DNA of 64,000 nt from Octopus sinensis. Lineage: Eukaryota. Below the pieces are notes generated by a model. It searched no databases, had not been told where the DNA came from, and worked only from the letters and a program-made list of their open reading frames with translations. The position numbers and the translations under genes are program-made. This document shows, in pieces, positions 1-64,000 of the stretch; the stretch's first letter is position 1; each line of letters begins with the position of its first letter. The DNA lies in NCBI RefSeq assembly GCF_006345805.1, contig NC_042997.1:208382001-208446000 (forward strand). The letters are read 5' to 3'.

Positions 1-102
1 TCACACACTGTGCCTCCCCAATACTCAACTACCTGATGTAGTTGTCATTCTTATCTTATTGCTTTTCTTTTTCTCACTGTTAACTTTAACACGTTGTTTT
101 TG

Positions 103-159
<57 letters not shown>

Positions 160-195
160 ATATATATATATGATGTATGTATATATATATATATA

Positions 196-272
<77 letters not shown>

Positions 273-285
273 GAATATATATATA

Positions 286-330
<45 letters not shown>
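103..330. repeat. (TA)n microsatellite, one of many in the window
   Basis: Visible directly; accounts for the YIYIY ORFs. Confidence 0.95.
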
Positions 331-331
<1 letters not shown>

Positions 332-1415
332 ATCACTATCATTCTTAGTCATACTAGTTCAGATAAGTATCCATCTCTTGATTGGCTATTTGAAACGTTA
401 TGAACTATGACTCTCTTTCTTCTTTGCCTGTGTACTTATACTCGCATCGTCCATACGATTATATAATATCTTAGCTTCGAACTCATATTATCATCGATCT
501 TTGGACTCTTTCTCCTAGATCCTCGGTAATCACGTACAGTTCGCCATCTACAAGTGATCCGGCAACAGCTATACAGCCAGCCTCGTTTAGGGATATTATC
601 CATAATGCACTTCTAGTTACTATAGACACTAACCCGGTTGTCATTCTTAGACGTTTCCTTACTCTATATATAAGCCTTATACCCATGCTAGTTATTGTCA
701 TGCATTATAGTATTCAAAATTAGTTAATATACTCTCTCATCTATGATCTTCATAGCGTAGTATAATACTATATGTACGATATACTATCATAGGATATTCA
801 TGGTGTTACTAGTGGCCTCAATATAGTATATTTCCTAGCTATACTCCAGTTAACTGTCTTATAGTAATATATTCATAATACATAATCAATATAACATACA
901 TGTTCATGCATGTTCCCAAATGGATCATAAGACCATCATATAAGCTGTACTCTATAACACTATTTCGATCGCCCCACCAGGTTCAATAACCACACTTTGA
1001 GCTTACACTGGGATATCCATCATATTTGGTCTTTAGAGATAGTGTGATTATACATGAAGATTCCATATGTAAGCCCTATACTAACGGCGGAAGTGCGTTT
1101 AGCACATGATGCTTCAACGTTAGCTACCACATACCTGTCTAGGACAGAGTTTTCGATCAGACATGTGACTATGTGGTCCCCTAGAACGTACATGCCTGTG
1201 CCCCAGGTTATATATGATAGTAGTATATATAGACTGCGATGTATAAGTTTATAACTGTATTTCCCTTCGTATCATAACGCTAGCTAACCGAAGTGTGTTG
1301 TGTTTTCGCATCTGTCAGTTGTATCTTGACACAGTATTTATTGTATAGATAAATCTAGTTGAGGTCTCTGTCTCTTTTGTATCTTATATATCATAGTTAT
1401 TATATATCATAATAT

Positions 1416-1580
1416 ACGATGGCTTCTTTCAGTTTCCGTCTACCAAACCACTCACAAGACTTTGATCAGCCCAAGGCTATAGTAGAAGACACTTACCCAC
1501 TATGCCATCAGTGGGGCGAACCCAGACATGTGGTTTGGCACCTCTACCACACAGTGGAAGCGTTCCAACATGACCATGCC
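1416..1580 (-). mobile_element. tRNA-derived SINE, family A, degraded 5' half
   Basis: cttctttcagtttccgtctaccaaa...ggctatagtagaagacactt matches the copies at 11901, 32808 and 43900. Confidence 0.8.
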
Positions 1581-2403
1581 GTCTGTCTAGTATTTGTACT
1601 GAGTATACAATTGTTAGGGAGATTTGGCTGTTGTTGTTGTTGCTGTCGTCTTTGTTGTAGCTAATTACTAATGCAGTAATTATCATCTGTTCAAAATATT
1701 TGAACATATTTTTAATATCGCCCCCCCTCCACCTCTGTGGGACATTTTCATTGTTAGTGTGTGTGTGTGTGTGTTGTGTGTGTGTGCGTGCGTGTGCGTG
1801 CGTGTGTGTGTGTGTGTATGTGTGTGTGTGTGTGGTGCGTGTGTGTGTGTGTGTGTGTAAGTTTACTCATGTGTGTATCTATATGTATGTGTTTGTTTTC
1901 GTGTCTTTATATCCTTCTGTGCGTGTATGTGTGTGCGCGCGCGTGTGTGTGTGTGCGTGTGTGACATTTGACACAAATTTTGATTATTGTTGTTCTTTTT
2001 GTTCTCATATTTGTTTGTTGTTATGCTTGTTCTTATTGTTGCGGTCACTATAGGTTGTATTGTTGTTAACGTATTCGTTATTGTTAGATTTGTTGATGCT
2101 GTTGTTGTTATCGCTGATGTATTTGTAATTATTGGTTGTTGACAAATGTTATTGTTGTATTTGTTGTTGTAATACCCAGTCACCAAATACGGGTAAAACT
2201 ATTTCTTCCTCAATAAACACTTAAAATAAACGCTATAAAACCCGATGGTTTTTCTTCCGTCAACACATTGTCAAAGAGACATTAAGACCCGCACAAACAC
2301 AAATGTTTTCTCTACACCGCGCTAAACAAACCATGACTTCCAGTAATTAACCCAACCTCTCTCTCTCTCTCTCTCTCTCTCCCTCTCACGTCTCTCTCTC
2401 GTC

Positions 2404-2506
<103 letters not shown>

Positions 2507-2680
2507 TTTTTCTTTTTCTCAAACCCTCTCGCCCTAATTAACCCCAACACACTCTTTTTCATCCTACCTCATATCTCTTTAAACTACGTTTAGCTAAGAA
2601 TTTCTTCCTCATTCTGTCTCTCTCTCCCTTTCACTCCTCTCTCTTCCTCCCTCGCTCTCTCCTTGTGTGTATGTGTGTAT

Positions 2681-2737
<57 letters not shown>

Positions 2738-2832
2738 GAGATATATAGACATATACATACATACGTGTGTGTCTGTGTGTGTGTATATTTGTGTGTACAT
2801 ACATATATACTTTTGTTAGTTTTTATGTTGAA

Positions 2833-3214
2833 CTAGCAGTATCGCCCGGCGTTGCTCGGGTTTGTAAGGGAAATAACTATACAAGCATTTTTAGAGATGT
2901 ATAGTACAATAGCCATCTCAATATGGCTAACCACAAAGGGGGGGTGTTACTGTAGCTTTTTACGTTCTGAGATTTAATAAATTTTTAGAGAGTTACTTCC
3001 CTTATAAATGCATTAAAAATGGGAAAAATTGATGGTAATTTTTTTTTTATCGTAGACTCATCGTAGACGCGCGCTAATACCCAGAAGGGCTCGATATGAA
3101 TCACGACTATAAGATACCCGGTTTTGGTTAAACTGCACCGCAAAATGTGGGAGTAGTTAGGAATCTAAATCGTAGGAGACAGACAGCACACAACCTCACT
3201 TTTATATATAAAGA
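2833..3214 (-). mobile_element. Non-autonomous Helitron
   Basis: Minus strand starts TC (tctttatatataaaagtg) and ends CTAG; GC hairpin cccggcgttgctcggg ~12 nt from the 3' end; inserted between A and T with no TSD. Confidence 0.85.
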
Positions 3215-3540
3215 TTATAAACAATTTAGCATTAAACTGAAGAATTAATACCTTTTGTAGCGTCCATGTCTAGTATTCTTTAACAAGAGAAGGAGTAGCA
3301 GTGACTGCTAAGTTTTGGTCTGCTAGTCAGACCGACAAAGGAGAAGATGCTGAAACCTCTCTTCTTGTAAAAGTTTTATATATATACATACATACATACA
3401 TACACAAACATACACACACGTATGTGTGTGTATATATATATATTCGACATGATAGATCGCTTGCCACTATAGCTTTTTCTATTTTCTCTCTCTGTTTATA
3501 ACCGTGTTCCTTTCTATCTGTGAATTCTCACTATATATGT

Positions 3541-3662
<122 letters not shown>

Positions 3663-4749
3663 TATATACGCAAAGAAATCATTAAAAAGTGCAACCATGT
3701 TTCATCAACCGGAAGTAAAGCAAAGTGGACCTGCGTAACTATAGCTTCATATACCTCAAACTATTCAACAATCATAACGTCATAGTTAGTTACAGGTCCA
3801 CAGAAAACTTGCCAAATTTATCGCTAGAAGAAATGGTAAGAACGTAGCATGTAAGAACTAACCAAACCCTTTATTGCAACTACAGCAAAGATAATTCCTG
3901 TCCTCTTAGCAGATGTCTAACAAAAGTGTGAGAAGGTTTTTACATTCTGTTTTGAAATCCTGATGAAATCGAAGTTGTGTTTTCTTCTAGAAGCCTTGGA
4001 CTGGTCGCAACACTTGCGTTTTTGACTAACGCATAAAAGACAATTTTTCCTGGTTCTTTAAACTTAGTACCAGTAATATACTGGGTTAATTCAGTTGACC
4101 AAGCTTACAAATCCTTAATGTTGTCACTAAAGTAAAAAAAAGGTCTATTTAAATGTCAAAATATCTGAGATGAATTCTTGTTAATGAGATTATAATTATT
4201 CGAACTAATTAACCGTAATTTTAGAAATGAAATATCATCAATGTGTACACTTGTAATTAGAATCATTTTCCATGCAAAGACATCATTCCAATTCTTTCCG
4301 TATGGAAACGGCATCTCTCATCCGCGTCCCTTTTTTTCTATCTCCCTCCTTCCCCCTCTTTCTCTCTTTCACACACGCACAGCACTCCATATTTTTTCAG
4401 GGAATGTGCCAACAATCTCAGACACTCGACATAAAGTGCACCGTCGACATAACTATGCGGGTCTGTGGAATATCGCAAGAATAACACGTGACCACAAAAC
4501 GTGACGTGATGCCACACGAGTCATTGCATGCAGCACCGACCACAAGACCATCTGATGCTAACAAAACCATTATAGCAGCTTTCTCTTGTCTTTCATTCTT
4601 CCACTTTCTCCATCACGTTCACCACCCGGAAGGTTCTTCTCTTCCTGTTTCCTTTCCAAAGATTCATGGTGGTTGTTCTTTGAGGAAATGGCTTTACCAA
4701 AGTCTTCCATTGTCATTGAAGTATCGGTATTTTGCCTGAAATACTTGTT

Positions 4750-4960
4750 TCAGGTTTAGGGACAAACCCAATAGATTCCGAGTGGAGGAATTAACCGATA
4801 TCATTGATTCCCGTTCTTCACTTAGCACTTTGTTTTATTGGTGCCGGAAAAGTGAAAAATAAGTTGACTTTAGCGCTATTTGAACTTGGTATGTAGAGAA
4901 CCGGAAGAAATGCTACAAATTGTTTTTCAGACACTCTACTGATTCTGTAAGGACCTGCCA
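4750..4960 (-). mobile_element. Old Meta-SINE-type copy (family B)
   Basis: Diverged match to 11141-11350 and 46627-46852. Confidence 0.55.
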
Positions 4961-5024
4961 TGCTGTGTCATTATTGTTAGAGGGATTCATGTTGAGAGTT
5001 ATTGTTGTTGTTGTTGCTATTCTG

Positions 5025-5450
5025 GCACTTTTTCTTTTTCTTCTTTTTCTCCTTCTTTTTCTTCTGCTTCTTTTTCCTTTTCTTCTTCTTTCACTTCTTT
5101 TTCTTCTACTTGTGCTTCTTCTTCTTCTTCTTCTTCTCTTCTTCTTCTTCTTCTTCTTCTTCTTCTCCTCCTTTTTCTCCTTCTTCTTCTCCTCCTTTTT
5201 CTCCTTCTTCTTCTCCTTCTTATTCTCCTCCTTTTTCTCATTCTTCTTCTTCTTCTTCTTGTACTTCATCCACTTCCTCTTGTACTTCCTTTTCTTATTG
5301 TACTTCTTTTTCTCCTTTTTTTCTTCTTATTGTACTTCTTTTTCTCCTTTTTTTCTTCTTCTTGTACTTCTTTTTCTCTTTCTTTTTTTCTTCTTGTACT
5401 TCATCCACTTTATCTTGTACTTCCATTTCTTCTTGTACCTCGTCTTCTTC
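5025..5450. repeat. (CTT)n/pyrimidine-rich low-complexity tract
   Basis: Visible directly. Confidence 0.9.
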
Positions 5451-5759
5451 TACTTGCAGTTGTTTGCGTCAGACCAGACGAAACAGATTTATGGCGAAAC
5501 GCAATCTCATAGTTAAAGACAGTCAATCGGACATGACAAAATATGATGTGTCTTTCCTTTTCGAAGTCGGTAGGATTTGATTTGAGATGGAATTAGCTGT
5601 TATTTCTAGCAGGCCAAACGTCTACGCCTGACCTGGGGCTAGCTAAATAGCAAGAACATTTTTTACAGCCATCAATCAAACTGTCAGTTTTTCATCAACG
5701 TTTTAAATGAACCCTGAAGCAGCTTCTTACTCGACTAATGGTGCATTTAACCTCTTCCC

Positions 5760-5799
<40 letters not shown>

Positions 5800-6356
5800 C
5801 TCGCTCTTACTCTCCCTGAAGTTGCCTGACTGTCTACCTCTCTGTTTGTCTGCACGGCTCGCTTCTTCGCTATTGGTTTCACAGTGTGTCTGTCTGTATG
5901 TCTGGCTGGCTGACTGAGAGACTGCTAAGTGGCTGTTTAAAGAATTGGGAGGCGACCAGATTTACGGGATGACATAGAGGAAGATAGGAAGGTGTGTGAG
6001 AGAAAAGAGAAAGAGCGAGCGAGGGAGAGAGAGGGAGAGAGAGAGTGGTAGTATCAGAGGGAGAGAGGTTGAGGGGACAGAAAAAAAAGGGAGAAGTACA
6101 AAAAAGACAGAGATTGGAGACAGGGAATGAGAAGGGGAAAAACAAAATGGTAGAGATGGATATAAAGAGAAAAAAAGAGGGTGGAGAGAGAGAGAGAGAG
6201 AAAGACAAAAGCAGTGATGGATACTAAGAGAGAAAAAGGAAGAAAGAAAGAAAGAAGAAAGAAAGAAAGAAAGAAAAAGAAAGAAAGAAAGAAAGAAAGA
6301 AGGAACTAATAAGACAAAAGAGTTAGAAAGGAGAAAGAGAAACAGCGGACATTAAG

Positions 6357-6387
<31 letters not shown>

Positions 6388-6790
6388 GGAACGTATATGG
6401 GCGAGAGAGAAAGAAGATTGGCAGATTGTGTTGTGCGATGATACGGTGTCAATAGGGGGAGGTAACTGCTCTCTTTTGTGGGAGAACGATGTCAATAGGG
6501 AGAGGTTAGTGCTCTCCGCTTTCACCGTTCTTTGCCTTTCCGATAAAACTTTTTAACTGGACCGAGACGTGCTGGGCAATGGAGCGTATCATTTGGCTAT
6601 TGTCGACCAGAGTGGCAAGAAGGGACACAGCGCAACACACACGCACACACACGCACGCACGCACGCATGCATGAATGCGTGCATGCATGCGCATATGTAC
6701 ACCCGTGCATACATATACACATATACACATAAATACATACATCCACCGGTATATGTGCACAGAACCATACATGCACACACACACATAAAC

Positions 6791-6825
<35 letters not shown>

Positions 6826-7183
6826 CACGCATGTACAGCCATGCATACATACACATATACTCATAAATACATACACTGGTATATGTGCACAGAACCATAC
6901 ATGCACACACACACAGATACACACACAGAACACACATACATATACACACGCTCACACGCATACTTACGTACGCTTACAGACACACATTGCAGAGATTAAC
7001 AAACATCAAGACACAAACACTTGCATACACACACACACAGACTATCACACACACACACACCACACAGACGCATACACATATATAGCCATAAATACACGTG
7101 TATGGGATGCGAGCACATACACTTTCATTCACACATATACCACACATACACACAGACACACATCCACACACACAAACGCTCAA

Positions 7184-7218
<35 letters not shown>

Positions 7219-7527
7219 AACGCGTGCATAATGATGCAATTTTTGAGCGGGAGTGGTTTAGGGTGAGCGAGAATGCATTAACGAGAATGTCATGACGAGA
7301 AAAAATGTTACAGATAATATTTTTTGTGTGTGTGTGTGTGTGTGTAATTGTGTGATTATGTCTGTGTGTGATTATGTGTCTGTGTGTGATTATGTCTGTG
7401 TGTGTGTTTGTGCGTGTGCGAGAGAGACATTTGCCAACATCAAACGGGGACAGTGTCATTAACTATGGGTGACTTAACAGAACAACGTTTTATTTCGTTA
7501 CACTAACAACAATGACTACTGCTGCTG

Positions 7528-7578
<51 letters not shown>

Positions 7579-7894
7579 TTACTACTACTACTGCTGCTAC
7601 TACTGCTACTACTACTACTACTACAATAACAACAAATATAAACAACTAGAAATATCATCGAGAAAACTAGTTTTTTTTACTTGTTAAATGCATTGTTGTT
7701 GTTGTTGTTGTTGTTGTAGATTCGCTTTGCTACTTGTTTTAGTTAGGTTTTTGTTGTTGTTTTTTTTTTTGTTGTTGTGAGTTTTATTTTGTGTTTAGTT
7801 GTTTTTCTTCTATTTTATTGGTTTGTTAATGTATATTTTTTTTTTCGGCGGATGGACGTCGGTTTTGTTGCAACATTAAACATGTCATGAACAT

Positions 7895-9370
7895 AGAGAA
7901 GAGGAAGGAGAAGAGGAAGAAGACGAAGAAGAAGAAGAAGAAGAAAAGGAAGAAGAAGAAGAAGAAGAAGAAGAAAGAAAAGGAAGAAGAAGAAGAAGAA
8001 GAAGAAGAAGAGGAAGAGGAAGAAGAAGAGAAGAAAAGGAAGAAGAAAGAAGAAAAGAAGAAGAAAAGAAGAAGAAAAGAAGAAGAAGAAAAGAAGAAGA
8101 AGAAGAAGAAAAGGAAGAAGAAGAAGAAGAAGAAGAAGAAAAGAAGAAGAAAAGGAAGAAGAAGAAGAAGAAAAGGAAGAAGAAGAAGAAGAAGAAGAAG
8201 AAGAAAAGAAGAAGAAGAAAAGGAAGAAGAAGAAGAAGAAGAAGAAAAAAGGAGAAGAAGAAAAGGAAGAAGAAGAAGAAGAAGAAGAAGAAGAAAAGGA
8301 AGAAGAAGAAGAGAAAGAAAAGAAGAAAAAAGGAAGAAGAAGAAAAGAAAAGAAGAAGAAAAGAAGAAGAAGAAGAAGAAGAAGAAGAAGAAAAGGAAGA
8401 AGAAGAAGAAGAAGAAAAGGAAGAAGAAGAAAAGGAAGAAGAAGAAAAGGAAGAGAAGAAAAGAAGAAGAAGAAGAGAAAAGGAAGAAGAAAGAAGAAGA
8501 AGAAGAAAAGAAGAAGAAGAAAAGGAAGAAGAAGAAGAAGAAGAAGAAGAAGAAGAAAAGGAAGAAGAAAGAAGAAGAAGAAGAAAGAAGAAAGGAAGAA
8601 GAAGAAAAGGAAGAAGAAGAAGAAGAAGAAAAGGAAGAAGAAGAAGAAGAAGAAGAAGAAAAGGAAAAGAAGAAGAAGAAGAAGAAAAGGAAGAGAAGAA
8701 AAGGAAGAAGAAGAAAAGGAAGAAGAAGAAGAAGAAAAGGAAGAAGAAGAAAAGGAAGAAGAAGAAGAGAAGAAGAAGAAGAAGAAGAAAAGGAGAAGAA
8801 GAAAAGGAAGAAGAAGAAGAAGAAGAAGAAGAAGAAAAAGGAAGAAGAAGAAAAGGAAGAAGAAGAAGAAGAAGAAGAAAAGAAAAGAAGAGAGAAGAGA
8901 AGAGAAGAAGAAGAAAAGAAGAGAAGAAGAAGAAGAAGAAGAAGAAGAAGAAGAAGGAAGAAGAAGAAAAGGAAAAGAAGAAGAAGAAGAAGAAAAGGAA
9001 GAAGAAGAAGAAGAAGAAGGAAGAAGAAGAAGAAGAAGAAGAAAAGGAAGAAGAAGAAGAAGAAGAAGAAAAGGAAGAAGAAAAGGAAGAAGAAGAAAAG
9101 GAAGAAGAAGAAGAAGAAGAAGAAGAAGAAGAAGAAAGGAAGAAGAAGAAGAAGAAGGAAGAAGAAGAAAAGGAAGAAGAAGAAGAAGAAGAAGAAGAAA
9201 AGGAAAAGAAGAAGAAGAAGAAGAAGAAGAAGAAGAAAAGGAAGAAGAAGAAGAAGAAGAAAAGGAAGAAGAAGAAGAAGAAGAAGAAGAAGAAGAAAAG
9301 GAAGAAGAGAAGATGAAGAAGAAGAAGAAGAAGAAGAAGAAGAAGAAGAAAGAAGAGAAGAAGAAGAAGA
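7895..9370. repeat. ~1.5-kb (GAA)n polypurine tract
   Basis: Almost only G/A on the + strand; the 505/536-aa ORFs are artefacts of it. Confidence 0.95.
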
Positions 9371-9471
9371 ATTCTTTCTTTATTGGCCTCAAGGGTTCAT
9401 GTAGGCAATAGGAAATGTCGTACACATGCAGCTAAAAAGATGTGGGGATGAGTTTGTGTGCATGTATAGGA

Positions 9472-10834
9472 ACAGGCGTGGCTGTGTGGTAAGAAGCTTT
9501 CTTCGAACCACATGGATCGGGGTTCAGTCCCACTACGTGCCACCTTGGGTAAACGTCTTCGGATCTTTTTCCTTTTGATGGACGGAATTTTCTAGTCAAC
9601 CAAACAATTTGAAACTTCGTATACTGGTAGAATGTCAAAAGAAAAACATTATTGTAAACAAAATTGAAAACAAAATTGTAATTTCTAAGTTTAACGTAGT
9701 TTAATGATTCGAATTTTAACCAATGAAATCCCAGCATCTTCGAATTTTAACCAATGAAATCCGAGTATTTGAGCTCAAGTCATTTGCTGCGTTATCGATA
9801 TTGATAAAGAAACATAGCAGACGCATGCCGCATACACACACACACACACACACACACACATATTCAGATACATACACACGTACACTTGAATACACACACA
9901 CACACACACTCTCTCTCTCTGTCACTCTCTCTCTGACACACTCTCTCTCTCTCTCTCAAACACATGCATATACATTTGCACAAGCACATAGTAATTAATA
10001 TATAAGCGTACACACACATACAAACGGACATATACATACACATACATACGCACACAAGCATACATACACGTTCGTGAGTTGCCCCTTGCCGCAAAAAATT
10101 TACACAAAAGGTAAATAAACCAGAAGGGGTGGTCAATGTTTCATCGTTTCGGGGTCGATAAATTAAGTACCAATTATGCACTGGTGTCGAGGATTTTTTT
10201 CCCAATTTATATCACAGCCTCTGACAAGCTGGGGCATCCTTTTCTGAAAAAATATTTTGCAAATTTTTACAATACGACTCACACTCACACTCCACCACGC
10301 GCAAACTCTAGACCGCTTTTAGTATTTAGTTATTGTTGTTGTTTTGTTGTTTCTTCTGGCCCTTCAAAACCATGGGAGAAGCCTTTTCGGTAAAAAAAAG
10401 ATAAAGAAAATAATTCAAAAATATCGTTAATATTTTTATTGGGCGACGAAATTCATCGATTTAAGAGATATAGCTGTTATTTCTAGCACATGCAGAGCAC
10501 ATGCAGAAGACAGAAGACAGAAGAGCGAGAAGGATGAATAAGACGTGTGTGTGGGGGTTTTTAGACGCAGCAAATAGTTTGAGCTCAAATGGTAGGATTT
10601 CATTGGTTAAAATTCGAATCATTAAACTACGTTAAACTTAGAAATTACAATTTTGTTTTCAATTTTGTTTACAATAATGTTTTCTTTTGACACATTCTAC
10701 CAGTATACGAAGTTTCAAATTTTTTAGAAAATTCCGTCCATCAAAAGGAAAAGATCCACGTCTTCTACTATAGCCTCGATCCGACCAAAGCCTTGTGAGT
10801 GGGTTTGGCAGGCGGAAACTGAAAGAATCTCGTC

Positions 10835-10880
<46 letters not shown>

Positions 10881-11125
10881 TATATTATATATATATATGG
10901 CCACAGTCTAAAGGGTGAGACAAGTAAAAGATAAAAGATGTGTGTGTGTGTGTGTGTGTGTGTGTCTTTGTCTTTGTATCTGAGTGCGTCCTGCCCACTA
11001 CCGCTTGACAAAGCGCTGTTAGTGTGTTTATGTCCCGGTAAATCATTCGACTAAAAAAATCTCTTGAAGACGGTGTACCAGCAGGGCCACAGTCTAATGA
11101 CTAAAACAACTAAAGGATAAAACAA
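9472..11125 (+). mobile_element. SINE family A split by a DNA transposon (5' part 9472-9560, remainder 10758-11125)
   Basis: tRNA-like head ggctgtgtggtaag...gggttcagtccc; sequence resumes at tcttctactatagcc...ggaaactgaaag; 3' part cgcttgacaa...cagtctaatgactaaaacaac. Confidence 0.85.
9561..10757. mobile_element. Non-autonomous DNA transposon with ~200-230-bp TIRs and 8-bp TSD ACGTCTTC
   Basis: Ends GGATCTTTT...AAAAGATCC; 9561-9790 is the reverse complement of ~10565-10757; ACGTCTTC at 9553-9560 and 10758-10765. Confidence 0.9.
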
Positions 11126-11140
11126 ATGTGTATATATATA

Positions 11141-11350
11141 TGGCTAAACACAGAGAGGACAAACAAGGACAGACAAACAGATTAAGTCGATTATATCGAC
11201 CCAGTGCGTAACTGGTACTTATTTAATCGACCCCGAAAGGGTGAAAGGTAAAGTCGACCTCGGCGCAATTTGAACTCAGAACGTAACGGCAGACGAAATA
11301 CGGCTACGCATTTCGCACGGCGTGCTAACGTTTCTGCCAGCTCGCTGCCT
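11141..11350 (-). mobile_element. tRNA-derived Meta-SINE-type element (family B)
   Basis: Minus strand: gagctggcagaaacgttagcacgcc...gagttcaaat...gtcgacttt...cctttcggggtcgattaaataagtaccag. Confidence 0.85.
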
Positions 11351-11581
11351 TAAGAAAGTAGTTTAATAAAGAGGCATATAAGCCCTCAACAGGAAAAAGA
11401 AGGCTTTCCTATGCTATATGCCCCTTTATTAGACTATTTTCCTTAGTCATTGCACGGTGATCGCTATGTGCTTTAAACTTATATAAAAATACCATTATTA
11501 TTATTTACAGGATTGTAAAAACGGCGCCGAATAAAAAACCATTCGCACCGAAATCATATATATATATATGTGTGTGTGTGT

Positions 11582-11830
11582 AGTTAATGTCCATTTAAAA
11601 GAAGAAAAGAAAATAGAGATAAGGAAGTTAATAATTGTTTATTATTAACAATTTGTTGTTAATAATAAACAATTATTTACTTCCTTGTCTGCATTTTCTT
11701 TTCTTCTCTTAAATGGACATTAACTTACTGTTTCAAGAGAACTTCATTCCCCCAAAATACTAGGTATTGAACCAGTATTTCCTACGATGCAACCATCCCT
11801 TCACGTGGTTAACATATCCTCTAATTAAAT
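11582..11830. repeat. ~145-bp palindrome (11582-11725) plus unique tail, between microsatellites
   Basis: agttaatgtccattta...taaatggacattaact arms; same layout as 43573-43870. Confidence 0.8.
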
Positions 11831-11856
11831 TTATACACACACACATATATATATAT

Positions 11857-11900
<44 letters not shown>

Positions 11901-11902
<2 letters not shown>

Positions 11903-12065
11903 GACGGGGTTCTTTGAGTTTCCGTCTACCAAATCCACTCACAAGGCTTTGGTCAGCCCGAAGCTATAGTAAAAGATACTTGCCCAAAGCTGCCATGCAG
12001 TGAGCCTGAACCCGAAACCATGTAGCTAGTGAGCAAGCTACGTACCACACAGCCACTCCAGCGCC
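11901..12065 (-). mobile_element. SINE family A, 5' half
   Basis: ggcgctggagtggctgtgtggta...ggatttggtagacggaaact on the minus strand, followed by (TA)n. Confidence 0.85.
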
Positions 12066-12459
12066 TATATATATATATATATATATAAACACAGAAAGAA
12101 TAAAGAGAGAGTAAATATATAGAAATATATATATTGCTGTGTGTGTGTATTCAATTGAAATAAACGGATAAAAAACGAAAAAATATAAGAAGAAAAACAG
12201 GAACAGAAGTGAGTCCGTACCCAAGAAATGTATTAACTTGACGCTCGGTGAAAGGAGGGAGTTTAATGTTTCGAGCGCAGCTCTTCGTCGGAAAGGAGAA
12301 AAGAGAAAAAGTCCAAAGAAAGATGAGAAGAAATCGCCAAGGGGTCACTTGTAGTTACTTTCAATCGTCACTAATTGTGACTGACGGTGCAAGGTAGCAC
12401 CTACATTGCTAGAAATAAGAATTAAAAACCCTTAGAGCCGAAAAAGAAGCACATAGATA

Positions 12460-13496
12460 TATATACAAACCCGCAAGATGATGACATCAACTGGAAACTC
12501 CCTCAGAAACAGTGATATTGACTGATTCTACCTAAGAAGAGATAAAAGTGGCAGAGACCTGAAATCAGGACAAATAGCCTTCGAATGTCAAATAGTTTCT
12601 CTCAGACATCGCTTGCTAAACAGCACCAGAAAAAATAAATGCATCAACTTAGTGCCGAAAAGTGGAGAGAACAACATCCTACTTGTCGACAGTAAGCTCC
12701 TCAGGCACCACTCTCTTTCTTATGACCTCCCATACAACCCCAAAACAGCCGGACTAGTATATCTCAAAGAAGACCTGGGTGGGAATCGCCCAATAAACCA
12801 AAGAAAGACCATGCATGGATCCCGTAGACTCGAAAAAATAGTAACATTGATATGAAGTGAAGCATCTCTTGGACTCGTGACAGCTACATCACACCTCGAA
12901 GGTTACACATTTGCAATCCAAGAACGGGATATTGCTACGAAATAGCTAATCAACAAAAGAGACAATTAAGCCTTTGGAGTTCCAAGATGCAACCGAAAAT
13001 ATAAATTATGTCATATTTCTGAGGAAGACATCACACATGTGATTAGCAGCTGCCAAAAATGTCACCAAGGTGCTACCGTTCTATGCGACATGACGTTGAC
13101 GCAAAAACAATATTCTATGCCATTCGTAAGAAAAGAACTGTGCTGGAATAAATACATAGGAATTCCTCTGTTATTGAATATAAACATCAATACAATGAAT
13201 ACTGGTGGAACATTCCCATCAAAACGTCTATCAAGTGTAAGCATAACTTGACGGATATTGTTATTTGGGACAGACAAGAAAAAGTATGTAGCATCATAAA
13301 AGCCAGCTTCCCCGCTGATAAGAATTTTTCTTTGAAAATCAAAGATAAAGAGGATAACTATGGATAACTGTTTCGAAATCTGCTTCTATAACCAGATTAG
13401 AGATTCACATTTATATCAATAAGAAATGGTGCATTTGGTTTCGTGAGTAAATACCTAAGTAACAATCTGGATAAGCTAGGCTTTTCAGAAAATGAT
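12460..13496 (+). mobile_element. Decayed RLE-type non-LTR retrotransposon (R4/Dong-like), C-terminal part
   Basis: Broken frames give LEGYTFAIQE, a degenerate CCHC knuckle (KLCHISEEDITHVISSC), RHD, HNLTDIVIWD and KIKDKEDNYG. Confidence 0.7.
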
Positions 13497-14925
13497 TTAT
13501 TGAGGAATTTCCTTGTTAGCAATTTCAGGAAAGATCCTGGCCAGTTCTTTGAAACTGATCGCCGAGATCCTTCCAGAGACGCCAGCTAGATTCAGAGCGT
13601 CGTGCGGAACGACAGATATGGCTTCCGCCATGAGACAACTGCAAGAGAAGTGCTGTGGAGAGTTCCAACGTTTGTACATGGCATTTATTGATCTTCGACT
13701 CAGTTTCCAGAGAACTCCCGTGGGGCATCTTATCCATCTACGGATAGATACATTCGGATCATTCGGCTTCTCCATGACAACATGCATGCGAGGGTCCTAG
13801 TGAATAATACTTTTCACCGTTTTCATTGCCACCAACATTGACATCATCAAAGGTGGTTTCCCCCCCCAGGAGTTCAAATTATTTATCGAACCGATGGCAA
13901 GCTTTTCAATTTTTCCCGTCAGAGATCCAAACCAATGCATACGCCAACAGCGAGCTTCAATATGTTGATGACAACAGCTTTGTATTACACTCCGAAGAAA
14001 ATTTGCAACAGATTCTCAATGCCTTCAATTAAGGTTATTGAAGCTTAGAGCTCACCACTAATTGCAAGAGGACACAAGTCATCTTCCAGCCATCACCGGT
14101 CGAAGCAAACAGTGGGCAAGAAACCACTGGAATCGGGGGCGCAGTCTTAGGATATGTGAATCATTTTCTGTATCCGAGAAACTGTCTCTCTTCCAATGCT
14201 AAACATCGATGACGAAATTCAGCATGAACTCAAAAGTGCTGGTGCTGCCTTGAGCCGTTTCCGAACGGAGTGTTCCAGGATAGAGACATTCGAACTGAAA
14301 CAAAAATGATGATTACTAAGCAATGGTCATCCCCACTACGTTCCTAAACGCATCCGAGACCCGGGTTACGTACAGAAGACACATAAAAGCTCTCGAGAGG
14401 TGCCTTCGAAGCATTTTCAACGTCAGCTGAGAAGAAGGAACAAATATCAGTGTGTTGGAAGAAGCCAACGTGGCCTCCATCGAAGCTGTTTCTGGATGGA
14501 CTGATCACGTTGTCCGGATGAAAAACGACCGCCTACCGAAGCAGCTTCTCTGCTTCCATCGAAAAGAAGGAAGAGGAAGAAGTGGAAGGCAAAAGAAATG
14601 ATTCAAAGATGTTCTGAAAGCCAACTTCAAAAAATGTAATATTCACACTGAGAACTGCGAGAGAAATGCTGCGTTGGGGATGGAGAACACTGGAGATGCA
14701 TCGTAAAAGAAGGACCCACAACTTGTGAGACCAGTAGGACTGTCGAGCAAGAAGGTGCACAAAGAAGATAGACCCAGAAGGGAGGTTCCACGAGGAACAA
14801 AAGGCCGCATTTGTGGAACTTCCCAGCAAGAAGGGAACTTCATCAGCCACTTCAGAATCCATCAGTGACTCCATAGAATAAAGAAAGACCCTAACCGTCG
14901 AGCTCGAGGGATAGTCACGACGACG
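13497..14925 (+). mobile_element. 5'-truncated RTE-clade (BovB-like) LINE, decayed RT to 3' end
   Basis: RGISLLAISGKILA; GTTDMASAMRQLQEKC...LYMAFIDL; ELQYVDDN..LHSEENLQQILNAF; DRLPKQLL; many stops and frameshifts. Confidence 0.85.
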
Positions 14926-15995
14926 TGGTGTGCATGTGTGTGCGCGTGTGTGTGTGTATGTGTGCGTGTATGTGTATGCCTGCGTTTACGTATGTGTGTG
15001 CATGTGTGTATATGTGTTTGTGTGCGTGTGTGGATGTGTGCGTGCACGTGTGTGTGTATGCGCGAGTGCATGTGTGTGTGTGTATGTGTATATGCATGTG
15101 TGTGTATATGTGTTTGTGTGTGCGTGCGTGCGTGTGTGTGTAGCGGTGAGCGGAGAGATTTCTCAACTGAAATTCAGTTACCGCCCAATACTTATGCAGT
15201 CATCCCACCGTCTGCTGTCCTGTCCTCGGTGTTTCCTTGGTCAAGTGGAGTGCATCAGTGGCGCCTTCTCGCGGCTAAACAGGCACCATAAGCAATTAAT
15301 GAAAGCACGGTACATTCCGCTAAATCATACTCGCTCGCGAGTGACGACTAAACGTGCGACGTCGCCAAAATTTGTGTCTTTGGGTCTGCTTCTGTCACAT
15401 CCCTGACAAAACCTGACGAAAATAGTTCATTCCCTTATCGTTACCGTCTTTTTTTCTTTCTTCCTCCTAATTGCAAGTGCGAGGTGTCAAGCGAATCTGT
15501 TTTAAGATCTGAAAACTAATTAGTCACGGCATAATTACAAAGAAGCCGTCTCCTGTTTCATTGTGGATCCCTTAAGAAACGGCCGCTGACTAAATTTCAC
15601 TTTAATCACGTGATCTGTCCTGATCCCTTATCTTAAGCTTTTCATTGGTTGACTTCGATCGAACAGCAACCATTTTCCTAGCACCATTATCTCGGCTAGA
15701 AAGATCAGAGGTCACCGGAAGTTGTCATTTAATTAAAAATCTAATCACTCACCAATCACGTATTGAATTATTAATTCCCTATTGAACTATAGATAACTCT
15801 ACACTGCTGTGATTCCAGCAGAGCACTTTTCAAGTTCGAACTCAGCTGCCGCTTCCTCTTTACCATTATTCTTCCATTCTATGATTCTTGTGTTCTACTT
15901 TAATATTCCATCTTCCTCACTTTCAGTTGGCTCCAAAAGCAAATAATATGTAAGCATTTACCATTTTTCATGCTGTTAGATCGTTGTTGTTGTTG

Positions 15996-16055
<60 letters not shown>

Positions 16056-16329
16056 CATCATCATCATAATCATCATCATCATTATCATCTTTCAAATTTG
16101 TTTCCATTTCTTGCCGAGTGTCTTCCTGACATCTAGGGCAGAGAAACTCACTGTATACATTGGTAGACCATTAAAACAAACACACCAAATTGTTCATTTA
16201 CAAAATCATGAGATAGAGAAAAAGGGGAAGAAAGGCAGAGGGGAAAAGTAAAAAAAATAAAGAATAAAAAAGTAAACAGAGAAAATAAAGAGGGAGAAAA
16301 TGGAAAAAAAATTCACAGCAACAATGCTC

Positions 16330-17135
16330 TTCTCAATACGTGCAACCATTTACCAGTTAAGACAATCTTTAGCACTTCCTGTCTGGATGGTAATCCAGGA
16401 TCATTCATAAATAATTTTCAGTTCCTTTTTTGATCATTCCAAGTGCTCCTACAGTCACTGGTATTGTAACCATCTTGAGATGCCACATCTTTTCGATTTC
16501 AATCAGCAGATCTTTATATTTTCTGAGTTTATCAAATTCTTTTGCCGAGATATCATAGTCACAAATTACGCTCACATCAATCAATAAACAGACTTTATTG
16601 TTTTGGTCTTGATGGTCACATCTGTACATACTGGGAAGTCCCAAAGAATCGTTACATTTTCTCCCTCTCTAACAGCTTCAGGGTGGTGCTTATACCATTT
16701 GTCAGCACTTCTGATTTTATAATGCCGACATTTTATCGAATGTAGATATTGGCCAACACTGTCATATTTTGATTGATACTCTACAGGTGCTAAATCCTTA
16801 CATCCAGAGATTAGGTGGTCCGTTGTTTCTATCCCATCATTGCAGTATGGAAACTTTGGGACTACACCATGTTTCATCACATTGGCTTGATAGTTCCTGG
16901 TCACTAAGTTCTGATCTGGGGCAACCAAGATAAAGTCTTCTCTCTCTGCCTTTAGCTCTGAGCTCCGTATCCACTGATGGGTGTGCTTCTGGTCTATATC
17001 AGCTTGTTTGCTACGGGCCACATATCTTTGATGCAGAGGTTTTTGTTCCCAACTATCAGCCAATTGTTCAAACACATTTGCTTTGCTAACTTTTTATGCA
17101 GTTGCTTCAGTTCCATCACGCTGTTCAACCTGGGT
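16330..17135 (-). mobile_element. Decayed RLE-type non-LTR retrotransposon (R4/Dong-like), zinc-knuckle + restriction-like endonuclease region
   Basis: ORFs 16581-17075 (KPLHQRY..DQNLVTRNY..ETTDHLISGC..ILWDFP) and 16405-16644 (CLLIDVS..KLRKYKDL..IPVTVGALG). Confidence 0.85.
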
Positions 17136-17239
17136 ATGATTATTATTATTATTATTATTATTACTACGTGTGTGTGCTTGTGTGTGTGCTTGTGTGTGTG
17201 CGTGTGTCTGTACGTTTGTGTGACACATACACATGTATG

Positions 17240-17355
<116 letters not shown>

Positions 17356-17380
17356 GTATATGTAGTATATATATATATAT

Positions 17381-17890
17381 ATAAATGAAAGAATGGAGTC
17401 GAACGACGATTTAACAAAATTCCTTTATTCTCGACATATGTTTCGAAGACTGCATATTCTTAATTCCGAAGGAATCCATCCACCCAATTTTGACGTCACT
17501 GCTTGTAACGGAATATTTTTAAGAAACACTCATTATTACTATGGACTCCGTGTGGGCAGTCATCTAAAAGTTTTTGTTCGTCATGATGCTGACATAAGTT
17601 CCTTGTCTTTCCTGATGAGAAGACGGCATAATGCACCCTTTATTCCTTCGGAATTAAGAATATGCAGTCTTCGAAACATGTGTCGAGAATAAAGGAATTT
17701 TGTTAAATCGTCGTTCGACTCCATTCTTTCATTTATCTATAGTAAAAAAACACACAAATTTCCACACGAAAGCACGTGATTTCTGCCCTTGGCATGTAGC
17801 TTCAACCGTGCTTTCTGACGTAAATTTGCTACCCGGGTATCGGTTAACCGAATTATCCATACTAGGATAATTCATTCAACTACTTAAACA
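17381..17890 (+). mobile_element. PLE-type non-coding element with ~95-bp inverted arms, inserted in (TA)n
   Basis: 17381-17475 is the reverse complement of ~17642-17736; contains an HHR; (TA)n on both sides. Confidence 0.7.
17599..17697 (+). ncRNA. Type I hammerhead ribozyme motif
   Basis: CTGATGA 17612-18; stem II GAAGAC/GTCTTC; GAAA-CATGTG-TC (inverted arm has palindromic CATATG); stem I ttcctt..tttc / gaga..aaggaa. Confidence 0.75.
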
Positions 17891-17910
17891 TATATATATA
17901 TATATATAAT

Positions 17911-17950
<40 letters not shown>

Positions 17951-17956
<6 letters not shown>

Positions 17957-19000
17957 GTAGAAAAATACAACATGGACAAGAACGTATAACTCTTAGAAGA
18001 CGACACAATAAACACGGACAGACACTCGAAACCTCAGTCTTCAGTCAAGAACCGGATCATCGTAGTAATTTCGGCTGATTAATCTTGAGATTACTAGATC
18101 ACGGCCAGCCCTCCAAGAAAAACTAAGCAACGAGCATTAGAAAAACTAAGCTGGAAGCGTAGATTTCCTGGAAGAAGGATCGAATGCATACGAACACCAG
18201 GACAGCAAAAGGGACAGATATAAAAAAAACAAAAAACAATAATGGAATACAGAAACATGAATACAGAAGCATTAACGGTGAAAACAACAAGTGTCTTACG
18301 ACTGATAACAAGCAAACAAATTTTTTCTCTGGCGCATTGGAAGAAGCCTTTATAGCGGCGGACGAAAAACAACGATGTTAACACGACGAGGGTCAGGAGC
18401 TGAAAGGCAGATTTCGGCCAACAGTCACGTGACAGAGAAGAGGGAAAAGAAAAGAAGAGAAGCAAAGGAAGAGAGAGAGAGAGGAGGGACAAACGCAACA
18501 AAGAGAGAGAAGAGAGAGAAAGAAGGAATCAGAGAGGAGAAGGGATGGGTGTCGAAGAATGACCTGTGAGTGCAGAGCGAGACAAAGAAATAGGAGGGTA
18601 GTGGAAGACTAGACCAAGAATCAGAGGAAAGAGAAGGGAAAAAGAGGATGAGTAGAGAGAAAAGAGAGAGAGGGGGACAGATCAAGTAAAAATGAGAGAG
18701 AGAGAGACAAACAGAGAGTCGTACCAATTATTAAGAATATGTGCTCACATTAATGATAAGGGGGTACGGGGCGCCTGGAATATATGTTAAGGTATGTAGA
18801 AAAATACAACATGGACAAGAACGTATAACTCTTAGAAGACGACACAATAAACACGGACAGACACTCGAAACCCTCAGTCTTCAGTCAAGAACCGGATCAT
18901 CGTAGTAATTTCGGCTGATTAATCTTGAGATTACTAGATCACGGCCAGCCCTCCAAGAAAAACTAAGCAACGAGCATTAGAAAAACTAAGCTGAAGCGTA
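17951..19000. mobile_element. Non-coding element with ~210-bp near-identical terminal direct repeats (period 839 bp), inside (TA)n
   Basis: 17951-18161 matches 18790-19000; relatives at 37675-37990, 40073-40260 (inverted) and 46490-46615. Confidence 0.75.
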
Positions 19001-19058
19001 TATATATATATAATATATTATATTATATATATATATATATACATATATATACATATAT

Positions 19059-19098
<40 letters not shown>

Positions 19099-19159
19099 AC
19101 ACATATATATATATTATTTGCAGGATCCAATCGAATCTGGGTATTTTAATAATTCTTTC

Positions 19160-19522
19160 TTCTATATGCACAAGACCTGAAATTTGGTTGAGGGGGATAA
19201 TCAATTACATTGACCCCAGTATTCAACTGATACTTATTTTATCGACCCCGAACGGATCAAAGGCAAAGTCGATCTGGGAAGAATTGAAACTCAGAACGTA
19301 AAGACGGACGAAATTCCGCTAAGCAATTTAACTGGCGTGCTAACGATTCTTCCAGCTCGTCACCTTTGAGGTATTTTTATAACCCTTTCTGCAAAAGGCA
19401 CAGGGCCTGAAATTTGGGGGAGAGGACTAGTCGAATACATCGACCTCCAGGACGCAACTGGTACTTAATTTATCGATCCCCGAAAGGATGAAAGGCAAAG
19501 TCGACCTCGGCGGAATTTGAAT
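19160..19522 (-). mobile_element. Two tandem Meta-SINE-type copies (family B)
   Basis: ttatcga(t)cccc gaa..gaaaggcaaagtcga motif occurs twice. Confidence 0.8.
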
Positions 19523-19908
19523 TCCCAGGGATTTTAATAATGACACCAAGATAGAGTCAAGGACAGCTCCCTCGTGTATCAACAGGGTGTAGGGAAACTC
19601 CCGTTGTTACTGAAGCATATACGGATCTGTCCTTCCGGTTTTGCATACATTCACCAGAAACGTTCAACGTAAAATCACACAAGAATATACTTCGGCATGC
19701 AGTCCATGTTCCACAGTAGGCTCAAGAGCCAACACACGGAAGGTCCCAGGTGAGGTGTAGTATAAGTTACAACACAGGTGGGCTGAGGTTTACTACGGCT
19801 TTTTCAGGCATGTTCTTTCTTGACGAACAAATCAATGACATCATTCTAAAGAAAAAGTTTTCTCCAGGTGAATTAAAATTTTGTATAAAATTTGACATTT
19901 AGGACTTT

Positions 19909-20322
19909 AAAGTGATAGCATGTTGTCAACTTAATGTGACAGTCCCATAAAAGGGAAGAATGCTACTGTTATTTAGCCCTAGGAGACACTGTTTCCTGTT
20001 GGACTTGACTCATTTTCTGTGTCCTTATGTTCAGACAGGGGGAGATAAGCACCTCCACCCAGCAAAGCCAGTAACCAGAGACTAGTTTCAGAGTCATTGC
20101 TCTTCATCAGTCTGGAGTAGCATGGCTTGCCAGATGTCGATGCCTATCCGCTTTTGAAAACATATTTCAAGTGAAATACATTCACTGATTTTTGAAAATA
20201 GAAATAATGTATTTTTAAATCTCATAAGGACACAGGAGATGGCGCTTCCTAGGGCTAAATAACAGTAACATTCTTCCGTTTTATGGGACTGTCACATTAA
20301 GTTGACAACATACTATCACTTT
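19909..20322. mobile_element. Element with ~90-bp inverted arms enclosing an HHR
   Basis: aaagtgatagcatgttgtcaacttaatgtgacagtccc... versus ...gggactgtcacattaagttgacaacatactatcacttt. Confidence 0.8.
20067..20126 (-). ncRNA. Minimal type I hammerhead ribozyme motif, canonical core
   Basis: Minus strand: CCAGA-CTGATGA-AGAG caatga CTCT-GAAA-CTAG-TC-TCTGG; palindromic ACTAGT helix III; GUC site. Confidence 0.85.
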
Positions 20323-20742
20323 ATCGTGCTGCTACTGCATAAATCTCTCTGAGAGATTTAGAAATGTATTATTTCTATTTAGGACTTTGTTCGGGTTTTT
20401 CTCAAAAAGCGTGTATGCGATTGCACATGCAACCCAGCATAGTCTTCTGTGCACCTTCATCCTGGGTCCTTCAGCAAGCGTGGCTCGAAGTGGTTTATTT
20501 ACTTGTGACTAGTTTAAGATAATAAATGAAGTAATGGTGGGTATGTTGAAATCCGATATGGGTATAAAGTTTATAATTGTTTGAAATCTACACTCCTGAT
20601 AATCTTCATAATCCAAGGAAGAAATCCTGGATTTACCCATCGGAAGAATTACAGCCAGATCGCTAATACTTAGAGACCATTGACGCTTAGTGCTTCTTGA
20701 TCCTGTTAGCCGTAACCGGAACTATACCTGAAAACTACCAAG

Positions 20743-20774
<32 letters not shown>

Positions 20775-20780
20775 ATGCGC

Positions 20781-20840
<60 letters not shown>

Positions 20841-20842
<2 letters not shown>

Positions 20843-21320
20843 ATAAGATCTGGTCATCAAATCTAAGTAGAGACTTCAAACTTAAAATCTTCAAAGCCAC
20901 AGTCGAACCAATTCTAGTATATGGCTCAGAAACCTGGACATTATCAAAGAAGCTTGAGAGGCAGTTGGATGGAACCTACACCTGCCTCCTTATGAGAGCT
21001 CAAGATATCTCGTGGAAGCGTCATCCAACCAAAGTACAAATATATGGGAAACTACCACCCCTGTGTCTCTCTTATGAAAGTTAGAAGAGTCCAGTTTGCT
21101 GGACATTGTGTAGAGAGCTGAAACGCGGGTAATTTCTACTCTTCTCTCCTCTGGAAGCCATCTGCTCGTGATACCAGAGGTACACACTCTCCTACCCTTA
21201 TGTAATCTCCAGGGATACAGGAATCCAGCAACAGGACCTCAGTAATGCTATGATGGACCGTGAGGTCTGGCGTAACATAGTAAATTCCATTGTCTCGACC
21301 ACGGTCGAACAATGATGAAT
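20841..21320 (+). mobile_element. 3' end of an RTE-like LINE
   Basis: KIWSSNLSRDFKLKIFKATVEPILVYGSETWTL..VQFAGHC..MMDREVWRNIVNSIVSTTVEQ*, then a tga tail; second copy at 41882. Confidence 0.85.
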
Positions 21321-21471
21321 GATGTGTGCGTGTGTAAAGGTAAGATCCAAGGATCAAGGTGTAGGAAATTAGTGAGCCTTATGTATTCCGGAGAAGGATA
21401 AATTGAAAAGAAAAGGTTATTTTCTAGTTCACGGTTAGCAACAGTGGTTGCTGTATATGAGAATATATATC

Positions 21472-21606
21472 TACAAATTTAGGGAATGGAGAAGATAATA
21501 AAATGCAAGCTACATATGTTTCGTAGCTAGCGTAACCTCGGAAGTAGTTCTGCCAGCTATGAAACATATGTAGTCTGCATTGGATCTACTTCATTCCTTA
21601 AATTTT
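21472..21606. repeat. Imperfect palindrome carrying HHR 3' halves (GAAACATATGTA) on both strands
   Basis: ctacatatgtttcgtagct ... agctatgaaacatatgtag. Confidence 0.7.
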
Positions 21607-21618
21607 TGGATGTATGTA

Positions 21619-22167
21619 CGAGGGTGAGTGAAAAAGTTATGTCATTATGATTAGGACAGGTATAATTACCAGCACAGGAACATGTATCATACATCAAAAT
21701 GAAGCTGGTCCTCTGTGGATCACATCCCTACTTCTCAACATAGTCACCATTTCTCTCAATAGCAAAGTTCCACCTTTGAATGAGAGCATGTATCCCTGCC
21801 CCGTAAAATTCTGTTGACTGTTCTTTGAGCCACTTCTTCACAACAGTTTTCACTTCCTCGTCACTGGAATAATGTTTACCTCTCAAACCCTCTTTCATGG
21901 CGCCGAAGAGATGATAGTCCAGTGATGAGGAAGTGAAAACTGTAGTGAAGAAGTGGCTCAAAGAACAGTCAACAGAATTTTACGGGGCAGGGATACATGT
22001 TCTCATTCGAAGGTGGAACATTGCTATTGAGAGAAACGGTGACTATGTTGAGAAGTAGGGATGTGATCCACAGAGGACCAGCTTCATTTTGATGTATGAT
22101 ACATGTTCCTGTGCTGGTAATTATACCTGTCCTAAACAAAATGGCATTACTTTTTGACTCACCTTCG
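21619..22167. mobile_element. Mariner-derived foldback MITE (inverted dimer of the transposon 3' end), TA TSD
   Basis: TA|cgagggtgagt...actcaccttcg|TA; both arms encode the mariner C-terminus (DYHLF..LRGKHY..GIHALIQRW...NGDYVEK). Confidence 0.9.
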
Positions 22168-22197
22168 TACATATACATATGTGAATAAACCACCTTT

Positions 22198-22249
<52 letters not shown>

Positions 22250-22496
22250 GATGGCTCGGGGTTCTGCACACTAGCACGAGTGTTGGAGCCGTGATGGTTG
22301 TTATGAAACTATGTTGAACATAAGAGAGGCGTGTGGAACATTGCTGGATATACAAACACAGAAGATAAATGCAGGCATATAGATTGCATGTTCGCTCATA
22401 CAGCATCGCTGCATACATGCATATAAATGCATGTATACATATACAATATATGTATATATAATATACACACAATATATATCTACACACCCATATAAG

Positions 22497-22527
<31 letters not shown>

Positions 22528-23082
22528 CATATGCTTATATATATCTATATACATATATATATATAAGCATATATATATATATATATATATATATATGGAT
22601 ATGTATGTATATATATGTATATATATGTATATATATACGGAGAGAGGGAAAGAGAGAGAAAGAGAACGAATAAATTATAGACGGTCTACACTTTGCAATC
22701 TATCTATGCTATACGTATACACACACACACAACACACACACACACACAACACACACACACACATATATCTATATATATATAGTATATATATATATTATAG
22801 ATTTAACGCACTCGCTTGCATGTGCGTGTCTTAATAGAGAAAAAGATTCGAGAGAGAGAGAGAGGGAGAAAAAGAGGAGAGGAAGACAAAGAGAGGAAAA
22901 CTGATAAATCTACACAATTATATGTAAACATCGCGGTTATTTACAGATTGATGCACCCAGCGGACATAAACAGATACGTATATATATATATATACATACA
23001 TACCTACAGAAGTATATATATATGTACGCGCGTGTGTGTTTGTGTGCGCGTATGTATATGCACATATACATACACATATACA

Positions 23083-23201
<119 letters not shown>

Positions 23202-23207
23202 ATATAA

Positions 23208-23243
<36 letters not shown>

Positions 23244-23500
23244 TACATATATATATATATAATTGGTTTATATGTAAAATATGCATGTGTGTATATTATG
23301 TATGTATGTCTGTCTAAAATAACCATATATGTATGTGCGTTTGTGTGTGTGTGTGATTTAAGGAAAACTTATTTCGTGCAAACATCAATTTTTACCCCAA
23401 CCACACACACACACACACTTAATCTCTCTCCCAACTTAACATTTCTTTTAATCATTTCAACTTTGATTCCACAACCAAGTTCTATTAATCACAGCAAAGC

Positions 23501-23533
<33 letters not shown>

Positions 23534-23939
23534 CAAGCGGGGAGAGGAGGCGAGGTGGGGTGGGTGGGGTGAAAGGAAGCGATATTCTGATGGTGTTGGT
23601 AGTGGTGGTGGTGGTGGTGGTGGTATCAGCAGCGGGGCCCCCGGATGGTGTGGGGACTCGGGGTGCTTGAGAAATCAATTTAGATTTACCTACAATACGC
23701 TTTGTTCCATACAAAACCATTTCAGATCGCTTCTTCTGATTGGATCTCTCTCTCTCTCTCTCCCTATCCGTTTCTCTCTCTATCTATCTCTCTCTTTCTC
23801 TCTCTCTTTCTCTCTCTCTCTCCCTCTCTCTATCTCTCTCTCTCTCTCTCTCTCTATTTGCATATCAACATTCACCAACGTAGAAAAAGCCATTTCACCG
23901 CCAACTGGTTGTTTGGGTGTATAGAGCATGTAATTGTCG

Positions 23940-24541
23940 ATTATCATCATCATCATCACTACAATCACCATCACCATCATTATCATCATCATCATCATCA
24001 TCATCACTACAATCACCATCACCATCATTATCATCCTCATCACCATCATCATCATCATCATTAACATCATAATAATCATCATCATCATCTTCATCATCAT
24101 CATCACCACCATCATCTTCATCATCCTCATCACCATCATCATCATCATCATCAACGTCATAATAATAATCATCATCATCATCAACATGAACACCATCATC
24201 GTCAGGCTAGCACCGACACCGCCTTTTCATCAGCAACATCATCATCATCATCATCATCGTCGTCATCACCACAACCACTCCCGCCACCATCGTCATTGGT
24301 AGCAGTAGCATCACCACGGTTATCATCATCATCATCCTCATCATCATCCTCATCATTATCATGTTCATACCGAAAAGTATCAATACCTCAATTATTTCCC
24401 ATCATCATCATCATCATCATCATCATCGCAATCATCATCATTATCATCATCATCATCATAATCATCATCATACCATTATCACTAACCTCTTCCTCCTCCT
24501 TCTCCTCCTCCTCGTCATCATCATCATTTATTATTATTGTT

Positions 24542-24606
<65 letters not shown>

Positions 24607-24823
24607 GAAAGTCATTTACTCGTAGAATGCTGTTATTTTTCGTTTTCATTTTCATATTGATTTCTCTTTTTCTTGTTGTTTTTATTCGTGTAGACTCAGC
24701 AATCTCCCTCGTAATTGACAAAACTGTGGGGGCTGGGGGCTGGGGGTGGGGCGATTCGCATCATTATTATTATACTACTATTATTAATATTATTATTATT
24801 ATCATTTTATTATTATTAATATT

Positions 24824-24854
<31 letters not shown>

Positions 24855-24948
24855 TTATTATTATTAATATTATTATTATTATTATTTTTATTATTATTAT
24901 TAATATTATTATTGTTAGTAGTAGTAGTAGTAGTACTAGTATTATTAA

Positions 24949-25005
<57 letters not shown>

Positions 25006-25110
25006 CATCATCATCGTTATTGTGGTTGTCGTTGTTGCTGCAGCTACTGATATTGTCCCTCAGTTTATTATTATGATGATGGTGATGATGACGATGATGA
25101 TGGTGGTGAT
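23940..25110. repeat. Compound trinucleotide tracts (CAT/ATT/CTT/GAT)
   Basis: Visible directly. Confidence 0.9.
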
Positions 25111-25272
25111 TATGTTGTCTTTGCTGTCGCTATTATGTTCGTTATAGTTGTTTTCACAGATAAAAAATATATATATGACTGAAGCGCTTTCCGCCGCCGC
25201 CATCATCTCTCTCACCCACCCACACACACACACACACATACACAGATACAAACACACACAGATGAAGTGGTA

Positions 25273-25306
<34 letters not shown>

Positions 25307-25730
25307 TTGAGGATGAGTGAGGACGGAGGTGTGGCGGGGTGGAGGTTGAGGTTTGTGGTGGGTGGATGGGTGGGGGTTGCTGTCAGCAATCGTTGTGTGG
25401 TGTTCTTATTTCAAGATGGCGGATATTTTAGCTGAGATCTGAAAGATATTTATCAGTCAACAAACGTTTGAACCGAGATCCACTTTGGAGGTCGTTAACA
25501 GACGAATGGCCATACACACACACACATACGCTCACACACATATATATATATGTATATATATATATACACATATATACATATATATATATATATATCTACG
25601 TATAAATGTATCTGTGTATGTATGCACCAATGCTATGAATGTGTATATAAGTGTGTATATATACTATAATTTCTCCCATCATCCACATCATCATTATTTT
25701 TATCGTTTTCGGTATTTTTCTTTACATTGC

Positions 25731-25766
<36 letters not shown>

Positions 25767-25893
25767 ATACATATATATACATATATATATATATAGACGT
25801 AATATATACACGTACGCTTGTATGGCTTTAGGTATGTATATATACACACATAAATATCTGTATATTCATACATGCATACGAATATACATGTCC

Positions 25894-25924
<31 letters not shown>

Positions 25925-26008
25925 CATGTCCATACATACATATATATATATATATATATGCATGCATATATGTATACGCAGAGCGTATTTCAATATATCT
26001 GTTAGTAT

Positions 26009-26108
26009 NNNNNNNNNNNNNNNNNNNNNNNNNNNNNNNNNNNNNNNNNNNNNNNNNNNNNNNNNNNNNNNNNNNNNNNNNNNNNNNNNNNNNNNNNNNN
26101 NNNNNNNN
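26009..26108. other. Assembly gap (100 N)
   Basis: Run of N. Confidence 1.
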
Positions 26109-26109
26109 T

Positions 26110-27520
26110 ACCATCTCCGCACTCTTTTGCAAAGAATTCCGTTTTAGTTTCTGAAGAGAATTTCGCTCTTGTTAGGTGTTTTTTTAGGTTTTTGTCCTGT
26201 CGTCTACTGTTTTTTTATGCTATATTTGTTCAATATGTTTTTCATTTTGGGGCTTTGTAAGGCTATTGGTAGGTTTGAATGTATGGTTTGGAAGATGTTG
26301 GTAACTCCAGGGTTGTGTGTGTTTATAAAAGGGATATAGTGTTTTCTTTGTTTTTTTTTTTGGGTGTCCTGAGTGTGTGATGTCTAGTTTTAATGCTCTT
26401 GTGATTCCATTTTCTATAGTTTAAAAATATTTTTGCTCTAGGAGGAAGCTTTTGAGTTCATCTAGTCTTATTAATCGTATTTGTGAATCAGTTACTATGC
26501 TACATTCGTTGGGCCATACTATATGGGATGTTTCTTTTTGTGTGGGATGGGTGGCAGGAGTGGAAATTTAAGTATTGATGTGTGTCAGTTTTTTGTAGTG
26601 GATGTTTGTTGTGACGATGGAGTTGTGTATCTTGATGTTGATGTCTAGGAAGGGAAGTTCGTTGTGGCTGGTATCTATTGTGAAATTGATAGATGGGTGC
26701 AGCGTATTGAGGATGTTGTGGAATGTTTGTAGGTCCTCTTCTGATCTGTTCCAAAAGATATGAACAGTCATCGAGGTAGCGTTTCCACTTTTTCTTGATG
26801 TCTTCTCTGAAGTCGTGTTCGAAGACTTTCCCTATTTCGTCATATAGTTTTTTCTCCAGGAAGCCCATCACCAGGTTGGCATATGAAGGTGCGAATTTTG
26901 TACCCATAGCCGTGCCTTTTATCTGTCGGTATGTCTTGTTGTTGAATGAGAATGTGTTTTCTTCTAGTATTAGTTGGGTGGCTTGGGTGATAAAGTTTGT
27001 CTTGAAGCGTTCGTCTATAAAATTCTCTGTATTTTTCTATTGATTGTTTTATAGCTTCTAGACCTAGGGTGTGTGGTTATGTTTGTGTATAGATTTGTGA
27101 CATCAAAGCTTGCAAGTATGGTGTTTTTCGGGACTGTATTTGGAATGTGTGTGAGGAAGTCTATGTCATCCCTTATGTAGCTTGGAATCTGTGGGCATAA
27201 AGGTTTGAGGAGTATATCTATGAAGTGGCTTAGTTGTTGTGTTGGTGCCTGGGGTCCTGCCACTATTGGTCTCATTGTGAGGTCTGCAGGCCTTTGTACT
27301 CTTATATAGTGGTTCTCTGTTCTTTGTGGCTCTCTGTATTTCCGAGCTTTTATGAATTTTAGGTAATCCATAAAAGTTGCTTTCTTTGGTTTGTGAGTTG
27401 CATAGATACTCTTCCTCCTTATCTGTAAAGGAGTCCTGTTATTCATGACTAAAGTTCTAATTTTCTTTCTTTGCTGTTTTCCGTGGTGTTGGTTCCTTTT
27501 TGTAATATGTCTGGTTGTTC
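26110..27520 (-). mobile_element. Penelope-like element reverse transcriptase, frameshifted
   Basis: RPIVAGPQAPT..LSHFIDILLKP..SYIRD..ASFDVTNLYTNI; GTAMGTKFAPSYANLVMG; WKRYLDD; LPFLDI; YLNFHSCHPSHTKRNIPYS. Truncated by the gap before any GIY-YIG domain. Confidence 0.9.
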
Positions 27521-27750
27521 AGTATAGATATATATATACGTATATATAGATATATATAGATATATATATTTTCCATCTATATATATATATATATATATAA
27601 CTTTTCCATCTCTCTCTCTCTTATATATATATATATATATAGATATAGTTACATAAAGATATATATATATATAGATATATATAGATATAGATATAGATAT
27701 AGAAATATAGATATATATAGATATAAATATAAATATATATAGAGAGAGGT

Positions 27751-30700
27751 GGAAAATTGGTCGGAAAAATCATGGAAAGTTCCGAGGATTTCATGCAAAG
27801 TTCCGGGGGTTTCCTAATTTCCCGGAAAATTGAGCGGAAACATCCTTGAAAGTTCCGAGGACTTCGTGGAAGTTTCCGGAGATTTCCCAAATTCATCGAA
27901 AATTGGTCGGAAACTCCATGGGACGTTCCTGGGATTCCCCAACTTCCTCGGAAATTGATCGGAAACATCCTGGAAAGTTCCGGTGATTTCCCAACCTCCT
28001 GGAAAATTAGTCGAAAACATCCTTGAAAGTTCCGGGGTTTCCCAAACTGCCAGGAAAATTGATCGAAAATTCCATTGAAAGTTCCGAGGATTCCTATTTT
28101 CCTGGATAATTGCTCGAAAAGTTCCTGGAAAGTTCCGAGGATTTCCCACTTCCCTGCGAAATTGGTGGGAAACATCCTGTAAAGTTCAGAGGATTTTCTG
28201 AAAATTCTCTGGAAAATTGGTCGAAAACTTCCCGGGAAGTTCCGATGGTTTCGTGGAATCCCCCAAAATTCCTGAACAGTTCCGGGGAATTTCAATTTTC
28301 CTCAAAAATATTTCGGAAAATTCCTGGAAAGTTCCGGGGATTTCTCAATTCCCGGGGAAATTGGTCGGAAACATCCTGGAAAGTTCCGAGGATTTCATGG
28401 AAAGTTCCGGGGATCCCCCACTTCCTGCAAATTTCCGAGTATTTCATGGAAAGTTCCGGGTATTTCCCAATAGCATGTGAAATTGGTCGGAAACATCCGG
28501 GAAACTTCCGATGATTTCCTGGAAATTTCCGGGGGTTTTGCAACTCCCTGGAAAATTGGTCGAAAACTTCCTGGGAAGTTCCGAGGATTTCATGGAACGT
28601 TCCGACAATTTCCTGGAATTTTCAGGGTGTTTTGCAACTCCCTGGAAAATTGGTCGAAGAGTTCCTGGAAAGTTCCGAGGGTTTCATGGAAAGTTCCGGG
28701 GTTCCCCCAAAATTCCTGGAAATGTTCCGGGGATTTTTAATTATCCTGGGAAATATTTCGGTAACTTCCTGGAAAGCACCGCGGATTTCTCAATTCCCGG
28801 ATAAATTGATCGGAAACATCCTGGAAAGTTCCGAGGGTTTCATGGAAAGTTCCGAGGGTTTCAGGGAAAGTTCCAGGGATTTTCCCAATTCCCTTGGAAA
28901 TTGGTCGGAAACATCCTGGAAAGTTCCGAGGATTTCATGGAAAGTTCCGGGGGTTCCCGCACTCACTAAAAATTGGTTGAAATCTTCCTGGGAAGTTCCG
29001 AGGATTTCATGGAAAGTTCCGAGAATTTCCCAATTCCCTGGAAAATTGGTCGGAAACATTCTGGAAAGTTCCGATGATTCCATGGAAAGTTCCGGGTATT
29101 TTCCAATACCCTGGGAAATTTGTCGGAAACATCCTGGGAAGTTCCGAGGATTTCATGGAAAGTTCCGTGGATTTCCCAATTCCCTGGGAAATTGGTCGGA
29201 AATATCCTGGAAAGTTCCGATGATTTCATGGAAAGTTACGGGTATTTCCCAATTGCCTATGGAATTGGTCGGAAACATCCTGGAAAGTTCCGAGTATTTC
29301 CTGGAAATTTCCGGAAAATTTCCCTGGAAAATTGGTCGAAAAGTTCCTGGAAAGTTCCGAGGATTTCATGGAAAGTTCTGAGGATTTCCCAATTCCTACG
29401 AAATCGGTGGAAAATATCCTGGAAAGTTCCGAGGATTTTCTGAAAACTCCCTGGAAAATTGGTCGGAAACTTCCTGGGAAGTTCCGGTGGTTTCGCGGAA
29501 AGTTCCGGGGATCCCCAAAATTCATGGAAAGTTCAATTTTCCTGAGAAATATTTCGGAAACTTCCTGGAAAGTTCCGGGGATTTCTCAATTCCCGGAGAA
29601 ATTGATCGGAAACATCCTGGAAAGTTCCGATGGTTTCGTGGAAAGTTCCACGGATTTCCCAATTGCCATGGAAATTGGTCGGTAACATCCTGGAAAGTTC
29701 CGAGGATTTCATGGAAAGTTCCGGAGATTCCCGCACTCACTGGAAAAGTGGTCGAAATCTTCCTGGGAATTTCCGAGGATTTCATGGAAAGTTCCGGAGA
29801 TCCCCGACTTCCTGGAAAGTTCCGACTATTTAATGGAAAGTTCCGGGGATTTCCTAATTCCCTGGGAAATTCGTCGGAAACATCCTGGAAAGTTCCGAGT
29901 ATTCCATGGAAAGTTCCGGGTATTTCCCAATACCCTGTGAAATTGGTTGGAAACATCCTGGAAAGTTCCGAGGATTTCCTGGAAATTTCCGGTTTTTTTG
30001 CAACTCCCTGGAAAATTGGTCGAAAACTTCCTGGGACGTTCCGAGGATTTCCTGGAAATTTCCGGGGTTTTGCAACTCCCTGGAACATTGGTCGAAAAGT
30101 TCCTGGAAAGTTCCGAGGATTTCATGGAAAGTTCTGAGGATTTCTCGATTCCTACGAAATCGGTGGAAAATATCCTGGAAAGTTCCGAGGATTTTCTGAA
30201 AACTCCCTGGAAAATTGGTCGGAAACTTCCTGGGAAGTTCCGATAGTTTCGTGGAAAGTTCCGGGGATCCCCAAAATTCCTGGAAGGTTCAATTTTCCTG
30301 GGAAATATATCGGAAACTTCCTTGAAAGTTCCGGGGATTTCTCAATTCCCGGAGAAATTGATCGGCAACATCCTGGAAAGTTCCGAGGGTTTCGTGGAAA
30401 GTTCCACGGATTTCCCAATTCCTATGGAAATTGGTCGGTAACATCCTGGAAATTTCCGAGGATTTCATGGAAAGTTCCGGGGATTCCCGCACTCATTGGA
30501 AAAGTGGTCGAAATCTTCCTGGGAAGTTCCGAGGATTTCATGGAAAGTTCCGGGGATCCCCGACTTCCTGGAAAGTTCCGACTATTTAATGGAAAGTTGC
30601 GGCGATTTCCCAATTCCCTGAGAAATTCGTCGGAAACATCCTGGAAAGTTCCTAGTATTCCATGGAAAGTTCCGGGTATTTCCCAATACCCTGTGAAATT

Positions 30701-30925
30701 GGTTGGAAACATCCTGGAAAGTTCCGAGGATTTCCTGGAAATTTCCAGGGGTTTTGCAACTCCCTGGAAAATTGGTCGAAAACTTCCTGGGACGTTCCGA
30801 GGATTTCCTGGAAATTTGCGGGTGTTTTGCAACTCCCTGGAAAATTGCTCGAAAACTTCCTGGGAAGTTCCGAGGTTTTCATGGAAAATTCCGGGGATCC
30901 CCCGAGGATTTCATGGAAAGTTCAA
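27751..30925. repeat. Complex satellite, ~21-bp subunits with a 756-bp higher-order repeat
   Basis: ggaaagttccgaggatttcat / ggaaattggtcggaaacatcct subunits; cctacgaaatcgg at 29395 and 30151, ccgcactca at 29731 and 30487 (both 756 apart). Confidence 0.9.
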
Positions 30926-31137
30926 GGAAACACAAAGAACGACCCTTCATTAGTTGTCAGTTTTTTGTAATCTACATTTCGAGTAAGCGCGTCGTAGGTA
31001 TAAAGATACCATGAGCAATTATAAAAATGGAGAAAAGATGTTAAAAAATCAAAATTGGATTTAATAAGTACATACGAATGTTTCAAAGGGCAATACAAAT
31101 ATGTAGGGAAAAAATTATAATTATTATATATGTGTGT

Positions 31138-31325
31138 GCATTAATGTTTGTGTGTTGTGTATTAATGTTTGTTTGTGTGTGCATTAATGTTTGTGTGTGT
31201 GTGTATTAATGTTTGTATGTGTGTATGTGTGCGTTAATGTTTGTCTGTGTGTGTATTTATGTTTGTGTGTGTGTGTATTAATGTTTGTGTGTGTGTTAAT
31301 GTTTGTGTGTGTTTGTATATTAATG
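31138..31325. repeat. Minisatellite attaatgttt(gt)n
   Basis: About 9 copies. Confidence 0.85.
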
Positions 31326-32412
31326 GTTGCTTTTATGTTTTGAGAACACTTTTACATTAAACTAAAGGATTATTCAATGCATTTGATAGAATGCAAATTA
31401 TTATTCTTTAACAAGAAAGTATTGATAGTGACTTCGAAGTTTTGGCCAGCTAAACCATCCTGAGAGAGTTCGATGATGGCTTCAAAGCTGTGACTACAAA
31501 GTCACTACATACGTGTGTGTCTGTGCGTGTGTGTGTGTGTGCATATGCATGTGTGCATATGCATGTGTGTATATGTTTCCCATGTGTCTTCATAGCAGAA
31601 TATGATGGAAACACACACACCCACACACACCTGGCTTAACCTCTATGTGTTTGAGCAGACTCACCTGTAATACAATTCCATGAACACCTGTGTCATCATT
31701 TAATTGTTCAATTTTTTGTAGAATCTAGAGGAAAAGATAAAACATTCAGTGCTGTCATCACAACTGAGAGGAGAAAGAGATGGAGGGGAGAGAGAGAGAG
31801 AGAGAGAGAGGAGGAAAGACAGAGACGGAAGAAGATACAGAGTGAGTGAGTTTCTTGTTGTTGTTTGTTCCTTCTCGATCCACACCTGGCTCATAAGGGC
31901 CAGTTTCCTTGGCGTATAGTTTCCCCACCTGGACAGGGAGTAAATCCAAACTTACAGGGAAAAATTAGATTTAGGAATAATATATATATACATGCCAGGC
32001 ACATGCTGTCACTAATTACCCAGGGTAGGCAGTTGGTGACCTTTATGTAATAAAACACACACAAAAAATAAGCGAAACACAGAAGCACGACTGAGTTGGA
32101 TTCAAATTTACAACATGTAAAGAAAACGTTGTTGTAGGAATGTACGCAACACATGCACTACAGCAATACTATGTGTAGCTTAAATACCGAGATTGAAAAG
32201 CAGGGACGAATTATGCCTACCAAATCTACAAAAAAATAAAATATTTTGCATTTTATGCATAGCATTCAGAATAACCTTCATGATTTTATTGAATTTGGGG
32301 CATATTTAGCCATAAAAAAATATTGCTATCGATCTATTTTATTCAGGGTTGGCACTGCCTACCTTACCTACCCAGGTGGTACGTCCCTGATATATACATA
32401 TATATAGTAAAA

Positions 32413-32770
32413 TAGCTGCTTTCTCGTATACGAGCAAGGCTATTGTTGGAAAGAATCATTGAAACGAGTCATTGATGATGCAATGTGAATCCCTTGCATG
32501 ACTCTTGAGTCCGGCCAGAGATTTGCACATTCTATTGCGTAATGCACAGTTGTGCTGGCTGGCAGAGGAAACAGGTGTCACAGTTTGAAGTCTTTTGACA
32601 TACCTTTTCAATCTTCCAAACCGAAAGGCACACCTTTCCACAGAGTGGCACATGTTCTGTTGTGAGCAATAGTTGCATTACAATTTTCAAGGGTTTGATT
32701 CCTGTGAGGTCCCTGGTGGTTGACCAGGCCTGCACTACTCAAACATTTCCACCCACAAATCACACACATA
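32413..32770 (-). mobile_element. LINE 3' end with degenerate C2H2-like motifs (RTE-like)
   Basis: CVICGWKCLSSAGLVNH and CALRNRMCKSLAGLKSHAR in broken frames. Confidence 0.55.
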
Positions 32771-32807
32771 AAAACCAACACTCTTTCATTTTCCACGCAT
32801 ACACACA

Positions 32808-33007
32808 TTCTTTTACTTGTTTCAGTCATTTGACTGCGGCCATGCTGGAGCACTGCCTTTAGTCGAACAAATCGGTCCCAGGACTTATTCTTTGTAAGCC
32901 TAGAACTTATTTTATCGGGGTCCTTTTGCCGAACCGCTAAGTTACAGGGGCGGAAACACACCAGCATTGATTGTTAAGTGATCGTGGGAGGACAAACAAA
33001 CGCACAA

Positions 33008-33039
<32 letters not shown>

Positions 33040-33190
33040 GACGGGTTTCTCTCAGTTTCCGTCTACCAGATCCACTCACAAGGTTTTGGTTGGCATGAGG
33101 CTATAGTAGAAGACACTTGCTCAAAGTGCCATGCGGTGAGACTGAACCCGGAACCATGGCAAGCAAGCTTCTTACCACACAGCCGCTCCT
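32808..33190 (-). mobile_element. SINE family A, near full length
   Basis: Head caggagcggctgtgtggtaagaag; internal microsatellite; tail ccagcatggccgcagtcaaatgactgaaacaagtaaaaga. Confidence 0.9.
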
Positions 33191-33376
33191 GAACTTATTT
33201 ATATATATATATAATATATGTGCGTGTGTATATATATATATATATAATATATATATATATATATACATACATATATACATATATACATATATATGTGTGT
33301 GTGTATGTGTGTATGTATATATATATATATATATACACATATATACATATATATTTATATATATATATATATATAA

Positions 33377-33657
33377 CTGGCACTCCATCGGTTACGATGA
33401 CGAGCGTTTCAGTTGATCCGATCAGTAGAATAGCCTGCTCATGAAACTGACGTTGAATTGGTTGAGTATCCCATAGACATACATACCCTTAACGTAGTTC
33501 TCAGGAAGAAATATAAGTACAACTCATTTTTGCCAGTTGAGTGTGGTGAAGCAATGTGAAATAAATTGCCTTGCTCAATGACGCGACCCACTACCAGGAA
33601 TCGAACTCGCGAACCTGCGATGGTGAGCCGAACACCCTAACCACTAAGCACCGCACC
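33377..33657 (-). mobile_element. tRNA-headed SINE sharing its 3' tail with family C
   Basis: Tail matches gatcggatcaac..tcgtcgtaaccga of 49552-49935; head cttagtggttagggtgttcggctc..gagttcgattcc. Confidence 0.7.
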
Positions 33658-33700
33658 TATATATATATATATATATATACATATATATTATATATATATA

Positions 33701-33844
<144 letters not shown>

Positions 33845-34814
33845 CTGCATAAATAGCTGAGAATGCATGTTGGTTGCTTGGTTGCTTGGTATATGTAATC
33901 ACGCCCTATGCCGTACAGAGATAGGAAGAGAGAGAGAGAAAGTTGACATACGATATATAGAATGCATGCACATACCAGGTTTGGTGACTGGCAATGAGTA
34001 AGGGAACGCTACACAAAACACACCCACAACACATTCACACGCGCAGGCACACACATTGGGCGAAAATCATTAAGACAGCAATAGGAGGAGGGTGGAGTAA
34101 GAGATAGAGGAGGAGTAGAAGGAGAAGGAGGAGTTGAAGAAAATGAGAAAGAAGAGTGGGAGTAAATGAAGAAGTTGCTATGGGAGGAGTTATGCAAATG
34201 AGAAATTTGTGTAATTCAGTTCTATTTTAAATTTTTTTTTTTCGAAAATTAGTATCCATTTCATTATTTTGCATAATAATCACGCAAGTTGATAAAAATT
34301 ATAAATATAATTATAATTATCGTGTATGTATGCCATATTTCCTACTTCTACGACCACCACCATCATCATCACCATCACACGATTATCATCATTTTCATTG
34401 TCATTTTTTTCATCCTCATCATCATCTTCATAACCACCACCCCTCCATCACCACGATCATCATCATCATCATTATCATCATCATCATTACATTATTAGAT
34501 ACATATGGCTTCACCAAACAGGAAGCGATAGATAACAACGAAAATATCTCATTAAACAAAACAAAAAAGAACAGCAAAAAACAAGCAACAACCGACAAAA
34601 TCCCCGCCAAAAATATAACCAAGATAAAGGTGACACAATGTACCCGGAATGTTATAGAAAAACATATCAACTTTGCGAAGACAATGGAGAGAAAATCTAA
34701 AACTGGAAACATGCGCAACCACCTAGAACTGTCATATCGCAAAGAAAAGGGGGTTCTTTTTAGTTTATTATTTTTCTTACTTCCTCTGTTTTGAGTGACT
34801 AACAAAATATGGAA

Positions 34815-34968
34815 CAATGGCTGTGCGGTAAGAGGTTTGTTCCCCAACCACATTATTCCGGGTTCAGTCCCACTTTCTGGCTTCTTGGGGCAACTAGCTA
34901 CGGTAACCTCGGGCCGACAAGGGTCTTATGGGTGGATTTGGTAGTCGGAAACAAAGAAATCCTTCGTG
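34815..34968 (+). mobile_element. SINE family A, degraded 5' half
   Basis: ggctgtgcggtaag..gggttcagtcccact..gtggatttggtag. Confidence 0.75.
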
Positions 34969-35017
34969 TCATATTTATCTACCTATCTATCTATTAATTT
35001 ATATATATATATATATA

Positions 35018-35202
35018 TAAACAAAGATAAATGCGATACAATAAAATTAATTATAATCGCCGGTGTACCAGTACACGCCATATATTATCCATATCATTAC
35101 ATTCAAGGCGAAGAGTGTACTAGATACACAATAGCTGGATAAATTTAGTGAGATGAGAATAAAAACTTTTACAAACTAACTTTCTTATACTGCAGTTTCG
35201 CC
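35018..35202 (-). mobile_element. Diverged partial relative of the 396-bp HHR repeat unit
   Basis: aaacaaagataaatgcgata..attataatcgc..aaggcgaa..tactgcagtttc aligns with 49980-50165. Confidence 0.75.
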
Positions 35203-35231
35203 ATATATATTATATATTATATATATTATAT

Positions 35232-35272
<41 letters not shown>

Positions 35273-35337
35273 AAAAATACATATACCTAACATATACATA
35301 TGTAGTATGTATGTATGTATGTATGTATGTATAACAT

Positions 35338-36000
35338 GCTTCTCAGAACCAGAAGAAGAAAGCTAATTCGAAGACCAAATCCAATCCATCACCGGAACTG
35401 TGAAAATCTGTGGAACTTTCCAGAAGTTTATCCTTTAAATATATATGAGCATGTCTACATATGTAACTATACGCATGAGAATACGTATATAAAACACACA
35501 AATTTGCACATTTGCATACATATATACATACATAATTACATACGTAAATACATACATACCAGTCTTGAGAAATTAGGCTTCTCAAAACCAGAAAGGAGAA
35601 AGCTAATTCGAAGACTACAGATCCAATCCATCACTGGAACTGAAAAAATCTGTAAAACTTTCCAGAAATTTATCATTTAAATATATATGAGCATGTCTAG
35701 ATATGTAGCTATATACGTGAGAATACATACATGAAACAAACCATGTATACATAACCTTGGATCTAGGTTAGAAACCGGTTCTTTCTCTATTGGCAAGAAA
35801 TCTTGAAATAAACTGAATAACGACATACATACATGCATGCACACATACATACATACATACGTACATACATACATACATACATACATACATACCCTGTTAC
35901 TCTTGTTGAAATTCCAATGAAGGAGCCTTGGATCTAGGCTTGTTACCGGTTCTTTCTCTATTGGCAAGAGATCTTGAAATAAACTGAATAACGACATACA
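35338..36000 (+). mobile_element. Modular non-autonomous repeat (duplicated modules separated by (TACA)n)
   Basis: gaaagctaattcgaagac..atccatcac.ggaactg twice and ccttggatctagg..accggttctttctc twice; further copies at 42170-42370 (-) and 57160-58870. Confidence 0.75.
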
Positions 36001-36721
36001 TACATAAGGGGAGATTGTACGTGTCTGTGTTTGACCTCCGTCACCGCTTGACAACCGGTGTTGGTATGTTTACAACCCTGTAGCTTGGCGGGTCGGCAAA
36101 TAACTACCAAAGTTTATAAAAAATAAAGCACTGGGGTCCATTCATCCGACAAAAATTTCTCAAGACACTGTTCCTGCATGGTCGCAGTCCAATGAACGAA
36201 ACAAGTGAAGAGTAAAAGATTTATTGTTGATATGTTCTGGCAGATTCGAACGTGAATTTGCCAATCGCTGTTGTTTTTCCTCATCGTAAAGCGTCTACCG
36301 TTAGCCAATGTGTGTTCATAAAACCACGTGATTCACCGGTGTAAGATTTGGTGGATACTGCGGTGTTTTGACCTTATTGTGTGTCTCCTCATCCAAAGCT
36401 GCCCCTACCGGACCAATGAATCGAACAAGAGTGCAGGCATTTGTTTACAGAAACAAAAACAACAACAAATTATTTGGTGAGGTTTGTCGAACAATTTTTT
36501 AGTAAAATAATGTTGGCTTCATTATGGATGTTGAACGATCAACAACTTAAAGTATGACTAGATTAGGTGGCGATATATATACACAGATACATATGTATAA
36601 TGTATGTATATATGTATCTATGTATACACGTGCATATATATATATATACACATAATTATATATATTAATATATATATATATATTATATATATATATATAT
36701 ATATAATAGAAAAAGAAAAAC

Positions 36722-36908
36722 AGAGAAATTGACATATAGACATCAATTTATTAGAACATAATTAAATTCTGAACGATATCGAACTCAATTTCACCTACAA
36801 TTGTTTCCATACCCAATTACCATGGAAACTATTGTAGGTGAAACTGAGTTTCATATTGTTCAGAATTGTATTATGTTCTAATAAATTGATGTCTATATTT
36901 CAGTTTTT
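36722..36908. repeat. ~185-bp palindrome with HHR 3' halves (GAAAC(A/T)ATTGTA) on both arms
   Basis: atagacatcaatttattagaacata ... tatgttctaataaattgatgtctat. Confidence 0.8.
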
Positions 36909-37259
36909 CCGATAATTTTTTTTCTACATGAAAAATAGTATACCCATTTCCATCAACGCGAAGCTAACAGCTTTGGTTTTTTATTGATATACTGGATAAA
37001 CTGGGGAACTTGGATGCTGGCATCCTTTTAAGAGGAATTTATATTCTTGATTTAATTATATATATATATATATATCTATGTGAGTTAGAGGTTGGGAAAC
37101 CAACAATGTAAGGGATTAGTACCTATCCAATATACTGCTGGTAGTGTACCCAATTATTTCAGAGTCAAGTGCTAGTTATTGCATGGTAATCTCCCAATTG
37201 AGTATCATATATAGGCGTGGGTAAAATAGTGATTTACCCATGATTTATACGGCAAATAA

Positions 37260-37632
37260 GAAAACGGAGAGGATACAGAATTGACAGACATCAGCCAGTA
37301 AACATTCAAGTATGTCTATTCAGATAAATACACACAAATGTATGACTGATACAAATTAACGGGTGGAAAAAGCTGGTAACTGCATAAACAAGGGTGTGAA
37401 TACATACAAGTATATAGAAACAAATGAGCAAAATTTTAATGGGTGTGCAGCTAATAGTTTCCTACGGCCGTTTCTGCCAAGTGGCAACAAAATCTTCCAG
37501 TTACCAGCATTTCCACTCGTTAATCTGTATCACTCATATATGTGTGTGCATTCCTTCAATACAATTAAATAAATAGACATACTTGAATGTTTACTGGCTG
37601 ATGCCTGTCAATTGTATATCCTCTCCGTCTTC
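37260..37632. repeat. Long imperfect inverted repeat (~120-bp arms)
   Basis: gacagacatcagccagtaaacattcaagtatgtctatt versus aatagacatacttgaatgtttactggctgatgcctgtc. Confidence 0.8.
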
Positions 37633-38059
37633 TATATATTCATATATATATTTATATATACATATATATATAGCCAAAAGTGGAACAAGAACGCAATAGG
37701 CGACAATAAAACATCCGGACAAATAGACGACACAAAGAGGGACAGAAAAAACAACAAAATGATGGACAGGAAAAAGCAAGTACGAGTCATTCGCAGCCTT
37801 CTCTCATCAGTCAAGTTTCCAGATCATCCTTGCAGTTTCGGCCGGTTACACTTGAGACTGTTCGAATCTGGCCGGCCCCAAAAATCTAAGCTAAGAGCGT
37901 TAATTTTTTTAGGAGAAAGCAAGCGAATGTGTACAACAAAGACAAAAAAACGGAGAAAATGTTACACAATTACAAATAAAAACAATAAAAACAGGTTCTT
38001 TTGACCAATAAAGACGAATCAAGTTGAGCTGGCGTGTATAGAGTGGATTTCTTGAGGCA

Positions 38060-39410
38060 GGAATATAGGAGATGAACATTAATCAGCAAGATGTTCGAAA
38101 CCATCCTTAAGAAAAGTATGATGCTCCACCTCCAAAACACAGCCTCTATCTCTGATTCCCAACACGGCTTCGTGCCGAAGAGATCATGCTTGACCAACTT
38201 ACTGGTAATGGCAAGAATTAGTGACGCGCATCCTCGATGATAGTGATGCTGTTGACATCGTTTATTGGACTTTGCCAAGCTTTTGACTCGGTAAACCACC
38301 GCTATTACTCGTCAAGCTTCAAGCATATAGTTTCCATCATCCATCGGATATGTACGAGGGTTGGTGCCTTCCTCTCAGAATCGCTCCTTCCAAGTCCAAG
38401 TTAATGGTTCGCGGTCGACGTCTCCAGTGCGAGCATGGCGTGCCTCAAGGTTCAGTGCTTGGGCCCTTATGTTCTTAGTCTTCATAAAGACTTGCCCGAC
38501 GACCTCACGAAACACACCCTCTATTTGCCGACGATATCAAACTGGTCGCTCATCGCGGTGATATAGAGGATCTTCGTCGATGCCTCCACCAAATTTGGAA
38601 GTGGTCTAACGAATGGGACCTGTGTCTGAACGTGTCAAAGTGCTGTCATCTGCCTGTTGGCTCTCCTCCTCGCAACTCAACTTGATTTCGAGCCGGGTCG
38701 TCTGCTGCTGGAGAGGACCGATCAGGTAAAGGACCTGGGGTATCTTGGTGGATTCCTCCTTTTCGCCTTCGGCCCAGTGCGTCCATGCTGCCAACAAAGC
38801 ACGCGAATTCTGTTCTTGATTCGACGGTCATTCGGAATGCTCACAGCAGCCATATTCCTACCACTATGTCACGCTGGTGAGACCCATATTGGGAGTACGG
38901 GATTCAAGCCTCTTCTTATCTCCTCAAAGACATACAGCATCTCGAAAGAGTCCAGAAGCTGGCTACCCGCATGGTTCATGGTCTCAAAAATTTGTCCTAT
39001 GAAGAAGGCTGAGGACGCTCGACCTTTATTCTCTTGAAAAACGCCGCCGCCGTGTGATCTCATTCTCTCGCCCACAACATCATAAGCGGAAAGTGTAACC
39101 TCTCGAAAGAGCTGTTCTTCACTCCTGCTCCAGAGCGAGCGTCGCGCGGGGTCATTCCGAAAAGCTCTACCCGGCGACGATTTCATCTCAATCGAGGAGA
39201 GGAGCTTTTCTCCGTCCGGTTGCGGATCCGTGGAACAGCTGCCAGACGAGATGGTGAAGATGCCAACGACCGCTTTGTTCAAAGCCTCCCTTGACCTCAA
39301 GTGGCCTGAACTCTTTACATGAACACCACCCTGTACTTAACTCTATGTCCCCCTACATGGCCTTGCTATTTGCTTTTGAGCCAAATTAACTAACTAACTA
39401 ACTAACTAAC
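38060..39410 (+). mobile_element. 5'-truncated CR1-group LINE with (TAAC)n tail
   Basis: SKMFETILKK..SDSQHGFVPKRSCLTNLL, LDFAK..DSVNH, FADDIKL, VKDLG, LVRPILEY; tail 39387-39410; many 1-nt deletions. Confidence 0.85.
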
Positions 39411-39456
39411 ATGAGCGATGTCTATATGTCAATTTCTCCGTTTTCTTTTTTTCTAA

Positions 39457-39996
39457 TATCAGTCATCCCATAAGTTCTGGCAGAATTTTGAATAAAGAAA
39501 ACAAGTGATCAAATGTTGTATGGTTTGAACTAAGCTTTATTGCCAATTCTTCAGCTGATAATGCAGGATTTTCTTCAAGTAATGCCTCAAGGAGCTTATC
39601 ATCAAACTCAACTGGACGTCCTGTTCGATCTTCAACTTCAAGGCTGAAATCTCCACTTCTGAATTTTGCAAACCATTTTCTGCAAGTTCTTTCATTCAAG
39701 CATTCTTTCCTATAAACTGAGTGTATGTTACGAGTCGCTTCGGCTGCAGAGTTTCCTTTTTTGTACTCATAAAGCATTATGTGCCTTAAATGCTCTTTGG
39801 ATACTTCCATATTAGAAAGGGTTTTAATCAAAGAAATTTTAATTCTATTATTCTGTAAAATAGTATTTAATTAGTTTAAATATACACAAATGCATAAAAA
39901 TATTTTTTTATTCCATTAGACATTCTAAAATACTATTAAATTGCATTCAATTTGAAAAAAGGTAAAAGCGGACAGGTAAAATGGGATGACCTGATA
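39457..39996 (-). mobile_element. Internally deleted mariner retaining both TIRs and the N-terminal HTH ORF
   Basis: TIRs tatca(g)gtcatcccat; ORF 39463-39831 EHLRHIMLYEYKKGNSAAEATRNI..WFAKFRSGDFSLE..RTGRP. Confidence 0.9.
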
Positions 39997-41371
39997 CATA
40001 AAAAATAGTATATCCATTTCCATTAATGCGAAGCTAATATTTATGGTTTTTCACTGATACACTTATTTAATGCTCTTAGCATGTAACCGGCCGAAACTGT
40101 AAGGCTGATCTGGAAACTTGACTGATGAGAGAAGGCTGCAAATGACCCGTCTTTGTTTTTCCTGTCCGTCTTTGTTTTTCCTGTCCGTCTTTGTATCGTT
40201 TATCTGTCAGGATATTTAATTGTCGTCTGTTGCACTCTTGGTCCTTTTTCTTTTTTTTCGATTTATATATACATATAGCGACGTATGTACAATTTTGCTC
40301 ACCTTGTAACGTGTCTGTGTGTAGCTTTAATGTAGCTAAGTAAAGAGTTTGACGTAACATAACCGAAGTTTCACATAATTATTTAGCTTTTAGAATAGTT
40401 GTTGATATTGGTGAAGGGGGATTGTTTAGTGGTAGAGGTGCTCCTGTCGTTGGTGGTTGTCATGGACGTAGTAGTAGTAGTAGTAGTAGTAGTAGTAATA
40501 GTAGTAGTAGTAGTAGTAGTAGTTGTGGTATTCTTGTTGCACTTGGTGGTGGTACAGTGATGCTATTGTTGTTGTTGATGCTGTTGTTGATCATTGTGAT
40601 CATGGAGCCAGCGCTCTTGCCGGTGATGGTCGTGGTCGTTGAGTGATGCACGTGGTATTAGTACTTTTGTTGTTGTTGTTATTGTTACCGGCGGTGGTGT
40701 TGGTGTTGGCGTTGGTGGTGGTGGTGGTGGCGTTGGTGTTGGTGGTGATGGTGGTGATGTTGGTGGTGGTGGTGGTGGTGGCGTTTGTGGCGGTGGTGGT
40801 GGTGGTGGTGGCGTTCCTGTGGTTGTTGTAGGTGGTGTTGTTGATGGTGTCGTGGTATATTTCCAGAGACGCATAACCATACGCATACATACGTACAAAC
40901 ACATGTACACATGTTCGCGCAAATATATATAATGTTTGCATGTGTACGCTTGTATTACAACTACCAATCTATCTATGTATACATTAATCATTGTATAAGC
41001 CTATGTGTTTTGTGTATCTCTGAAGATGCGTATATATATATATATATATATATATATAATCTGTGCATATATACAAAGGATTAATTCACCCTCTCTGTAA
41101 TGCTAATAAGCAGGAATTGAGACCTACCTCGTGTAATTAGCAATGGATAAATTTGTCTTCTGTGAGTATATAATCCCTCATCATATCTATGGAAATTCAT
41201 ATGGATTAGGTCACCTTCTCTGTGATGCTATCAAACTTTTTTTTAAAACTCTGTGATAAGACTGTACATCATCTTTAAAGAACTTTAATGAACTTTAGAA
41301 ATCTGTTAATTATCTACATTACTTCATGAGTATAGCCTCAAACACTAGGATGTCTAGAGAACTTACATGTA

Positions 41372-41462
41372 TTTTAGCTGATGAGTACGGGACTCGTTTA
41401 TATGCTGTAATCTTTGCAACTTTTAATAAAACCTGTCCTTGTATGAAACGATCGTACTAAAA
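41372..41462 (+). ncRNA. Type I hammerhead ribozyme motif with long stem II loop
   Basis: TTTTAG-CTGATGA-GTACGGGAC...GTCCTTGTAT-GAAA-CGATCG-TA-CTAAAA; palindromic helix III; GUA site; within a ~550-bp segment flanked by (TA)n (41060-41610). Confidence 0.8.
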
Positions 41463-41881
41463 ACCTATCCATTCTTGTTGCTTCTTTCTCGCTTATAATC
41501 ACCCCACATTACTGTATTGTTAAATCATATAGTTTTTTTTTTGGTGCATCTAAGTTAGGTACCATATTCAAGTAAATTTTTTTAAATTAACTTGAATCTT
41601 TATTGCTCTTTGTATATATATATATATATATATATATGTAGGCATGTGTGTACGGGAATATATATGTGTGCGTTTAGTTGTATGCTTGTATGTATGTATG
41701 TATGTATGTATGTATGTATGTATGTATATGTGTGTGTGTATGCATGTATGTATGTATGTATGTATGGATGGATGGATGGATGGATGGATGGATATGTGTG
41801 TGTGTATGCATGCATGTATGTATGCATGTATGTATGTATGTTTGTATGAATGTATGTATGTACGTATGTATTTATGTGTTT

Positions 41882-42072
41882 GTAATTTCTACTCTTCTCC
41901 TCTGGAAGCCATCTACTCGCAACACCAGAGGGCGCACACTCTCCTACCCTGATGTAATCTCCAGGGATACAGGCATCCAGCAACAGGACCTCTGTAATGC
42001 TATGATGGACCGTGAAGTCTGGCGCAACATGGTAAATTCCATTGTCTCGACCACGGTCGAACAATGATGATG
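41882..42072 (+). mobile_element. Short 3' end of the RTE-like LINE seen at 20841
   Basis: ISTLLLWKP..SYPDVISRDTGIQQQDL..VSTTVEQ followed by (tga)n. Confidence 0.85.
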
Positions 42073-42556
42073 ATTGTATCTATGCATGTATGTTTGTATA
42101 TATGTATGTATGTATGTTTGTATATATGTATTTATGTATGTTTGTATGTATGTGTATGTATGTATGTGTGTATCTGCAGATTTGTATGTTTTGTTTCATG
42201 TATGTATTCTCATGCATATAGTTACATATCTAGACATGCTCATATATATTTAAATGACAAAATTCTGGAAAGTTTTACTGATCTTTTACAGTTCCAGTGA
42301 TAGATTGGATCTGTAGTCTTCGAATTAGCTTTCTCCTTTCTGGCTTTGAGAAGCCTAATTTCTCAAATTGGTATTTAGGCAGCGTGTTACATATCTCAGG
42401 GCCCGAATAATTACAGGTATAAAACTGAACTCGTAATCTGGATTGAGTAACTGCAGATTTCTCAATAGTTCAGCGTAGGTGTCCTCTTTTTCATTGATCT
42501 TCAGCTTTACGTTAACATCCGCAAAGCAGCTAATTGTATGTATGTATGTATGTATG

Positions 42557-42590
<34 letters not shown>

Positions 42591-42626
42591 TATATGCATG
42601 GATAAGTGCCGGTGTAGCTCTCTATG

Positions 42627-42865
42627 TACAAGGGGATCTTGTAATGTTCCTGGCTTTGAGTAAAAAGAGAATAGAGGAGGATCAGTTAATTATGATTTTA
42701 TTCAAGATATTCCCCCCCCCACACCCCCGCTCTCAGATTCACCCACTTATTGCAGTGGTCCTTGAGTTTTTCTAAGACCGGTAAAAGAACTTGGAGGGTT
42801 GGGCCTCCAACAAAAGCCTTTCGCGAGACCTTTGAAGCCAGGAACTTTTCAGCACAATCCCCGCA
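42627..42865. mobile_element. Old mariner-derived MITE
   Basis: Imperfect TIRs (..gttcctggcttt / gaagccaggaac..); minus-strand LEKLKDHCNKWVNLR resembles a mariner C-terminus. Confidence 0.5.
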
Positions 42866-43497
42866 TGCATGTTCCTCTATTTGTGGATGGGAGGATATAT
42901 ACTTATGCATGCGCCTTTATACATACATACATTTATATGAATATATATAGGGAAAGTTTACGAAAAAAACAAAAGACGAAGACAGGTGGTGTACAAAACA
43001 AACAGGTGTATTAGTATAACGCTCAGGAATAGAAAAAGTCCTTTACGTTTCGAGCCTACGCTCTTCTACAGAAAGGCACACAGAAAAAACAAGGAAAGAA
43101 GCAATAAGAGAAAAAAATGTATGCAGTGGCTAACGATCTATCATGGCGTATGATCCTATGAACTCGGAAAAATTTAAAACAGAGAGTGACTTGCAAATAA
43201 ATGTGTTAACATGGGACATTATTGAGCGAAGTTACCGTGGTCTTTTCCGTAGGCTTTTCTTTCCACGGATAAACCTTACCTACTTCCCCCTTTACACTTT
43301 ACATCATGACATTTCTGTGATACACGATCCCTATTGATAGTTTTTTTTTCTTTCCTTTTTATGCTTGCTTTTGATCGAAAACCTACCCCACTTTTTTTTC
43401 TCCCCAAAAAGAAAAGCGCTACTTTGTAATTTGTCCCTTCTGTGTGCAGCCCTGTGTAGCTATAAGAAAACACACACACCACACACATATATATATA

Positions 43498-43528
<31 letters not shown>

Positions 43529-43531
43529 ATA

Positions 43532-43572
<41 letters not shown>

Positions 43573-43575
<3 letters not shown>

Positions 43576-43870
43576 CGAGAAAATGGAGGACAAATAACAA
43601 CCGAAGTGTGTCCTTTGCGCTAGTAAGCCATTATTTAATTTGTAAATAAAGGTGACTAATTAAATTATGTCTTACTAGCGCAGAAGACATACTTCTGTTT
43701 GTTATTTGTCCTCCGTTTTCTTCTCAGCTATGTAACTACGGTTACCTGCTAAATTACCTGCTGCCGTATACCTTTTACCAAGAAATATACCCTCTGAGGT
43801 AATTACCAGAAGTGCCTTTCGATATATCTATCCCTTAGAGGTTTTAAACACCTCTAACCTATACCTCTGT
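43573..43870. repeat. ~155-bp palindrome plus tail, flanked by (TA)n
   Basis: gaaaatggaggacaaataac..cgctagtaag / cttactagcg..gttatttgtcctccgttttc. Confidence 0.8.
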
Positions 43871-43899
43871 ATATATATATATATATACATATATCGGTA

Positions 43900-44130
43900 G
43901 TCAAGTGATGTTGGGGGGAAGGACACAGACACACAGACACTCACACACACAGATATATATACACATATACACGACGGGCATCTTTCAGTTTCCGTCTACC
44001 AAATCCACTGAGAAGGCTTTGGTCGGCGCCAGGCCATATCAGAAGACACTCGCCCAAGGTGCCACGCAGTGGGACTGAACCCAGAAACATTAAGTTCGGA
44101 AGCAACCTTCTTACCACACAGCCACTCCTG
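43900..44130 (-). mobile_element. SINE family A
   Basis: caggagtggctgtgtggtaagaag...ggatttggtagacggaaactgaaag on the minus strand. Confidence 0.85.
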
Positions 44131-44429
44131 TAAGATTCAGTTGAATAAAGTACTTGTTGAAGCACATCGCTAGGCCGGGACAATATAAACACAAAAATAC
44201 TATGATTGGTACAGAAGTACCGGCAGAATAATGTTCCTGTAGTGCATGAGGACCAATTTGACCCAGTTGCGTATATAATCCGCTCTTGAGATATTCAGAT
44301 ATGTACAGTTGATCAGATGATAAAATATACGGTCGATAATATACTTTAGAATTTGCGAAGGGCGTGTTCTGAGATAGGTGAATAAAACATAAGTAACAAT
44401 TGACCTGCCATCGTTACTTATATTTATAA

Positions 44430-44460
<31 letters not shown>

Positions 44461-44495
44461 TGTATGTATGTATGTATGTATGTATGTATGTATGT

Positions 44496-44580
<85 letters not shown>

Positions 44581-44846
44581 CAGATAGATATACTGGGTGT
44601 TCAAAATGTCTCTCTGCAGTAATATTCATAAGATGGTATAAGACTACAAAAGAATATATTTGTCTTTACAAGACTTTAACAAACTTTATAAGAGGTGTTG
44701 AAAGCATGTTGTCCTTCATTTTCAAGCTGAGTCTTTTACTCGTGTTTTGAATACATTCTTGAGAGTCTGACACTTGGAGAATCAGGATGAAAAACATTCA
44801 CTGCGGAAAAATTTTTGTACACTCTATACATACATACATACACAAT

Positions 44847-44895
<49 letters not shown>

Positions 44896-45040
44896 TATAT
44901 AGTACACAAACACAGAAAGAGTGACAGAGAGAAAAATACATGCATACATGTATGTATATATGTAAGTATATATGTACACTCGCACGTGTTTATTTGTTTA
45001 TATGTCAATGTGTGAGTATATACATATATATATATATATA

Positions 45041-46011
45041 CTAGCATTATGACCCGGCGTTGCCGGGCCATAGTGCTAGTTTGGTATAAATTTGTTAAAT
45101 TAAAAATTTGTGGTAATAAAACATACAATGACATATTAAAAAGACGAATTAAAATTCCAGAAAAAAATACATAGAAGATAAATATACAAATTTACAAAAT
45201 ACATAAAGTTCATCTACGGACCGTTTCGGAGACGCGCCAATTAATATGAAACATATATATTTAAAATTGACACTCTCCTCGTCAGGATGTTTTTTACACA
45301 CAACACATACTACACGGAAACAAATGCATAATTACATACCTGCTACATGCGAAAGACCAGACATTACGTACTCCCCAAAATTCTCCTAGATACTGAATGC
45401 TACTTTATAAGCATATAATTCAATCTAGCAGCTATAGTAAATGGTATGAGCACATCTCCATCTGGAATAATTCACTTCTGCACTCAATTAAATTTTTCAT
45501 CTTTTAATCTCTCCTATTCATGCAATGCCACATATTCCAGTTCAAGTCCTTGATACATTTTATACTAATTGCTATTTTTTCTTTTAATTGTTATATAACG
45601 ATTTAATTACCATTTTAATAAAATAAAATATATTTAATAACTACTTACTATATTTACTATATTTAACTCAATTGTTATTATTACCTCTAACTTTTATTGC
45701 AATTTTTATTTCTAAATTTTTTATGGAACGTCAAGTGGATCTTATGCGTACAATATATATCTTTATATGATGTTTATATATTTATATATTACTACATATT
45801 TCTAAACGTCGGGCTTTATGGCTGTTCTGTAGATAAAATGAATATATGAATATATGTATGTGTTTTGACGTTTTCTGTGGATTTTGTAGTGCTTTTGTAG
45901 TTCTGCTCGCATTGCCTCTCCTCGGATTAAAAAGTGCATACAGCTCATTTGAGCACTACTGTTCCAATCTGTTATATATTTTGAGCGTTGTTGTCACTAA
46001 CGATCTCAAGA

Positions 46012-46056
<45 letters not shown>

Positions 46057-46448
46057 CATCCATATACATACAATAGAGAATGTTTTTGTTTCACTTTTAA
46101 CACGTAATACTGAAATAGTGGAGAAATATGATATTGCTATGGGCTCACCCTAGGCAAGAAGTTAAACATTTTTTTGCCCATGATACAACATGGGCAAAAG
46201 TAAGGCATGTGTAAAATTTGAATGAAACTGGTTCTGTAGTTCTCAAGTTTTAGGGAATCAGAATGGAGAAGATATGATATTACTGTGGGCTCGCCCTAGG
46301 CAAAAAGTTAAAAAATTTTTGCCAATGACATTCCCCGGACCCTAAGTAAGGCATGTGTAAAATTTGAATGAAATTGGTTGCGTAGTTATCAAGTTTTAGG
46401 GAAACACACAGACAGACAGACACACATACTCAGTTTTATATATAGAGA
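45041..46448 (-). mobile_element. Non-autonomous Helitron (possibly composite)
   Basis: Minus strand starts tctctatatataaaactgag and ends with the cccggcaacgccggg hairpin then CTAG; internal ~140-bp tandem duplication at ~46120-46400. Confidence 0.75.
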
Positions 46449-46626
46449 TATATATATATGTGTGTGTGTATGTATATATATATATATAATACAAAAATGG
46501 GACAAGAACGCAAACTATGCAGACAGTTAGGTGTAACAAAAAAAGGAAAACAAAATATCCAGACAGACGTATACAAGTTTTCTATCCTCAGTCGAGTTCG
46601 AGATTATCTTTGCAATAAATATATTG

Positions 46627-46852
46627 CGGCGAGCCGGCAGAATTGTTAGCACGCCGGACAAAGTGCATAGCAGTATTTCCTCTGCCGTTACGTTCTGAGT
46701 TCAAATTCCGCCGAGGTCGACTTTGCCTTTCATCTTTTCGGGGTCGATTAAATAAGTACCAGTTATGCTCTGGGGCCGATGTAATCGACTTAATCCCTTT
46801 GTCTGTCCTTGTTTATCCCTCTATGTTTAGCCCCCTGTGGGTAATAAAGAAA
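46627..46852 (+). mobile_element. Meta-SINE-type element (family B), near full length
   Basis: gcggcgagccggcagaattgttagc..gagttcaaattcc..gcctttcatcttttcggggtcgattaaataagtaccag. Confidence 0.9.
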
Positions 46853-47243
46853 TAAATATATATATATTCACACGAGTGTATGTAGTCATACATGAATATA
46901 TACAATAAGTTCATATACATGCATATATGTGTGCGTGTGCGTGTGTGTATGTGTGTGTGTTAAAAGTATGTGTATGTGTGTGTGAGTGTGTGTATTTATC
47001 TTTGCATATGTGATTATACATACACACACACACACACACACACATACAACTAATCAATTAAGAGACGCGGTATAAACGGTTGTAAAAATTAATTAGAAAA
47101 TAAGGGTTAAATTGAAAGGGTTAGATGCTGAATGAAATGGGATATAGATAAGTAGATATTTCAGTTAAAAGAACGGTAAGGTGTAGTGGGGGGGGGCTAA
47201 GAGAGAAAAAAAAATAGCATAAAATATTAGAAATAAATATATG

Positions 47244-47900
47244 AATATTCAAAACTATAAATTAGGGAATCTGAGAGATACCACCACGCTGAAATAGCAG
47301 TCAAAACCTGACCATAAAGCCACATTAAATGTTCATATACGTTTGTATGGTTTTTATTCCCATGCTTGATAAGATCGATACTTAAATATCGATATTATTC
47401 TTATTTATAAATATATATATTTCGTCATTGTATTCACTGCGGTGTTTATTTTTGAGCATATCGCGCAGGGAGCTGTTAGGCGGGCAATTTAAGCTGGTCG
47501 TGTACATACGTGCATATATATGTATGTATGGGCGTTCGTATATGTAAGTATAACGTATGTTCTGTATATATGTATCTGTATTTATGTGCTTTCTGGTATA
47601 TTCAACTGAAGAAGGCAAAGCATCTCTTATGCAAAGTCAGAAATCCAGGATCTTGAATTATCCAGAAAAATCTTTTTTGCTACTTTATTTTGTCTCTCTG
47701 TCTACTCTCCTAGCGCGATATGAACATTTAATGCGGCTTTAGGGTCAGGGTTTTGACTGCTATTTCAGCGTGGTGGTATCTCTCAGATACCCTAATTTAT
47801 AGTTTTAAATAATTATTACCTTTGTATGATTTTTATTCCCATGCTGGCCACTTGATAAGATCGATACTGAAATATCAATATTATTTTTATTTATAAATTT
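47244..47900. mobile_element. PLE-type element with nested inverted (~95 bp) and direct (~75 bp) repeats around an HHR
   Basis: 47244-47338 is the reverse complement of ~47719-47815; 47342-47412 is repeated directly at 47821-47898. Confidence 0.75.
47591..47667 (+). ncRNA. Type I hammerhead ribozyme motif, variant stem II base
   Basis: TTCTGG..TTCAA-CTGAAGA-a GGC aaa GCAT ctctt ATGC aaa GTC a-GAAA-TCCAGGA-TC-TTGAA..CCAGAA; AUC site. Confidence 0.7.
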
Positions 47901-48149
47901 ATATGAATATTTAAATATTTTTGAGAACAAAAATTTGAAAAAAAGTTATAATAATAAATATGAAGACTCGAAGTGAATAAAATTGGCAGCACAATTAAGG
48001 CAATCGCTTGCATAATCAAACTCTCGTTATGTATTATTGTGTCCGAGATTTCACACTGAACGAGATCAGTGCGTAACTATTGCAACATGGCCGCCACGTT
48101 GACGACAGAACATACGTTGCTGTTAGATGCGACAGTACAGGTGTCAGGA

Positions 48150-48910
48150 TGGCTGCTGGTGGTGGTGGTGGCGGCGGCGGTGGTGGTGGTACTGGTGGTG
48201 GTGGTGGCGGTGGTGGTGGTGGTACTGGTGGTGGTGGTGGTACTGGTGGTGGTGGTGGTAGTGGTGGTGGTGCTGGTGCTGGTGATGGTGGAGGCGGCGG
48301 CGATTGGTAGTGGTGTTGTTGTTGGTGGTGGTGGTGATGGTGGTACCGGTGGTACTGGTGGTATTGATGGTGGTGGTGGTGGAGGCGACGGTGGCTGATA
48401 GTGGTGTTGTTGTTGGTGGTGGTGGTGCTGGTGGTGGTGGAGGAGGCGGCGGCGGTGGTGGTGGTACTGGTTGTGGCGGCGGTGGTGGTGGTACTGGTGG
48501 TGGCGGCGGCGGTAACGGCGGCGGTGGCGGCGGCGGTGGCGGCCGGCGGTGGCGGTGGCGGCGGCGGTGGCGGCGGTGGCGGCGGCGGTGGCGGCGGCGG
48601 TGGCGGTGGCGGCGGCGGTGGCGGCGGTGGCGCGGCGGTGGCGGCGGCGGTGCGGTGGCGGTGGTGCTAGTGGTGGTGGTACTGGTGGTGGTGATGGATG
48701 TGGTGGTGGCGTTGGTGATGGCACTGGTGGTGGTGATGTTGCTGATGGTGGTGGCCGTGGCGTTGGTGGTGGTGGTGGTGGTGGTGATGGTGGTGGTGGT
48801 GGTTGTGGTGGTGGTGGTGGAGTGGAGGTTGAAGTGCTGGTGCTACAGGTGGTGTTGATGGTATTGATGGTGTTGGTGCTAGTGGTGATGATCATGATGA
48901 TGATGATCAT
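48150..48910. repeat. (GGT)n/(GGC)n GC-rich trinucleotide tract
   Basis: Visible directly. Confidence 0.9.
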
Positions 48911-49551
48911 GACCCTGAACGGTAGAGGCGGTGGCAGTGGTAGGGGTGAACACGAGGATGGTGAACGACGAGACAAGAAGAAGGTAAAAGCGATTGCTCA
49001 CGCTTACGAGTATGGCGTTAGTGTAAGTATCGATGGTAGTGGTCATGGTGGGGCGGTTGTGAAGACAGCACTGAGGGATATGGCGGTGGTAGTGTGGATG
49101 ATGGGGTGATTTCAGACATAGATCGAAGGATATAAAACGACGGAGTTAAGACGATATTTGAAGCGAAAATATTTCTGTTGGAGATGATAGAAATATCATA
49201 CGCAGAGATAAAATGGCGGATACATAACTGTTGATTAAGTGAGCCACGGATAGATGGCGCTGGAGATGTTGATTTGTAGATGACGTGTAATCATAAAAAT
49301 ATAATGCGTCTTCTTGATATTGTTGTTGTTGTCGTCGCTAATGTTTAAGCGCAGGTCGTTCTTGATCAGGCAGACTTACACATACTTGTGTGTATATGTG
49401 CATGTGTATATATATATATATAATATATATATATATATATTATATATATATATAATATATATATATATACATATATATATACATATATACATATATATAT
49501 ATATCATATATATATATATGTGTGTGTGTGCGCGCGCGTGTATGTATTTGT

Positions 49552-49935
49552 AGTGGAGGCGCAATGCCCAGTGGTTAGGGCAGCGGACTCGCGGTCATAG
49601 GATCGCGGTTTCGATACCCAGACCGGGCGTTGTGAGTGTTTATTGAGCGAAAAACACCTAAAGCTCCACGAGGCTCCGGCAGGGGATGGTGGTGATCCCT
49701 GCGTACTCTTTCACCACAACTTTCTCTCACTCTTACTTGCTGTTTCTGTTGTACCTGTATTTCAAGGGGCCGGCCTTGTCACTCTCTGTGTCACGCTGAA
49801 TATCCCCGAGAAATACGTTAAGGGTACACGTGTCTGTGGAGTGCTCAGCCACTTACACGTTAATTTCACGAGCAGGCTGTTCCGTTGATCGGATCAACCG
49901 GAACCCTCGTCGTCGTAACCGACGGAGTGCTTCAA
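49552..49935 (+). mobile_element. tRNA-derived SINE, family C, full length
   Basis: A/B-box-like head cccagtggttagggcagcggactc..ggtttcgataccc; close to the inverted copy at 62378-62746. Confidence 0.9.
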
Positions 49936-49979
49936 AATAAAAATGTATTTGTATGTGCATATATATATATATATATATA

Positions 49980-52430
49980 TAAACAAATCAAATTGCGATA
50001 AAATAAAAATAATTATAATCGCTGGTATTACTAACACAAGCCATATATTTTTCATATATCAGTACATTAAGGCGAAATATGTGCTAGGAATACAGAAGCT
50101 TGATAAATAAGTGAAATGAAGATAAAAAATTTTACTAAACCGGAAAATTCTCAGACTGCAGTTTCTTTCTTTTCAGCAAACAATATAATTAATTTGCCCA
50201 GGGAGAATTCTTCAGTGAGACCCTGTTTTTCTGGGATCCTAACTCACTAGAAGCATGTGCGTCTAATGAGTTACTCTTCCTAACTAATCATATCACTGCG
50301 CAGACTCCGAACGTCCCGACAACACTAGGGAATTCTGGTATATCGCCTGGCGCTCATAATTTATCGAAAAATATGAAAACAAATCAAATTGCGATAAAAT
50401 AAAAATAATTATAATCGCTGGTATTACTAACACAAGCCATATATTTTTCATATATCAGTACATTAAGGCGAAATATGTGCTAGGAATACAGAAGCTTGAA
50501 ATTAAGTGAAATGAAGATAAAAACATTTACTAAACCGGAAAATTCTCAGACTGCAGTTTCTTTCTTTTCAGCAAACAATATAATTAATTTGCCCAGGGAG
50601 AATTCTTCAGTGAGACCCTGTTTTTCTGGGATCCTAACTCACTAGAAGCATGTGCGTCTAATGAGTTACTCTCTTCCTAACTAATCATATCACTGCGCAG
50701 ACTCCGAACGTCCCGACAACACTAGGGAATTCTGGTATAATCGCCTGGCGCTCATAATTTATCGAGAAATATGTAAACAAATCAAATTGCGATAAAATAA
50801 AAAATAATTATAATCGCTGGTATTACTAACACAAGCCATATATTTTTCATATATCAGTACATTAAGGCGAAATATGTGCTAGGAATACAGAAGCTTGATA
50901 AATTAAGTGAAATGAAGATAAAAACATTTACTAAACCGGAAAATTCTCAGACTGCAGTTTCTTTCTTTCAGCAAACAATATAATTAATTTGCCCAGGGAG
51001 AATTCTTCAGTGAGACCCTGTTTTTCTGGGATCCTAACTCACTAGAAGCATGTGCGTCTAATGAGTTACTCTTCCTAACTAATCATATCACTGCGCAGAC
51101 TCGAACGTCCCGACAACACTAGGGAATTCTGGTATATCGCCTGGCGCTCATAATTTATCGAAAATATGTAAACAATCAAATTGCGATAAAATAAAAATAA
51201 TTATAATCGCTGGTATTACTAACACAAGCCATATATTTTTCATATATCAGTACATTAAGGCGAAATATGTGCTAGGAATACAGAAGCTTGAAATTAAGTG
51301 AAATGAAGATAAAAACATTTACTAAACCGGAAAATTCTCAGACTGCAGTTTCTTTCTTTCAGCAAACAATATAATTAATTTGCCCAGGGAGAATTCTTCA
51401 GTGAGACCCTGTTTTTCTGGGATCCTAACTCACTAGAAGCATGTGGTCTAATGAGTTACTCTTCCTAACTAATCATATCACTGCGCAGACTCCGAACGTC
51501 CCGACAACGCTAGGGAATTCTGGTATATCGCCTGGCGCTCATAATTTATCGAGAAATATGTAAACAAATCAAATTGCGATAAAATAAAAATAATTATAAT
51601 CGCTGGTATTACTAACAAAGCCATATATTTTTCATATATCAGTACATTAAGGCGAAATATGTGCTAGGAATACAGAAGCTTGATAAATTAAGTGAAATGA
51701 AGATAAAAACATTTACTAAACCGGAAAATTCTCAGACTGCAGTTTCTTTCTTTTCAGCAAACAATATAATTAATTTGCCCAGGGAGAATTCTTCAGTGAG
51801 ACCCTGTTTTTCTGGGATCCTAACTCACTAGAAGCATGTGCGTCTAATGAGTTACTCTTCCTAACTAATCATATCACTGCGCAGACTCCGAACGTCCCGA
51901 CAACACTAGGGAATTCTGGTATATCGCCTGGCGCTCATAATTTATCGAGAAATATGTAAACAAATCAAATTGCGATAAAATAAAAATAATTATAATCGCT
52001 GGTATTACTAACACAAGCCATATATTTTTCATATATCAGTACATTAAGGCGAAATATGTGCTAGGAATACAGAAGCTTGATAAATTAAGTGAAATGAAGA
52101 TAAAAACATTTACTAAACCGGAAAATTCTCAGACTGCAGTTTCTTTCTTTTCAGCAAACAATATAATTAATTTGCCCAGGGAGAATTCTTCAGTGAGACC
52201 CTGTTTTTCTGGGATCCTAACTCACTAGAAGCATGTGCGTCTAATGAGTTACTCTTCCTAACTAATCATATCACTGCGCAGACTCCGAACGTCCCGACAA
52301 CACTAGGGAATTCTGGTATATCGCCTGGCGCTCATAATTTATCGAGAAATATGTAAACAAATCAAATTGCGATAAAATAAAAATAATATATCGCTGGTAT
52401 TACTAACACAAGCCATATATTTTTCATATA
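49980..52430 (-). mobile_element. Tandem array of ~396-bp units (6.2 copies) with one HHR per unit; retrozyme-like
   Basis: Near-identical units with (TA)n on both sides; HHR motifs at 50149-50220, 50544-50615, 50945-51015, 51336-51406, 51730-51801 and 52127-52198. Confidence 0.85.
50149..50220 (-). ncRNA. Type I hammerhead ribozyme motif (first of six copies)
   Basis: Minus strand: TCTCA-CTGAAGA-a TTCT..GGCAAAT..GTTTGCT..AGAA a-GAAA-CTGCAG-TC-TGAGA; palindromic helix III; GUC site. Confidence 0.75.
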
Positions 52431-52432
52431 TG

Positions 52433-52495
<63 letters not shown>

Positions 52496-53057
52496 TACAT
52501 ATATATTATATATATATAATATACATATACATACATATATATATATACATACATACATATATGTATGTGTGTGCGTGTATGTATGTTTGTATGTATGTAT
52601 GTATGTATGTATGTATGTTTGTATGTATGATAGCATATAAACATTGGGTCAAAAATTCCTTTTGAATAGAAAAATCGAAGGCTTTATAAATTCTTGTCAG
52701 CAACAACATAGAATTCTCGTAGATAAAGACTAGATAGAGGAAATAGACAGAGAAATTCGGGGGATAACTTTGGTCTAATGAAAGATCGCTTATCATGTGT
52801 ATATGAGATGTATGTTCGTGTCCCACGGATAGCCTTCGGCTTTTTCTATCCAAAGATTTCCCTCCGTAACTCAATACTTACATATCATATGTGACTTTAA
52901 GTACTCCGTGATCCACCGTTCCAAAGCAGAATTATTTCACGTTCTCTCGAACGACCATAAATTATTACGACATCAGTAATATACATACATATATATATAC
53001 GTGTGTGTGTGTGTGTGTGTGTGTGTTGGTGTGTGTGTGTGTGTGGTGGGGGAGTGT

Positions 53058-53374
53058 AGGTGCAGGTGTGGCTGTGTGGTAAGAAGTTTGCTTCCCAGCC
53101 ACATGGTTTCGGGTTCAGTCCCAGCGCGTAGGGCCGACCAAAACCTTGTGAGTGGATTTGGTAGACGGAAACTGAAAGGATCCCGTTGTGTATATATATG
53201 TATATATATTTATGTATGCGTGTCTTTGTACTTGTGTTTGCCCTACCCTAACCCCCACCCCCGCCCCTCACCACCGCCACTATCATCGCTTGACAACCGA
53301 TGTTGGTGTGTTTATGTCTCCGAAACTTAGCGGTTCGGCAACAGAACACAATAAAATAAGCACTAGCCTTACAA
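53058..53374 (+). mobile_element. SINE family A, cut off at its 3' end by the 362-bp array
   Basis: Follows family A to aataagcactagccttacaa, then switches to the array. Confidence 0.85.
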
Positions 53375-53628
53375 GGATACAGTTTGTGTATCAAATAGCT
53401 AACTTAAGGCGATGGCCTCATGGAGCTAATAAGCGGACAGCTTTATTCTTATTTTTATAAGAATGCCATATTAGTATGGCGATAACTAATATTTTCCGGG
53501 AACGCTGCCGTTGTTCTCTTTTAGAGAGACTTAGTAATTTTAATATTTCTATTATTGAAAACAAGTGGATGTATTCCACCGAAGCTAGGTAAATAAAACC
53601 TTTGAGCAGAGATTGTCAGAAGCGACAC

Positions 53629-53700
53629 CTACTGGTCTGGCTACGCTGCATTGAAAAGGGGCAATACCCCGAAACGCGTCTGTAGCTGCCGGCCAAGTAG
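53629..53700 (+). ncRNA. Type I hammerhead ribozyme motif, U3-A8 core variant
   Basis: GCTGCA-TTGAAAA-GGGG caata CCCC-GAAA-CGCG-TC-TGTAGC; extended stem I ctac/gtag, tgg/cca, ctggc/gccgg. Confidence 0.8.
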
Positions 53701-53989
53701 TGTGGAGCGACTGACCTCCCTTGTTCAAAGGGTATATGGATACAGTTTGTGTATCAAATAGCTAACTTAAGGCGATGGCCTCATGGAGCTAATAAGCGGA
53801 CAGCTTTATTCTTATTTTTATAAGAATGCCATATTAGTATGGCGATAACTAATATTTTCCGGGAACGCTGCCGTTGTTCTCTTTTAGAGAGACTTAGTAA
53901 TTTTAATATTTCTATTATTGAAAACAAGTGGATGTATTCCACCGAAGCTAGGTAAATAAAACCTTGAGCAGAGATTGTCAAAGCGACAC

Positions 53990-54061
53990 CTACTGGTCTG
54001 GCTACGCTGCATTGAAAAGGGGCATTACCCCGAAACGCGTCTGTAGCTGCCGGCCAAGTAG
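53990..54061 (+). ncRNA. Second copy of the U3-A8 hammerhead motif
   Basis: Same as the first except the stem II loop (catta). Confidence 0.8.
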
Positions 54062-54567
54062 TGTGGAGCGACTGACCTCCCTTGTTCAAAGGTTATATGG
54101 ATACAGTTTGTGTATCAAATAGCTAACTTAAGGCGATGGCCTCATGGAGGTAATAAGCGGACAGCTTTATTCTTATTTTATAAGAATGCCATATTAGTAT
54201 GGCGATAACTAATATTTTTCGGGAACGCTGCCGTTGTTCTCTTTTAGAGAGACTTAGTAATTTTAATATTTCTATTATATATATATATATATATATATAC
54301 TAATACAGATAAGTAGAAATTTTACCGGTGGGTGTGTTAAATTATAAGGTGCTAAAAGAGAATGACTCTCCCCAGACACAACAGTTTAACAGTAGTTTAA
54401 CATTAAACCGAAAAATTATTCAATACTGTTTAACTTTTTTACTTCGAAGTCACTGTTGCCGGTGGCGAGGAGATCTCTGTTGACGAATGTATCTTCATTT
54501 AAGACAAGAGAGAATGATTTGAAGGCGATCAGATTGCACGATATCATAAAAGCTCCATCAGGAATAA

Positions 54568-54960
54568 TTGATAGAGCAACAGAGGTGCAGCAGATAGTTC
54601 ATAGAGGATCTATGAATAGCTGATAAAGGTACTATAGGTGGTTGACGGAGGTTCTATAGACAATTGATAGAGCTACCTTTGATAAATGATAGAAGTACTA
54701 CAGATATTTGATAGAGGAACTATGAATATTTGTTAGAGGTACTATAGGTAGTTGATAGAGGTTCTATAGACAGTTGATAGAGCTACCTTTGATAAACGAT
54801 AGAAGTACTACAGATATTTGATAGAGGAACTGTGAATAGCTGATAGGGGTACTATAGGTGGTTGACAGAGGATCTATAGACAGTTGATAGAGCTACCTTT
54901 GATAAATGATAGAAGTACTACAGATATTTGATAGAGTTACTACAGATAGTTAGTTGGGGT
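54568..54960. repeat. Minisatellite, ~22-bp subunits with a 110-bp higher-order period
   Basis: agctacctttgataa at 54671, 54781 and 54891. Confidence 0.85.
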
Positions 54961-55849
54961 ACAATAAATAGTAAGTAGAGGTACTTTTAGAGTGTCTATA
55001 GAGGTACAGAGATTGTAAATTGGGGTAAGATTGAAGGTAGTGGGTTACTGGGTTATTATTACGGGGCGGTTTAATGGAGATACAAAACTACTTGAGATTA
55101 GCGCATTTGTGGGGAGATGTTTGTGGTATAATGTGTTTGGGTAACACAGTGGAGGTAATGTATGAAGGTTAAAACGATGAGATAAAGGAATCTGGATAAG
55201 AAGGTGGCGGTTAAGTTGTGGCGGGGAGGAGATAAAAATGGCGGAGATAAAATAATTGAAGTAGAATACTAGTGCGGAGTGTGTGTGGTGGAGGGGGAGG
55301 TGGGTAGTTAAGGAAATGATGATGGTGATATGGTGGAGGTAAGGGGGCGGGGGCGGTCGAGTTAAAGATGGCGTCGATTGTTCGAGTGACACAAGAACGT
55401 GATGTCTGTTGTAATGCAAGAGGGGGGTAGTGTTGTTGGTGGTGATAGAGGTGGTGGTGGTGGTCGTGGTGGTGGTAGCGGTGGTCGTGATGGTGGCGGC
55501 GGCGGCGGCAGCGGTGGTCGTGGTCGTGCTGTATGGCGGTGGTCGTGCTGCACGGTGGTGGTGGTGGTGGGTAGAAGTATGAGCTGTAGAGGTATGGAGG
55601 AGAGGTGCAAGGAGGATGGGGAGGCATGGGTGGAGGGGGATGGGGGTCTGTTCTTTAATCCAATTTTCTTCCCACTTCAGCGACTCGATTAAATATAACT
55701 TTATCGTTTGTATCAGTGAAACTGTTCAGTAGAAGTGTTTACTGACTTGATGAAGTAGGGAGGGGGTAACACACACACACACACACACATAAACATACAC
55801 ATGCATATTCATATACATATATAAACATACACTACTTAAATATATATAT

Positions 55850-56383
55850 ATACATACATGCATGCACATATATATATAATAATACAGATATACACCCATA
55901 TACACACACATATATATATACAGATATACACACACATATATATATACAGATATACACACATATATATATATACATATACACACATATATATATATACAGA
56001 TATATATACACACACACATATATATACAGATATATATACATACATACATGCATGCACGCATATATATAATAATACAGATATACACCCATATACACACACA
56101 TATATACAGATATACACACATATATATACATATACACACATATATATATACAGATATATATACACACACACATATATATACAGATATATATACATGCATG
56201 CATGCACACATATATATAATAATACAGATATACACCCATATACACACACATATATATATACAGATATACACACATATATATATATATAAAGATATATATA
56301 TACACACACACATATATATATACAGATATACATACATACATGCATGCACACATATATATAATAATACAGATATACACCCATAT

Positions 56384-56455
<72 letters not shown>

Positions 56456-56510
56456 TATATATACACACATATATATACACAGATATAATATACAGATATA
56501 CACCCACAAA
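55850..56510. repeat. Compound microsatellite-derived tandem repeat
   Basis: catgcatgcac..aataatacagatatacacccat occurs four times. Confidence 0.85.
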
Positions 56511-57737
56511 CACACGCATTCATAGAAGCTCATACGCGTGCACTACCGTATACTTATAAATGCACACACAATACCATCCAAACGCATGCGCACACTCACA
56601 AATAAATTCACTCAGATACACACACACGCACACACACGCGCGCACACACATACGCATGTGCATGTATGCACTTGCCCTAAATGCACACGAAGGAATGCAC
56701 ACATGCAAACCGAAAACCTCATAAAACACGCACGCGCAAAAACACACGACTACGCATGCGCTCACATATATTATTAGCTACACATGCACTTACGCGCATA
56801 TACACACATGCACGTACATGTGTAAATAGCCACCAGTTTACACATAGGTTTCACATAGGATTCACATACGTTTCACATGTATGTTTCACATACGCTTACG
56901 TGTGCATGCTTGAACATACGATGTACGAAAATGCATGTACAGAATATATTCCGAGAGAGACATAAGCAAAAGAACAGCTCTACACATAGAGAGAGACGTT
57001 AATACAACCAAGTACCTATGTATAGAGATTCAAGTTATACACATGTTATACACACTCATACATACACGCACGCTCACACACAGACATGCAATGAACTTTA
57101 CGAAAGTGCACTCTCAAAACAGTAATAATGATGGCTTCAAATTTTGCCACAAGGGCACAACATCAACAACAGGGTATTTTTGTATGTATGTATGTATGTA
57201 TGTATGTATGTATGTGTGTATGTATGTATGTATGTATGTATGTATGTGTGTATGTATGTATGTATGTATGTATGTATGTATGTGTGTATGTGTGTATGTA
57301 TGTATGTATTATGTGTGTATGTGTGTATGTATGTATGTATGTATGTGTGTATGTGTGTATGTGTGGGGTATGTTTGTATGTGTATGTGTGTATGTGTGTG
57401 TGTTGTAGTTGTATGTATTATGTGTGTATGTGTGTATGTATGTATGTGTGTATTGTGGGTGTGCATGTATATATATGTATGTATGTATGTATGTCTGCAT
57501 GTATGTATGTATGTATTTTGTAATGTATGTATGTATGTATGTATGTGTATGTGTGTATGTATGTATGTATGTGTGTGTTGATGGGGTATGTGTGTATGCG
57601 TGTATGTATGTATGTATGTTGTATGTGTGTATGTATGTATGTATGTATGTATGTATGTATGTATGTATGTGTGTATGTATGTATGTGTGTATGTATGTGT
57701 GTGTGTATGTGTGTGTGCAGATTTGTATGTTTTGTTT

Positions 57738-58026
57738 TATGAAGCAAGTTTTGGGGCCTAAGAGGTCCATATCAGCTTCTTTGCTTTCCAAGGAGCCTTC
57801 CACTCTAATTACTAAATCAACAGAAATCACAGGTCGCTAGATCGAACATGTCTCTGAACTCCTAAACCACGAGTCAATTGTGGATGAAACAGTGATTGAA
57901 ACTATGCAACAAAGGCCTATCAATGGCTCCTTAAATTTCCACGCCCTCAATAGATGAGGTAATGACAGCAATAAGTAAATTGAATCTTGGTAGGGCACCT
58001 GTAAGGGATGGAATTTGTGCTGAGGT
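57738..58026 (+). mobile_element. RTE (BovB-like) LINE internal fragment upstream of the RT domain
   Basis: MKQVLGPK..TLIT..GR*IEHVSELLN..PSIDEVMTAISKLNLGRAPVRDGICAEV. Confidence 0.75.
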
Positions 58027-58149
58027 ATGTATGTATGTTTGGACGTACGTACGTATGTAGGTAGGTAGGTAGGTATGTAGGTAGGTAGGTAGGTAGGTAG
58101 GTAGGTAGGTAGGTAGGTAGGTAGGTAGGTAGGTAGATATTATGTATAC

Positions 58150-58870
58150 ATGTGTGTGAATATTTGTATGCTTTATGTATGTATTATCATGCATACAGTT
58201 GCATATCTAGACTTGCTCATATATTTAAATGATAAACTTCTGGAAAGTTTTACAGATTTTTACAGTTCCGGTGATGGATTGGATTTGTACATGCATACAT
58301 ACATACATACATACATACATACATACATACATACATACATACATACATACAAGGCTTCTCAAAATCAGAATGGAGAAAGCTAATTTGAAGACTACAGATC
58401 CAATCCATCAATGGAACTGTAAAAATCTGTAAAACTTTCCAGAAGTTTATCATTCAAATATATATGAACATGTCTAGATATGCAACTATATGCATGAGAA
58501 TACATACATTAAACACACAAATCTGCACATACATGCATACATACATACATACATACATACATACATACATACATACATACATACATACATACACACACAC
58601 ATACATACATACATACATACATACATACATACATGCAACATATATACAACAACATACATGCATACATACATACATACAACATGGCATACATACATTCATA
58701 CATAACTACATACATACATACATACATACATACATACATACATACATACACACAAGCAAAAATACCCTGTTGTCGATGTTGAAATTCTAATAAAGGAGCC
58801 TTGGATCTAGGTTAGAAACCGAATCTTTCTCTATTGGCAAGAAATCTTGAAATAAAACTGAAAAATGACA
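58150..58870. mobile_element. Inverted pair of the 35338-family module around (TACA)n
   Basis: 58190-58287 is the reverse complement of ~58395-58500. Confidence 0.75.
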
Positions 58871-60308
58871 TACATATATATACATTCATACAAACATGTT
58901 TGGATAGAGAAGCAGACATACAAATTTTTATATACCTGTATGCAAGTATTATAGTTTTATGTTTGTGTGTATATATATATATGCGTGTGTGTGTGTGTGT
59001 ATGTATAATATATATATAGTTTGAGGGAGAGGCATACAGATATATGAATATATATGTTTGTATATGTGTGTATATATATATATGCGTGTGTGTATGTATA
59101 ATATATATATAGTTTGAGGGAGAGGCATATAGATATATGAATATATATGTTTGTATATGTGTGTATGCGTGTAGACATTCACACTCACACATACACACAC
59201 GCACACACCATATATACAAGACAGAATTACTAATACGTTTTGTCTCGTAGCAAACGAGTTTGACACAGTTATACGCCCTTGGCTAAATGACAAGAGCTTA
59301 CTACTTGTAATCCAACCCATAAGACCCTGCGAAATACAGAGTAGGGAAATTGCGTGTGCGCGCGCATAAAGCTACCGACTTTGGTCAATTAGAATCTCGT
59401 TAGCAGGCTGCAAATCACATTCCATATTAGATTTTAAAGAGCAAATACACCGGTTTAGGGCAGTGCATGGCAGACTGCGCCGGCTGAGCCTAAGTTTCCA
59501 CGTCGCCCTCTGGCGCCAATATTGTCAACGAATTATGGGGAGAAGAAGAGAATTTCGGAATAATCATTCCTAAATTCAATAATAATTTCATAAGTAGACA
59601 CAATAATTGGAAATACGTTTATATGGATAATCATATGGCTATGATATGAATATTATATGCCACCTGTATGATTACATGTTTCATTATTGCTTCAAATTCA
59701 TCCTCACCGCCACCACCACCATCTTCCTACATTTCTTTATGATTCTCTCTCTTTCTCTCCCTCCTCTCTCCCTCTCCCTCCTCTCTCTCTTCTCTCTCCT
59801 TTCTCACTCTTCGGCCATGTCCTTCCCTTCTTTTTGTATAAATTCTATCTATTATCCAATGTAAGCTTTCCTTCTTTTTAAACAGTAGGAGTGAAATATA
59901 AGATAGATGTGGTTGCAATTTCTAGCAGATCTAACGACCACTTAGAAGCTGCCACATCAACTCTAGTACGACTATATTTTCATTTAGTTAAATTGTATCT
60001 CCTCGTGGGACCAATTTACAGTCAGAGAAGTGAACTTTCTCTTGCAGCTCTCATTAGATTATATTTATTCCGTTTCGACTCATGGAAAACCGAACAGCAC
60101 CACCTGGTGTCCGGTATGTTAAACCTTGAAATCAGTGATACTCGGCGATTTCTTGCTCGAAGTCACCTCCAGGATTAATCCCTAAGGCCCCTTTCCAAAC
60201 CTTATTTATCTCTGTGGCCCTTTCCAAATGTAACTCATCACTGTAGACCCTTCTGAATTTAACTGTCTTACTTGTTGTTGTTGTTGTTGTTGCTGCTGTT
60301 GTTTGCTT

Positions 60309-60343
<35 letters not shown>

Positions 60344-60975
60344 TATTCGTGCATTTACATAAAAGGCATTATTATTAAGACTTATCGACTTCAAGAAAAT
60401 ATAGAAAAATTCATTTTATTCACACAAAATATGTCTAAGACTAATGTGTCCTTTGTTGTTGTTGTTGTCGTTGTTGTTGTTGTCGTTGTTGTTGTTGTTG
60501 GTGGTGGTGGTGTTGTTCTTGTTGTTGTTCTTGTTCTTGTTGTTCTTGTTGTTGTTGTTGCTTAGCCCCAAGTTACTGACGATCGGACAATTCTATGATC
60601 AAACGAGTTCCATCCATGTAAAACAACGGTCCCTTTTCGATGTCACATTAGTTTCCAAGATGGACCTGCATAGAAATTTCATCAGCTTACACTTCAGTCA
60701 GCTTATACTTCGTCATATGTAATCCTCGTTCGCGCTGCTAATTTCAACAACTTAAAACATGAAACATTACAACAGTGAACTCCTATGTGTGACTATTTAG
60801 CTACAAAAACACTGTTCCGGGAGAAAGTTTAATAGTATGTTATAGTACTCTACCAACTTCTTGTCTCGTTCATTCTACAGCTTAAGCTGAGTGACTTACC
60901 AACTCCCAAACGCTGATCATTTCAGATACTGAAAACATAAGTTTACATCATCAACCAGGTTGATAATGCAGCAAT

Positions 60976-61841
60976 TACAGGGTGAAGCAGAAAGGAAAGA
61001 CGTTTTTGAAATGGTTATTACTCAGCCCCAGGTTGAGGGACATATGTCCGACAGGTACCATTCGGTCCGTGGTGTCTTAGCATTTTTATTTTATTTTCAG
61101 GCTGTGGACGGTAGAGCATCGCGTACGAAGAATAACGGGTCTGTCACAGTAGTTCAGCGTGAGTTTCGGCGCCACTTCAACATTCACCGAAATCAGGCTG
61201 TTCCCACCCGTATCACAATCTGGAGATGTGTGAATGCACTTCGTACACGAGGTACACTAATGATAGGAGATTGGTGAGGGCTCCACGAACCGTCGACAAG
61301 CTTTGATATGGAGTCTGAATCGCTCTGCTCGGAGGAATTTGCCTGAACTTGGCATCGGTAATCGATCGGTAAAGTGTATTGTGCATGAAGTCCTGTATTT
61401 CCACCCGTACACATTGGTCATTGGACAGCAGTTAAAACCATGGGATTAAGCATAGCGGCTTAACTTCGCATGTCAGATGGAAGCAATTTTTGAGGCGAAT
61501 GACAACCTCATTTTGGTAATGAATGATGAAGTTCATTTTCTTGTGAGGAAACCTCAAGAGACGTTTGAATGCGCATAAACCCCATACACTGGACGATTTG
61601 AAGGAAGCTATTCACGTGGAAGTCGCCCAAATTGACAGAGCAATGCTGGAGAGAGTGGCGGCCAACTTCCAGGAACACCTTCAGAAATGCATCAATGAAA
61701 ACGGACACCACATGATGGATGTTTTTTTCCGCACTTGGTTTTGACAAATGCTAATTCAATACAAGAAAATTTGTTTGCATCTAAAATTAATGCTTCTCTG
61801 AATTTTTCCAAAACCGTCCGCCCTCTCTGCCCTACTCTATG
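60976..61841 (+). mobile_element. Internally deleted Tc1/mariner-superfamily element
   Basis: TA-cagggtgaagcagaaagg TIR with an imperfect right TIR; N-terminal SVTVVQREFRRHF..PTRITIWRCV; DEVHF; C-terminal KPHTLDDLKEAI..LQKCINENGHH. Confidence 0.8.
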
Positions 61842-62318
61842 TAAATATTTCTGTAAGTAGGGTTCACATTTTTAAAAGCTAATCTTTGACAATCCTTGTA
61901 GCTTAAGCAACGACTGCACATATGTTTCTTCATAGAATTTTGTCTTCTAATACAAACTTCGTGCCAAAAACAAAAAAAAAAAGAATGGTTGGTATTTTAA
62001 CTTACTGCCACAAACATTGTTTATTAATTATACACAACACGGCTGTAAATAATAAAGATTTCAAATAATGAAATATTTTATTAACTAATTATCATCTCTA
62101 AGTAATTTCAAGCAGGTAATGAGGTTTCGAAGGTGTCTACTGAACTAAGATTCAGAATTAGGACAAGGAATGTAAATCAAGTCTTGATTTGGACGCATAC
62201 ATACATATGCATGGCCAGCGATGAGCAACACACATCTCGCGCGCGCTCGCGTGTGTAATCTATACATACACACTCACACACATATATATATATGTATACA
62301 TATATTATATATATATAG

Positions 62319-62370
<52 letters not shown>

Positions 62371-62377
62371 GGATGGG

Positions 62378-62746
62378 AAGCACTACGTCGGTTACGACGA
62401 CGAGGGTTCCGGTTGATCCGATCAACGGATCAGCCTGCTCGTGAAATTAACGTGTAAGTGGCTGAGCACTCCACAGACACGTGCACCCTTAACGTAGTTC
62501 TCAGGGATATTCACGTGACACAGAGAGTGACAAGGCCGGCCCTTTGAAATACAGGTACGACAGAAACAGCAAGTAAGAGTGAGAGAAAGTTGTGGTGAAA
62601 GAGTACAGCAGGGATCACCACCATCCCCTGCCGGAGCCTCGTGGAGTTTTTAGGTGTTTTCGCTCAATAAACACTCACAACGCCCGGTCTTCGAATCGAA
62701 ACCGCGATCCTATGACCGCGAGTCCGCTGCCCTAACCACTGGGCCA
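62378..62746 (-). mobile_element. SINE family C, near full length
   Basis: Reverse complement of 49560-49935. Confidence 0.9.
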
Positions 62747-63314
62747 TAGATATTGTGTTGTGTCTGGGGAGAATCATTCTCTTTCTGTGCCTTATAATAT
62801 AACAGACTCACCAGTAAAATTTCCACTTTTTCTTATTTTTATTTTCCTAAAATTTTCGTTGCATCTTGCATCCTTTTCAATAGTCTTGACTCTGTCCCTT
62901 ATTTACTCTGCGTTCCTTTTTTGTTTGTTTGCGCGCATGTGTGTCGGGTCAGTGTGTGTGTGTGTCTATGCATGCATGTATGTATGTATGTGTGTATGTA
63001 TGTATGTATGTATGTATGTATGTATGAATGTATGTATGAATGAATGTGTGTGTATGTATATATGTATGTGTGTGCATTTGTATGTATGTATTTTGCATAT
63101 TCATGTGCTTGCATGTCCGTGTTTGTGTATTTTCTATGTATGTGTGTGAGAGCGTATGTTTGTATACGTATGCACCTCTGTCTCCTTGTGTGTGCATGTC
63201 TGTGTGTGTGTATATAGATCATATATATATATATATATGATATATATATATATATAATATATATATATACACATCCATATATATATGTATGTGTGTATAT
63301 AATGTATATATATG

Positions 63315-63355
<41 letters not shown>

Positions 63356-64000
63356 GTGCATATATAATATATATATATACATACATATGTATGTAGCTCG
63401 TAAGCGTTCGTATGATTTTATGCATCCCACACGCAGCAATAACCTGTTATAAAAGGACATAGCTTTACTACCAGACACGATATCATTGCAACAGTTTATA
63501 TTCGTGAGAGCATCGTGGGCCGATATTTACGCTTCTGACAGTAATTAGCCTCTTCTCATTCTGACATGTCAGCTAATTTTTGGTAGATATTCCAATATAT
63601 CAGTCTGTTATTCTATAGACATTAGTGTTGGGTTTTAACGCCATAAAACACTGGATTCTGTTCGGCATAAACATGGTTGTCTTGTTGAAAGTTTGATCGG
63701 CATTTATGGAAGCCATTAACTTCTGACTGAACTTTCATAAATACAGACACACGCTTACGCACACATTACACCACACGCAAAGAAACACGAACACTCACAT
63801 ACAAACATACATACACACTCACGTACGCCCACATATGCACACGCATAGAGAGACAAATATTCTCATGCATTCATACGCAAATACGCACAGCAGAACATAC
63901 ACACACACATGCACACACTTTCTTGTATATTTAAACGTGTATATATATATTCGTGTATGTTTATACAGACACACATACAGACACATTGATATATTTTTGT

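Follow-up and report, generated by a model that had tools for sequence, protein, structure and literature searches.

The non-LTR retrozymes of metazoans are non-coding tandem repeats with units of 150–400 bp, each carrying one type I hammerhead ribozyme with a stem III of 1–2 bp and a palindromic loop, with Penelope-like elements (PLEs) proposed as their partners (PMC7229834; 10.64898/2026.07.22.740005; here and below, comparisons refer to the available parts of the cited papers). PLEs begin reverse transcription at two internal positions downstream of a hammerhead, and both strands of an AT-rich target are nicked and extended (PMC11167929). Their insertions are tandem or inverted, with a tail on one side only (PMC8557442). 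Newt satellite 2 has an snRNA-type promoter (cited in PMC2220036).

Natural hammerheads vary even in their core. Covariation from C3-G8 to U3-A8 occurs in nature and is cited as active in vitro (PMC3088659). Some 1300 PLE-linked hammerhead motifs of Schistosoma carry U3-A8, and a double-hammerhead design is described in which two copies pair via stem III (PMC4209133). A further group of relevance is the target-specific LINEs of the Tx1 clade, whose targets include U2, microsatellites, transposons and satellites, with Tx1L in Tx1D, Keno in U2, and Tx1-Mar as examples (PMC4494074).

The array at 53375–54278 of the window (the whole 64,000-nucleotide stretch of Octopus sinensis DNA analysed) consists of two and a half head-to-tail units (Table 1). 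It is a copy of a young, dispersed, protein-free family. Judged from its sequence, it is an animal non-LTR retrozyme by the definition of PMC7229834 and 10.64898/2026.07.22.740005: the units are short, non-coding and tandem, each full unit carries a type I hammerhead, at least two units are consecutive, and the family is dispersed and multicopy. Unlike the metazoan retrozymes described in the available text of those papers, the octopus family has a fixed U3-A8 core, arms arranged head to head whose two fixed ends lie in (TA)n where theirs have target duplications, and a unit that lacks homology to the sampled PLE terminal repeats and serves as the target of a site-specific LINE. The available parts of that literature yielded no cephalopod case.

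Table 1. Features of the retrozyme array and its immediate surroundings (positions of the window)
Feature	Position	Strand	Remarks
SINE copy	53063..53374	+	abundant; A/B-box-like head; internal deletion near 53123–53131; 3′ ~85 nt missing
Retrozyme unit 1	53375..53737	+	363 bp; unit position 1 = 53375
T5 run	53452..53456	+	expected Pol III terminator for SINE read-through
Weak U1/U2 proximal sequence element match	53557..53574	+	54 nt upstream of unit position 244; also at 53920–53937
Hammerhead 1 and long hairpin	53599..53731	+	core U3-A9 53651–53657; predicted cut after 53680
17-bp LINE target	53618..53634	+	unit 244–260, empty here; second copy 53980–53995, one base shorter
Hammerhead 1 parts	53658..53674	+	stem II 53658–53670, GAAA 53671–53674, then palindromic stem III
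Retrozyme unit 2	53738..54098	+	361 bp; private variant G232 common to unit 1
Hammerhead 2	53961..54092	+	core 54012–54018; predicted cut after 54041
Partial terminal unit	54099..54278	+	180 bp; stops at fixed 3′ end 2 of the family (unit position 181)
(TA)n target microsatellite	54276..54300	.	

Each full unit contains one type I hammerhead, laid out as TTGAAAA, a 4-bp stem II (GGGG-loop-CCCC), GAAA, the palindrome ACGCGT and TC. The motif thus has the N3UGANN8A, GAAA and UH elements, a Watson-Crick 3-8 pair and three stems. Stem I is 6 bp long and is extended by a long bulged hairpin. The resulting 133-nt hairpin of the first unit folds at −62.1 kcal/mol (z −6.2), a value equalled by none of 200 shuffles, and the hammerhead motif itself arises in none of 3000 shuffled units. 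Within one copy, stem III offers 1–2 pairs, while two copies together give a 6-bp duplex of −8.9 kcal/mol. The array coordinates, both cut sites and the TTGAAAA core of both units are as the first-pass annotation gave them. That annotation also stated that the two motifs differ in loop II alone, which is true of 53628–53702 versus 53989–54063 (CAATA/CATTA) and not of the longer hairpin, where there are single-base indels. At its gathering score, Rfam reports no hammerhead in the window. This miss is not specific to U3-A8, because Rfam also overlooks a canonical CTGATGA hammerhead at 20110. The latter, on the minus strand at 20080–20110, is a lone type I motif with a palindromic ACTAGT stem III and a long stem I.

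The U3-A8 core is itself an already known natural variant. Its description as a compensatory 3-8 pair was correct, the same pair being present in published variants (PMC3088659, PMC4209133), among them the PLE-linked Schistosoma hammerheads (Cercyon, PMC4209133), which the octopus family resembles in this respect. Among 164 family copies, including subfamilies of 75–90% identity, the majority base falls below 90% in 0 of 12 core columns versus 22 of 116 others, a contrast inflated in part by the patterns used to pick loci, which fixed U4, G5, A6, A9 and GAAA and left U3, N7 and A8 free. The core stays constant while N7 and the flanks vary among copies. In the same set, compensatory stem pairs occur at unit positions 229-353, 257-324, 266-315 and 284-296, and the palindrome shows a GC>AT replacement as well, all counted as sequences and not as events.

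Sister families in the same genome align to the unit over 180–340 columns at 56–62% identity, and all five tested exceed every shuffle. Their cores are CTGATGA, CCGATGA or CCGACGA, with a C3-G8 pair, and in one case TTGACGA, with U3-G8. In the motif context of the young family, a C3-G8 version has no match genome-wide. The family-wide 3-8 covariation that had been suggested as a check is therefore absent inside the family, where U3-A8 is fixed, and is seen instead against the homologous C3-G8 sisters. It had also been proposed that the double change reflects selection for cleavage. Since U3-A8 is fixed in the family, the two copies in the window count as one inherited event; what stands is that the fold is under selection, as supported by the invariant core, the compensatory stems and the C3-G8 sisters. 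Compared with the natural core variants of PMC3088659, the 3-8 pair here differs between homologous families of one genome, so that U3-A8, C3-G8 and U3-G8 can be set side by side as natural core variants of a single scaffold. These families also show that retrozyme surveys restricted to CUGANGA count too few. At loci L242, L249, L251, L252, L255, L257 and L265, the sister families have a C as the fourth core base (CCGAYGA). The 3-8 pair takes a third Watson-Crick form in this genome, A3-U8 (ATGAATA), in a PLE-associated hammerhead at locus L049 (2072–2096), followed about 65 nt on by (TA)n.

When positions 3, 7 and 8 are left free, the 30-letter motif has 1081 exact matches in the 2.72-Gb genome (reversed control, 0), with TTGAAAA in 99 of the 100 matches listed. 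A looser pattern has 1779 matches; among the 100 of these listed, N7 can be any base, A8 is constant and U3 is present in 99. The best copies are 98–100% identical and spread over many contigs. No sequencing run on record as RNA is listed among those that contain the unit; contigs of runs only presumed to be RNA span it with the core bases retained, which carries no information on expression, ends or circles.

The end statistics rest on every one of the 53 entries from which the first 100 of the 1081 matches come, giving 89 arm ends. Of these ends, 38 lie at unit positions 108–123 (~118), 45 at 174–187 (~181) and 6 elsewhere, so that nearly all fall at two fixed 3′ sites 63 nt apart, and 60 of the 89 lead directly into TA repeats. 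Head-to-head arms make up 36 of the 53 entries: 32 combine an end of the one class with an end of the other, no entry combines two ends of a single class, and 4 have one odd end (p = 2e-10). Four entries are pieces of arrays split by a LINE (L062, L080, L081 and L089, with L080 and L081 forming one locus); when the loci with a full-length LINE are read whole, the retrozyme ends fall one per class in 3 of 4. Older subfamilies, at 82–88% identity, end at both of the same sites (36 loci). We could not find this one-end-per-site rule in print. The array in the window is a single arm that ends at site 2 in (TA)n.

These statistics largely refute the reading of the array as a satellite that spread locally by DNA-level amplification and whose hammerhead is dead or due to chance, which we consider extremely improbable. 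Local amplification has been proposed for such repeats (10.64898/2026.07.22.740005, in its available part), and units are indeed more alike within an array than between loci, but dispersal, fixed ends, inversions and TA targets all speak against it, as do the compensatory changes and the shuffle controls.

Penelope-type enzymes instead likely inserted the family into TA microsatellites, to judge from the form of its insertions: copies are tandem and inverted with 5′ truncations, the tail is on one end and the target is AT-rich. It shares with PLEs such as PAc the AT-rich targets and two internal reverse transcription starts downstream of the hammerhead (PMC11167929), and with Naiad and Neptune PLEs the tail on one end only and the tandem and inverted 5′-truncated copies (PMC8557442). 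Unlike PLEs, as far as the available sources describe them, the octopus unit has no ORF, its tail measures 63 nt against 30–40, and its starts lie 175 and 238 nt after the cut. Hundreds of young insertions that follow the one-end-per-site rule represent a genomic readout of PLE priming on both strands, an open step in the PLE cycle, and the rule is direct evidence for PLE-type enzymes moving retrozymes rather than amplification in place alone.

The 5′ ends, by contrast with the 3′ ends, are scattered round the unit, with 2 of 88 at the cut site. The template was therefore continuous across the cut, being either a circle or an uncleaved multimer. Substitutions between units amount to 0.9% within an arm, 0.8% between arms and 2.5% between loci, and the variant common to the two units in the window is found in none of 140 other segments. 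The opposite arm is the nearest haplotype, alone or jointly, in only 19 of 32 inverted loci. Taken together, the comparison of units suggests that each insertion had one template. It is possible, though doubtful, that this template was an uncleaved linear multimer, the hammerhead being slow or dispensable for copying and a circle unnecessary. With an anole PLE in vitro, insertion persists when the hammerhead is mutated, and the principal substrate is uncleaved RNA (PMC11167929), monomers with a minimal stem III cleave poorly (PMC4209133), and 4 of 88 non-LINE 5′ ends lie at the predicted transcription start, unit 243–246 (p 0.017, uncorrected). Against a linear template, arrays hold up to nine homogeneous full units, most simply explained as read-arounds of one monomer, private variants are common to all units of an array, and circles are the main form of coral, mussel and axolotl retrozymes (PMC7229834).

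The genome holds intact PLE ORFs of 781 aa with RVT_1 and GIY-YIG domains, and the 3′ repeats of these intact PLEs contain TTGATAA (U3-A8) hammerheads and give way to (TA)n at two sites some 37 nt from each other. One young two-ORF PLE family (479 and 781 aa; loci L121–L125, L130 and L137) has a 37-nt tail and a U3-A8 hammerhead whose stem I is weak and AU-rich and whose triplet is GUU or GUA. DNA and protein comparison with 50 loci sampled from about 5000 GIY-YIG candidates revealed no PLE whose terminal repeat is homologous to the unit, and none was found beside the family at 53 and 36 loci. The likeness of the unit tail to an antisense PLE N-terminus was not significant (E 6.7). Two candidate traces of a parent PLE were discarded: a 35-nt match in locus L140 is AT-rich noise, and a 5′ flank common to four loci proved to be a LINE. 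Two of the 36 older-subfamily loci adjoin PLE RT fragments, which is a hint only. At locus L179 (5534–6250), both head-to-head arms run into one and the same stretch of a PLE ORF2 N-terminus in antisense, and at locus L206 a PLE RT fragment is joined 5′ of the array.

The array takes the place of the 3′ end of a SINE, as had been noted; about 85 nt present in other SINE copies are absent at the junction, and were not found in 54279–58000. From its A/B-box-like boxes we infer that this SINE derives from a tRNA, although ARAGORN finds no tRNA. The first-pass annotation suggested that Pol III, reading through from the SINE, might drive the array. We consider it very unlikely that the array is expressed mainly in this way, as a SINE-retrozyme chimera. 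A sense SINE with an A/B-box-like head is joined to unit 1 without its own 3′ end, one of the top-scoring loci (L011) likewise shows SINE sequence where its 5′ junction lies, and such a join could arise if the template switched from retrozyme to SINE RNA. Yet the arrangement accounts for 1 of 17 single-arm entries, with no second copy of the chimera among the loci examined, and a weak snRNA-type promoter match lies within the unit itself. The T5 run and three T4 runs precede the first cut, in line with the caution, already voiced in that annotation, that T-runs may terminate Pol III. Moreover, in its other copies the SINE itself runs out into (TA)n, which is the target of the family. The SINE is likely a bystander at the target, and the simplest reading is an insertion into the TA tract behind it, with a deletion at the 5′ junction.

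The promoter match was evaluated with a matrix built from 14 U2 and 14 U1 genes of the genome, all 28 of which have TCAGT 54–58 nt upstream. The U2 genes (loci L268–L281) are dispersed over many contigs and have three upstream types, with some pairs 1.7–4 kb apart. At −54, a position chosen beforehand, lies the best plus-strand match of the unit, with 9–10 of 12 letters as in the main U2 type. The match is weak at 5.8 bits, about a third of the 15–24 bits of real U1/U2 sites, and two minus-strand sites in the unit outscore it. Its score is reached by 5 of 3000 shuffles at the same spacing and by 347 of 3000 anywhere in the unit. In a sister family, TCAGTGAA stands at the corresponding point of the alignment, and the four 5′ ends at unit 243–246 coincide with the predicted start. 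These features are suggestive of an snRNA-type promoter, as in newt satellite 2 (PMC2220036), with a predicted start near 244, although the match here is weak.

The predicted start is also the 5′ edge of a 17-bp site at which the family is the target of a site-specific L1/Tx1-type LINE, a relationship that the first-pass annotation had missed, as it had the nature of the array as a PLE-type insertion from a dispersed family. Four family loci contain this 5.35-kb LINE, whose ORF1 has a zinc knuckle and whose ORF2 has an endonuclease, an RT and a C-terminal zinc finger; its nearest solved protein is L1 ORF2p. Its Tx1 label is provisional: no named Tx1 homologue is among its matches. The nearest named LINE homologue marks the genome as octopod-like. 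A pattern for the LINE 3′ end has 39 matches, and in all 30 loci listed unit 244–260 comes next, without poly(A), followed by the hammerhead in 28 and by another LINE in 2. Of the 20 readable 5′ junctions (3 more are unreadable), 19 are full-length at unit 260; the remaining one is a 69-bp truncated copy joined at unit 253 with a shorter duplication of its own. The target duplication is 17 bp, with the same allele on both sides.

An alternative is that the LINE never targeted the family repeatedly, a single insertion having been carried along as a LINE-retrozyme composite. The uniform, full-length 19 of 20 junctions would fit this, as would a correlation between LINE and host distances over 17 loci (Mantel 0.53, p 0.001) and two copies of an ORF1-only relative that have the same rearranged retrozyme piece at their 5′ end. 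Without two divergent-subfamily loci, however, the correlation falls to 0.15 (p 0.06). LINEs 0.3% apart sit in hosts 2.3–2.9% apart, and the copies of a LINE-target-LINE tandem differ by at least 0.7%; the LINE insertions were therefore independent. The truncated copy with its own duplication also argues against a composite, as does the lack of any readable copy cut within the LINE and missing the upstream target, which would be expected had a PLE copied a 5.7-kb composite. We regard the composite as unlikely.

The ORF1-only relative (1.7 kb, ~30% identical to the LINE) has 44 matches. In 30 loci, two of which look duplicated, it is followed by the same site of older subfamilies in 10, by sister-family hammerhead units in 13, by a short target with another element behind it in 2, and by unrelated DNA in 5.

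Compared with the Tx1 clade by its features, the octopus LINE resembles the target-specific members in having two ORFs, an apurinic-type endonuclease, one site in a multicopy repeat and tandem re-insertion (PMC4494074). It differs from the examples in the available text of that paper in that its target is a hammerhead retrozyme at the predicted transcription start and its 3′ junction has no poly(A). A ribozyme repeat, with a 17-bp site, would add a new class to the targets of site-specific retrotransposons. We found no published LINE that targets a retrozyme in the mostly open literature outside Repbase, and cephalopod motifs or satellite targets may figure in the supplements of PMC7229834, PMC4209133 and PMC4494074.

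We consider it highly probable that the life cycle of the family combines transcription from an snRNA-type promoter, predicted self-cleavage and copying in trans by a PLE into (TA)n, with a LINE separately targeting unit 244–260. The motif, the family, the insertion geometry and the LINE targeting are direct observations. In this cycle, the element at unit 183–200 would start RNA near unit 244, and since it sits upstream of 244, each unit would be driven by the preceding one. Two hammerheads would pair via the palindrome ACGCGU as a double hammerhead and cut after C17, and the predicted self-cleavage would yield monomers of ~361 nt, likely circularised. A PLE RT/GIY-YIG enzyme acting in trans would then nick both (TA)n strands and prime internally at the two fixed sites, 175 and 238 nt past the cut. 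One priming site per strand would give rise to head-to-head arms with one end at each site. In the window, the site-2 arm alone would have survived, its 5′ end joined into the neighbouring SINE and the SINE tail lost. The L1/Tx1-type LINE would use and duplicate unit 244–260, leaving the downstream hammerhead whole.

We further speculate, more tentatively, that three tiers are nested here, in which retrozymes with their own promoter ride a dimeric PLE, and a LINE specialised on their start borrows both of its RNA ends. The dimeric Penelope enzyme would prime once per fixed site, and the LINE lineage would have specialised on the retrozyme transcription start across several sister families. An inserted LINE would take the unit's promoter for an exact 5′ end, and its 3′ end would be made by the downstream hammerhead, which cuts 63 nt into the target, so that a target-complementary tail replaces poly(A). 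If true, the LINE would owe both of its RNA ends to a ribozyme repeat.

The window contains further tandem repeats. The unit was said to be unrelated to a neighbouring 397-bp array at 49975–52431, and alignment agrees (local alignment score 23/28; shuffle maximum 42). That array has 6.2 copies at 98% identity and no hammerhead by a strict descriptor, and its best match to the U1/U2 promoter matrix is ATATATCAGTACATTAAG, at 8.7 bits. A complex minisatellite with periods of 21, 52 and 73 bp occupies 27751–30902, and a 22/110-bp minisatellite lies at 54591–55007.
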